From positions 62,001 through 126,000 of the forward strand of contig NW_026250435.1 of the NCBI RefSeq assembly GCF_024521635.1: a stretch of 64,000 nucleotides of DNA, in the 5' to 3' direction. Below are positions 1 through 64,000 of the stretch, piece by piece (positions within the stretch are counted from its first letter, which is position 1; each line of letters begins with the position of its first letter). This DNA is from Tricharina praecox (taxonomy: Eukaryota). A program made the translations under genes and the position numbers. Under the pieces are notes generated by a model. The model saw only the letters and a program-made list of their open reading frames with translations. It searched no databases and was not told the origin of the DNA.

Positions 1-1651
1 ACTCCTCTATTTTCCGCCTGTTCACAAATTCCTCGGCGAGATGGCGCTTCCGTTCGGCCCAGTCGGTAAACACACTCTTGCAAAATCCACAGCGCGACTT
101 CGCCGGCGGGGGGACATCCCGCGTCCAGCTCTTGTCAGCTGGATCCCACTTGACATATGGATGGCAGTGGTTTATGTGCTGTTGAAAGTTATCCTTCCGG
201 CCAAACGAACGAACCTCCTCCGGCTTATCCGCACACCCACGTCCACACGGCTTCCTTGGCTTCTTTGGCTTCTCCATGCCGTGCGAGGGGCTAGCATCAA
301 CAAGGCTTTCATCTTTTTCGGAACATGTTATCCTTGAACGTCCAGAAGGGGTTAATATCCCGGGGTGCGTATGAGTATACATACGATTGGAGCTGGTGGT
401 CGCTAAGGTATGGGCTGTAGGCTGAGTGGTAAAAGTCGGACACGCTCCATAAGGCTTATCCTGGACTCCTGGCAATCCCTGAACTTGAGAATCTCCATCC
501 TTGGGCATGACGGGAACAGATGATAAACGGCCACTTGCTTCGTCCGGTGTGGAATCCAGTCTCCGGACATGGTCCAAGAGAGGAGTTGGCCGCGCGCAGC
601 CATCTCGCCAGGCGGGTTGGGATGTTTCTTCCTCGAATTGGCAATCCCAGGTAGGCTTGTGGATGTCCTTTTCCTTTGCGTCTTGGTCCGATGAGGAATC
701 CTGGGCCAACGTGGGGGAATCCGCAACATCCGCGGTATCCAGGAGTGGTTCATCATGTCTATACGGGCAGTACACACATTCTCCGGTCATTTGATCGGTT
801 GGTCCGTTGAGGGCGCATATCCATCTGGTCAGTTCTATGTGGCTCGATTCTTCATGGCGAAACATGTTGCCAGGCCTGTTGTAGCTCTTACCACATTTCG
901 GCCACGGGCAGTGGAAGATATACGGAGCTTTGGTCTTCTTGGGAACGGGAGAGTCCTGGCGGGGTGTGTGCTTCTTCTTCATGACTTTGTTCTTTACCGG
1001 GGCTAGGGGATCCCTGGCGGCCTCGGTCCCGTTTCTTTTTCTCTCCGCAAGCGGCACAGTGGTTCCTACTACGGCCCCTCTGCGGCTATTCCATTTAGCA
1101 GTGGCAGATAATGAAGAATCCTTCGAGCCTGTTGGACGCATCGCACTAGGTTTAAGCAACGCCTTGGAAGAAGGGGAATTCGGCACCACTGGCATATCCT
1201 GCGGTTCTTGGGCATAATCTTCCAGGTCCTCAAGCTTCGGGCTTTCCATCCTGCGGTCCATGCAAGGCTCATCGGGGAGGTCCAATCCATTGGTATGTGC
1301 TAATGGCTGAACGGCATTCATCCGATCCGAACTGCTAGGCGGTCCTGGCACATTCTCGGGTAACCTGCTCTCTCCGCTCGGTAATAACTGTGCTGTCCAT
1401 TGCTGAGGTATGGCTGCTGAATATGCCGGCGAATTCTAGAGGATAGCAAGCGCATAGCGCGGTTAGCTCGGTTGAAGCACCACAGTGGACATGGGAGGTA
1501 TAGGAGAATCCACCTGCTGAAGCTCATTCGGTATCGGGGTGCGGTATAGAAGTTGTGGATCTACATACGGGAATGGAGGAGTCTCCCAAATCCCCTTCAC
1601 TACCTCTCGGTGTGAGGATATTTGGAAGCGGAAGTCGGAATAGTGGCTCAT
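1..1651 (-). CDS. C2H2-type zinc-finger protein (fungal homeobox/C2H2 TF-like C-terminus), 3'-truncated by window edge
   Basis: Absent from the ORF track because it has no stop in the window. Manual translation gives an open frame 1435-><1 with FHCPWPKCGKSYNRPGNMFRHEESSH, WICALNG..CVYC, RSFGRKDNFQQHINHCH and SRCGFCKSVFTDWAERKRHLAEEF. Putative exon 1 is 1651-1514 and intron 1513-1436 (GT..GCTAAC..TAG, phase 0). The start is uncertain. Confidence 0.8.
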
Positions 1652-4275
1652 CGTTTCTTGTGAAGCTGGTCGATCTTACTGCGAGGTTTCCCGATTGCAG
1701 CTACTTAGCTTAAAAGCAAACTGCAGACGGGCGGCCAGCCGCTCCAACTCCTTACCATAGCACACATATTTTCCTCTCCTCATGCCATAGCCCGATTGGC
1801 TATCTGCAGGTGAGAAGAACACAGGGTTGCAAGCAGGGAAGCGGCAGCAAAACTCCAACCAAGTTCGCGGCGCGTCGTTTTGTTTGCTGAGACTCAGTCT
1901 CTCGTATACCTGTACTGAACGTCTATGTTTGAACCTTTCTCCAGCCCTATAATCGGAAGTGTTCTTTCGACCCCGATCGATATCGGTGCTCACGGGTTCG
2001 GCGAAGCAAGGGCTTCTCGGTATTTACCCGCTGGCGGTAGCAGCGGCACGCCGGCACCGCACTCTCTCGGAGCCTTCTCGATCAAAGGAGGTCTGGGGTA
2101 CATCAATTCACTCCATCGCTCGTGCTTGAAGTCTGTCTTGATGCCATTTATGATCGAGAACGCAAATTTGCACGGTGCACAGGCTTTCTACGCGTGTGAA
2201 TGCCTGGTTGAAGATTCTGAATGCACGGGCGGAGCTGAAAAGTTGGACATGGGGTGGTGGTACATTTCTTGGCGGATAGCTGTTAGCTGAGGGGAAGATG
2301 TATGCTAATCCAACTTTGACCAAATGCTCCATCCCACCCCACGTTCTGGCCCGCCTATAGAGCAGAACACTGTTTTGTAATCCCCAAACAGTTCGAACGA
2401 AACGCGCAGCCAGACTGACGCACATAAGATGTGCCTACTACGGCGCAGCTTCATAAACTAGGATCTTGGCCCACCTGTGTACGAGGGCACGTCACGGCTT
2501 CGTAGTCTGAGTACATCCATACATGAATAGGTGTGCTTTTAGACTTTTTGTTCGGTGTTCGACCGGGCATGTGATTTTGCACCTACCGAGTGATATTATG
2601 TAATGTGGATACTTTCGTTTCAACCCCCTCGCACGCATATACATGCAGAGCGGCAGCAATTTGTATGCAAGGTCTCTGAAGATCGCCGGAAAGACTTATT
2701 GTTCACCGCCGCCAGAGCGATTGGTAATCCTGCATCATGTACATGCCGAAACGATCGCACATTTGCGAGTAAAACAAAGGCGACGGGAGTGTGTGTATAG
2801 ATAGGCCAAGGGAAAGAAGCTTAGTTTACCAGAATTTCGCTTTCTGTGGGTAGTTCTAAACCCTGGCTGACCATACGTGAGGTATTGAAGATCTTTTAGT
2901 AGTAAATAATCCTTCTTGCACAGGATGGTTTGCTATGATATCAGAGTGGTGATGCTTCTTTCATTTCCGCCGAGCCGCCTATATCTCCCCAGTGGTTCCG
3001 TCAGTCGTTCAGTACGGGTGCTGCAGGCTGTTCGCCTAGTATATATCTGGAGAGGTGGAACCGATTAGCTGGCCGAACTAGCAGCGTATTGTACATAACA
3101 TATGCACCAAGGCTCGGGACGGCAGATTCTAGGGCTGTCTCTTTCGACCGCCCTATCTCGAAGACTTGGGTCTATATAATTGCCGTCTACTCTAGACCTT
3201 TTCAGTTCAGGAATGGCAAAGAAATGAGAGGATACGTTCACGCTGGGACCGTCCAACCACTTCGATACTTCCAGTGATACGCGCTGGTCTCCCGGGACCA
3301 CTGACTCCGCTTCCTACCTACGCACCGACCGGCGAACATGGCGAGCGTACTAGAGTCACTCAGCGCGGAGTCAGGTCTTACTGATGCGTATTGAGTCAAA
3401 CCTACTCTTCCGTCGGGTTGACCCAGGCAACGGGGGCACATCTAAGGCCATGGGTGGACAGCATTTGTCGTCGGCTGAGTGAAGTCCCCCCGCTCATGGT
3501 TAGACTCCGCCACTCCGCCAATTCGTACTTGAGAACGGAAAAAATGAGACCCGACACAATCTTTTCACCCACACGCCGACTACATTGGACCGACCCGGTG
3601 TTCTAGCAAAAACATCCGAGAGCGAATATTGGGCCACGGTTGAGCGACGCAAGCAAGATTCGATTTGCTATAGAACCGTGATGGCCGAGAAGCCCATGCT
3701 TAGATAGATTCAACACAATATTGTGGCAACTCTTTCCGGAGGGAAACTTTTCCTCAGGTTGAGTCTGCTCGTCCGTCTTTTCCCGCTCCTCGCAGTTGGC
3801 GACCTCCTCGCAAGCGCCGGACTTTGCAGCCTCGCTCCCCCACTCGTGGATTTCCACCGGCTCGTCCACCACCTCCACCTCAATCCAACTGTGCACCATT
3901 GCCCAAATATTCACGCCTGCCACTCTACTCTGCTGCGCCTTCGTCTTGCAACTGTCGGATTAGGCTCCTCTACGGATTTCAACCTTTCTATGGCAGTCAT
4001 TGATGTCATGTGATACCATGTGAGGTCACGTGACCGCGGCAGGTAGCACTTTACACCTATGCATGACACTTTACCGCATGACCTCAGACTTCATGTAATT
4101 CGACAACCCTACTTGGTCGTCACTACTGACTGCATGTTCCTCACGGCGCAGGAATTCCATGTATTCGTGTCGTTAATCCTAGCCGTCACGCTTGTATGTA
4201 GAGTAGGCTTTACCCGGCGTTTTGTCAACCAACAATTTCTATCCGTAACCCCGCACTGGGGCCGGTCCCACAACT

Positions 4276-6263
4276 ATGGGGATCCGCAACCTCTACTCGC
4301 ACCTCACTCCTTTTGCTCGCCCGGAGACCTTTTCTTCTACCAGCGGTTCCAAAACACCTATTTACATCGATGGTCCAGCACTGTGTCACCACATCTATCA
4401 CCTCATCTTCTGTGCGGGCAGCGCCGTGGGTGGCAACCCATTCGAGACCACGCTCTCCTACCGAACGTTTGCCCTCGCCTACAACTCGTACCTCACTCGC
4501 CTCGAAGCCTCTGGATTTCGAATGTTTCTATCTCCTATCCGCTGTCCCCCAGCCCGGCTCGTCACCGCTGACGTGTTGCATCCAGTGCAGAGATTCTGTT
4601 CGATTCGGCTCTCCCGTCGTCGAAAACCGCGACACGGCTATCGCGCCTTGACGAATCGCTGAGAAAACTCACACGCTATCGGTCGTTGAACTCCACAGTT
4701 CGACATGGCGCTCAGTCCCTAATTGAATCGCCAGAGACTTTTTTCGCGGCCGAAAAATCGAATGCCGCCGTAACATCGAGTTCACAACCGCTCTCCGCAC
4801 CGCCATTTATTGTTGCTGCTGCGCTGTCGTGGTTGAGTTCACACGACAGCTACAGGGGGCTGACGAAAACGGTGCCAGGGGAGGCGGACCCTTTCCTTGC
4901 GGCGGCAGCGATCCGGAACGGCGGAATAGTGTTGACTGGGGATTCGGACCTCCTGGTGTTTGGAGACGATGTCGACAATTGGGGCGTCGTCATGATGCAG
5001 GATCTGTCGTTCACGGAGTCGGGAGTGGCTGCCCGCGTATCGCGACCCGCGGACATAGCACGAGTGCTGAAACATCCCCTGTTGCATGTCGCATACCAGA
5101 CTTCGCTCGATGCGACCGCATCATTTAGCCAGATCCTGGACCGGCTGGGGAGGATCGAGACGCGAAGGAAACAGGGCGCAGGCGTAGAACCTATTCCGGC
5201 CGCGTTTGCAAGAGAATATTCATTACCGGCTGAGGGCGGTGTCATCCGGATGGTGGAGGAACCAAGGATTGGAGAATTGCTGTATCTCGCGGCGAAGGGG
5301 AAGGCGGATCGGACGATGTACTTTCCGTTCCTGAACGAGGATCCACAGCGCGCACCGGCATGGGAAATCGGCGGTTCGGTCAGAGCGCTTGCATACACTC
5401 TGCTGTTTGGCGGCGGAGAAGTGAAAGAGGTGTATCGGCGCGGACCCAGGATCACCGAATCGCCCGTACTGTGTGACAACGCACCGGAAAGGTTGGATGA
5501 GTTTGTTAAAGCCATCAAGGACGATACGAGCACTTTCTGGTGGGCCTCTGCCATACTTGATAGTATCTCCGCCGTGATGAGGGAGCGGGGCCAGCCCGTA
5601 CCATCGTGCGACGAGCTCACCGCTATTGCAGGAATATTGCTCCCAGACCCATGTGTGACGCCACCGAAGAAGACAAAGCAGAAATGGAGCTGGGGGCTGA
5701 TACACATCTTTGCCATGGCGCAGGCTGGATGGTATTCCTTGTTATTGCTGCGCGAGGTGCTGCGATTTCTGGCTGCCCGCGGCACGCCAATCTCCGGAGA
5801 TGCGCAAAATCTGGAGGTTTTGCAAACGAGTCTGCTGCTGTTGCCCGACATTCTTGATCTTTTCGATGGCCGTGTGTTCTTGTTCAGCTTCGAGAAACCG
5901 ACGGATAAAATGAAAGCAGTGGGCAGGAGCGCGTTAGAGCGTCACTGGCGTGCTGTCAAGGCTGTTGAAGGTGACGAGTCTCCGGCGGCAGAGTCTCTGG
6001 TGGCAGAGTCTCCGATGGCAGAGTCTTCGGTGGTAGAGTCTTCGGTGGCAGAGTCTTCGGTGGCAGAGTCTTCGGTGGCAAAATCGCCAGTCAACGGGAA
6101 TGGCAAGCGACCAAGTGATGATGCGGTTGAACAAGCTGATGGGGGCGAGTGGGCGGTTGTGGAATCAAAGAAGGCCAAAAAGGAGAAGAGGAGGAGAGGG
6201 GTGGGCTCAGCTTCCTCGCTATCCAAATCAAATAAATTTGCCGCCTTGGCGGCTGATAGTTAG
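4276..6263 (+). CDS. XPG_I-like/Asteroid-type PIN-domain nuclease-like protein
   Basis: Motifs MGIRNL..IYIDGPAL, ILFDSALPSSKTATRLSRL, PPFIV and VPGEADPFLA..VLTGDSDLLVF. One intron 4524-4585 (GT..GCTGAC..CAG) joins the 4276 and 4686 ORFs in frame. Confidence 0.85.
5975..6091 (+). repeat. Coding 15-bp tandem repeat (GCAGAGTCTTCGGTG; ESSVA-like x~8)
   Basis: Translation ESPAA ESLVA ESPMA ESSVV ESSVA ESSVA ESSVA KSPV. Confidence 0.9.
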
Positions 6264-6384
6264 AAATTTATAGGGAAATCTATCTGAGAGCTATCGTGTG
6301 TCGTTGAAAAGGCGGACGGACACCTAGAACGTCTTGGAAACCCCGCCTTGGCATCTTCAAATCAAACTCACCCCGTTCAAACAT

Positions 6385-6497
6385 CACCGCCGACTCTGAC
6401 TGCTCCATCACCACCAGCGACTCTTACCGCTTCATCACCACTAGCGACTCTTACCGCTACATCACCACCAGCAATTCTAACTGCTCCTTCATCCCCC
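6385..6497 (+). repeat. Degenerate 27-bp tandem repeat (~4 units)
   Basis: Units gcgactcttaccgc(t/a)catcaccacca; reads TLTAPSPPA/TLTASSPLA/TLTATSPPA/ILTAPSSP. Confidence 0.75.
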
Positions 6498-8288
6498 AAT
6501 GCCGACCCTACCACCTTCGCAACCATTCCGAATGTCACGAATGAACGTCGTCGCACTGTCTCCGCTCTCGTCGGGGGGTCTTACTGTAACTTCTACCCCT
6601 GTTCATATCCACCCTATAATTCCCAAAGCGCAGCCTACGGTTACGACCACCGTACTCATCATAGTTCCCCAAAAAACGATTACGACCCTTTTGGGCAATT
6701 CAGAGGACACCACCCCAACTTTCCCTCATACCCTCACTGCGGCAACACCACAAATCACCCCACACCCACGAGAGACGCATGTGCATTACGTTACCCGCCG
6801 TCACCTCTCCGTCTCCGACCGCCGTCGCCATTGGACCGCGACCCACAAGAACCCGCTTCGTTTGCAAACGAACATTCGACGGGAAACCGTCGAACATTTG
6901 GAGCGATAAGGGTTGCTGGGAGTGGAGGATCATCTTTATCGGTCTGTGTATGGCGGCGATCATACCGGGGGTTTTGGTGGGTGCTTACGGCGCGGAGTTG
7001 GACTTTTGGTAGGCGGTGTTGGCGAGGATCTGGGAGGACTTTTGGGAAGCAGGATAATGGATGGAGTGAGATTTCTTGTTAATAGCTGGTCACTCGATGG
7101 CAAAATCATTTGGCGGAATCTGCGGGAAGTTGCACCTTGGTATAATTATAGTTCGCTACTGCAGGAGGATGTGTGGAAAATCGAGTGGTTCTTAGTTGAG
7201 GATTGGCCTGATGTGCGCTTCACGGTCACCGCCCCGTAATGATACGAGTGATGCGCTGGATGCTTTCACGTGGCCTGTGATCCCTTGCGACTCGGCTGTG
7301 TGAGACCCAGATCTTTGGAGACGAGATTTCCGCCAGATTTTATCAAACAACCCCTGAACCTCGATCAATCTACCGTACATCCATGCAGCCAGAAGCGCAA
7401 CCGACTGCTGATATCTTATGTCAATAACCCAGAACTAAGTAAGCGGATGGCAAGTCAATCAGACCGTAATAATAATGTATGGTGTTTTCCGTGCTGGTCA
7501 AAGGAAAGACAATGAATGATAAGAAAGCCGAGGTATAAACGGTAAAGACGGAAGATGAGAGGCTAAATGGATACACTACAGACTGCACGGCGAAAGAAAA
7601 GGAAACGTATGACAGAAAAACATCGCGACAGCTGAGTGAAAATACCGAACCGAGTGATTGTGAGAGCGAAAACATGAAGAGAAATTTCACAACACTGCCG
7701 CCACTCCTAAAGAAATCGAGAGCACCCAAGTAGAGGGATGTCGTGCGCCAAGCTAATACTTCGGATCGGGCTCATTGATGGACAGTGACTCCTTCCATAG
7801 GGCCACCGCCGGAAAGCCAGAGCGCAGCCGCCCATTCCAGAAAGCGGGCCACCACTGTTCCAGCAGCGAGGCGTCGCGGGTCAATTCCGATGTCGTGCAG
7901 GAACTGCGCCGCCTCGCGATTGATAGCGAACTCGCTGCCAACATCCGGCATCTCGATATCAACATCGACGTCTTGGTCGGTCTGCTGTGGCCCGCTGGCA
8001 GCGGCGGCGAGGATTCCCGGGTTCCGGTTCTCGAGGGACGCAGCGACACTTTCGAGACGTTGCTGTTGTACCAATATCCAGCGCGCGGCGAGAATCGGTG
8101 TGATGGTAGTCGGATAGACGCTCGAGCTAGCGAGAGCGCCGCTGCCGCTGTTCACTAAGGGGCCGTGGTGTGCGGAAGGAATAGCGTATCCACTAGCGTT
8201 ACCGGCAATGCCACTAACAATAGAGTGAGGCATTTGTTTTCCTACCAGCACCACATTAGTCTGGTTAGAGAGAAGAAGGTTAGGGAAG

Positions 8289-8355
8289 AGTGCAAAGACA
8301 TCAGTGAAGACTACAAAAACATCAGGGAAGACTGCAAAAACATCAGGGAAGACTT
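8289..8355 (+). repeat. 21-bp tandem repeat (~3 units)
   Basis: catcagtgaagactacaaaaa / catcagggaagactgcaaaaa / catcagggaagact. Confidence 0.75.
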
Positions 8356-8524
8356 CTGGAAATTTACCAAAGTGAAAATAGAGCTAGAATCCAACAGCTG
8401 TATTGTCAGGTTTGTTGAGTACTTCAAAAAAAGGTACAAAGTAAATCTGCAAGCTTGAACTTCAACAGAAAATCCAGTGAACACTAATTTGATAGAACAA
8501 ACTGTAGATCGAAAAAATAGCGGC

Positions 8525-9580
8525 CAGCGACATCGTGGCCCGCTGCATTACGTCTCCCCCAAGGAAGAATCACCAAGAATGCACTAACCTTTCAAGGGAA
8601 ACCACAGTCAGAATCTCAGCTTTACGGATGGAGTCATTCCAAGAACTGGTCAACAAGGAAAGCCTCACTGTCACGGCTCGCGACGGAATGACGAAGGGAG
8701 GGTCGGTGCAAGGATCGAGAGAGTTGAGAGGCAGTGCACAGGCAGTGCACCGGCAGTGCAAGGATGAGTCGCAGAGGATTGGGGGCTGTGTGCAGGGAGC
8801 AGGGATAGCGCAGTAATGAGCCGCAGGGGATTGGGGCTGTGTGCTGGAAGGAGGGGTAGTGCGGCTGCGCAGGGTATGAGTCACGGAAGCGGGGTACTGG
8901 CAAGGTGGATTTCTCAGGGTCTGGCACACGCCCACGGTCACTGTCAGGTTGCGGGAAGAAGTGGAGGATTTTCTATATAAACGGGCCATTGCCCCTGTGT
9001 ATCTAGTTCTTCACGCAACAACTTATTAATTCAACCACTGTTACCTCTGTCCTTGCCTCGGCTGCCGTCTGCGCCGTAGTCCTTGTCCCTGCCTCTGTTC
9101 TCAGTTGCCGTCTGCACTGAGCCCTGCCTCACCTTGTCCCCTGAACCCGTCTTGCCTCTACCGAACCCAGAACCCTATCCCCAGCCCGGCTTCGCTACCT
9201 GGAGCCCTGCCCGACCGTGCCGTTACACTCACGATCTTCAACACCACGCTTGCTAGGGTCAATGGCGCACTGCAGGGAAACAAGGACCCCACGGCGCATA
9301 TTCCTCACGGATACCACCAGTTCCTACCGCTGCTCTCTGAAGCCCTTGCCCAGAACCTGCCCCCGCACCGACACTACGGCCATAAGATTCCACTCAAGGA
9401 GGGATTTATGCCCCCATACGGACCACTGTATTCACTCTCGAAAACGGAACTCATCGCACTGAAAGAATGGCTTGACGACAACCTCAGCAAAGGTTTCATC
9501 TGTGCCTCTTCCTCTCCAGCAGCATCGCCAATCCTGTTTGTCAAAAAATTGGACGGCTCCCTACGCCTGTGTGTGGATTA
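8525..9580 (+). mobile_element. Ty3/Gypsy family A pol fragment (PR-RT linker to start of RT), interrupted by a solo LTR
   Basis: Near-identical to the reverse complement of 18107-18490 and 21021-21490. Encodes [43 protein letters not shown]. Confidence 0.9.
8669..9227 (+). mobile_element. Solo LTR, family A (559 bp), TSD CTCAC
   Basis: TGTCACGG...CCGTTACA ends; CTCAC at 8664-8668 and 9228-9232; the empty site is seen in the pol copies near 18350 and 21370; TATATAAA near 8974. Confidence 0.95.
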
Positions 9581-9646
9581 TGTCACGGCTCGCGACGGAA
9601 TGGCGAAGGGAGGGTCGGTGCAAGGACCGAGAGAGTTGGGAGGCAG
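9581..9646 (+). mobile_element. First 66 bp of another family A LTR, inserted in RT and cut off by an LTR-C insertion
   Basis: TGTCACGGCTCGCGACGGAATG.. matches 8669 onward. Confidence 0.9.
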
Positions 9647-10039
9647 TGTGAGACTGGAACGATTATGGTCGTCGGAGTCAATTGATAGAATAAAATAAAG
9701 ATGAAAATAGATAGTATTCTTTCTTTCACAAACGGAATAATATTAAGGGGTAGTGTTGATGGTTTTCTGGTTGCTGATTCTGATGATGAATCTTTCGCCG
9801 TGTCGTCGGAAGTCTATATAGTTGGGTGATTTGGTCGAGTCACGTGCCAGCCGTTGCCGTAGCTTGTTGCCGGATGGAAACCCTGGCGTGAAATCTCTGC
9901 ACTTGGTGCGAAGACTTTCTCCGCCATGTCATCAGAGTCGCCGTAAGCCTTCAGGATAGTTTATACAAACTAGGCAGGTATGGCGCACCAATCCTTACCC
10001 GAGCATAGTCCGGTTTCAGCTATCTCTTCGCTGGGCAAC
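9647..10039 (-). mobile_element. LTR fragment, family C (related to B), truncated by the B LTR
   Basis: Starts tgtgagactgg and shares gtcgtcggagtc, gatagaataaaa and aacggaataat.ttaaggg blocks with LTR-B, then diverges. Confidence 0.75.
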
Positions 10040-10872
10040 TGTGAGACTGGGACGGGTTTGTGTCGTCGGAATCTATAGTAAAGTCGAGGATAGAATAAAA
10101 GTCAGGGATTTCGATAATTCACAACGGAATAATCTTAAGGGTGTTTCTTTGATGGTTTGTTCGGTGCGATGATTGTAGTTTGGTTCGGTTTGCCTGCTCG
10201 GTTTGACTTATAGTCGTTCCGATCCTCAGCACGTGATTCCTCTAGAGTGCGGCCTAACGTAGCTCCGTTGCTTCCTTTGCATCGGAGTTCCGCGGCCTAG
10301 CCTCGAGTCGTCGTCAGCTCTCTTCGGATAGTCTTCTCGACTAGGCAGGTGGTAAACACCACGCGCCCAAGATAGATCGGAGTTTCCAAGCAATTATCTC
10401 CCTCATGCGCCGGCAGAGTTCTTCGCTCGAAGTTGTCTGCCCCCATCGGTCGATGTTCGATTCTCTCGTCATAACAGTTTTTTCCTGGATCGGAGTTCCT
10501 ACTGCGGGGCCCTATGAACGGAGATCGCAAAGTCCTCTGGACTGTTATCCCGATCTCCCGTATCTCCGATCACTGTCTAGACTCTGGAATCCGTTTGCTC
10601 CCTCCTTCCTATCTTGTCCTTGATCGCTTCTAACTATCCTTTCGGCTCGCAACTCCATTCTAATCACCCGGACTATCTAATCACATCTCTTGCGACCGTC
10701 GTGACCTCCGATACCTATCGGGGTGTCACACCATCTCCCCTCCCACGAGGCTTCGGCCCGAAGCACCCAAGTCCTCGCCTTTATCCTAACTTGATAACTG
10801 TGGATGAAGTCCTCCAACCCCTTCATCCTACTACCTGCCCGAGTTCGAGAAAAACCACATGGGAAAAAACTC

Positions 10873-13800
10873 TTACTCATCTGTGAGCCGGTAGTCCCTC
10901 GGCGCATTGGGATTTTTGCGATGAAACTCGCGTAGCTTTTCCCGACCGCCTACTGAGAAGTTGTCGAATGGCTCGTTCGTCCAGTCCCGTCGTTCGGGGT
11001 AGGTGAGCCATTTGACGAGGTAGAGCACTCGTCGACCTTTCTTCGAGCTGCCCATAACCTCATCGACGTCGTATTCTTCGTTGCCTTCCACATCATCGGC
11101 CTCTCGTAAGATTTGAGAGGGATCCGGTGGTGCTCGGGTGCCGGCTCGGAACGGTTCAACGAGCGAGACGTGAAAGACATTATGAATCTTCCACTTCCTT
11201 GGCAGAGTGAGCTTGACAGCGAGCGGCGATACGATCTTCTCGATTTGGAAGGGACCATGGTTCTTGTGGTCCAACTTCCGCGAGGGTCGGCGGGTTTGAA
11301 TGTTCCGCCCATTGAGCATTACCAAGTCTCCTACTTGATAAGCCGGTGCCTCCTGACGATGTTGATCTGCATACTTGCGCATTCGTTCGCGCGTTCGTTC
11401 GAGGGTCTTGATGTTTTCCTCGTGGACTGTATGCATCCAGTGAGCGTAGACCCTGCTGGCGGGGTTGAGAGAATTTGCCGCAGCAGGGTTTGTCGCCGAC
11501 GGGTGGTATCCGAAATTCGCATAGAAGGGCGACATTCCGGTTGCCGATGTAACCGAGTTGTTGTAGGCAAGCTCAGCCATCGGTAGGAGATTCACCCAAT
11601 CGTTCTGTTCGTAGTTGACGAAGGAGCGGAGGTATGCTTCGATCGTCTGGTTGAGGCGTTCGGTTTGTCCATCCGTCTGTGGCTGGAACGCTGTTGACAT
11701 CCGGGGCCTAATGCCTAGCAGCCGGATGAATTCTTTCCATGTACCCGAGGTAAACCGTGAGTCTCGGTCCGACACTATGTCTGCTGGTAATCCGTGAAAG
11801 CGCCATATCTCGCGGGCAAAAATCTTCGCGAGATCCTCGGCTATCTTTCCATCCTTAGGTAGGGGGATGAAATGCGCCATCTTGGTGAAGCGGTCGACGA
11901 CCACCCATAGCTGGTCGCATCCGTTGGATTCCGGTAGGTCGGTAATGAAGTCCATGGCTATTGATTGCCATGGGGTGTATGGTAACTCGAGGGGATTGAG
12001 TAGTCCATACGGCTGGTGCCTTGTTGCTTTGTCCTTCTGACACTGCGCGCAACTCCGGACGAAGTCTATAATCTGCTCGTCCATCTTTGGCCACCAGAAA
12101 TTGCGTCGGATAAGTTCGATAGTCTTGTCCTGGCCCATATGCCCCGCGACTTTCGTATTGTGTTCCGACTCGAGGATGTGTCTGACGAGTTCCTTATCGT
12201 CTGGTACCCATAGCCTTTCTTTCCTATACAGGCACCCCTCTTCCATCCTCAAAATCCTGGCCTTTCGGCCCATCCTGCCGGAGTCCCTACTCTCGGCGGC
12301 CAGTTCCCAGGCCTTTCGGCCCTCCGACTCAGTGTCCGTCTGAGCCGCGTCCCCGTTCGTGTCCTTGATGCTGCTCAGAGCCTCCTGATACCCAGCATCT
12401 TCCTTTCCTGCCTTCCTGACCCAACCCAGAAATTCTTCATTCCACTTTGGCACGGGGATTGATTGTAGCCGAGTTGACGAAACCAGGAACACGGTGCTTT
12501 CGCCTCCGGTGCTGATTGATGAAACTCTCGAATCGTCGCCTGCAAAGTGTGATTTATGCAGGATCGTCGTAATCGGCTGATCTTCACCCCCCCCTTTTTC
12601 AGGGCGGTACTCCGGGCGCCTGGATAATGCGTCAGGCTTGCCGTTCTGGCTGCCGGGCCCGTAGTAGATTTTGAAGTCGATGCCAGCGAGTTCTTGTGCC
12701 CATCTCGCCTGCCGTCGATTGAGTACTTTCGTGGTTGTGAAGTACTCAAGGTTCTGGTGGTCGCTGTACACCTGGATCTGGTGTTTTGCTCCCTCAAGGT
12801 ATTGCCGCCAGCGTTTGAAAGAGTCTACTATCGCGAGTAGTTCCTTATCGTGAATCTCAAAGTTGATTTCGGCTGGGGTAAACTTTCTTGAGTGGAACGC
12901 AACTGGGTGTAACTTCCCCTCCTCTGTCCTTTGAGACAGGACCGCGCCCAACGCGAAGTCGGAAGCGTCGGATTCCACCACGACAGGTAATTCTGGGTTG
13001 AAGTGCCCGAGAATCGGTGCCGTGGTGAACCTAGACTTCAGCTCCTCGAAGGCCAGTTCCATCTCCGCTGTCCATCTCCAATCCTTCCCTTTTTCTTTTG
13101 TGCTCTCGGTCAAGGGTCTCGTGATCTTTGAGAAATCCTTGATGAAGCGCCTGTAAAAATTGGCGAACCCAAGAAAGGCTTGTACTTCCTTCAGGGACCG
13201 CGGCGCCTCCCACGAGAGCACAGATTCCACCTTGTCCTTAGCCATCTCAATTCCATCTTGGGATATCACGTATCCTAGGAACTCGACTCTCCTTGTCGAC
13301 CAGACACACTTCTCTGGTGAGATTGCCAACTTATTTTCTTCCAACCTCTTTAGTACCTCGATGACTATCTTGTCATGCTCCTCGTGCGTCTTAGCATAGA
13401 TGAGGAGGTCATCGATGTATGCGACCAGTCCCAGGTCCAACATATCCCGAAATATGTGGTTAATCATGTCCTGGAACGTCGCTGGAGCGTTGGTCAGCCC
13501 AAACGGCATGACCAAAAACTCAAACAGTCCGTATCGACAGCGGAAAGCCGTCTTCCACTCGTCACCTTCTTTGATGCGGATAAGGTGATAGCCATTCTTC
13601 AGATCAATCTTGGTGAAGACTTTCGCACCCCTGACTCGGTCTTGCAACTTTGCCATGATCGGGAGTGGGTAGCGATTGGCTACGGTAATCTTGTTGATAC
13701 CGCGATAGTCGACACACAATCGGAGACCCCTGCCGTGCGCCTTTGGTACAAATAATATCGGCGCCCCGGCTGGTGATTTGGATCTTCGAATCTTGCCTGT

Positions 13801-13908
13801 CTGGAGCATCTCCTTGAGCCACTCCCTGAGGGCCTCAAGTTCTTTCTCTGACAGGGCATAGATAGGACCCCATGGAGGAGTCTCTCCTTCCTTGAGATCG
13901 ATTGCGTG
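10873..13908 (-). CDS. pol: Pol of element B: RT, RNase H, integrase, chromodomain (separated from PR by the solo LTR)
   Basis: [62 protein letters not shown], and chromodomain EYDVDEV..YLVKW. Confidence 0.95.
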   Translation of the reverse strand, partial: HAIDLKEGETPPWGPIYALSEKELEALREWLKEMLQTGKIRRSKSPAGAPILFVPKAHGRGLRLCVDYRGINKITVANRYPLPIMAKLQDRVRGAKVFTKIDLKNGYHLIRIKEGDEWKTAFRCRYGLFEFLVMPFGLTNAPATFQDMINHIFRDMLDLGLVAYIDDLLIYAKTHEEHDKIVIEVLKRLEENKLAISPEKCVWSTRRVEFLGYVISQDGIEMAKDKVESVLSWEAPRSLKEVQAFLGFANFYRRFIKDFSKITRPLTESTKEKGKDWRWTAEMELAFEELKSRFTTAPILGHFNPELPVVVESDASDFALGAVLSQRTEEGKLHPVAFHSRKFTPAEINFEIHDKELLAIVDSFKRWRQYLEGAKHQIQVYSDHQNLEYFTTTKVLNRRQARWAQELAGIDFKIYYGPGSQNGKPDALSRRPEYRPEKGGGEDQPITTILHKSHFAGDDSRVSSISTGGESTVFLVSSTRLQSIPVPKWNEEFLGWVRKAGKEDAGYQEALSSIKDTNGDAAQTDTESEGRKAWELAAESRDSGRMGRKARILRMEEGCLYRKERLWVPDDKELVRHILESEHNTKVAGHMGQDKTIELIRRNFWWPKMDEQIIDFVRSCAQCQKDKATRHQPYGLLNPLELPYTPWQSIAMDFITDLPESNGCDQLWVVVDRFTKMAHFIPLPKDGKIAEDLAKIFAREIWRFHGLPADIVSDRDSRFTSGTWKEFIRLLGIRPRMSTAFQPQTDGQTERLNQTIEAYLRSFVNYEQNDWVNLLPMAELAYNNSVTSATGMSPFYANFGYHPSATNPAAANSLNPASRVYAHWMHTVHEENIKTLERTRERMRKYADQHRQEAPAYQVGDLVMLNGRNIQTRRPSRKLDHKNHGPFQIEKIVSPLAVKLTLPRKWKIHNVFHVSLVEPFRAGTRAPPDPSQILREADDVEGNEEYDVDEVMGSSKKGRRVLYLVKWLTYPERRDWTNEPFDNFSVGGREKLREFHRKNPNAPRDYRLTDE

Positions 13909-14597
13909 TGTGACACCCCGATAGGTATCGGAGGTCACGACGGTCGCAAGAGATGTGATTAGATAGTTCGGGTGATTAGAATAGAGTTGCGAGCCGAAAG
14001 GATAGTTAGAAGCGATCAAGGACAAGATAGGAAGGAGGGAGCAAACGGATTCCAGAGTCTAGACAGTGATCGGAGATGCGGGAGATCGGGATAACAGTCC
14101 AGAGGACTTTGAGATCTCCGATCATAGGGCCCCGCAGTAGGAGCTCCGATCCAGGAAAAACTGTTATGACGAGAGAATCGAACATCGACCGATGGGGGCA
14201 GACAACTTCGAGCGAAGAACTCTGCCGGCGCATGAGGGAGATAATTGCTCGGAAACTCCGATCTATCTTGGGCGCGTGGTGTTCACCACCTGCCTAGTCG
14301 AGAAGACTATCCGAAGAGAGCTGACGACGACTCAAGGCTAGGCCGCGGAACTCCGATGCAAAGGAAGCAACGGAGCTACGTTAGGCCGCACTCTAGAGGA
14401 ATCACGTGCTGAGGATCGGGACGACTATAAGTCGAACCGAGCGGGCAACCGAACAAAACTACAATCATCGCACCGAACAAACCATCGAACAAACACCCTT
14501 AAGATTATTCCGTTGTGAATTATCGAAATCCCTGACTTTTATTCTATCCTCGATTTTACTATAGACTCCGACGACACAAACCCGTCCCAGTCTCACA
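13909..14597 (+). mobile_element. Solo LTR, family B (689 bp), antisense inside pol of element B, TSD GCGTG
   Basis: TGTGACAC..GTCTCACA; GCGTG at 13904-13908 and 14598-14602; removal restores KSYDHAIDLKEGETPPWGPIY. Confidence 0.95.
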
Positions 14598-15376
14598 GCG
14601 TGGTCGTAGGACTTGTGGTCGGGAAGCTTATCGGCTGCTTCCTTGCTCATGATGTTGGCATATCGTCTGAACTTCTCCGGAAGCAGATTCATGGGTGGAT
14701 CTGATTCCGGGCCAGCTGAGACGTATCCAATAATGCGAGCCTCCGAATTGTGAATGACAGACGTGTCAAGTTCCATCGGAAAGCTGGTTGCTTGTTGCAA
14801 GGTGCATTGTTCCTTGCATCGGGTGCTGGTGAAGCGAATTTTCTGTGCTTCATTCTTCCACAACCCTGTCGGTTCATGCTTAGCCATCCACCAATACGGG
14901 AGGTAGGCATCGCAGTCGTCCAAGGGAGCCACTTCGAAGGTTTCGTTGGTGTAGTGGCTCCGGTGTTGAAGGAGCATCGGCATTGTATAATATGCCCCGG
15001 CTCCTTCCACTATGGTTCCGTGGAAGTCCTTGATTTCCACCGGCTTGGGTCGTTGAATGAGGGGCAACCCAAGTTCTCGTGCAAGGCTTCGTTTGATGAT
15101 CGGAATGGCACATCCTGTGTCAAGGAGTACTCGGATCCGTCGTCGCTTGTGCTCAGACCAGAGGAGCATCATTTCTATGATTGGTCGTGGTCCGCTGACA
15201 GGTTTTGGGGGCTCACACCCTGAGGCGCTCGGCGCGGTTGGACTCGTAGAAATAGGTTGGTCCGTTCGTCTTCGCTTATCTCTGGATCCGCTGTCGATAT
15301 CCTGAGGCCGTGGTCTCTTCGTTCCGCAAACATATACACTTGGCCGTCCAGTCTGCGGAGTGCTGGGGCCGCTCAA
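14598..15376 (-). CDS. pol: Aspartic protease part of pol, element B (-1 frame relative to gag)
   Basis: VLLDTGC catalytic motif; frame overlaps the gag stop at G GAT TTT TGA. Confidence 0.9.
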
Positions 15377-17376
15377 AAATCCTCCGGCTCACTCTCATTC
15401 CTTTCCCAGAATGGAGGGGCCTCCGTCATTGCTTCATCCTCCACCACAACCGCCGCAGCCTTGTGTTGCTTGGACCTCGGTCGAGTGGGTTCGGCATCCT
15501 GGGTGTCCCGCTTTCTCTTTGTCACGGATGACACCTTTGGACTCTCGGGGAGTTCGGTACCCGCGACTGTTTTTCTGGCGTAGCATTGGAAGGTTCGGTG
15601 GCCGTCTCGTCCGCAACGCCAACAGTCGCACTTGGATCCTTTGTGGGCATCGATCTCCTTCTGGGGAACCCCTACCAGAGCCTCCTTTGCTCCTGCGTAG
15701 ATGTCCCCTTCCCTTGTCCTTCCCTTCCTGACTCCTGTTGCTTCCTTGGCCTTTCGGCCCTCCGGGGACTCCCCGCTTTCCTTGCGGCCCCCGGGGTCTC
15801 TTCCCTTTCCTTGGCCCTGCTGGCCGTTGCCAGGTCCCTTCCGGTCGCCGCCGGAACCCTGGCTACCCGATCCCCCTTTCCTCATTGCCCTTGCCTTTTT
15901 CAGCGCGTCCCGTCGTTCCACATGGTTGCCAGCCCTGAGCACCGTTTCCAGCAAGTCTTCATCATCTTCGTAGGGTTCGGTGTGCTGGTTGAAGCACATA
16001 TCAACGATGTCGGTAGTCATGGCCTGGTTGACTATGTCTTGTAGCGGTTCGCCGGTGGCGCGAGCGATCATGTTGAGCGATCGGAAGGAGGTCATGTAAG
16101 CCTGAATGTCTTCTTTGTATTCGAGGGCCCACATCCTTCTTAATGCGTTCGCTCCTTCCTGCGTGTCGCGGTACGCCTCCTTGAGTGCCTCTTGGTACGC
16201 CTGCCAGGTATCTTCCAAGTGTAGCTCCCTCAGGCTTTTTCGACGGGCCTGATGCCATTCTGCCGCTGTCCCTTCCAGTCGGGATCCCACCCACGCTATC
16301 TTCTGCTGCTCGTTTGTCTCTGGGTGGAACTCAAGATATTCCTTAACTGAGTCCCACCATGGACGGAAGGCTGTTCTTTGCTTGCCATCGAACGGCTTGG
16401 GCTCTTTCATTTTAAGCTTGATGGCCCTCGGGTTCGATGCGGAGACGGCAGCAGCGATGATCCGAGCGAAGCGACTCTCTTCGTCTTCGTCGTCTTCTCT
16501 TGGTAGCGGAGCGTGTCGGTGACGGGGCGGCGAACGACGCGGCAAGGGGATGGAATCGTCATCATCCGATGGTTCCTCATCCGAGGGATCACCTCCAAGG
16601 TTAGTCACCGGACGTCTTGGGGGTGGAGGAGGAGGGGACATTCCTGCACCTGCCGGAGTTTCCCTTGTTGCTGACCTTTCTGCCCGCGATCCTCCTCTTG
16701 GGGTAGTGTTTACCCACTCCGGGGCCTTTTCCTTCGCCTTCCCTGTCCTTACCTCTACAGCCTTCAATTTTTTCTCTGCTCGAGCGATTTTTTCTTTGAT
16801 TCGCTGTTGCTCCTTGTAGAGGTATTCTGCCTTCTCTTCCTGTTTCCCTGCCCAAATTTCCACGTTGCGGTTGTACACCGCTTGCTCCCTGCGTTGTTCG
16901 ACTTGCGCCGTTTCGAGGAACACGATGGCGTCTTGTAGCCGAGCGTTTGCGACGCTTTGCAACTCGCGGTTGTCTTCGTCTTTCTGGTTACGTTCTCGAA
17001 TGACTGCCCATACGTCGCTGCTCAGGGCGTGCGTCGCGTTCGCTACCGTTGACAGCTCGGTTCGAAGCCATTCTGTATTCATTTCGGCATTGAGAGCGTA
17101 GAGGTTGTACACATACTTGACCCCATCGCAGAGTTGTTCGTAGTTCCTTCTGATTTCCTGCATTCGGGAGTCCTCTTCGTTGAACTTCTGATCGCATGCT
17201 TGGTAAAGCTGGCGCAGGTCTCTTTGTGCCGTTTGGTATTGGTGGTTCATCAGCCTGAGCCAGGCTGCCGGGTTTCGTACTTCGACGGTTTCGGATGCTT
17301 GCGGGATGCTAACGAGCGCATTGCTCAGGGTCTGAGGAAGTTCGAGGCGGAGCATGTCGAGGTTTGAGGAGGACAT
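15373..17376 (-). CDS. gag: Gag of element B (667 aa)
   Basis: EPKPFDGK capsid-like motif, CWRCGRDGHRTFQC zinc knuckle, lies just inside the 5' LTR. Confidence 0.92.
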   Translation of the reverse strand: MSSSNLDMLRLELPQTLSNALVSIPQASETVEVRNPAAWLRLMNHQYQTAQRDLRQLYQACDQKFNEEDSRMQEIRRNYEQLCDGVKYVYNLYALNAEMNTEWLRTELSTVANATHALSSDVWAVIRERNQKDEDNRELQSVANARLQDAIVFLETAQVEQRREQAVYNRNVEIWAGKQEEKAEYLYKEQQRIKEKIARAEKKLKAVEVRTGKAKEKAPEWVNTTPRGGSRAERSATRETPAGAGMSPPPPPPRRPVTNLGGDPSDEEPSDDDDSIPLPRRSPPRHRHAPLPREDDEDEESRFARIIAAAVSASNPRAIKLKMKEPKPFDGKQRTAFRPWWDSVKEYLEFHPETNEQQKIAWVGSRLEGTAAEWHQARRKSLRELHLEDTWQAYQEALKEAYRDTQEGANALRRMWALEYKEDIQAYMTSFRSLNMIARATGEPLQDIVNQAMTTDIVDMCFNQHTEPYEDDEDLLETVLRAGNHVERRDALKKARAMRKGGSGSQGSGGDRKGPGNGQQGQGKGRDPGGRKESGESPEGRKAKEATGVRKGRTREGDIYAGAKEALVGVPQKEIDAHKGSKCDCWRCGRDGHRTFQCYARKTVAGTELPESPKVSSVTKRKRDTQDAEPTRPRSKQHKAAAVVVEDEAMTEAPPFWERNESEPEDF

Positions 17377-18106
17377 TTTCGATAGAAATCGGTGACTGTA
17401 ACCTTAAGATTATAGTGTGAGACTGGGACGGGTTTGTGTCGTCGGAGTCTATAGTAAAATCGAGGATAGAATAAAAGTCAGGGATTTCGATAATTCACAA
17501 CGGAATAATCTTAAGGGTGTTTCTTTGATGGTTTGTTCGGTGCGATGATTGTAGTTTGGTTCGGTTTGCCTGCTCGGTTTGACTTATAGTCGTTCCGATC
17601 CTCAGCACGTGATTCCTCTAGAGTGCGGCCTAACGTAGCTCCGTTGCTTCCTTTGCATCGGAGTTCCGCGGCCTAGCCTCGAGTCGTCGTCAGCTCTCTT
17701 CGGATAGTCTTCTCGACTAGGCAGGTGGTAAACACCACGCGCCCAAGATAGATCGGAGTTTCCGAGCAATTATCTCCCTCATGCGCCGGCAGAGTTCTTC
17801 GCTCGAAGTTGTCTGCCCCCATCGGTCGATGTTCGATTCTCTCGTCATAACAGTTTTTTCCTGGATCGGAGTTCCTACTGCGGGGCCCTATGATCGGAGA
17901 TCTCAAAGTCCTCTGGACTGTTATCCCGATCTCCCGCATCTCCGATCACTGTCTAGACTCTGGAATCCGTTTGCTCCCTCCTTCCTATCTTGTCCTTGAT
18001 CGCTTCTAACTATCCTTTCGGCTCGCAACTCTATTCTAATCACCCGAACTATCTAATCACATCTCTTGCGACCGTCGTGACCTCCGATACCTATCGGGGT
18101 GTCACA

Positions 18107-19128
18107 TCAAGCCATTCCTTCAATGCGACAAGCTCCGTTTTCGAAAGTGAGTACAGTGGTCCGTATGGGGGCGTAAATCCCTCCTTGAGTGGGATCTTAT
18201 GGTCGTAGTGTCGGTGCGGTGGCAAGTTCTGGGCGAGGGCTTCAGAGAACAGCGGTAGGAACTCGTGATATTCGTGAGGGATATGTGCCGTGGGGTCCTT
18301 GTTTCCTTCCAGTGCGCTGTTGACTTCGGCAAGAGTGGTGTTGAAAATCGTAAGGCTTTCCTTGCTGACCAGTTCTTGGAATAACTCCATCCGTAAGGCT
18401 GAGATTCTGACTGTGGTTTCCCTTGAAAGGTTAGTGCATTCTTGGTGATTCATCCTTGGGGGAGACGTAATGCAGCGGGCCACGATGTCGCCGGCGCCCG
18501 CGCTTACCGCTGGCTCTTCCTGAGCTGCTTTTGACGCGAGAGCATAGGTAGATACGTCAGGTGGGTCGGTGGTGATTCCATGTGCAACTGTGGGCACTGC
18601 ATTGCAGTTGGCTGTACAGTATTGGGAGCCAAAGGTGAGGGTTCGGGAGCTGAACCGGATGGCCACATCGTGGAGGTCCATCCAGGGGATTCCGAGTACA
18701 ACCGGGTAGTGGCCTAGTTTGGTGACAAACATAGGGATTTCTTCGTGGTGTTCCTGTATGGACAGGGTGGTGGTGGCAACATGTGTGATGTCGCCTGACT
18801 CGATGGGACGGCCATCGATGACTTCGAGGGTGCGCGGGGATTTCAGGGGTACGAGGGGTAGGTGGTGATGGCGGGCGAAGTCTTTGTCTACAAATGCAAT
18901 TCCGGTTGCCCCACAGTCGATCAGCGCATGCGTGGCAATGGTTTTGTCACCAAACGAAAGGTTACACAATACAACAAGATGTTTTCCTTCCATTGATGAT
19001 TCCTCCACAACCATTCCTGACACTGAGAGACTAGACAAACGAAAAACAGGGGACATAGGAGACAAAGACTTATCCCGGGTACGACCAACAACAGTGCCAT
19101 CAAGCGGTTGTTGGTCTAGGCTTTTCCC
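18107..19128 (-). CDS. pol: Protease and PR-RT linker of A1 (truncated pol, -1 frame)
   Basis: HALIDCGATG, VVLGIPWM; slippery GGGAAAA at 19128-19122. Confidence 0.88.
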
Positions 19129-20312
19129 GACTGCTGGGAGGTCTCGCCGCAATCCTGGTTGCAGTTGTGATAGGTGTGAGCCGGGGTGGTGTTGGTCGGC
19201 TGAGTTGTCTCCAGCCGGGCAACGGCTGCTCGGAACGGATTTCGGTTCTTGTTGGGGCAGTGCCTCGCCATGTGGCCACTTCCTCCACAGTACAGACAGC
19301 GGCCTTCGCGGAGCCGAGCGGCACGCTCTTGATCTGAGATCCTGCGGCTGTTGGCACTCAAGTCCATAGCTCCGGGGGCCGTTCCTGTGGCAGTGGTCGT
19401 CACGGGCATGGTGTTCTGGGTGGTGTGCCTGAGTGGCGCCGTGGGTTGTGGGGCGCTACTCTGCCGAGGGGGGTTGATGGTACGGCGTCCCTCACGAAGT
19501 TGGAGGGCACGCAGCTCGGAGTCGAGGCGTTGGCAGAGGGCCACAAACCCGTCGTAGTTGAGACCCTGAGTACGGCCCACAAGTTGCCGGTGGAGTTCGA
19601 TGGATACTCCTTTTCGCAGTGCGTCAGGTTTCGCATGCTCGTCCCAATTGAGCTTGGAGACGAGCATCTGGAATTCCGCAAAGTAGGAGGTGAACTCCTT
19701 ATTGCCTTGTTTCAGGTGGTGCAGCTTGGCTCGAGCGGTGGCCGCTGGGTCGGGGTCACCAAACGCATTGTTCAGGAGTGTGATTATCGCATCAGCATCA
19801 GTGAGGGTGATGTTGTGATTCTCGATGTATGGCAGGATCTGGGCTTGGGGGCGGCCTTCCAAGCGGTTGAAGGCGTAGGCCATTCGGAGTGCTGGAGTGG
19901 GGAAACGGGCTGGGTCGCTGTATAGCTTGAGTCGAAGTTGCGCAACGAACCCTTCGAGTTTGTCGCGTGTTCCGTCGAACATGGCGGGCTCTGGGACACA
20001 CTCAGCGCGGCTTTGAGGGTGGGCTTCGACGGTGGCGAGGCGGTTGGCGATCCGGCGGGCATCGGCAAGTTGTTCTTCGAGGTCGTCGAATCGCCAGGTT
20101 GGTATCGCTGTCGGGGACAGGGTGATTGCGCGGGCAAGGATTCTGAATTCGTTGTACAACCCCATCAGGGTTGCATCGTCGGCGGGTGCATCGTGATTCA
20201 CGATGATTTCGAGTTGTTCGTAGATGGCGGCGGGAATTTCTCGGTAGAAGGGGGGAGCCACCGGTACTTCGTCCTGCTGGGGGACGTCGAGTACCTGAGT
20301 GTTAGTGGCCAT
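19116..20312 (-). CDS. gag: Gag of A1 (398 aa)
   Basis: PAMFDGTR, HLKQG, PGAMDL, CLYCGGSGHMARHC zinc knuckle. Confidence 0.92.
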   Translation of the reverse strand: MATNTQVLDVPQQDEVPVAPPFYREIPAAIYEQLEIIVNHDAPADDATLMGLYNEFRILARAITLSPTAIPTWRFDDLEEQLADARRIANRLATVEAHPQSRAECVPEPAMFDGTRDKLEGFVAQLRLKLYSDPARFPTPALRMAYAFNRLEGRPQAQILPYIENHNITLTDADAIITLLNNAFGDPDPAATARAKLHHLKQGNKEFTSYFAEFQMLVSKLNWDEHAKPDALRKGVSIELHRQLVGRTQGLNYDGFVALCQRLDSELRALQLREGRRTINPPRQSSAPQPTAPLRHTTQNTMPVTTTATGTAPGAMDLSANSRRISDQERAARLREGRCLYCGGSGHMARHCPNKNRNPFRAAVARLETTQPTNTTPAHTYHNCNQDCGETSQQSGKA

Positions 20313-21667
20313 GGTAGTCCGCTAGGTGGAGAGATGGGGGACGCAACAAAGTGTAACGGCACGGTCGGGCAAGGCTCCAGGTAGCGAAGTCGGGCTGGGG
20401 ATCGAGTTCTGGGTTCGGTAGGGGCAAGACGGGTACAGGAGACAAGGTGAGGCAGGGCTCAGTGCAGACGGCAACTGAGAACAGAGGCAGGGACAAGGAC
20501 TACGGCGCAGACGGCAGCCGAGGCAAGGACAGAGGTAACAGTGATTGAATTAACAAGTTGTTGCGTGAAGAACTAAATACAGAGGGGCAACGGCCCGTTT
20601 ATATAGAAAATCCTCCACTTCTTCCCGCAACCTGACAATGACCGTGGGCGTGTGCCAGACCCTGAGAAATCCACCTTGCCAGTACCCCACTTCCGTGACT
20701 CACACCCTGCGCAGCCGCACTACCCCTGCTTCCTGCACACAGCCCCAATATCCTGCGACTCATTACTGCGCTATCCCTGCTCCCTGCACACAGCCCCAAA
20801 TCCTCTGCGACTCATCCTTGCACTGCCGGTGCACTGCCTCTGCACTGCCCCCCAATTCTCCCGATCCTTGTGCCGACCCTCCCTTCGTCATTCCGTCGTG
20901 AGCCGTGACACCGCGAATATCCAGGGTGGTGAAGTATTTTGCCCCGGATATCCGCATCAGAGTTTCTTGGAGAAGTGGGAGTGGGTACCTGTTCTCGATT
21001 GTTCCTTCGTTCAGGCCCCTGTAATCCACACACAGGCGTAGGGAGCCATCCGATTTCTTGACAAACAGGATTGGCGATGCTGCTGGAGAGGAAGAGGCAC
21101 GGATGAAACCTTTGCTGAGGTTTTCGTCAAGCCATTCCTTCAGTGCAACAAGCTCCGTTTTCGAAAGTGAGTACAGTGGTCCGTATGGGGGCGTAAATCC
21201 CTCCTTGAGTGGAATATTATGGCCGTAGTGTCGGTGCGGGGGCAAGTTCTGAGCAAGGGCTTCAGAGAACAGCGGTAGGAATCCGTGGTATCCGTGAGGG
21301 ATATGTGCCGTGGGGTCCTTGTTTCCTTCCAGTGCGCTGTTGACCTCGGCAAGCGTGGTGTTGAAAATCATGAGGCTTTCCTTGTTGACCAGTTCTTGGA
21401 AAGACTCCATCTGTAAGGCTGAAATTCTGACTGTGCTTTCCCTTGAAAGGTTAGTGCATTCTTGGTGATTCTTCCTTGGGGGAGACGTAATGTAGCGGGC
21501 CACGATGTCGCCGGCGCCCGCGCTTACCGCTGGCTCTTGCTGAGCTGCTTTTGACGCGAGAGCATAGGTAGATACGTCAGGTGGGTCGGTGGTGATTCCA
21601 TGTGCAACTGTGGGTACCGCATTGCAGTTGGCTGTGCAGTATTGGGAGCTGAAGGTGAGGGTCTGGG

Positions 21668-22076
21668 TGTAATAAAGTACACTGGGAAAGTACTATACCA
21701 CTCGACCAAAAGGTATTTTGATGGCTGATGGCCATCATCCCAGTAGCTACTTAAGGCTAGGATTTCTGAACTGTGACAGTATCCCCTCTTTAGGGGCTTA
21801 CTCCAGGAAGCCTTCAAGTAGTTAACCCCCAATGAGTGATAATTCATGATAAGAATCATGAACCGTCACTCACTGTAAGCCATGCAATTCCTGAACAACA
21901 CTGCAGCAGAGGAATGTAACTGTTCGCAGTGGGAATTGAACTCATGACCTTTGCAGTCATCAAACTGTAATAAAGTACACTGGGAAAGTACTATACCACT
22001 CGACCAAAAGGTATTTTGATGGCTGATGGCCATCATCCCAGTAGCTACTTAAGGCCAGGAGTTCTGAACTGTGACA
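21668..22076 (-). mobile_element. TRIM / miniature LTR retroelement (family D), 409 bp: 111-bp LTRs 21668-21778 and 21966-22076, 187-bp non-coding interior, TSD CTGGG
   Basis: LTRs differ at 2 positions, TG..CA ends; CTGGG at 21663-21667 and 22077-22081; empty site visible in A1 near 18645; PPT AAAGAGGGGATAC at 21791-21779. Confidence 0.95.
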
Positions 22077-24252
22077 CTGGGAGCTGAACCGGATGGCCAC
22101 ACCGTGGAGGTCCATCCAGGGGATTCTGAGTACAACGGGGTAGTGGCCTAGTTTGGTGACAAACATAGGGATTTCCTTCTGGTGTTCCTGTATGGACAGG
22201 GTGGTGGTGGCAACATGTGTGATGTCACCTGACTCGATGGGACGGCCATCGATGACTTCGAGACTTCGCGGGGATTTCAGGGGTACGAGGGGTAGGTGGT
22301 GATGGCGGGCGAAGTCTTTGTCTACAAATGCAATTCTGGTTGCCCCACAATCGATCAGCGCATGCGTGGCAATGATTTTGTCACCAAACGAAAGGTTACA
22401 CAATACAACAAGATGTTTTCCTTCCATTGATGATTCTTCCACAACCATTCCTGACACTGAGAGACTAGACAAACAAAAAATAGGGGACATAGGAGACAAA
22501 GACTTATCCTGGGTACGACCAACAACAGTGCCATCAAGCGGTTGTTGGTTTAGGCTTTTCCCGACTGCTGGGAGGTCTCGCCGCAATCCTGGTTGCAGTT
22601 GTGATAGGTGTGAGTCGGGGCAACGGCTGCTCGGAACGGATTTCGGTTCTTGTTGGGGCAGTGCCTGGCCATGTGGCCACTTCCCCCACAGTACAGGCAG
22701 CGGCCTTCGCGGAGCCGGGCAACACGCTCTTGGTCTGGGATCCTGCGGCTATTGGCACTCAAGCCCATAGCTCCGGGGGCCGTTCCTGTGGCAGTGGTCG
22801 TCGCGGGCATGGTGTTGTGGGTGGTGTGCCTGGGCGGCGCCGTGGGGTGTGGGGCGCTACTCTGCCAAGGGGGGTTGGTGGTGCGGCGTCCCTCACGGAG
22901 TTGGAGGGCACGCAGCTCGGAGTCAAGGCGTTGACAGAGGGCCACAGACTCATCGTAGTTGAGGCCCTGAGTACGGCCCACAGGTTGCCGGTGGAGTTCG
23001 ATGGATACTCCTTCTCGCAGCGCGTCAAGTTTCGCATGCTCGTCCCAATTGAGCTTGGAGACAAGCATCTGGAATTCCGCAAAGTAGGAGGTGAACTCCT
23101 TATTGCCTTGTTTCAGGTGGTGTAGCTTGGCTCGAGCTGTGGCCGCTGGGTCAGGGTCACCAAATGCGTTGTTCAGGAGTGTGATGATCGCATCAGCGTC
23201 GGTGAGGGTGATGTTGTGATTCTCGATGTACGGCAGGATCTGGGCTTGGGCGCGGCCTTCCAAGCGGTTGAAGGCATAGGCCATTCAGAGTGCTGGAGTT
23301 GGGAAACGGGCTGGGCCGCTGTACAGCTTGAGTGAAAGTTGCGCAACGAACCCTTCCAGTTTCTCGCGTGTTCTGTCGAACATGGCTGGGTCTGGGACAC
23401 GCTCAGCACGGCTTTGAGGTTGGGTTTCGACGGTGGCGAGGCGGTTGGCGATGCGGCGGGCGTCAGCAAGTTGTTCTTCGAGGTCGTCGAATCGCCAGGT
23501 TGGTACGGCTATTGGGGACAGGGTGATTGCGCGGGCGAGGATTCTGAATTCGTTGTACAACCCCATCAGGGTTGCATCATGGGCGGGTGCATCATGATTA
23601 ACGATGATTTCGAGTTGTTCGTAGATGGCGGCGGCAATTTCTCGGTAGAAGGTGGGTGCCACTGGTATTTCGTCCTGCTGGGGGACGTTGGGTAACTGAG
23701 TGTTGGTGGCCATGGTAGTTCGCTAGGTGGAGAGATAGGGGACGCAACAAAGTGTAACGGCACGGTCGGGCAAGGCTCCAGGTAGCGAAGTCGGGCTGGG
23801 GACCGGGTTCTGGGTTCGGCAGAGGCAAGACGGGTTCAGGGGACAAGGTGAGGCAGGGCTCAGTGCAGACGGCAACTGAGAACAGAGGCAGGGACAAGGA
23901 CTACGGCGCAGACGGCAGCCGAGGCAAGGACAGAGGTAACAGTGATTGAATTAACAAGTTGTTGCGTGAAGAACTAAATACAGAGGGGCAACGGCCCGTT
24001 TATATAGAAAATCCTCCACTTCTTCCCGCAACCTGACAATGACCGTGGGCGTGTGCCAGACCCTGAGAAATCCACCTTGCCAGTACCTCACTTCCGTGAC
24101 CCATACCCTGCGCAGCCGCACTACCCCTGCTTCCTGCACACAGCCCCAATCTCCTGCGACTCATTACTGCGCTATCCCTGCTCCCTGCACACAGCCCCTA
24201 ATCCTCTGCAACTCATCCTTGCACTGCCGGTGCATTGCCTGTGCACTGCCTC

Positions 24253-24363
24253 TGTCACAGTTCAGAAATCCTGGCCTTAAGTAGCTACTGGGATGATGGC
24301 CATCAGCCATCAAAATACCTTTTGGTCGAGTGGTATAGTACTTTCCCAGTGTACTTTATTACA
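24253..24363 (+). mobile_element. Solo LTR of the TRIM (111 bp), TSD GCCTC, inside the A2 5' LTR
   Basis: Reverse complement of the TRIM LTRs; GCCTC at 24248-24252 and 24364-24368. Confidence 0.95.
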
Positions 24364-24427
24364 GCCTCCACACTCTCCCGATCCTTGCGCCGACCCTCCC
24401 TTCGTCATTCTGTCGCGAGCCCTGACA

Positions 24428-24854
24428 TGCGCTGCCTGTGCACAGCCTCCCAACTCTCCTGATCCTTGCGCTGACCCTCTCTTCGTCATTCCGTCGCGAG
24501 TCGTGACACAGAGGGGCGTCGGCCCGTTTATATAGGAAATCCTTCACTCCTTCCTGCAACCTGACAATAACCGTGGGCGTGTGCTAGACCCTGAGAAATC
24601 CTCCTCGCCGATACCCGCTCCGGTGACTCAAACCCTGCGCAGCCGCGCTACCCTCGTTACCGGCACACAGCCCCAATCCCCTATGGCTCATTCCCGCATT
24701 GCCGCCCGCGCTGCCCCCGCGCTACCTTCCGACCCCTGTTCTGACTCGTCCTCGAACGTTCCGACCTGAGCGGTGACACTATTCTGATCACCCGAACTAT
24801 CTAATCACATCTCTTGCGTGTGTCGTGACCTCCGATACCTATCGGGGTGTCACA
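24428..24854 (-). mobile_element. Stack of three older LTR 5'-end remnants: family A (24428-24508), diverged A-like (24509-24778), family B (24779-24854)
   Basis: Each ends in gtgaca or gtcaca on the + strand and aligns by eye to the intact LTRs in this window. Confidence 0.85.
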
Positions 24855-25438
24855 TTTGGCACTACAGGGAAGTTGGTCTTGTGAGGATTGCAACTTATTT
24901 TTCTGTCTTGAATGTTTGGGAAAGCTTCATGAGAAGGGAAGTGGGAATATAAGCTGTTTGATAAATCATGTTTCAGAGCCTGTTTGTACTAATTTACACA
25001 TGTTGCTTTGTGGAAGAGCGCACTCGCTGAATGCCTTTTATATCACTCGTTGCCAACCTTTTTGCGTCAGCCCAAATTGGGCCAAGCTAGGAGATGCAAC
25101 AAATATACTACTGCCAAACATGTAGGGGCTATCATAGATATCACCCGAAGTAGGTACCTCACATTATCTGCTGTTTTTTTCCTGGTACGTATGATACCTC
25201 CCGCATATATAGAATTCGCAATGTGGACCAGACTCTGATTACATCTGAATTGGTATCTTGATGATGAGGATCAAACCTATTCCTCCACCGACCTCACGCC
25301 GATACATACAGTACCGATCAATTCGTCACAGAGTGGTCGGGAAAAACGGCAGGATTGCCGCCTCTGTGGACGATAATGCACGTATGCATAACAACAGGGT
25401 ACCGGTAAAGCAGAAAGGCGAGACCATATAACGAGTGA

Positions 25439-25551
25439 CAGTGTTCGACACAGTCCGGTCGGAACTGCAGTCTGGACTATACGGACTGAAAAGATTCAGC
25501 CCAGTCCAGTCCGAGGCCAAGGACGGACGGACCGGACTATGTCGAACACTG
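25439..25551. mobile_element. hAT-type MITE, 113 bp, ~22-bp TIRs, 8-bp TSD ACGAGTGA
   Basis: CAGTGTTCGACACAGTCCGGTC...GACCGGACTATGTCGAACACTG; ACGAGTGA at 25431-25438 and 25552-25559. Confidence 0.9.
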
Positions 25552-25776
25552 ACGAGTGACAGGAAACCGTCCAGCGAAACCTGCGATCCGTCCGTGGCTC
25601 GCCCTGGAAGTGCCCTGGAATTGCCGTGGATTCAGGACTGGATTCGCCAGGGAAATGCCCTCTCGCTACAGTGGATTCAGCATCCCTGCTCCCCACCCTG
25701 CTCCTCGCCCCGCTCGACCTACTGCCCACGATGCAGCCAGCGAGCTCGGCCTAGAAGCGAATCCTGTACTCGTACG

Positions 25777-26016
25777 CTCCAGTCCGTCCAGACGCATGGA
25801 CGGGATTGGACTAGATACATCCAGTCCGTCCGGAGGTGTCTGTCGGACTGACTAGTCCACCGGTAAGGCCGGACGGGACGGACTGCAGTCGACTGCAGTC
25901 CAAACCCCGTTGAACAAATTGGCGGACGGGACGGACTACTTTTATCCCGTCCTCCAAAAGGCACAGTCGGGACTGGATCTTGGCAGTCCGTCCCGTCCAG
26001 ACTATGGAGAACACTG
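25777..26016. mobile_element. One-ended hAT-type remnant with GGAC/GTCC subterminal repeats
   Basis: Right TIR ..AGACTATGGAGAACACTG; CTCGTACG at 25769-25776 and 26017-26024; left TIR absent. Confidence 0.75.
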
Positions 26017-27153
26017 CTCGTACGCGCGCTCGGAGACGCCTAGGGACCGACAGCAGTGGTGCCGTGAGCTGGGCCGGGAATGAACATATCGGCGATGACG
26101 AGGAGGAGAGGAGGACGATGAGGGCTAAACTCAGCGAGGAAGACGAGGAAGATGATATCTCCAATAGTGCAGACTACGCGTGGCGGAGCGTCTGCGGTCT
26201 TCACCAAGGAGAATGTTGGAACATTTAGGTAGATGAGAAGAGATAATCCATTCGATTCAGCAATAACATCAGCGGTGAGGTCTATCTTTAGATACATTAT
26301 ACATACAGACTGAGGTGCCGCCGGAGGGTCCTCGGCCCCGACAGCAATTCCCACTGAGTCTCGACCAAGCAACCAAAAAACAACAGCAGTTCATGTAGTA
26401 CATAATTCAGCACCCGGCCCGTCATTAACAAATAAAAAGTGACCAATCCCGGCCGCAACATCTCTCCCATCCCCCCCCCCCCCCCCCCCCTTTTTTTTTC
26501 TTCTGTTTAATCAGTAATTGCATGCGACCTATCTAGATCATGGCAATATCGCCCCGTTCACCCCCCCCCCCGTTTCCACGCCACTGTCCAACCCAGCTTT
26601 CACTGAGCGGCCCGATGTGGCTTTCCCTGCCCTCCGCCCTGGCAGTTCCCAAAAGTATATCTCCGCCATTTACCCCGCGCCCGCACTTGATCGGCACCGA
26701 ACTCAAACCCCCGCCCGCACTCGACCCCCCGACCGCACTTACCCTCGCGCCCTCGAGTCTTCCCACCTCGCCGCACTTCTCTGGTCCGCTATTCTACGTC
26801 GCCTGGCTCCTCCTCCTCCTCGAGTCGCCTCAGCTCCGCTCGCTCTTCCCGCTCCCTCAGCTCCCATTCCGACACCTCACTTCTCCCATCCCGCCTAACG
26901 AAGTAAGTCAAACAACATGGGAAATAACACAAGCTAAAACACAGCTTCAGGGCCCCGGGTAGGCTATTAAGAGATGCGACGTGGCCAAGATGCACGACCG
27001 CTCCCAACCCCTTCACCCCTTGCTGAATGAACCCAAACAATTATTGCACGCACCCCATGTGGAAACACAGCTCCGGAGCAGAACACATCATGACGGCATC
27101 AAACACCGCCTAGTCAGAGCACATAGCGTCTGCCACGCGCACCTCCGCTTCAA

Positions 27154-28467
27154 TCACACCATCGCCGGAGCCGCCTTCCAGTCCCCGGCGGGTAAAAAGA
27201 ATGCCCGATTGAAAACCGGTACACAAACTTCCAGATCGACGTTGGAGGACTTTGCCGAACCCGCCGCAAAAACACAAGCGAGCCATTCGACGTGGCGATC
27301 GTAGACGCCACCAAATATCGTCGAGGGAATCTTCGCCGACTCGGAGATGTTCACGACGGTGGACAAGTGGCGCATCCAGCCATGGTGTATCGTGAACAGT
27401 TGCCCCAAGTCGTAAGCGTCGCGATAGACGTTGCTCGGAAGCGCACCATCAGCGATGAGGAACCTCACCGCCGCAGCCGCCCGTTCTTTGAGCAACCCAA
27501 TGTACTCATACACGCGGATGAGTTCCAGCTGAAAAGGGGGATTTTTGTGTGCCTTTAGTGCGTACTTGGTGCACTCCACTAAAATCACCTCAAATCGAAC
27601 CACCGGGCCACACTGTAGCTGTTTCAACTCCTGTTCTAGAAGCCCGCGGATATGATCGGCCTTGTACGGCGGGATATCACCGAAAGTAGCCAGCACGTTT
27701 TTTATCAACCAGTTCTCGACCTGGCGCAGAAAGTCGGGCTTTTCCGCAGCATCCATATGGCGTATGAAAGACTGAGCGACAGGTGCTGCTACGGGAATCC
27801 AGTCGTCGATACAGTGATTCCATAGTGTTTGCCTGCCACCTTCCAACATGGGCTTTGATTGTCCCTCGTGGCTATTGGCATCGACGAACGCCATTCTCGC
27901 CGCAACCCGCTTATGATGCACCCGCAAGGTGCGGTCCGGATCAGGACGAATCTCGGTCAGAAATTCAGCGGCGTGCAAACTACATCTGTAGAAGTTCGAA
28001 AACGTGCGGTACACCTGGCTCTTCTCCTTCGGTCCGCAAGCCATGATGTGAATGGCGTTTTTGTCCGGAGGAATCTGTCTAGTAATGCCAGGCCACATAC
28101 CTGCGTAGCAGGCGGTAGTCACGATAGAAACCCTGGAATCTCGGGGGATGCCCTTCAGAGCATTGTATATTTCCAACTTGGTAACATATTCGTCGTCAAG
28201 CATCGCGTAACCGTCTGCGGCACCGTGGGTAAGAATGCACACAAGCAGCGAGTCCCCACTCTTAAGCATGCGCACGCTCTCCACCATCTGCTCCAAAAAT
28301 TCCTTTTTGAGCACCCCCCGCTGGGATTGTAAGTTTCGCTCACTCGAATGTACGCCTGCGACGCGAGTGTTTCGCTGAGCGAGGTAATGCCGCATCAGAG
28401 CGATGATGTCGGTTGTCATGGCGACATCCGCGGAACGTCCGCCGTTGACGACGATCACGTACTTCAT
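27154..28467 (-). CDS. Putative caspase-hemoglobinase-fold (clan CD) cysteine protease, ~437 aa
   Basis: GDSLLVCILTHG (His) and RVSIVTTACYAG (Cys) with caspase/legumain-like spacing. Likely ATG at 28467 after a GTAAGA..GCTGAC..AG upstream intron. Confidence 0.65.
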   Translation of the reverse strand: MKYVIVVNGGRSADVAMTTDIIALMRHYLAQRNTRVAGVHSSERNLQSQRGVLKKEFLEQMVESVRMLKSGDSLLVCILTHGAADGYAMLDDEYVTKLEIYNALKGIPRDSRVSIVTTACYAGMWPGITRQIPPDKNAIHIMACGPKEKSQVYRTFSNFYRCSLHAAEFLTEIRPDPDRTLRVHHKRVAARMAFVDANSHEGQSKPMLEGGRQTLWNHCIDDWIPVAAPVAQSFIRHMDAAEKPDFLRQVENWLIKNVLATFGDIPPYKADHIRGLLEQELKQLQCGPVVRFEVILVECTKYALKAHKNPPFQLELIRVYEYIGLLKERAAAAVRFLIADGALPSNVYRDAYDLGQLFTIHHGWMRHLSTVVNISESAKIPSTIFGGVYDRHVEWLACVFAAGSAKSSNVDLEVCVPVFNRAFFLPAGDWKAAPAMV

Positions 28468-31076
28468 CTTCTTTGTGGATAACAGTGTCAGCATGAAGAG
28501 AGATTTGGAGAAAGAATATCTTACCACTTCCAGTATACTAGCGAATCCTGCCCAGCGGATGTAGGAAGAGCTGGGGGGAGGAGAGCAGCAGCCGGAAGAC
28601 ACGGAGATGATGGGTAGGCTTGTTGGCGCGGATCGACAGGCGAGGTGTTCACGCGTTCAACAATCGGGATTCACAGTTTAAATAGTCGTCGGTGACTGTG
28701 TTGTGTCAAGCTTTGTATGCTGGCCCCCGGGAGATGTTGTCACGAATAAGGTTCCACGGCGGGCGGTCGAGACCTAGTGCTGTCAGGGGCGGGGAACTTT
28801 CGGCGGCACCTGTATGGTAAACGGAGACTTCGCCGCCGATGATATTATTGCTGTATGGAATGGATTTCCTCTGTCCGTCTACCCAAATATTACAACATGT
28901 TGGTTGGAGGTTGATGGTTGAGGTTGTGAAGGTGCTAGGATAGTGTTCTTCTATTGAGCAGTAGGAAAGAGCATGTGGACCTTCGAAGGTTCTGAGCCAG
29001 TGCGACTAACACTCTAAAGCTTGGGCTTTCGCCCATGGCCCGGTGCACGGCTTGTTTGTAGATCGGGACGATGGGGGAGATGAAAAGTGGGGTTGATGGT
29101 GGGCGAACGATTGGTTGATGGTGATGATCTTGGTCTCGGTCCAGAAGAAGGTAAACAAGAGAGTCCCCCAGCTCCGCTCCTCGTCCCCTCCACCCCGGCC
29201 AGGTGTTAAACCCGACCCATCTATACACAGGCCACGGGGAATGGGTCTTTGCTTAGCCCACTGGGCGGATACTGAAGGGGACCGGGGCCGCAGATGGCCC
29301 ACAGCCAATTTGTGCGGAAGAGTTGTAGTCAGGGTGTGTAGAGCGAGTCACAGGTCAGACGAAGAAATCAATTATTATTTAAAGTAATGAAGCGAGTCAA
29401 AAGACCCGATAGAATAAGTGGCACACTTAGAGAAATCAGGGGAGAACTTGTCTCGAGAAGGTGGCGGTCAGAGAAAGATAATTAACAAGCGGCCTTCCTC
29501 CCAAGAAAAGTGGGCACTCCCCCGATTAAATACAACCAAGCGGCGAAAATTAGCCGACCCCGCTAGACGTCGTCGGGAGATAATATTGATTTCACCGACC
29601 CTAGGCCGTCACGCCATCGCCAAAGTTGATAGAAAGGAGCAAAACAAAACAAAACCGACGCGCAAAAAAGAAGAGGCTCATCCCAGCAGCACCCTGATCC
29701 GCCAACCAGACCAACGTCTTGGCGCTAAAACCTTCCCAAGGTCCGCAGCCAAGGGTCGGATAGAAGCGCCCAGACGTCAGTCCTGGCCACATCCCACAAT
29801 ACGCTACATAGCGGGGAGCCTGATGGGATTCTTGCGGCGTTGACGAGGATGTAATGCTGACACCCTCGGCGGTATGGGTGCGGTGGATTACATAGGGCGG
29901 GCGGCGAGCGCCGAGTGGTGAGATGATCCGCGTGGGAAACAAACTTAAACTAAGGAAAATGGTGTCCACGGTCGATTCGTGGGTGGAATATCTATGGAGC
30001 TAGAATCTAGATCCCGGTGAGGGGAGGATGATGTGAGAAGACTCACAAGGGTTATACCTTAAAGCTTATGGTAGGGTGTGCGCAGAGATCGGCAACGTCT
30101 AATCTATTATGATGTACTTTTAGTGGCAACGGTGAGGCATGAGTTTAAACTTTGAGTGGAACGGGGTTCCGTCTCGACGGATGGGAGGGTCTCTGGCATC
30201 ATGGCTCTTTGAGGGATAGAGTATCTTCCGCGGTCCGGCGTTTGGTCGCGACGTTCGGATCGTAGAAGCAGATGGTATGTAAATAAAGCTCACGTGAGCT
30301 CGTATGGTCGCGAAAGGGGGGCAATAGTTACATCGGGCTCTTTGTTTCGAACTGTCTGAGCGATGCTTGTTGCTTTCACGGAGCTTCTAGAATTCCACAA
30401 ACAGAATCCTCTTATCTCGCGTCTGTGCGGCCCTGTCATCTTCAGGGCTGGAGCCTTGTGGTGGTAGTCTGTGTCACCGTGTTTGAGTGTGTGAGTGTGA
30501 TTGCGTCCACGCGGAGAAAACAAACATAATCCCGCACCTGGCTCCGTGGACGCGCTGACTGTTTCGCGGACACTAGAATAGTACGTTTCAAACTTTCAAG
30601 ACCTTGGTGAAGATCTGGGCGGGTTGACAGCTATGGTATGGTATGTCCATACCAGTATCTATATGTACGCCTCCGATAATTTCCTCCGACGGTCAAGACG
30701 CCCTTCCGTCGCAGGGAAAAACTGCCGCGTTGGTGGCATCCTTGTCTCTGGCCGGTTATTGGCTGCAGCTTATGCAACGATCTCCGTGAATCTTCGCGAC
30801 TAGACGTGCAGCTCGTTAGGGCATACAGTACGGTACATCACGATACTTCAGAGGAGGAGGAGGACCCAGGAGGAGGATCACTGAGCGCAAAGGCGAGGCA
30901 AGCGCCTTCCCCTGAACAATTATGCATCTCGGTGGAGATGCTGCCGACATACGAGGCCGCGAGAAGGCAGCCAATCGAACGTCATTTTTCTAGGGAAAAA
31001 TATCCCAGCTATATAGGGCGGGCATGTTGACGAGTTGTGGCGGCCATTCAACGACGACGAAACAACTGGCAGAACG

Positions 31077-32762
31077 ATGGAACCGATCACCTATCACGTC
31101 GCCAGCCAGTACTTGGTCTCAGAGGGGCTCGAGGGCTTCCTCGAAGCCGACCGCATGATGTCGCGCCGCGAATCATGCTTCTGTGCGCCCGAGCACGAGC
31201 ACGAGATGCCGCACGCAGCTGCGGCCCGCCACCAAACTGTGAGTCCTATGTGTCACGTGCCGACCGCACACTTGCTGATCCTGAAGGTTCCCGCTCTCGC
31301 GCTGCGCGCCGGATTGGCCGAATCCGATGATCAGCCGGAAATACCGCGAGACGTGCATGATCACCAGGTAGGGATCACCGTCGAAGCAGCCGACCCGGTC
31401 CCGTCCGCCGCCGGGATAAGCGAGGCAATGACGGCCGGCGCCCGAGCGGGTGCTCCCGCAGAATCGTGCACAGTGCTGTACCTCGGCGACGGAGCCGCGC
31501 TGTGCCAGAGCAGTAGGGAAGACATCCAGAGGACGAAGGCATCCTTCGGTCCGTCGTCGTCGGCGCTCTCGGCCGACGGCTGCGGTACCGCCGAGACCAC
31601 CGTAGGTCCCCCGTCGGCGATCCACGCGATTGCGACGGCCGGCAATACCCTGTGCTATGTGGCGATATGCGGCGTCTGCTACATCTCCGTCGGACCGTGC
31701 ATATCATCAGAGATCGTGCGAGCGTGGCAAGCGCACACGCTGAGAGTGAGTGAGCTCACACTGCAATGAAGGCGCGAAATCAATCTGACATCCCCACAGT
31801 GCCAGGGTGAAGAGAGCTCTCGGGGTTCCCGCTCCGAATCCCCGCCGCTGGGCCGCTGGCTCGACACGCCCTCCCAGGAAGACGCCGATCTCGACGCCAT
31901 AGCCTCAGCCGCCAGTTCTAGCTACGGCACGCCTCCGCCACCTCCCGGCTACGTCCCCTCACCCTACCTCTCGCCATACCCCGACCGCGAAGCCGACGCG
32001 CGCAGCAGCATCGGCGGCTCCAGCGGCGCCATCTCCGGTTCCTCGGTGCTCTCCTCTCCGAGCAGCAGCGGCATGCGTTCCGTCGGCTCGCGCAAGACTC
32101 TCGCGAGCCGGCGTCGCGCACGCCGACGGAAGCCCTCATGCACGTTCACACACACGCCGGTTCCCTCGCACCCCGGCGACGCCGTCGCCGACGGCGCGCC
32201 ACGCTTCACCTGCACGTTCTGCAGCCGGGTATCGTTCCCAACGGTGGGGAACTGGACGCGGCACGAGGAGGTGGTGCACCTGATCCTCAAGAAGTGGATC
32301 TGCGCGCCGGACGGGGCGCGAACGCGGCAGGGGAACTGCGTCTACTGCCGGTGCGGGCCCTGCGATACGGCGAAGTGCGAGTATTCCTGTCGCAGCCGCT
32401 GCGCGGAGAAGGGGGAGGACCAGCGCACGTTCGCGAGGAAAGACCACCTTAAGCAGCATCTGATGACTGTCCACCGCGTCCGCTGGAGTTCGCCGTTTAA
32501 TCGCTGGTTCGTCGATACTGGATTGCCGGTGCGCTCGAGATGTGGCTTCTGCGGAGAGTGCTTCGATAGCTGGGCTATGAGGAAGAAACATGTCGCCGCT
32601 GAGTTCAAGAACGGCAGGAAGATGAGTCAGTGGCGCGGCGATTGGGGGCTGACCCCCGATTGGGCGAGGAAACTCGATAATGCTGTCCTGCCAGAGTTGG
32701 TGTTCGCCGTAAAGGTTACCGACGATGATCTGGCGTTTTTGGAGTGCAAGGTCGTGGAGTAA
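31077..32762 (+). CDS. C2H2-type zinc-finger protein (fungal homeobox/C2H2 TF-like)
   Basis: Introns ~31239-31286 and 31747-31799 (GTGAGT..CTGA(C/T)..AG) join in frame; PLGRWLDTP, FTCTFC..NWTRHEEVVH, RTFARKDHLKQHLMTVH, SRCGFCGECFDSW, WRGDWGL. Confidence 0.8.
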
Positions 32763-33208
32763 TGATACACCTACAGCCAAGTTCTCTGAGGGAGAGAGAT
32801 GCGGTCCATAGGTATTAGGAGAAACTGGTCCTGCGAATGTGGTCAGATTATAGATGTATGTACATATTTACGGCAACCGCCTAGACGGAGGAGCGTGAGG
32901 TTCGGAGCGCAGGCACATTCCGGCGTTGGTGATTATAAGGAACTCGGGGGGACCCAGAACTGACCACCGGGAAGTCAGCTGGGCACGATGGCACATAGAT
33001 ACAGGTCCCCCGAGTGGACACGGCGGACAGGAACCAGTGGCCTTTCTTTCAAGGTGACCTGGATGTATGATAGAAAACGTGCGGTATGTAATTCTATAGA
33101 ATAGATGCCTGGGGGCTTCTACTTGTCCTTGTATATACCATGTCGAATGCGCCGGGAATGCGCCATCTACCACCCGTAGCGCAAAATCAATCATCATGAA
33201 ATGTACTG

Positions 33209-34830
33209 CTAGAGCAAACCGTTCCAGACTGCCATACCCAGCACCACCGCCAACACCACCTCCGAGCGCGCGGTACATCTTTTCGACACCGCACTCTGAT
33301 CCCGTCCCGTTGCCGACTCCCGCTCCCGCGTAAGAACCCACAAATCCCCCGTCGAATCCGCAGTGACAAATACCTGCCCCTCCCTACCGACCGCCACACC
33401 CGCGGGCCGAAAGCACGCATCCGGGCAGCTCCCCAAGTCCTCATTCCACATGACCCTAGTCTCAGGATCCTTCTCGCCGCTCGTCTTCCTCGGCTGCCCA
33501 TCGTCGCTAAAATCGAGCACGGCAACGTGGTATCCCACGGGGTCGTCGCGGTTCCACGAGCCGTGGAACGCCACGAACGCCGAGGTGCTCCCGTTGAACG
33601 CCAGCGACAGCGGCGCCGTGTGCGCGGCAAACGTGAGGCGCGGAGAGCGGAACAGGTCGGAATTGCACGTGGCGTCCGTGGATGTCTCGTTCGGCGCGAG
33701 CGCGAATTGCGAGCCGATGCTGAGTGAGCCGGCGCGCGGGATCGCGGTGGGGTCGTACACGGCCACGCACGAGGGCTGGATACAGTTTAGCGATGTACAG
33801 TTGGTTACGGTACCGCAAACGTTCAAACCGGGCACACATACATAACCGTAATTCGCCGCCTCCTCAGGAATCCCATCCAGACCTCCATGGTAGTTCAACT
33901 CCTCGCCAGGATTATCCCTATGAAAATCCACTCCGTACCTGGTTACCTGGTCCGCCGAGTTCTCCACGCTCCAAATCCCGCCGTCGGCCGGATTCTCCGC
34001 CACGCCGACCGAGTTCCGCAGGCCCCATCCGAGCACGACGCCATCGCGCGTATAGTCCGCCGGCTTCCCCGTGCCAATCGCCGTGGTGTTGAACACCTTT
34101 ATCATCGACCGCCCGCTGGCGAGCGACGTCGTGCCCGCGTCGAGGTTGCTGTTGGACCCCCGCGAGATGAGCAGAAGGTCGGCGTGCCGAGAGGGAACGA
34201 GCAGCGTTCGGGTTATGTGCCCCGCGGAGGACATGCCCGAGACTAGCTCCCGACGGTTCGTGGCGGCAAGGCGCGAGCTGTCATAGCTCCAGGAGAAGGC
34301 GGAGCCGGAAGTGGACGCATAGCTGTAGTTATGGAACTGGGTCAGTCCACACTTGCACTCTGCACTGCGGCAGCCGATCGGATACGGTATGTACATACAG
34401 TGTTTTCCCGTCCGGCGAGAGCGCCAGTCCGTGGTTGAAATGATCGCCCTGTAGAGAAAGGACGCCGCTCGTCAGCGCCTCCGATTACCCCACTCTCGCT
34501 AGGGGGGGAGGAGAGCTAACTAACCGTCCCATCACTCGCCACGACCACAACCGTCCTCTCGACGCCGCACCCCGCCGCGTCAAGGACCAACCCCACCACG
34601 CCTTGCTCTGACCCCGAAACCAGCAGCTGTCCACGGTCGTCGATGACTACGCTCCTCGGACGCGACAGGCCTGATGCGATACGATGAGCAGTGTATCCCG
34701 CAGCGACGGCGGGCGTAGCGTACGCCAATGGTGCCGTATTCGCCGACGGACAAGCAGACCGCTGTGCAGCGCAGAGTGCCGTGCCGAAAAGAAGCAGCAG
34801 CAGGAGGAGGGGGAGTGGTGAAAGAGCCAT
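33209..34830 (-). CDS. Secreted PQQ-dependent glucose/sorbosone dehydrogenase (AA12-like beta-propeller)
   Basis: Signal peptide MALSPLPLLLLLLLFG; GHITRTL, GWGLRNSVG, WSVENSAD, NPGEELNYHG, HTAPL, FHGSWNR, CFRPAG; about 3 introns; hydrophobic C-terminus. Confidence 0.88.
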
Positions 34831-36874
34831 GAATCCCGTCGCGATGTGGAGCGTGGCATGTAGCAATCATACCGCTGCCAGGCCAGGCCGTGGCATTCGT
34901 CATGCTGTGAAAGCGCATGCAGCTTTGTCTCGTCTTGTCTTGGTACTCTACTCCAATCGCATTACAACCTGATTCGTGGAGTACGGTAGCCAGTATTTAG
35001 CCGGGATACGTGCTGCGATCACCATTCCCACCATAGCACTCGGTTTTGTAAAACATTGAGCACTCGCTTGTGGTGCTTACTTCAGTCGGCACATGGGTGT
35101 GTGGAGGCTGGAGAGCCAGATTCTGTTATTATGATGTGCCACTGAGGCGTCTCGGACAGATAAATCAAGATGGAGAAAACACCGGTATATTAAAGCAGTG
35201 ACGAAAGTCGGTACGGTTTTTTGGCGGGGATCTGGCACACTATATCACTCGCTCGATCGGTGATTGCACACGATGCGAGAATCTAAACAAGGCAGGCGGA
35301 GGGGAGGAGAGCACTCAGGTTGAGGAGCTGGGATCACTCCCGCTGTTCTTCCGCACACCTCCTTCATGGAATCTCCTAACTCTTCATCACGGGGCCAGGT
35401 GGAGTCAGGAGCGGAGTTTGTCGTTTTATAGTGTTATTTGCTTAGTGCGCTCTACATGCATTGAGTGGACAAGCCAAGGGGAGCCACATCGAGCCGCTTG
35501 ACGAGAGTTCAATATCTAAGTACCTAGTCATTGGGATTGCCAAAACTGCCGAAACGAGTAAGACGACGGTTGCGAGGGTGAACTGGATTATCGGTTTCCT
35601 ATCGGTGTGGGCCCTGGGTGGGTCATGCACAGATCAGTTCCGTGACGTTCTGGTACCTCTCTTCAGGTAAACTCAAGAGCAGTCAATGACTATTGCCCGA
35701 AAATGAAAGGCACAGTCATTGGAGGCGAGATGACTACATATCAATAAGCATAACATCGACTACGTCAACAAAAGGACATAGTAAAGCACAAAGTCAACAA
35801 TGGAAAAAGTATCGCTCCGATGACGCGAATCCGTCAGAGACCTCCGTCCAACCCATCTTTTAATTCCCCCGGAGGTCCTCTGAAGACGCAATGTCTATTC
35901 CCACGCTGAAGCATGCAGACTATAATAAACCCTTCTGTCAGCAAACACTGCTATTCGATCTCACAGCGCTATCGTGGGCGTACCCGTTCCGCGTCCAAAC
36001 ACCACATCGATCCGCAGCCTACTAGAAGCCACGGCCACTGCCCGCTCTTCTTCTCTTCAGCTCTCCCGTAAACGTTTTTCCGTTCAACAAGAGAAGCAGG
36101 GTGTGCAGCGGAACCACCCAAGACGCCAACGACGGGCACTGAACGTCGAGCAGGCATTGCCCGGCCACCCAGCTCAAGCAGCCCAGATTCGTAACCGCCG
36201 CGGCACCGGTCGTTAAGATCAGAGCCAGATTGAGAAGCCCTGGCGAGTCCTCCGTCACTCCGCCTTTCTCCTGTATCCCGCTCTCGCACGCCTCTAGTGT
36301 ACCGGTAGACAGCGACTTGGTCTCGTCCATCGCAATTGTTGCGCTTCGTTTCCGTCCGGTATGGTAGACAAGTTACCGGTGTTGTCGCTGCGCTCAATAA
36401 TATTTCCACTCCGTTTTCTTTGCGTTGATGAGTCGAAGACTTTTAGCTGCACAGTGCACACGCAGAGTCGGCAGGGGATCCTCCTGCTATTTATTCGCAA
36501 AAACGTTCATTGCGCCCCAGAGAATGTGAGATGGGTGGCAGTGTGGTCGGACAAGGTGTAATAGTGCTGCTGCGGTGCATCTCGTTTATACAGGGACCTT
36601 GCCGGTTGGTGGTCGGTCCACGTCAGCCGGGCCAGGTGTCTCCATCCAGTGTGCATGGTTGGTTTGCGTTGTGGCTGTTGCAGCAACAACTGACCTAGAA
36701 GGGTTGCATCGGTGACGGCTGATTCGCTGAGGCCAGCAGCCACACAGAATCCGGAAGGCACTGGTGGGGGACTCAGCTTGCAAGTGTAGAAGACCACCGC
36801 CATGGACCTCATGCGGAGTGGCATCAAAACGCTTGGCATCAGGACCGCAGCGTAGCACAGAGCACTTAACCAAT

Positions 36875-36946
36875 GGTTCTATAGTGTAATGGTTAGCACG
36901 TCGGATTCTGATTCCGGCAATCCCGGTTCGACTCCGGGTAGGACCT
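36875..36946 (+). tRNA. tRNA-Gln(CTG), intronless
   Basis: GGTTCTA/TAGGACC acceptor stem, TAGTGTAATGG A box, anticodon loop TTCTGAT, GGTTCGACTCC T loop, followed by a T7 terminator. Confidence 0.97.
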
Positions 36947-38425
36947 TGTTTTTTTCTTATTTATTGTGCATCGGTCCTTCCTGTTGTTTTTGTTATCAAG
37001 TGCTACCGCTCCGTAAATCCAGTAGTGATTGATACTAAGACTTGCAATGTAACCCCTGCGTTACTGTTCCCGGGTGGGAGACACCATAGAATCTGGCTAA
37101 TTTATTGGAGATAACTTTCTTCGAAAAGAAGCTTGCTTGCGTGCATGCCGAATGGCACCGCACTCGAATCGGAAACGATCTCAATCTGCGTTTGTATAGG
37201 TATATATTCTCTGATCTCACCAGTGTGGAGTACGTCAGGTATCCTCTAGGCAAATTGGGGTGCCTCGAAAGGAAGAGAAGGTGTTGAGACCGCCTACTGG
37301 TACTCCCGAAACGCGATACTAGATAGAAGTACTGAAGCCCAAGATTGTGGTTTTTCCTGAGCATCAAGGACATAGTTAAGCCGGTGCCACTCGAGTTAGG
37401 AAGCCTTCCAACTAAACTCAAGCTGGCCCGTGGGTAAGGTAAGGGAGGCTGCTTATTTACATCGTATCGTCTGTATGGAAGGCCAGCACGACTGTTCAAC
37501 TGGAATTTCAATCCGAAGGCCTTTATTCGTGTCGGTAGCTGCTATGTTCGTGCAGCGGTTAATTCATCATGAGGGTTGCAGATGTTTCAGTAGCCCATCG
37601 CCGTGGATTGGTAAAAGCACATTCCCATATTCAGCTGAAGAGACACTACAAAGCATTCCAGATACACTTGCCACATCGCCGACAAGCACCTGGCCGCCCC
37701 TTTGGCCTCGTTGGCCAATTTACCGGAACACCAAACAACGGTTTATTATATCGGCACAATTGTTCAGCACCAGAAACCACCCATTTCATCCAGATCACCT
37801 TTAGCCCAATTCGCACCTGGAGAGCATTCTTCCGTACGTATGGCTCCAAGATTATGTCCTGTCGTCGCATCTTTCCCCATCCACTAATAATCGATAGTTC
37901 AAACACCGCGATGGGGACGGCTTTGTTAGTCGTCGACAAAGCCTGGCGTTCTACTGCATCAGATGTGCTTCTAGATATCTATGTGCATACGGCCAGCGAA
38001 TATCTTTGCGTTCAGAGACCGTTTACTAGGTTTCATTCCAACGCGTACATGTTGCTTACTGCAATCAAGCGCAGCCTCCCAACTGTCTCACGTTGCTGCA
38101 CGCTGGTCTTTCAACTTCTTAGCTACCGCTTTGCGTGAGACTGAACGACTACCTATCGCTGACGCTGGCGAATTGAGCCTTGGGTGATTCCCCTGCCTAC
38201 ATACTAGTGATTTCAACTCTATGTATTTTTCAGCTAACTTCCGATCGCCACAAATGATGTTCTGAACTGTTGCCGTGTGCTGATTCGGAAGAAAAAGAAA
38301 CCGACGTAGGAACCGGTGATAGCTATAATAAATGGTCCCCGGTGGAGCATCGGATCCAGCCCTTTCGACAATTCAGGTCCGTCAAAAATTCTCCAACCAA
38401 CTGCTGCGATACCGAGCATACCATC

Positions 38426-39637
38426 ATGGATTCTACTATCCTCTTTGTACTCTCTGTTACTCTCACTCCCGCTTTTGGAAGTCCTGTCGGTACCATTCCC
38501 GACTCCTCCGTCACCGGCTCAGGAACCATCGAAACCGAGCCGGGCTATGTTCCGAATCCTTCGGGCCGTGGAACCATCGGCCTTCTCTTAACCGCCGTCA
38601 TCACCTTAACGCTTTGCTGCTACACCTCGATCCATCTCAACATTGCGCCTGAGAAGTACTACTGCGCGTTCATTCCAAACACCTTTGTCTACAAAGTCAA
38701 TTGGGTGTTTCTCACGTTGTGCGGGCCGGAGTATGTCGTGATCAAAGCCTGGGATCAGTTCGTAAATGCGGTATGGCTACGCGAGGAGCTGCGAAATATA
38801 CACGAGCAGGCAACAAAAAATCTTTAGCAACCACGAATACCGCCTCGTCACAGTCACACCCCGAGCAGCACGAGATCAACCTCTCGGAAACTACGGCACC
38901 TGATAGATCTTGACCAACCGCTGGCCCCTTGTTATCAACACCCGACCTCGAGAAGCACCAGGCGGAATGTGCAATTTCAGAAACCCCGGTAAACGCCAAC
39001 GTCAATCGGCCGCTTAGGGCCCTATATACTCTACTGAAGGAGACGAATTTGGATTACCCAAAATTCCATTACCTTCGGAAATTCATTAAAGACACATGGA
39101 AGCCCAGGAAGGACTGTCCCTACTCCATAACTACCGCCTTCTTTATTCTCATGGGTGGGGTTTCCGTCGACGTTGGGAGCCTGACGAAGGAGGATGACAA
39201 GCTACGGGAAATCGAGTGGATCGCGTTGTCACCTAATGGATTCCTCAAGATGGCGAGACTGAGGCTCATCGACGTGCACAAACTGAGCCTCGAGCCAGAA
39301 ATCCTTGACCGCAGCAGAGAATATCAAGTGTCGTGATTATGGCGTTGTTTCCAACGGTGATTATCATGTTTTTTTTTGGAACGAATCGATTCATAGGCGC
39401 CTGATGAAAAATGCGGACGGCAAGCCGTTGACAAGAAGACTGGTATTACACTTTGGAGTTGTCGATTGGTGTTTTTTTCTTCGTGCTATATTTCCTTTCC
39501 TTATACTTCTCGCGGCCCTGCCTCTGATTTTTTTTCTTAGAATCTTCATAGTGGTGGAATCTTTTATTAGTGTTCGCAGTCTCCCCGTTGGTTCTTATGC
39601 TTCCGTTGTCTGGACGGATTTTTGGCCGCATATCTGA
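38426..39637 (+). pseudogene. Disrupted member of an uncharacterised fungal multi-pass membrane protein family
   Basis: Family-like motifs YVPNPSGRGTIGLL..CCYTSIHLNI, PEYVV..AWDQ, AFFILMGG, RIFIVVESFISVRSLP..W..FWPHI; stops at 38825-38827 and ~38910; frame change after ILDRS. Confidence 0.7.
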
Positions 39638-40695
39638 GTCGGTTTCTTTTTCTCGAACATGTTCGATCGCACGAGGCTGGATGATGGGTGTCTAGGACTG
39701 GGCAGTGTTGGGTTTTACATATGTCTACAGAGCGCAAGTACACAGCTGGGGAGGTGGCAGAAAGGATTGGGACAAGGTTGAATGAAAGCACTGGCACAAT
39801 GAGTCAACCTTGACTATCACGATCACGTTTCGAATCGCTGCCACACGTTCTGCTTACTGTCCGGCGGTGATTACTGGTCAACCTGCAGCGCATGAGCCCC
39901 GCCAACCGCAATGTGACGAATGACTGATCCTCCTGGCCAATGAATATACACAGGCATGCTTCAACAGACCTCCGCAAACGCCGGTGGGGGTTTTTTTTCC
40001 TCTTGTCCGCAAACGACGAAGGGTTGGCCGCACAACCCAACGATACGCCACGACGCAGCCTGCACTCATCACTTGGAGGATCGATTCGCCGTGGGAACCA
40101 ATCACCGCCGCGGCCAAGACACTCTGCTACCTAGTGGACTACACGCAAGCAAAAAAAAAAAACCGGCAACCGTCCAACAGCGTTACGGGAAGTGCGAGCA
40201 ACCGCTGGAGGTGGGGCTTCCTCCGTTCTCGCGGAACCAGTGCGTCCCAGTGCGTCCCAGTGCGTCCCATTGCGTTCCGCTCATCCTGACGACGACAACT
40301 CTCCGAGAGACATCGAATAGGTGTCCCGGTGGACAATGCAATCGGGTGTCATGGACTCGCCCACTGCGAACGCGTGCGAGGTCGTGCGCATACGTGCACG
40401 TACTATCACTCGTGCTGGAGTATAATGTACCTATGTACCTACCATGTTGAGCCATTTAATAAAGTGATAGGCCTCATGGCAGCCTTGTATGAGGGCGATT
40501 TTGACACAGCCCTGATGAGAATTTTTTAGTTATATTTGTATTTTTTTTGTTAGTCTTTTCGTAAATATGGCTTAGTCAAGGTTTTCAAATCCCAAGTCAT
40601 ATTGTTGAATAAAGCTTGCTCAATCCTGAGTGCTGTGAAAATTGTTTGCGGCTCGTAAGCCTTCTGCAGCGCCTACCAGCCGTCACGCCTTAGAA

Positions 40696-40933
40696 GCTCA
40701 TAGGGGGTTCGTAAGGATGCTATAAGGAATTTTGACAAATAAGGGTTACTAGAAGTAGGGCTTATACGCTCATAAGGATTCTTGAAATCCTAATGACTTC
40801 TTCTATGACAAGTCTTATGAGCTCATAAGGGTCATAAGGATGCTATCAGCAATTTTGATAAATAAAGGCTAGTGAGGCTTATACGCTCATGAGGATTCTT
40901 AAAATCCGAATGAATTCTTCCGCGACAAGTCCT
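40696..40933. repeat. Diverged ~120-bp tandem duplication (2 units)
   Basis: taaggatgctat..aattttga.aaataa.gg..ggcttatacgctcat.aggattctt.aaatcc.aatga.ttcttc..gacaagtc occurs twice. Confidence 0.8.
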
Positions 40934-41217
40934 CTGTATTTATCTCATGCAATGCTTATCACTTATTGATGGTCTTCACTTACCGATGCTGTTCCTCCGC
41001 CCCCTGATGTATGTACCTACACTACTCTCCTTCCCCGCTCCCGAGTCCGCCGCTCCCAATTCTCATACCCTCCTCTACTCACCATACGGTGTCCTGCTAC
41101 TGCTCCTCGCCGTGGATACTGCACTGGCAGCGAGAGGAGGAGCTGTTAGCAAGAGGATGACGATGCGCCTACCTTGTATGTAAAAACTCGAAAGTGCGGT
41201 TTATTGCCGACTGCCAT

Positions 41218-41971
41218 CAGTGCTCCCGATAGTCCCGTCCGGACGGCAGTCTAGACTAGACAGACTGCATCAGTTCAGTCCAGTCCATAAAATTAGAGGA
41301 CGGTCAGTCCGTCCCAAAGATTTGCCGCCTCGGACTGCAGTCGACTGCAGTCGAGTGACAGACTGCCACTTCCTGAATTTTTTAGATCGAACTATGTGGC
41401 TAGCAGGCATCACTCTTTCAACCTATCACATGTTCTCTTTTGGTGCCATGCCAGCTCTCTGTCGATTTTACCCCACCGTCGTCTGAATAAAGGTATGTAT
41501 GATGGAGGTTTTCCAGCAGGAACCGCCTCCATGCGACTCCATCGAGAATGTCGTACAATACTTGGCGAGTAAATCACATGAACCTCACTGGAAAGATTTC
41601 GCTAGAATGGCCCTCGAGTATTTGAGCATTCCCGCCATGAGAGCAGAGCCGCAACGAGTTCAAAAGCTAGCAACGAGATGGTCTTGTAGCTGCTAAAAAG
41701 GGCGATATCAAGGAGATAGAGACTAATCTCATTGCACTATATGTGCGAGGAGGATCTACAATATCTAGCTGTAGACGTGTACAAAACTTTCATTACTGAT
41801 TTCAAAAATATTCCATTCAAAGTACCAGTCCATCCAGTCGACCGCAGTCTGTCCAGCCCTAACAGTTGCGCAGACTATCCAGTCCAGTCCACGCCTCCAG
41901 CCGGACTGAACCTCTCAGTCCTGTCCGGCGTTTGCCGAAAGACGGACTGGACTGGACTATCGGAGGCACTG
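41218..41971 (+). mobile_element. Non-autonomous hAT deletion derivative, 754 bp, TSD ACTGCCAT
   Basis: TIRs CAGTGCTCCCGATAGTCC / GGACTATCGGAGGCACTG; TSD at 41210-41217 and 41972-41979; interior retains hAT dimerisation motif FARMALEYLSIPAMRAEPQRV. Confidence 0.93.
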
Positions 41972-42597
41972 ACTGCCATTGAGCTTCTGCACTGGGTATA
42001 TAGGTCACTACTACTTTCCAGACCCCATTGCATTGTTGCACTGTTGCACTTTTCACCACCACCACCACCACCACCTGTCCCCTCCGGCCGCAGCTATAGC
42101 CTGGGTGGCGGAAGCCCGGAAGTGTGAACCCTCCCGGCCCAGCACTTTCAGGCACTATGCAGTGATGGAACCAAATCAATCGCTCAAAGTATATCGGGCG
42201 AGTGGGTCACTCTACACAGTCGTGTTCAGACGAAGACTAGAAATTGACCTCCCCAAACCGACGCGCGAACTTCTACTACGAGCGATACTCCATGCGCGCG
42301 TGTAATTCACCAATGGTTCGTCACTTATGTAAGCTGCTTTTTTACCAACGCATTACCTATTCGATGTACCCCATCTGCTTGAAACCTGCCGCATTTGGGC
42401 TGCAATAATAGCGTTTCATCGTCTCGTAGAATTCAGCTAAATTCAAATCAGCCAAAACCTATTACACCCGCACACACTGCACAGCCATCGGTCCGCGTGA
42501 ATAGGTACTTCAACGTCAACACTCTATTCTGGTATCCAACATCGCCCCTTCCCAACCTACAACCCCTCGAAACCCCCACCGCAAAACGCAATCTACA

Positions 42598-44759
42598 CTA
42601 CATAAACACATCCGTGACGCCCTCGGGCCCCAGCTCATTATACTCGACTCTACTCATGAACCCCCTATTGGCGCCCTGATCGACGACAAAGACGACCTTA
42701 GCAGCGACCTGGGCGCCCAGAAACGCTGCCTCATCGAAGCCCGCCTCCTTCCACTCCGGGAAGTAATCCGGCATCTTCGCCAACTTGATGCTCAGCGGGG
42801 TTTGACCATGGGAGCTGTGGCGCTCGGGGTGGTAGTGGTGCTGCACTTGCTGGTGGTGGGTGGTGGCAGCGACCAGGAGCGGATTGGGGCCGCTGGCAGG
42901 CGGCGCGCTGGGGCCAGGGGCCATCGGCGTACTAGCGCCGGTGGCGGTGGGGGTCGGCAGCTCCGAGGAAAAGATGGTGCCGGAGCTCGGCGGGATCAGG
43001 TATTTGGCCGAGATGCTCTGTAGAAGCGCGTCCTTGAAGCCGCGGAGCTTCGCGCCGTTGCCGACGATGATGAGGGAGTCCCAGAGGTCGGCACGCTTGG
43101 AGACCTCTTCGACCCGGGAAATGGAGTCGTACACTGCGTCGGCTATACGACTGAGGATGCCGCATTCGGCAGCTCGGAATCGTTGGTGACCAACGGAAAG
43201 CTCGCGCCAGATTTCGTCCGAGCGGAGTACTACGCCTTCGGCCCGTGCTCGCGTTTCCTGTGCTTGCTTAGAGGTTTCTTGGAAACGTTTTTCGGCCTCC
43301 GGGTCAACTTCGTCCGAGTCGGACGCCGCAGAGGGTTGTGGTGGCTCAGGGACGGCTGCGGCGGTGGTGGGAGAGGGCAACTCTGGGGCTTTGGTGGTTG
43401 TGGGAGAGGATAGGGCGCTGGCGCTAGGCGCTAGCGTTTCGTCCTCTTCGCCGGGAAGCTTCTTATCCATAACCCAGAAGGTACTAACTTCTCTGTCCCG
43501 GTTGGGGAGCTTCCGTTCCGCCTCTCCTTGGAGTGCCTGTTCCCGCTTCGCCAGGAACTCGTGGGTCTTGCCGGACGCAACAATCGCGGCGACGTTGACA
43601 GTTCCGTCTTCTTCGCTGACCAGTGCGTCGGTTTCATCCACCGTACTCTTTGTGATGGCAATATGTGGCATACGGATGCCCAGGGATGTCTCTCCGTCCT
43701 TGCACCCAGGAATCGGCGTACCGAGGGGAAGGATTTCACATATCGGCGACTTCTTGAGTGCTTCGACATGCTCGGGCTTCATATCTGGAAGCAGGGAGCA
43801 CAAGTGCTTCGTCATGGTCTCTCCGCCACACCCGTAGACTGTTTTCCTCGCACGGCGTTGAATCAGGAAGTCGACTACCGGTGTGACATCGGTCTTCTCG
43901 AAGCCAACGTCGATGATGGTAGATGTTGCCAGGCCGTACGCCCACAACGATGTGACCGCCGAGTCCATCAGCGCGAACCCGGGAGTCTTGAGCTTCTCAA
44001 ACATGAACTGCGTAAGGAGCTGCTTATCTTCCAGTGTGAACTCGGGAGGATGGACGAGTAGGATCGGCGTGTGGAATGTGGGATTGACCATTTCGTGCAC
44101 GTAGGTTCTATCCACTGTCAGTTCTTATCGGGAACGGGGGGAGAGGGGGAGGGGGGGAGTAGAGATGGTTACATACAGTAGGGCAAAGAAACAACCCCAA
44201 TCTATGACCCTTCCCTCCTTCATGCACCAGACAGCGCCCTCCTCATCGCCCTCATCCTCGACATAGATCCCGTCACCCATATCCTCACCCATATCCTCAT
44301 CCATATCCTCCTGGGCCGCGGGCTCATCTTTCTTATCGGCACCCTGCCCCGCGGTCGCGGGCGTCCCGCCCTCCTTCGCCTCGCCCTCCTCCTCATCGTC
44401 GTCATCGTCATCATCGCCCTGCTCCGCATCGTCCTCGCCACTCTGCAGCCCCTTCGCCTGCGCCAGCAGATCCTCCTTCTCGCCGTCGCGCGCCTCGCGC
44501 ACCTTCGTGAATATCCACGTGCCCTCGTCGATGCCGGGGAACATCCGCGACGGGAAGCGGAACTTCGGCGGCGTGAACGATTCCGGCAGGCCCAGTTGCG
44601 CAAGTGTGGTTTGTGAGCCGGGTGCGATTATCTACATGCGTGCGAGTGACGGTCGTGTTAGTGGCGCCGGGAAGGAGGGGGAGGAGGGGGAGGGGGAGGG
44701 GGAGCGGCGGTGCTGAGGGGTGCACGGACGAGAATGTGTTCATCGCGGAAGAGTGGCAT
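42598..44759 (-). CDS. arp9: Actin-related protein 9 (RSC/SWI-SNF subunit)
   Basis: MPLFRDEHIL|IIAPGSQTTLAQLGLPESFTP, QFMFEK.KTPGF, IIDVGFEKTDVT, LWDSLIIVGNG, KMPDYFPEWK, FLGAQVAAK; introns ~44729-44632 and ~44176-44108. Confidence 0.9.
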
Positions 44760-45352
44760 TGCGCTAGATGCGGCTCTGGCTGCTGGAGTGATTGGAGAGG
44801 CAAGGGCGTTATTCGTGTGAAGTTCGGGGATTCGCGGTCAAGTGGATTGCTAGATGTTGTTGCGACTGGTGAGTTGACGCGTTTGGTGGGTGGAAAGGGC
44901 CACACAGTGGCTTGGCGGCAACGGAGACAATGCGCTAAGAAAGAAGGTGTCACTCGGATGGAGACAGTTGTCGCCACACCCAACTGAATATGGCTGCTGC
45001 AAGCCAGCAGAAAACTGGGAAAAAAAAGGAACGCAAATTTAACTACCGGCCCGCATCGACGGAACCTGCTCGGAAGCTTCAGCAGCATGCAGGACTGAAT
45101 TGAACGGCAATTGTATTAGAGTAAATGTCGTACGTCTATGACGAGCATCTCCTCTCTATATAGAGCACCGGGCGCACACATAAAATGAATAAAAAAAATT
45201 GGAAATAAATAAATAAACGCCATCCACCAGACACTTATAATCCGTTAAATTAACACCCGATCAGCACACCCCAGCCCCCAAAGCCAAAGCCAAAGCCAAA
45301 AAAAAGCAAACGCCAGGTTAATCTTGTCCCTGCCAAGAAGAAGAGTCGCGAT

Positions 45353-46387
45353 CTACCGGCCCTCGAACGTCCGGCTCCTCGGCAGACCAGTAGACTTGAT
45401 CGGCGGCGTCAGCGGCGGCGTCAACGAAGCCGAGCCCGTTTCCACTTCTGCCTCCGACACCTCCTTGATCCAAGCAGCGACATCTTCGGCCTCGGGGCCC
45501 GTGCCCCACCGCGAAGTAGCCGCGGCATCGAGCCGCAAGCCCACGACCCCCGGATGCCGCTCCTTGGTGGGGACGGTGCGCGGAGATACCATCTCCATGA
45601 CATCCTGTTCGGGCAAAAGCAACTCCGTCTTCTTGGTGGACGGCGCGGACGCGGGTGATTGCGGAATAGTGGGCTTCATCCTCATCGCACGGGACTTGGG
45701 GAGGCCCTCCTGCTGCGTCTTTGATTCCTGCACGTAGAGCTGTGCGGGGGTGAGCGACTTCGAAGGCGCGGGCTCGGCGAGAATCTGTGCCTGTCGGTTC
45801 GGAATATGCAGCTGAAAAGCGCCGCGGCTGCGTTCGAGGGCTTCGAGCATCTCTGAGTTCTCCTTCTGCAGGCGGGCGGTATCGACAGCGCTACGAAGGC
45901 CCTCGACGTCTTCGTTCAACATTTGGAGGCGCTCGTGCATTGCGAGCTCGGTCTGGGCGAGGAGGGCCTCGTAGGCGGCCGTGGTCGTGCCGACTTGCTG
46001 GAAAAGCACCTTTGCGGGGTTTGTGGAGAGGATGGTGGTGCGGGATTCATTGGTGGTCGGGTCGAGGGAGGTGACGATGGTCGGTGCCGAGAGCGGATGG
46101 AGGACGGCCGTGTTCGCAAGGGCCTGTTTGGTCAGGAAGTCCCGCGTCGGGGTGTCGTCCTCTTTCACGTCGGCCATTTCGGAGACGGACGAGGGGTTGG
46201 TCTCAGTTGGAGTGGCAGATGAGGCTGTCGATGCTGATGTGGCTGCTGCAGCCGCGTTATTCGAGTTTGCGAGAGCGATGACAGCGGCGGCAGTGGTCTT
46301 GTAGGATCTCGATAGCGGCAGTCCCGATGGCGATTGCGGTGGAGGGGAATCCGTGTTTGGCGGGGTGGAGCTGCTGTCGAAAAACAT
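45353..46387 (-). CDS. Hypothetical low-complexity protein with a predicted coiled coil (~344 aa)
   Basis: Long ORF with coding-like GC3, ATG at 46387, A-rich 3' region; no recognised motif. Confidence 0.65.
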   Translation of the reverse strand: MFFDSSSTPPNTDSPPPQSPSGLPLSRSYKTTAAAVIALANSNNAAAAATSASTASSATPTETNPSSVSEMADVKEDDTPTRDFLTKQALANTAVLHPLSAPTIVTSLDPTTNESRTTILSTNPAKVLFQQVGTTTAAYEALLAQTELAMHERLQMLNEDVEGLRSAVDTARLQKENSEMLEALERSRGAFQLHIPNRQAQILAEPAPSKSLTPAQLYVQESKTQQEGLPKSRAMRMKPTIPQSPASAPSTKKTELLLPEQDVMEMVSPRTVPTKERHPGVVGLRLDAAATSRWGTGPEAEDVAAWIKEVSEAEVETGSASLTPPLTPPIKSTGLPRSRTFEGR

Positions 46388-48783
46388 TTTTTGCGTTGAC
46401 TTGGGGGGAGCTAGTAATGTGGGAATCCGAGGAGTGATGTCAAGAGTTGTAATTTTTCCGGTGAAGTGAGGAGTCGGTAGTGGTTGTTGGCGGCGGAGAA
46501 GATTCAAGTCGAGGTTGCGGTTGATGGCGAGGAGCTAGCGGGGCGGCGTCGTTGAGTTATATATCGGGTGTCCTGTGTCAAGCAGCAAAGCAGAATCCAA
46601 CACCCAATAGTGGGGCGGGGGGGAGGAGCGGTATTTAGATAGGTATGGCGGCGGGGCCTAGCAGATACGATACACTCTAACACATGCACGAAGAATTCTT
46701 CGTTTTTTTCTGGAATGTTGGAGATGATGGTTAGATGCAGATAGGCGTGGCAAGGAACGAAGCGAATAGACGTGTTTCCTGACAGCCACCACCACCACCA
46801 CCAACACCAGCACCACCACCACCGATACCGACACAACCACCGCCGCCGCTGTGCGCTGTTTCTGTGCTTCGGATGCAGAGGCCGGCTTCGGAGAAACGTG
46901 TGTTAAGATCCCCTGTTCGGTGGGAGGGGTGTGGTGGATTATGGGTGGGGCTGCAGTGCTGATGGTGATGGTGGTTGGCAGAGTAAGCGTTAACCACTCT
47001 ATGTAACGTTGGCTAGCCGGCTGGCTGCATTGACGTGGCTGATAAGCGGACATCCAAGATCACTCGGTGGCCCAAGCGAGCCAACCAATGTGCGGCGGAC
47101 CGTTATCGAGCAACTCCCCGTTCCCCTTTCCCTTCCTTTTCCCCCTCTTCCTCCTCCTCCCCCTCACTTCTATCGACACCTGCGATTCTGAAACGTGGTA
47201 GGTCGGTGCGCAAATGACTGTCAACCCGTAAGATTTGTCGGAGAAGGGATTGGCCTAGCACGGGAGGGAGGGAGAGGATAGGTATCTAGAGTATCTTCAT
47301 ACCGGACAATCGGAGGTAAGCCGGCAGTTCCGGGAGCTTCGAATTGGCCAGCTATAAGTAGCCCTTCCGGGAATCTGTGTGTACCTTGTTCCAATGCTTG
47401 CTCCACTCCTCTTTCTCTCACATGCCAAATCTCCAGAGAATGGCCGGGGCCTGTCCGACCGTCTTCTAAGCTCTTCCTTGGTTTGTGTGGCCAATGGCCA
47501 TTGCTATTACCTATCGTGCCGATCTCTGTCTATCTATCTCAAGTAGATATCTACGCCGCCGCGCCTCGTCATTGGCGATAGATTGCGACAGACAGAATCG
47601 AAACAGGCAGGCCGCACAGGGCAGAAAAGGGACGCAACTACGAGTATTGATCCGGAGCACACGCTACACGGGCGACCGGTGGAAAGTTGAAACGACATCA
47701 CGCATCGCACATCACTCGGTCGGCTCTGCGAGTGCGCGATCGCGATCGGAAAACTGCATGCTGCTGTGAGCCTGAGACGCTGGCCGTGGGTTATTGGTCG
47801 CTGGTTCTCATCCGTGATCGATTGGTAGTTAGGTAATAACGGCTACAGGGCGTGGATGGACGACACGTGGGTGCAGCCTTACAAGACCACCCAGACTCTA
47901 CATAGAGTACTATGATATGTAGTGGCCGTGAAGAATTCGTCGGCTTTGAACCAGGCAGTCAGGCCGGCAGGCCGCAGGCGGATCGGGCCAATTATCGGCG
48001 GCAGTTAATTGTACAGTACATAGTACATAGGCGCGAAAGCGACGTAGACCTCTCATGTACGAGCTTCGGTACTAGTAACGATACATTCGCTGGCGGCTGG
48101 CACAGTGGCACTCAATCCCTGCCAAAGCTCAATCAATTAAACGATACTTCTTCGATTTATTACATAAGTAAATGCCATTAATCAGATTTCTTCTTCTCGG
48201 TCCTTGCAGGCGGCGGTGTCGATTAATTGTTGATTAATTGGTGATGAAGGACTGTACATGTGCTTGGATAGCGATGGTCCGAATGGCGCCCATCATGCCA
48301 CGCTTCAGGTATTTTCCAGTGAGCTGCCACGGAGCCCACAGCGCGCGCCGCTCAACTGCCCTCCATGCGCCACCTGAGTAGCAGCACCCAAGCAGCTACT
48401 CCAAATGCTTACCGATATCTCATTGTAACAAGTAATCCATTGCATTGCCTTCCTTGATAGTTACTTGTGTACTTGCCCAATACCTGTATGCATCGCGTCT
48501 TAGCCATGACGTTAACGAAGCCAGCCAGCCAGCCAGCCAGCCAGCCGAAATAGCCGGCGGGCCTCGGAGTCCGGAGTCGGGGGCGATCCGCCCGCACGAG
48601 CGGACTTACCCCACACCCGGCACCCCACACTCGCTAGAGTAGCAGCATACTCTACATATAAGCCCGCTGGGCATATGTGGCCCACCTAGATATCCCGACA
48701 TATTTCCCAACGGCCAGACACAGACAGCCAGACAGCCAGACAGCCAGACGAACCGACTGACAGAAGCAGCAGTAGCAGCAACA

Positions 48784-49924
48784 ATGAAAGCCATAGTCCT
48801 CCAACCCATCGCGCCCGGCAAGCCCGGCGAGATCTTCTACCCGTAATTAATCCCCTACGCCCGCCCGTTCCGCGCATGCTGACATCCGCAGTCTACAGAC
48901 GATCACCACTCCCACGCCGACCGCCGGTCCCGGCGAAGCCGTAGTCCGTATCGTCGCCGCATCGCTGAACCACCGCGACCTCTTCCAGCGGCGGGGGCTA
49001 TACCCGGGTACCGCGCCCTCAATCCCACTTCTCGCAGACGGGTACGGAGTAGTCGTAACGCCCACATCGAAGTTCTACCAAAAGGCGGTGATCATCAATC
49101 CGGCGCGGGGCTGGGCCTCCGATCCACGGGGGCCGGAGATCGGCGGTAGCGGCGGTGCGGGCGGGTTCGCAATCCTCGGCGGGACAAAGCACTACCGCAG
49201 CGGGACGCTGCAGGAGTTCGTAGCGATTAGCGAGGAGGAGCTGGTTAAGGCGCCGGGACACCTGTCGCCCGAGGAGGCGGCTGCCCTGCCGCTGTGCGGT
49301 CTGACCGCTTGGAGGGCCGTCGCGAGTAAAGCCCAGGTGGCTGCCGGCGAGAATGTGCTCATCCCGGGCATTGGAGGCGGGGTCGCACTGATGGCGCTGC
49401 TGTTTGCGGTCAAGAGGGGTGCCAAGGTCTGGGTTACCAGCAGCTCCAAGGAGAAGATCGAGAAGGCGGTCGCGCTGGGCGCTGAGGGAGGTGTCCTGTA
49501 TACTGGCGCCGCGTGGGAGAAGGAGTTGGCCGCGCTGCTGCCGAAGGATAGGCCCTGGCTCGATGCGGTGGTTGATGGAGCTGGTGGCGATGTGGTCAAC
49601 AAGGTCACGCGGATCATGAGGGACGGCGGACGCGTGGTGAGCTATGGGATGACGTTGGGTCCCAAGATGCCGTTTACGATGGGCGCGGTGCTGAAGAACC
49701 TCGAGCTGCTTGGGAGCACCATGGGCAGCCGACAAGAGTTCTTTGAGATGGTCGAGTTTGTAGCGGAGAAGAGGCTCAGACCGGTCATCAGCAGGGTTGT
49801 GAAGGGCTTGGATGAACAACAGCTCGAAAGTCTGTGGGAAGATATGGAGAAGGGACGGCAGTTTGGGAAATTGGTTATCAGAGTGGCCGAGGATGCTGAG
49901 GCGGAGGAGAGGGGTAGGCTGTGA
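48784..49924 (+). CDS. MDR-family (zinc-binding ADH-like / quinone reductase-like) oxidoreductase
   Basis: MKAIVL, intron 48843-48891, SLNHRD..GLYPG, AALPLCGLTAWRA, PGIGGGVA, GSTMGS, QFGKLV. Confidence 0.92.
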
Positions 49925-50857
49925 GCATATGAGCAGTACAAATAACGATATCCACGAGATTTATGAATGGGTAGAGTAGGAATATTAAGCAACAGGCATT
50001 GACACCTCATTGATGGTAGACCCGACCGAAGAAGAATGCATAAACACAGTACAGTAGGGGATGATGGAAGACATGACAGATAATCCGGCTAGCTCGAGAC
50101 ACGGAGTGATGGACATTGATCCGGAGTAGTAATGTGGGTACCGTACTAGGGTCTGAAGAAAACCCGCGAGCCTTATATAAATGCGGTAATATTGTTTTTA
50201 TTGCTTGATTTGTAACTTCAACAATGTTCCTGCTGCATTTGGGCATCGATCACTCGAAGTATCCGTCATTAAACGCAGGAGGACCTTCAGCCTGACGGGT
50301 GCTCGGCACGAGTGATCGTGGGTGAGGCTGAGCCGTCGTGCATAGCCCGGAGCCTTGTCTCTGTGGGGGGAACGCCGGGAAGCCGAGCTCATGACTACGG
50401 CTATTACATACCGGTAGTTATGACCCAGGAGCGGCATAACCCCTGCGCAAGTCGATCGGATAAAACCCAGCAATGAGCGGGCAAGTCATGTAACGAGTAA
50501 CGAGTGTTCAAGACATGCAATGCATGGACCACGGGGAAGCTTCTTGAGATATTATGAAGTAGAGTAGGTACAACAACCACAGCTTTTCGTTGAGAAAACA
50601 AAAGAAACAATCAGAAAAAGAAAACACAACAAGAAGTAACCACCCAATTCGCCCTGACTCCTGCCCCCGACAGACCAAAGTTTTTACCCACACCCCCTTC
50701 CCAATTCACAGTATTTACAAAACCAACACCAAAAGCAAAAGCAAAGCATCCCAGCTGGCCGAATGCTGCCATTCCCGAAATCCAGGACACGGACGAAACC
50801 CGTAGAATTATATGCCACCCAAAGAAAAAGCGAAGAAAACAAAACCCAGACGAGCAC

Positions 50858-51853
50858 TCAAAACGAAAATATCGGCAACCTCTTCGCCGCAAAATACGCA
50901 AAATACAGCGGGGCCACATCCCCACTCGGCACACCGATGAGATTCTCCGCCAGGCCAGCGAGAATCCAGTCGCTATACAGCGCGGCGATGAGTCCCAGGG
51001 TGAGCGGGACAACAAACAGCCTGAAGCCAGCCTTCTGGCCGCGGTCGATATAGCAGCAGCTATACAGGGCCCAGACGGCGAGCATGACGACAGCGGCGCC
51101 GCCGCACACATACGTCGTGATACGCACCGTCCAGCTCTCGAGCCACGCCTCGCGCACCAGCGAGATCAGCCCCGCCAGCCCCACGACCATCCCGAGAATG
51201 TACAGCACCAGCCACCAGATGGCGCCGCACAGCTCCTTCTGCGAGTACTCGTGGACGGAGCGTTGGCCGTCCGCCGGCCGCTGCTTCTCCGAGGAGTGCC
51301 ACTGCGCGACTAGCACGGAAACGTGCAGGCTGAACGCGCCCAGGGAAATGCTCAGCAGCGCTTTCCACCCCGCGATCAAAAGGAACTGCCATCGCTGCTG
51401 ACAGCGGATCATGGTGAATACCGTCAGGACCACGCCGCCGAGCAGCGCCGACGCCGCGAGGAGGATGTCGACCTTTGGAGACTGAAGTATTCGCCATGGA
51501 CGTAGCGGAGACCGCCCGAACGTGAGGATACCGATCGTGTACCACGTCAGGACGTGCGAGATGGTGCCGATCAGGCCGTACGGAAGGGCGTAGCAGGCGA
51601 TCTCCGAGTTATGGGACATGTCGTTGCCCCGGTCGGGGGCCATGTCCCAGAGCCAGTCTGGAATGCCGTGGCCGGTGTCCGCTGGTGCTGCATTGGTTGT
51701 TGGGAACGATGAGGTGGTTCGCGAGAAGAGGAAGAAGAGGAGGAAGAAGGAGATCGAAGTGAGCTGTGGCGGGTTGCACGAAATTATTATTGATGGATCC
51801 CAACCGTTCGGTGAGGGAGGGCTGCGACCAGTTCTTAAGTTCACGTCCAGCAT
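50858..51853 (-). CDS. Multi-pass membrane protein of unknown function, paralogue 1 (start uncertain)
   Basis: Colinear with the 54054-54944 protein (ADTGHGIP, EI.CYAL.YGLIG.ISHVLTWYT, YSDW.LA..A.N..G.PSGDVA..YF.YFA.KRLP..SF). Confidence 0.75.
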   Translation of the reverse strand: MLDVNLRTGRSPPSPNGWDPSIIISCNPPQLTSISFFLLFFLFSRTTSSFPTTNAAPADTGHGIPDWLWDMAPDRGNDMSHNSEIACYALPYGLIGTISHVLTWYTIGILTFGRSPLRPWRILQSPKVDILLAASALLGGVVLTVFTMIRCQQRWQFLLIAGWKALLSISLGAFSLHVSVLVAQWHSSEKQRPADGQRSVHEYSQKELCGAIWWLVLYILGMVVGLAGLISLVREAWLESWTVRITTYVCGGAAVVMLAVWALYSCCYIDRGQKAGFRLFVVPLTLGLIAALYSDWILAGLAENLIGVPSGDVAPLYFAYFAAKRLPIFSF

Positions 51854-52324
51854 GGAGCACATATGCATCTGAACCTGCGATCGATGAATCAAAACCAACC
51901 CGAATTCCCAGGCTCCGCCGTCCTCGAATCTCTTCATATGCATCAACCATTGGGCTGAAGCACAGCCTAGCCGAACAGGCAACAAAGTGTCTTGGTGGGA
52001 ACTCAGCCGCACTGTTTCCCGCAGCGACCGATTCCGTTTTTTCCTTTTTCTTATCTCCTTTTTCCGCGGCGTGCCGTCAAATCGCATCACATCGCATCCG
52101 CCCCGTTCAATTCTTCACATCACGGGCGTAGTCACTGCACAGTGCGCACGCGCGTGTGGCGTCCGTTCCGAGACAATGCGCAATGCAGGAGGCAGGACGT
52201 CTACTATGATACATACAGGAGAATCCTGCATCCAGCCCCATCATCAGCCTCACTATCACCAGTGACCAACTGAGTGCTTGCGGACGGGAGCAAGAGCGAG
52301 TGCAAGCAGAGACGAGAATGAGGC

Positions 52325-52361
52325 GGTGGTGGTGGTGGTGGTGGTGGTGGTGGTGGTGGTG
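52325..52361 (+). repeat. (GGT)n microsatellite
   Basis: About 12 perfect units. Confidence 0.95.
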
Positions 52362-54053
52362 GGTAACCTGAGGCGCTAGAAGTCGGGGCAACCAATGCCG
52401 CGGAAGCGGGGTGTAGGTTGTACAGCTTAACACAGTAAGAGACCCCGCTAGTCAATTGTTCGTCGCTTCGCACCAGCTTCAAGATGCCGATGCCGATGCC
52501 GATGGATGCCTCGTGGATGGATAGCTACCGAAGTACCGGTAGTTACGTATCGCTGTCCGCAAAGCCATCGTACTCTTTCGTTCTTCTTACAGTGGATTGT
52601 GCGCACAGTATTGAAAAGACTGACGCAAGAGTTGGGCACGATACTATGATAGTAACTGACGAATACACGTCATACCTCTAGATTACAAAAGGCGGGATCT
52701 ACATATGATCCCAGGAGGTAACTGCATGTCAGGCGTACTTTAAGGTTGTTGCCTTGAGTGCTTACTCAACTCACTGCTTACTTGGGTCGTAGTCGAAGGC
52801 TTTACCATGGTCTCGGGGAGATGCGGGGGATAGTATGGGGGGCTGTTACCAGAGCACCTAGCAGTGGGCTGCGACTCTCGGAGTTATGATGCTACGGGTG
52901 GTACAATGTCTGGGTTCGCAACGTCACAGTAGGCGGCTGACGAAACGCGAATGGCGACCGCATGAACGCCTGCTGAAGTAATGCGGGAACATTCTCGCCG
53001 ACCAAGCGAGCTACCTACTATCCCAAAACATATCTGATCCGGAATGATCCTCGACGGTGTGTTCTGCACTCACTCGAGAAACCCTTACATATGGGAGATG
53101 AGAGTATCAAGTATGTGACAGAAAAGCAGGCGAAGCTGTTGCAGCATATCTCGGAATTTACTATGATGCAGTAAGGCGGTATTCGGGGTATTTGGAATAC
53201 GGTATTTTATCGCCGGTCGCCCCGATGCCGCATCGAAACTGGCAATAGGTACCGACTTGCACTTGGGGCGTGTTCGGGTGCCAGCTACATTTCTCAAACC
53301 TGGGGTTCGGACCAGTTGGAGGTTACCAAAGCTGCAGCTGTAAACTCGCTTTTCCGGGCCCCCGATGACCCGTTCGGCAACCTAGATGTTCAACAGCACG
53401 CCACACTTTTTATGTGAATTGTGGCTCAGTCGACAATATGCAGTTTCTCAAATCGTTAACTTTAGGTGGTGTGCCGAACGCCCACCCATCTGAGGGGCTC
53501 AAACTGCACCTCAATTTTGTGGATGAATACCGTACTCGGTGATCACTGATGGCAGAGGTACTGCCCGATCGGTCACCGCTGACTTATCAACAACTCTCGA
53601 GTCTCGGGCCGGGATACCAAGCAACCAAGATATCATATAACCTCATATCTAGTAGCGTAGCCCACCAGCCCTACTTACCCAGGCCTGGCCCCTGAGATAT
53701 TTCGTCCCGTAGCATTCAGCCTAGGATGGCGCATGGGACTCCCGTCCCGCCTCGTCCCGTCCCGTCTCGTCGGCAGCCCTATAATCTATTTACTACACAG
53801 AAACACCGATCGTAGCGTACGTGGATACGGTGCGGTACTGTATCGATGGCATGAATACCCATTACCGCTTCCTGCTCTCCGATAGCCTCGAGTGCAAATC
53901 GATACCAAAAGAAAAGAAAATAAGGTGAAAGAAAAGAAAAGCACTCCAGCCAACCGACTGCTTCCATCCGCAAAACCCAGAGAACGCACGAATTCCAGTA
54001 CTCACTCACTTCTTATCCACCAGGCAACGAAAACGAAAACGACAAAGAAAAAC

Positions 54054-54944
54054 TCAAAACGAAAGGGTTGGCAACCTCTTGACAGCAAAATACAGAAAAT
54101 AGAACCATGCCACATCCCCACTAGGCTGGCCGGTAGGATTATCCGCCAGCGCCGCCAGCGCCCAGTCGCTGTACACAGCGGCGACCAGGCCCAGCGCCAG
54201 CTGGAAGATCAAATTCCTCGGGTCCCTTGGCATGTCGCGAAGTTTGGGGCACCATCTCGATGCCGCCCATAGTCCTCCCACGAGCACGGCCGCCCTGCCG
54301 CAGATGAACGTCGTGCGCTGTACAGCCCGATTATCCGGCCACGCCTCGCGCACCAGCGAGAGCAGGCCGAACAATCCCACCAGCATCCCGAGGATATACA
54401 TCAGCAGCCACCACCTCGCGGCGCTAAGCTCCTCCTGCGGGATGCTCGCTCCACCGCCGCCCTGCTTCTCCCGCGCGAACAGCACAGCCACGTGCATACT
54501 CAGCGCGCTGAGGGAAATGCTCAGGCACACCTTCCACGCAGCGACGAGCACGAACTGCCAGCAGCGGACCATGGTGAAGACGGTGATTAGCGAGGCGGCG
54601 AGCAGCCCCGTCCCCGCGAGCAGCATGTCGACCCGCGGAGACTTCAGTTCCCGCCACGGACGCAGCGGAGACCGCCCCATGATCAATGCGCCGATCGTGT
54701 ACCATGTCAGCACGTGCGAGATGCTGCCGATCAGCCCGTATTGCAGCGCGTAGCACGAGATCTCAGAGTGATGCGACGTGTCATTGCCCCGGTCTGGAAC
54801 TGCATCGCTGACCCAGCCCGGAATGCCGTGGCCTGTGTCGGCGGTGTTGGTCGATGGGAGGGACGAGGCGGTCCCGAGGAGGAGGAGGAAGATGAAGATG
54901 AAGAGTGTACTCGACAGGAGCTTTGGTGGATTCGACGACATCAT
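54054..54944 (-). CDS. Multi-pass membrane protein of unknown function, paralogue 2 (296 aa, signal peptide)
   Basis: Hydrophobic N-terminus and about 7 hydrophobic segments; paralogue 3 kb away. Confidence 0.8.
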   Translation of the reverse strand: MMSSNPPKLLSSTLFIFIFLLLLGTASSLPSTNTADTGHGIPGWVSDAVPDRGNDTSHHSEISCYALQYGLIGSISHVLTWYTIGALIMGRSPLRPWRELKSPRVDMLLAGTGLLAASLITVFTMVRCWQFVLVAAWKVCLSISLSALSMHVAVLFAREKQGGGGASIPQEELSAARWWLLMYILGMLVGLFGLLSLVREAWPDNRAVQRTTFICGRAAVLVGGLWAASRWCPKLRDMPRDPRNLIFQLALGLVAAVYSDWALAALADNPTGQPSGDVAWFYFLYFAVKRLPTLSF

Positions 54945-55354
54945 TGCTGGTGATGTCTACCGTCAGAGGTGGCGGCAAGACGACTTTAAAGGCGATATCC
55001 AGGCACCGTTGTGTCCACGGCAAATCCTACTCGGTACCGAATTAGCAGGGCTGATCTCGATCTCTCGTATTCATCAACCTGGAGGAACGCCTTAACTAAG
55101 CAGACATCGTGAGTTGACTTGTTGTGCGCACAGTGAGTCAGCTCCGCCCGTTCCCCGTGGGTATATCCTTTTCCGGGCCGTATGTTCTAATCCCATTCGT
55201 CCCACCGCTCTACTGCGCACGCGTAGTGGCTACCTAGGTGAAATGCATAATGTATGAAGGAGGTATGTACGACGGCCTATAGTTAGATTTGTGCGTTCAG
55301 CCTCACCAGTCCACGACCCCACGTCACCAACAGCGAGCACTGCATAAGAGGGCA

Positions 55355-55700
55355 AACGGAAGGGAAAGGACGAGGAAGAAGCATTGGTAATTGAAGCTCC
55401 CTCACTCCATTCCTCCCTCCATCCCCTGCCGGGCTTAGAAGGTTGCAAATATAAGCTCCGTAACTGACAGCGGGCAGAAGCAGGCGAACTGACGGGAAAG
55501 GACGAGGAGGAAGCATTGGTATTGATTCTTCCTCTCAGCATTCCTCCCTCCCTCCCCTGCTAGGCTTAGCAGTGCAAATATAAACTCCGCAACTAGCAGC
55601 TTGCAGAAGCAGGTGAACTGATAGGAAAGGACGACGCGGGTCGCATTACTCCCTTCCTCGCTCCCTAGTACCTATCGGGCTTAGCCATGCAAATAACCCA
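55355..55700. repeat. ~130-bp tandem repeat, ~2.5 diverged units, followed by CCCATAC heptamers
   Basis: ggaaaggacga.g..g..gcatt...ggcttag..tgcaaata..ctccg.aact..cagc..gcagaagcagg.gaactga recurs. Confidence 0.8.
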
Positions 55701-58700
55701 TAACCCATACCCCATACCCCATACCCCATATCCCGTCCTGTTGCAAATCCTATCCCACTGAATTGACGTTGAGGCAACCAACCAAACGTCCCTGTATTCG
55801 AAGCCGGATGCTCATGCAGCTCGATCAAGCAACCCCCTCGCCGGGACTTCCGGAGCCTGATCTGCTGCGAACAGCAGCCTCCCTTCGCCGTAACCCGTTA
55901 AGGGGCAATCCCTCGCCCGGCCCCCTAACCAAAAGGGATACGGTTGAGCTCAACACGGTATTGGTGTGTGCACTGTGCACTGTGCATAGTATGGTTTAAG
56001 TAGTGACTGCCTAAGTAGGTAGTGCCTCTAGAACTAGCAGAGTTTTAGTAATATTTCAGGGCTGCTCAGGGGTGGCTGTGTAGGTGGGGAAAGGTTGGTT
56101 GATTGGGAAGAGAGGGTCGAGGACCCGAAGTCTATCTACCTCCGTGCATCCGTCGTCACTCGGGCCTATCCACAACCCTACCCTATCTACAACCCTACAG
56201 GCTGCCCAAGGCCTTGAGCAAGCAGATGAAAAGCTAAACTTGCTGCCACTTATTTCTCGGGACTCCCGGGAAGGAGGTAGGTACGAGACTCAGGTCTGCA
56301 GGCTCTGCCAAGCGTGGTGTCGCAGACTCGCAGATGTAAATACCGGAGATGAAGTGTTCGCAGAATCGATCATAGGCGGGCTAGCTGGGATGCAAGCAGA
56401 ATATTGGCAGTTGCAGTGAGCACATTGGGAATGTCCTAACTCCTCGCCGATCGACCCTTTACTAATATGTTGATATGTATAGTAGTCCTCATTATTGACC
56501 TAACGAATGATCCAGCTGCGCCTCAGTTCTCCTGCGCCTCAGAACTCAGACATCTTACGCCTCTGGCCTGCGTCAATAATTCATATGCCGTAACAATGCG
56601 GTTGATGCTAGAAAAAAAATCTTTTCGGAATCCCGATCTGGATGTGCCATTGAGGCTGCGGGTTCGGTTTTCACCCCCTATTTGGTTGCCGTAAGTACCT
56701 AGGTGGGAACATTGGTACACGGGTACATTGGTAAATTGGTACATACTGTTCCAAAATTATTTTACCAACAGCAGCGGAGCGACTCTCTCGTGGGAATTAG
56801 AGCAATAAGTACCAAGTACCAGAAATCCTACCGCTTTAAACCCGGGCAGCGCCAGCACAGCACCGCCAACACTGCCCTCCACCCTCTCCCCGCACTCACT
56901 CGCACTCACTCGCACGAGTGCACGCCGGAGCCTCTTCGGTAGCCCGCAAGCTGCCATTGGCCAGTAGCCACATATGCATCTACCTCCTCTCAAGAGTTAA
57001 GTCGCAACCCCGGTCTAGGCTAGAGCTTGTGGCAGGATAGGGGGCATTCTCCAGTAAAAAAAACGGTGTTTCCTGCTGGACGGATATTGCTATTGGATGT
57101 ATCAGGAGGTGAAAAACGTGTATTCTGCCAACCGTGCTGATACTACATCATACTGGATATGTTACCAACATTTTGCCTAACATATGGTACATAGCACAAT
57201 AGCACTACTACATTTTATACCCCCTTGTAGTTAATAGTGTATTGAGATAGAAGAGCAGTCGAGCGACATATGTTCAGTGCGGCACACGTTCTCACTCGTA
57301 TGCCGAGTGCGGAACCATGACCTGCTCACTAGTGAAAACTGTGTCAGCCATAGGAGGCGGAGGAGGCTGTAGCCTCGCCGGGTTCGTTGATGTGCCACCT
57401 GCTACCAGCTAGTTCTCCACCGGAATATTCCTTCGGATCTTCGATGTGAGGTGTGGTCGCGACTCGCGAGGACAGGGGTGCTGCCGGCTGTGACTTAGCG
57501 TCGGGTGGCGCCATATATTCTCCGCTCCGCCGTGATAACCCGCAACCGGGCTGCTATATATGTATGGAGTAAAACGTGGATGTGCCCGGCGGCCGGTCCG
57601 CTGTCTTGGATTTTCTTGTTTCATGGTTTTTCGGTGGAAGACAGTGATCACAATTCATCGTGCATCACTCAGCGGTGAGTGATACTCTATGCAACGTCTT
57701 GGGGAAGAGTGAGATGGAGCCGTCGGATTCGCTGCATTGGACATGTCACATCCGAATCGCGTCCTCTGTGAAGACTCTACGTGTTAGATCCCGAAGAGTT
57801 CATGGTGCCAGGGCGAGAATTGAAGCGTTGACGACGGTTTTATCTCAACGGAGGACTCACCACCGATATACTAGTAGAATGGCCCTTCGCGGTGGTAATG
57901 GGCATGGAGGCTTGCGGACGAGTAACTTCCGACTCGAACACGATTTCCGCAACATTCGCTTCGTCCCAGCCTCCCAGGGAGACGAGCCACTGACGAATCA
58001 AAATAGAGCACGAGGACAAAAAAAAAGGTAGTCCTCTATGTACTACCAGATAAGAGGTACGTAGTACATACAAGGAGAACGAGGAAAAGGTTTCGAAGGA
58101 GTTGAACTCTGAACTCTGAAGGGAGCAATTGGACACGAAGCGTGTCCTTTCACGAGAGACCAGCCCGCGTGATATGTACCTACAGGCTACAAGTCTTAAC
58201 CTTTCAGCATACGTTTAACATTTTAGCATACGTATCCAAGCTTCCCTGAAAGCTGAAGACGGGGGTCTTAAAGGACTGGAGTGGTCCGACGATCTGCCTG
58301 GTAAAGTCTGTACCCCGCTGAACGGCCAAGGGATACACTGAAAGCCGAGGCCCTCTATTATACATACATGCCCACGGATGCTATTAAGGTTAACATGGAA
58401 CGTTGTTGACAGGGAACGTTCGACATGGAACGTTTGACATGGAAGTTTGAAATGGAAGTTTGAAGCCTGCAGTCAGACGCAACGACAGATGGTGCGTACT
58501 CTAGCTTAGATAGAGACTCGAGCCAAAGCAAGCCCCGCGAGGTGCGGGGAGTATTTCGATTTCCTAGGATGGCAGTGTTCCGACATGCGCAGAATGCTTA
58601 TTTAGGTATTCTTTTCTACGTACTACATAGCAAAGTATATAGAGAGCTTTGCTCTCTAGCGGATACGCTACTATTACTACTATTACCTACTAGTATCGAG

Positions 58701-59780
58701 ACGAATCACCAAACAACAATCCGCTATCCATTCACGCACTCTTTATGCAGGCTTCCACGGTTCCGTCACTTGCGGACCGGGGAGCTCGGACGGGCCGACG
58801 GATTTTCCTTATTTTCCCCCGCTTAGTCATGACAGGCTAACGGACGACGCCGACACCTCCACCTCCAGGCGGCGTTTGCCGCGAACGAGTGATGGCGTGA
58901 GTAGGTACATGCGGGAAGAGAAAAGATGATCCGAGTGGTTTCCCCCACAATTCGGACGAGCGGAGTCGCTCCGTGACGGCGATGGAGGCCTAGGCAGGCG
59001 GATGAGCGGATGATTCGCTCTGCCGAGTGCACTGCTGGAGCCCCATAGGATAGGCAGCGTTCGGACGATATGGCGGTAGGTATGCACTTACTCTAGGTAC
59101 GGCATGTACGATACTCGTGCTCGGCCACCGTCATGATTCATCATCGGCATCAACAGCCGCGCCGCCAGAAAAGCCATCTGTGCGACTAAGCGTATTTTCG
59201 GAGACGGCGTCGAGAGTCAAGACTCAATCGTGCATATCGCATGGCTGTCGCGTTGGTGCTGGGTTCCTTCTGCAGACTGCTGCATCGCGAAAAAGAAAGA
59301 GGGGAGAAAAAGAAGAAGAAACAGAGAAAAAGAAAAACCCGTCGCATAGAAAACCGTCGGATTACCTACCGGTGCCGTACCGTACTTGCTTGATTCCCAC
59401 CACAGCCAACCATGGAATTCCCTCACGCTGCACAGTCCCGCGTTTCCCCGCACGCCTTCCCTCCACCTTCCACTCTATTTAGCAGCTGTTGTCAGCGCAG
59501 ATCATGTCTCATCCAGCCCAGCGGCGGCAAGTCCGAAGATTCATTCACGCTTGCATCCAAGATTCCCAGTACGCACGCGGCCTGCACTGCCCGGACCGTT
59601 TAACCGGAGCTTGGCTGACGTCGGCATTCCAAGCGCGTCCGCTGCGATTCCCAGCTTTGGACTGACGGTGAGACCGCGCACCAGCAACCACGGCACATGA
59701 ACATGATGAACATGCTGAACACCGAATTCAGCACACTGCACAGTGCACACCCTCCTGTTCAGCCCCCCGTCACTCCTTGC

Positions 59781-59808
59781 AACCACCAGCACCACCACCA
59801 GCACCACC

Positions 59809-59839
<31 letters not shown>

Positions 59840-59849
59840 CCACCACCAC
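59781..59849 (+). repeat. (CAC)n microsatellite with CAG interruptions
   Basis: Visible directly. Confidence 0.95.
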
Positions 59850-60867
59850 ATTTTGCCCTGGTGCCTGGCCCCATATTCGCGTTCGCCTTCCGTTCCGTCC
59901 CAGGTCATAGGTCATACCGGCCGCCTGGTTGGTGGTGGTTGGCCGCACCAAAGCGACACGTGTGGCGTCCCGCCGTCGCGATACTCCCAATCCAGACATA
60001 CCCGTGCCACATCAGCCCCGTGAACCGATCCGAATGATACCCCCCATACTCATCATACCCAGCCTCACACTCGTACTCATACTCAGACCCACTCGCGTGC
60101 ACCCCTCTCTCTCTACTATCGTTACTCATACGCCTCTACGCATACCCGCGCCTCTCCCCGCTGAAAGGATAAGGAAGACCGCGCGCGCCGCTGGAATACT
60201 CTAGACCCACATCGCGATCCGCTTCGACTCTCGAGCCTCCATCCGCCAGCCCCGTCCCGCCGACAGACCGACAGGCCGACAGACCGACAGAAAAGCCTCC
60301 GTCGTCACCGCAAAGTGCCCAACTACTGGTACGTACCCACCGTACCTGCCACTGTAGGTTTACCTCGCTGCCCCTGTTTCCTTCGCGTCGTCGTTGTGTT
60401 GCCGGGCCGTTCGGCTCGTACATGAAGTCCCCGCTACCGTATCGTCTGCACACCCATCACCGCCCCAAAATCCGTTTCCTGCAGTCGCCAGTCGCCACTG
60501 CAGCTTCGGGCTCGGGCTTGGGCTCGAACGGCGGGGCAACAAGCTCATCATCCTTGAATGTCGCGGGCACGCCGGCCGCGGCGGCCGTCGTCGTCAAGAT
60601 GGGCTTACCTTACGGAATCATACTCGTGCATATGCTAACTACCCCGGAAGCATTCAGAGACGCGTTGCCGAAGCAGGTTTATGCCCTTCCGAGCCAGGTC
60701 GTGAAGAACGCCGGGAGCGAAGGTAAACCTATTAATAATAAAAAAACAAATAATAAAAAAGAAAAACCTGTGCCACTTTCCAAACACGGCGCAGCGTACT
60801 CTACCACATCCGGAGAACAGAAGTCCAAGTTCGAAAGACTCTACTCCACCGATCGTCGCCTTGGTGA

Positions 60868-63800
60868 ATGGAACGGGAAAGCGCGGCCACTTTTGGCGTG
60901 GGGAACTCGAATGCGGGGGACATGCGGCCGGCCGGCGTCGAGGCCGTGGGTGAAGCTGGCTCGGTGAACCTTGGAGGTCGCAATGACGCCAGGCGACATG
61001 GTGGCTATAATACCTTCCCACCGCCTTCTCTGACAGAACCCAATCCTCCTGCATCGCAACGCCGTCGCTCTCCTCAATCGCTCGCTGTTCCCCCGTACAG
61101 CAGCACCAGCGACTACATCGCCAGCAACCGCTACATCGACGACTGCCACGAAGCCGCTGAAGTCTCGCACTGGGACTGGTTGTGGGGACGCAGAAACATG
61201 GCACGGCTACTCCTACTCGCTCCGGCCGTCCTGTTGGTCTTTCTGGCAACGCTCGCATGGAGCATGCCCGCCTTCCCGCTCGAGGAGCGACAGCTCGGCG
61301 CTCCGCCGATAAACGACTTCCGCAATGTCTCGCGGCCCGCGAACATGGCCGAGTACGATCCCGACACCTGGACGTTGGGCACTCACTCTCTCGTCCAGAA
61401 CGAATGGCAGGTGCAGCCTTACGTCGCCAATGGATATCACGGCAGCAGATTGACGGCGGAGGGCCTTGGATACTGGGTATGTGATTCGTGTCCTTTTCCA
61501 GCTGCGGGGAAGGGGGGGGGGGATTGCCTGGGTCTCGTGTTGCGGACGAACTGAGTAACCTTTTTGCTGACGCGGACGATGAGGGGTACACAGCGTATTC
61601 ATAACGTTACTGGTGACACCTGGCCCATAAATGGCTGGCCCCTCGACAACCCTCGCCAAACCTTCGCGACGATCGCCGGGTTCTGGGACTCGCAAAGAAA
61701 CACTACCCGAACAAACTTCCCCGAGCTTCTCCGCAAGGGCGGCGAGAGCGTCATCTCCGGAATTCCCACCTGGACCTCCTTCGTCATCGCTACAGCGGAC
61801 GGGAAGCACACCTATGGGCCTGGCGTCGACCAAAAAACCGTCGAGTACTATCACCAGACATTGTCGCTGAAGGATGGCATCGTCACCACCGCGGTCAAGT
61901 GGAGGCCCGTCGAGGACGGCCCAGTGTACGATCTGGGATTCACCGTCCTCGCCCACCGCGGCAGGCTCAACCTTGGCATGATGAAGATCGACATCGTCTC
62001 CTCCGACGGCTCGCAGCTGATCGTCACCGACGTGCTCGACGGCCAGGGCGCGCAGAGGACCGATGCCGCCGGCAAGGCGGTCGAGAAGAACGACGATCTC
62101 ATCTGGACTGCCGTGCACCCGGACGGCATCAGCAATGTCACCGCCTACGAGTTCTCGACGCTCGACTTTGCGTATGGTGCTCGCGCCTCCGTCGTCAAGG
62201 GCAGCCGCAGGAATGCCGAGGCACGTCCGTGGGTCACTCGCAACGATAGCACCATCGCGCAGGAGTACACCGTCGAGCCTCGCAAGGGCCAGACAATGAC
62301 CATCCTGAAGTACGTCGGGATCGCGTCGACCGATGCGTTCCCCGATCCCAAGAAGACTGCCCGCGACGCAGCGTTCGCCGCCAAGAAGACGGGATGGAAG
62401 AAGCTGCTCGCCGAGCACAGGGCTTGCTGGGAGGCCCTGTGGGAGGACGCCGACATCGAGATTCCCGGAAAGGAGCTCGAGGAACTGCAGATCTCGGTTC
62501 GCGCGTCGTTGTTCCACCTGCTGTCCAACGTTCGCTCCGAGACCGAAGGCGAGGGCATCGGTGACAACTCCATCTCCGTCGGTGGCTTGAGCAGCGACTC
62601 GTACGCGGGCCTGGTGTTCTGGGACGCGGAGCTGTGGATGCTTCCTGGGCTCCTGGTGCTCCATCCCGAGCATGCCGCTTCCATCAACAACTACCGCACC
62701 AAGATGTTGCCACAGGCGCGTGAGAACGCGAAGGAGTACGGGCTCGAGGGTGCCCTGTACCCATGGACCAGCTCCAGATACGGAAACTGCACTGGCACGG
62801 GTCCCTGTGCTGACTACCAGTACCACCTCAACACCGATATCGCCCTGGTCCATTGGCACCAGTTCTTGACTACCGGAGATATGGACTGGTTCCGGGAGAA
62901 GGGCTGGCCTGTGATCGAAGCGGTGGCTCAGATGTGGTCGGGTCTCGTGGATAAAGCCTTGACCGACGACGCCGACGGCTTGAAGAAGGGGATGTACACT
63001 GTTAACAATATGACTGATCCTGTATGTTTCTCCCCCACATGACTCGCTACCCATGAGACTAATCGGGTCGCAGGATGAATATGCCAACCACATCGACAAT
63101 GGTGCCTTCACCACTTCCGGTGTCAAGGTCATCATGGGCATCGCCCAACAGGCAGCGGCGATCATGGGACTCAATACCCCGCCGAAGTGGGCCGACGTCG
63201 AGACGAACATGTTCATCCCGTACAACACCGAAGCACAAATCATCCCCGAATACGCGCAGATGAACGGCAGTGTCGAGATCAAGCAGGCGGACGTGGTGTT
63301 GATCAACTACCCGCTCGAATTCCGGCTGAACGAGAGCCAGGCGCTGAACGACCTCGACTTTTACGCGCGCGCGCAATCCCCCGATGGCCCGGCCATGACC
63401 TGGGCGATATTTGCCATCAGCGCTCTGGATCTGTCCCCGCGCGGATGTGCCAGCTGGACGTACTTCCTCTACGCCTCGCAGCCGTACCTGCGCGAGCCGT
63501 ACTACCAGTTCTCGGAGCAGATCCTCGACGACATCTACGCCAACGGCAACACCAATCCCGCCTTCCCGTTCCTGACGGGCCACGGCGGCTTCCTGCAGAT
63601 CCCAACCCACGGCTTCACCGGCTACCGTCCCCGCCTCGACGCCTTCTACCTCGACCCGTCCGTGCCTCCACAGCTCGAGGAAGGTGTGACCATCAAGGGA
63701 ATGAAGCACCACGGCGCTAGCTTCAACGTGCGTGTGACCCCCGAGAACACGACGATCACCCGTCGCCGCATCACCACGCGCAAGCAGCCCTCGGGCCCGG

Positions 63801-64000
63801 TCACTGTGCGCATCGGCTCCCGCAACTCTATGGGCGGCGACTACCCACTGCTCCCCGGCGAGTCGCTCGTCGTCCCCACGCGGCGCCCAGACCTGAACGG
63901 TACCGACATCCCCGGCAACAAGGCCGAGTGCAAGCTCGCCACAACCCTCGACGCCTACGTCCCAGGGCAATTCCCGATCGGCGCCGTCGACGGCAGCAAC
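60868..64000 (+). CDS. Acid trehalase, glycoside hydrolase family 65 (ATH1/TreA-like), 3'-truncated by window edge
   Basis: QPYVANGYHG, NGWPL..PRQTFATIAGFWD, SSDSYAGLVFWDAELWM, YQYHLNTDI, NMTDP|DEYANH, IKQADVVL, PAFPFLTGHGG; introns 61477-61593 and 63022-63073. Confidence 0.95.

Follow-up and report, generated by a model that had tools for sequence, protein, structure and literature searches.

A 409-bp non-coding LTR retrotransposon that probably primes reverse transcription with the first bases of its own transcript

The window, that is, the whole stretch of 64,000 nucleotides analyzed here, contains at positions 21668 to 22076 a genuine TRIM, a non-coding LTR retrotransposon of 409 bp whose sense strand is the minus strand. 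Judging from its sequence, we consider it quite probable that the first 11 bases of the element's transcript serve as the primer for its own reverse transcription. TRIMs have direct terminal repeats of about 100 to 250 bp with TG..CA ends and a total length of less than 1 kb. The element in the window has direct terminal repeats with these ends, stays below 1 kb, and carries a PBS and a polypurine tract (PPT) in a non-coding interior; it is flanked by a TSD, and there is evidence of its transposition. Its features are as follows.

21966 to 22076, minus strand: 5' LTR, 111 bp, TG..CA ends, identical to the 3' LTR at 109 of 111 positions (98%)
21668 to 21778, minus strand: 3' LTR, also 111 bp with TG..CA ends
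22077 to 22081, minus strand: TSD copy upstream of the element, 5 bp, CCCAG on the sense strand
21663 to 21667, minus strand: downstream TSD copy, CCCAG directly after the 3' LTR
21782 to 21791, minus strand: polypurine tract AAAGAGGGGA, separated from the 3' LTR by 3 nt
21954 to 21964, minus strand: PBS TTTGATGACTG, 1 nt past the LTR; at 21957 only the window copy has A, in contrast to G in the family
22015 to 22025, minus strand: putative self-primer CAGCCATCAAA, LTR positions 52 to 62, the presumed first 11 nt of the transcript and start of R
21996 to 22006, minus strand: A-box-like TGGTCGAGTGG, LTR positions 71 to 81; its 3' part doubles as the 5' arm of a predicted U5 hairpin
21921 to 21949, minus strand: tRNA-3'-half-like string, including the B-box-like GAGTTCAATTCC, i.e., GAGTTCAATTC(C), at 21943-21932
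22006 to 22009, minus strand: TTTT run, LTR positions 68 to 71, its final T being the first base of the A box; 3' LTR copy at 21711-21708
22024 to 22035, minus strand: perfect 12-bp palindrome TGATGGCCATCA, LTR positions 42 to 53, ending at the putative transcript start
21830 to 21875, minus strand: predicted long internal RNA hairpin in the non-coding interior
18640 to 18647 (approximately 18642 to 18645), minus strand: paralogous empty site in copy A of a duplicated gypsy fragment, with a single copy of the target pentamer

The first-pass annotation had placed a TRIM with 111-bp LTRs at this location. The TSD, the PPT, and the empty site confirm that it is real, recently mobile, and non-coding. 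It was recently inserted into another retrotransposon (gypsy), and joints of the empty site (21662 to 22079) were also found in the public runs X2, X3, and X5. The interior comprises 187 nt, and the only reading frames that cross it enter from the host gypsy element. RNA folding of the interior yielded -67.1 kcal/mol (z = -4.68), a value equaled by none of 200 shuffles. Its long hairpin, to which Rfam returned weak miRNA-like matches, may possibly act as a packaging or dimerisation signal. The plus strand was considered as the sense strand and rejected, since the right LTR is not preceded by a purine tract and nothing resembling a PBS follows the left one.

The TRIM family is young and multicopy, and its solo LTRs outnumber the full copies. 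Part of the family was contained in 20 of the 22 public runs listed. LTR depth was about 10-fold that of the interior (approximately 825 to 1118 versus 40 to 94 in X2, and 1436 to 2034 versus 123 to 252 in X5), and the flanking loose ends in the runs were many and mutually unlike, with an agreement of 0.46 to 0.57. One solo LTR of the same family lies in the window.

24253 to 24363, plus strand: solo LTR, same family, with the TSD GCCTC at 24248-24252 and 24364-24368 and its own empty site near 20849

Neither the genome contigs nor the viral contigs that were searched gave any match to a 22-mer taken from the LTR. With a 20-mer of the interior, a single locus was retrieved from metagenome contigs and dismissed as an unrelated, AT-rich chance match. 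When the TRIM was compared with the window by BLAST, its own LTR copies were the only matches, and no autonomous element sharing the LTR or the interior was found there, a point against the explanation proposed below.

Self-priming is suggested first of all by the PBS. In the window copy it is complementary at 10 of 11 positions to the LTR stretch whose first base, position 52, precedes the A box by 19 nt, as had been annotated. A perfect PBS, TTTGATGGCTG, had been predicted for other copies. To compare copies, we used contigs of the public runs X2, X3, X5, and X14, which cannot show RNA starts or strand. As predicted, position 21957 carries the complement of G in the other copies, with 118.3 of 121.3 depth in X2, 78.4 of 78.4 in X3, 366.6 of 366.6 in X5, and 3.26 of 3.26 in X14. 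The last run is an RNA library represented by one 243-nt contig, which marks presence only and not a transcript end. Since nearly all other copies compared have G at 21957, the family PBS matches the LTR at 11 of 11 positions. When the LTR was shuffled with its dinucleotides preserved, a complement of the PBS at 10 or more of 11 positions arose in 141 of 20000 cases and one at all 11 in only 5 of 20000. Apart from the family G, neither of the two 11-nt partners varies among the copy differences listed, which were taken from the best-supported rows, 30 further rows lying beyond them. In the predicted minimum free energy (MFE) fold of an RNA started at LTR position 52, the 5' end pairs with the PBS and the U5 hairpin adjoins this duplex. 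It should be noted that this fold was no better than those of shuffled sequences (z = -1.08, equaled by 25 of 200), which counts against self-priming. According to passages in PMC4600332, PMC5341516, and PMC6934838, such priming has been demonstrated for Tf1/Tf2 and inferred for Tj1, Maggy, Skippy, Cft-1, Boty, Grasshopper, and Afut1.

The same junction can be read as that of an ordinary tRNA-primed TRIM, in which the functional PBS would lie 6 nt past the LTR and the complementarity to the LTR would be incidental. From that position the family consensus reads TGGCTGCAAAGG, a possible match for a tRNA 3' end and as such a point against self-priming; it is the family G at 21957 that creates the TGG. 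Priming by tRNA is usual for LTR elements and for most Helenus TRIMs (PMC10886601, section 3.6), and the tandem GCCATCA repeat carried by the LTR, together with the palindrome, eases short matches to TGATGGC-like strings. However, an 11/11 match to the LTR seldom arises among shuffles. By our own estimate, a TGG would turn up in the first 8 or so positions in about 1 of 8 cases. Position 21952, two bases past the primer/PBS duplex and within the putative tRNA-type PBS, differs in 193.6 of 261.1 depth in X5 and also in X14. In addition, if the sequence is read as a tRNA, position 61 would be A instead of the invariant C, which in our reading limits the pairing to about 12 nt at most, and a tRNA starting with U1 and having G as discriminator would be required. 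Priming of this kind implies a host tRNA that ends in ...CTTTGCAG(CCA) or an internal stretch complementary to GTTTGATGGCTGCAAAGG; the only tRNA of the window (Gln) does not fit the PBS. The chromovirus in the neighborhood is self-complementary and has no tRNA-type PBS. Taken together, we regard tRNA priming as very unlikely.

This neighbor provides a second instance of the layout that we propose for the TRIM.

10040 to 18106, minus strand: resident Ty3/gypsy chromovirus with LTRs of about 690 bp, 4 kb from the TRIM; proposed type of helper

The chromovirus has RT, RNase H, integrase, SH3_Tf2-1, and chromo domains. At its PBS position, ATAATCTTAAGG (17413-17402) is complementary at 12 of 12 positions to its own LTR at 17516-17505. 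This complementarity was equaled by 1 of 3000 shuffles, and the corresponding fold had a z value of -2.99. The arrangement is the same as that of the TRIM self-primer. The two elements are only slightly similar in their PPT and LTR ends, as judged by eye. As the resident copy lacks a matching TSD and contains an inverted LTR copy, it is not an intact helper.

We consider it fairly likely that an autonomous LTR element, most probably a self-priming chromovirus, supplies the proteins that copy the TRIM in trans, in the following manner. The RNA would begin in the 5' LTR at or beside LTR position 52 and end in the 3' LTR. Its first 11 nt (CAGCCAUCAAA) would pair back onto the PBS just past the LTR, helper RNase H would cleave after nucleotide 11, and the freed 3' end would prime minus-strand DNA, as in elements of the Tf1/sushi type. 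The plus strand would be primed from the PPT. Helper integrase would insert the DNA and thereby generate the 5-bp duplication, and LTR-LTR recombination would give rise to solo LTRs. The RNA start, the helper, and the cleavage are those steps of the cycle that we infer. Ordinary LTR-driven or read-through transcription by Pol II is taken as the default. For a Pol II promoter, a U3 of only 51 nt without an evident TATA box is thin, and we count this against the proposed explanation.

The alternative put forward at first reading is transcription by Pol III. TFIIIC would bind the A box in R/U5 and the B box past the PBS, and Pol III would start on the first base of the self-primer and make the transposition template. 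The boxes had been annotated at 22006-21996 and 21943-21933 with a gap of 52 nt, and these coordinates hold; from start to start the distance is 63 nt. They fit the positions T8 R9 G10 Y11..A14 R15 Y16 G18 G19 and G53 T54 T55 C56 R57 A58 N Y60 C61, which we take to be invariant in tRNAs. In yeast, the A box starts at +8, initiation occurs 10 to 12 nt upstream of +1, and A-B distances range from 31 to 93 nt, as stated in a section of PMC5356446. This puts the yeast start 18 to 20 nt upstream of the A box, in agreement with the 19 nt that separate the self-primer start from the A box in the TRIM. Searching for TRGYNNARYGG and GTTCRANYC at 30 to 75 nt from each other, patterns that were relaxed after the sequence had been seen, returned two pairs in the window, the true tRNA-Gln and the TRIM junction, versus a mean of 0.025 in 40 block-shuffled windows. 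Textbook box patterns with at most one mismatch each gave no pair in the window, not even that of the real tRNA-Gln. Relaxing the patterns after the fact weakens the Pol III reading, and because many windows were scanned at first reading, coincidences are to be expected.

In the neighboring self-priming chromovirus, the primer is followed by no A box, and thus the A box of the TRIM is not a general by-product of self-priming. In other copies of the family, the A-box variants TGGTCAAGTGG and TGGCCGAGTGG either hit the N position or shift towards the consensus. Both observations favor Pol III, and there is precedent in Cassandra, transcribed from a Pol III promoter, and in fungal Helenus TRIMs with tRNA-like promoters (PMC10886601). 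The sense strand was also found to be free of runs of five or more T, as annotated, the TTTT at LTR positions 68 to 71 of both LTRs being its only T runs of at least four. Four T residues are described as a weak terminator in S. cerevisiae in part of bioRxiv 10.1101/2021.08.27.457903. In the TRIM, however, the TTTT would occupy +17 to +20 of the proposed transcript and overlap the A box, and T4 runs of just this kind follow the tRNA-like part of many Helenus LTRs in Data S1 (PMC10886601); this counts against Pol III. A further expectation of the first-pass annotation, restoration of the T stem GTGGG...CCCAC in the family consensus, was not observed: no change at 21945 or 21942 appears among the copy differences listed, and the two reversions are not the majority state of the family. 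None of the 13 listed variable sites of the interior falls within 21927-21951, where about 1.7 would be expected by our own arithmetic; since the family is young, conservation of the boxes says little. On balance, we consider Pol III transcription of the template unlikely.

A tRNA-like fold was supported by no tRNA model of either Rfam or ARAGORN, which counts against the Pol III reading. With default settings, ARAGORN detected no tRNA in the TRIM and one (Gln) in the window. The Rfam tRNA model RF00005 had no match in the TRIM at E values of up to 10, including a scan of 131 nt. At a relaxed setting (-ps80), ARAGORN proposed a tRNA-Asn at 22006-21920 that uses the A box as acceptor stem; it was rejected, the same setting giving 53 matches per 64 kb. 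Sub-threshold Rfam matches to snoR72 (20.5 bits versus a gathering threshold of 43), miRNA families, ssnA, and RyhB were likewise rejected as chance. Local alignment did not support the possibility that the T-arm-like piece of the interior is a diverged copy of the LTR start, where CAGTTCAGAAATCCTGG is likewise read (score 15, reached by 454 of 1000 shuffles).

The pieces resembling tRNA may instead be inert relics of a captured tRNA gene or tRNA-derived SINE, or they may have arisen by chance. We give this an even chance, and it is compatible with self-priming and copying in trans. The missing cloverleaf agrees with it, as does a local alignment to the tRNA-Gln of the window, which scored 12, a value attained in 861 of 1000 shuffles. 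T-arm-like motifs of the GATCACGGGTTCAATCCC type also occur in the interiors of Helenus elements of the LTR-1_PTrit lineage; these interiors derive from an internal portion of a Pol II-transcribed Copia element (PMC10886601, section 3.6). Kojima moreover proposes insertion of a SINE into a TRIM as the origin of sequences of this kind (PMC10886601). On the other hand, if both boxes descend from a single tRNA-like unit, only they have kept consensus quality, the 52 nt between them now being U5 hairpin and PBS, which hints at selection, and the register of the boxes relative to the self-primer start is right for Pol III. If the boxes were functional in this way, the element would be a split-promoter, self-primed TRIMp3 in which one internal promoter sets both the transcript and the primer. 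We rate that combination as distinctly unlikely. The A-box-like TGGTCGAGTGG is present again in the 3' LTR (21708-21698). As the box pair is formed only at the junction of 5' LTR and interior, solo LTRs and 3' LTRs would be silent under a split promoter.

A self-primed TRIM of 409 bp would imply that the cis requirements of the mechanism fit into about 120 nt and can be parasitized in trans, and it would offer a very small substrate for mechanism studies. If the boxes recruit Pol III, TRIMp3 elements would extend to a probable ascomycete, with a split promoter whose geometry fixes the primer; such an LTR parasite would dispense with both a Pol II promoter and a host tRNA. For annotation, solo LTRs that each have an A-box-like motif, and elements with a tRNA-like 3' half, could mislead tRNA or SINE finders run at loose thresholds.

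Among known systems, tRNA-derived SINEs (SINE2) share with the TRIM a short, non-coding body and A and B boxes near the presumed 5' end of the transcript. SINEs, however, lack LTRs, a PBS, and a PPT and rely on target-primed reverse transcription by LINEs, whereas the TRIM has the hallmarks of LTR elements and a 5-bp TSD. If the Pol III reading is adopted, Cassandra is similar in being a TRIM with an internal Pol III promoter. Its transcripts have a terminal repeat of only 18 bp (PMC10886601, introduction). If the TRIM transcript began at position 52 and stopped at the leaky TTTT, it could, by our own inference, have a Cassandra-like R of about 20 nt. The Cassandra promoter differs in being of the 5S type (type 1), lying wholly within the LTR, and occurring in plants; Rfam scans returned no 5S match in the TRIM.

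Helenus/TRIMp3 elements are TRIMs with a tRNA-derived Pol III promoter, of which 113 families are known from Pucciniales and others from Agaricomycetes (Kojima 2024, PMC10886601). Their publication runs counter to the remark in the first-pass annotation that no described fungal example was known to it; the split A/B layout and its link to a self-primer are absent from that paper. Pol III transcription of Helenus was itself proposed and stated as unproven (PMC10886601). Like the TRIM, Helenus elements are fungal, of similar size (311 to 1263 bp), and have 5-bp TSDs, many solo LTRs, and tRNA-type boxes. In contrast, both boxes of Helenus sit within each LTR in one uninterrupted tRNA-like unit that precedes a T run. 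The TRIM lacks such tRNA-derived sequence with both boxes inside the LTR: its LTR holds the A box alone, the B box being located past the PBS. In Helenus, the PBS fits a tRNA anticodon loop or 3' end and was not found to be complementary to the tRNA-like part of the LTR (PMC10886601), whereas the TRIM PBS pairs with its own LTR and does not begin with the GGTTATGAGCCC or TGGTAGC types of Helenus Data S1. Apart from a T-arm 12-mer that occurs 7 times, none of four probe strings from the TRIM LTR or junction is present in Data S1 (PMC10886601). The likely helpers differ as well, being Copia elements for Helenus and a chromovirus for the TRIM.

The Tf1/sushi group resembles the TRIM in having, after the 5' LTR, a PBS complementary to an 11-nt LTR stretch at the would-be 5' end of the transcript. 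A U5 hairpin predicted beside the PBS, a fungal host, and an LTR edge without a tRNA-type PBS are also common to both. Tf1/sushi elements, however, are autonomous, 5 to 8 kb long, and transcribed by Pol II, whereas the TRIM is non-coding, has a very short U3, and carries A and B boxes that flank its PBS. Self-priming has so far been tied to full-length elements of the Tf1/sushi type, from which the 409-bp non-coding design differs.

The TRIM, a 409-bp LTR retroelement, was found to carry two nearly identical LTRs (2 of 111 positions differ) around a non-coding interior of 187 nt, across which the only long frames are those entering from the surrounding host sequence.

Features of the TRIM and its surroundings (window positions)
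22076-21668, minus strand: TRIM, 409 bp, two direct repeats of 111 bp each
22076-21966, minus strand: 5' LTR, 111 bp, TG start, CA end
21778-21668, minus strand: 3' LTR, 111 bp, TG start, CA end
22081-22077 and 21667-21663, minus strand: TSD CCCAG on both flanks of the TRIM
21791-21782, minus strand: purine run AAAGAGGGGA, 3 nt upstream of the 3' LTR
18107-20910: gypsy copy A, gag-protease fragment, different gypsy family from the chromovirus
21022-24854: gypsy copy B, gag-protease fragment, matched to copy A over 21127-21662 and 22079-24427
24253-24363, plus strand: solo LTR (third LTR copy), own duplication GCCTC, empty site in copy A
10040-18106, minus strand: Ty3/gypsy chromovirus, LTRs of ~690 bp
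36875-36946, plus strand: normal tRNA-Gln(CTG) gene; the window has no other tRNA, and the A/B-box scan took this one as its positive control

The TRIM is located in the protease region of a tandemly duplicated Ty3/gypsy fragment, the two copies of which share ~93-94% identity. Copy A is uninterrupted at this site (...CTCCCGAACCC...), while copy B reads ...CTCCCAG[element]CCCAGACCC...; copy A is an empty site here, in line with a 5-bp duplication upon insertion. Element-free joints (21662 -> 22079) were also present in contigs of three public sequencing runs, at a depth of 5837 in run X3. The gypsy nest further contains inverted rearranged pieces at 8523-9648 and tandem repeats of 43-67 bp around 20464-20824 and 23865-24692, and 24781-24854 is similar to the initial 74 nt of the chromovirus LTR.

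Family copies were judged from public runs. Parts of the TRIM were present in 20 of the 22 runs listed, representing 11 studies and including soil metagenomes and runs of a coded organism, organism A. Contigs of four runs were placed on 21468-22276 at a likeness of at least 85% (X2, 557; X3, 22; X5, 197; X14, 1). Depth was approximately 10-fold higher over the LTR than over the interior (~825-1118 versus 40-94 in X2; ~1436-2034 versus 123-252 in X5), and loose contig ends at the LTR borders were mutually unlike (agreement 0.46-0.57), which together point to numerous sites of insertion and numerous solo LTRs. It is nearly certain that the TRIM is real, young, and multicopy. Contigs spanning the interior, which show no strand, ends, or expression, were found in X14 (metatranscriptome; 243 nt, depth 3.26) and X3 (guessed to be RNA; 327 nt, depth 78.4). 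The organism A runs X1, X2, X7, and X10 comprise 1-4 million letters each in contigs of ~40 nt on average, with very high word depth over the gypsy fragment and LTR, a pattern that would fit small-RNA or similar transposon-enriched libraries.

Self-priming was assessed from the primer binding site (PBS), an 11-mer at 21964-21954 that begins 1 nt past the LTR and can pair, at 10 of its 11 bases, with LTR positions 52-62, the putative first 11 nt of the transcript. The sole mismatch in the window copy is the A at 21957.

Base at position 21957 in public runs
X2: G depth 118.3 of 121.3, 5 contigs with G
X3: G depth 78.4 of 78.4, 1 contig with G
X5: G depth 366.6 of 366.6, 13 contigs with G
X14: G depth 3.26 of 3.26, 1 contig with G

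Since nearly all other copies carry G here, the family PBS is a perfect LTR complement (11/11), as the first-pass annotation had predicted. Among 20,000 dinucleotide-preserving LTR shuffles, with six offsets allowed, a match of at least 10/11 arose in 141 and one of 11/11 in 5. Neither end of the complementarity extends past these 11 nt, and the self-primer of Tf1 is 11 nt long. No further change in either partner (PBS or LTR 52-62) was among the differences listed for public-run contigs, although rare variants may occur in 30 rows beyond that listing; position 21952, two bases past the duplex, differs in 193.6 of 261.1 of X5 depth and also in X14. In the minimum free energy fold predicted for RNA starting at LTR position 52, the 5' end is set on the PBS and a U5 hairpin forms (GUGGUAUAGUAC/GUACUUUAUUAC), the overall fold energy being ordinary (z -1.08). 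In the main rival reading, the PBS region (family consensus TGGCTGCAAAGG) is tRNA-type instead of self-primed. Judged by the sequence, we consider Tf1-type self-priming of the TRIM probable. Tf1 and Tf2 have been demonstrated to use this mode, which has also been inferred in Tj1 and in several chromoviruses of ascomycetes (PMC4600332, PMC5341516, and PMC6934838).

The neighboring chromovirus encodes gag, protease, RT, RNase H, integrase, a Tf2-1-type SH3 domain, and a chromodomain, and its LTRs are 98.7% identical. Two nucleotides past its 5' LTR, ATAATCTTAAGG (17413-17402) is a 12/12 complement of its LTR at 17516-17505, a match reached in 1 of 3000 shuffles, and the predicted RNA fold pairs self-primer and PBS (z -2.99). 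This pairing and fold suggest that self-priming is the local norm around the TRIM. This chromovirus copy is damaged, as its flanks lack a matching 5-bp TSD (CTTGA versus GTTGC), and its own LTR recurs in inverted orientation at 13908-14598, between the protease and RT regions. By eye, the TRIM resembles it weakly in a GAGGGGA purine tract, TGT.ACA ends, and CCCAGT near the LTR end; beyond these short likenesses, no other sequence similarity between the two was found. Given the weak similarity and the damaged copy, we can only infer that an autonomous chromovirus of this self-priming type would supply proteins to the TRIM.

The first-pass annotation had also proposed transcription by Pol III from split tRNA-type boxes. 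The coordinates it gave for both boxes, the PBS, and the LTR complement were all exact, and the longest T run on the sense strand is 4, in line with its claim of no T5. We take TGGTCGAGTGG and GAGTTCAATTCC to match the A- and B-box positions of tRNA genes. Using patterns picked after the sequence was seen (TRGYNNARYGG and GTTCRANYC, spaced 30-75 nt), two A/B pairs were detected in the window, tRNA-Gln (36882 and 36926) and the TRIM LTR/interior junction, compared with a mean of 0.025 in 40 block-shuffled windows. Strict textbook patterns with up to one mismatch yielded no pair in the window, missing the real tRNA-Gln as well. The self-primer starts 19 nt before the A box, and the box starts are 63 nt apart. 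In yeast, the A box starts at +8, transcription begins 10-12 nt before +1, and A-B distances span 31-93 nt (PMC5356446), so that the geometry is as originally described. Both the boxes and their register exceed what chance would give.

That Pol III makes the TRIM template nevertheless appears unlikely to us, despite this register and an existing precedent. No tRNA was found in the TRIM by ARAGORN at default settings or by the Rfam tRNA model at E up to 10, even with a 131-nt search, and alignment to tRNA-Gln was not significant. A consensus T stem was not seen; the two A-to-G reversions expected to perfect it are absent among the family differences listed. Moreover, the proposed transcript has TTTT at +17 to +20, the last T of which is also the first base of the A box. 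In Saccharomyces cerevisiae, T5 is the minimal terminator, efficient termination takes T6, and T4 is weak but enhanceable (bioRxiv 10.1101/2021.08.27.457903); the run is therefore a caution and no refutation. In the predicted U5 hairpin, one arm is made up of the 3' half of the A box, a role that may offer an alternative reason for its retention.

Several other structures were observed. A relaxed-threshold ARAGORN match in the TRIM was dismissed as noise. The LTR start TGTCACAGTTCAGAAATCCTGG (22076-22053, LTR positions 1-24) resembles a tRNA T arm whose loop has gained 2 nt, so that the TRIM holds two pieces like a T arm and one like a D arm; local alignment of interior and LTR was not significant. 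A C/D-box snoRNA likeness at 21901-21956 on the minus strand, with a terminal stem CUGCA...UGCAG around the B-box region, scored below threshold (snoR72, 20.5 bits versus a gathering score of 43) and was taken as chance. The interior folds far better than shuffles (z -4.68) and includes a near-perfect long hairpin (21830-21875, minus strand) that may be a packaging signal, dimerization signal, or small-RNA source. A perfect 12-bp palindrome, TGATGGCCATCA, at 22024-22035 and 21726-21737, ends each time at the putative transcript start, adjoins a tandem GCCATCA GCCATCA, and could be a factor binding site. At LTR position 50, T often replaces A in other family copies from public-run contigs.

The first-pass annotation knew of no described fungal example, but TRIMs with a tRNA-type Pol III promoter are not new in fungi, since Helenus comprises TRIMs with tRNA-derived sequence in the LTR (Kojima 2024, PMC10886601). 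It includes 113 families found in rust fungi, further ones occur in Agaricus, Coprinopsis, and Amylostereum, and a "TRIMp3" class was proposed for Helenus, Cassandra, and Ajax. In fungi, Helenus copies show TSDs of 5 bp, abundant solo LTRs, and probable Copia helpers. Their PBSs match tRNA anticodon loops or 3' ends, and complementarity between PBS and the tRNA-like LTR part was sought by the author and not found. Three LTR/junction strings of our TRIM were absent from Data S1, whereas a 12-mer of the T-arm motif occurred 7 times there, partly in interiors of the LTR-1_PTrit lineage, which the paper traces to the internal region of an autonomous Copia element (PMC10886601). LTR elements other than this TRIM thus also carry T-arm-like motifs toward the PBS side, and such motifs need not be promoters. 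Literature searches, judged mostly by titles and the opening lines of abstracts, listed no paper on a self-priming TRIM or on an LTR element whose A/B promoter is split. In contrast to Helenus, the TRIM described here keeps only the A box in the LTR, with the B box past the PBS; its PBS pairs with the LTR; and its host looks like an ascomycete, the closest Atlas clusters of the host XPG_I_2 protein being Ascomycota (score 0.95). It is a variation on known kinds: a TRIM, probable Tf1-type self-priming, and TRIMp3-like motifs.
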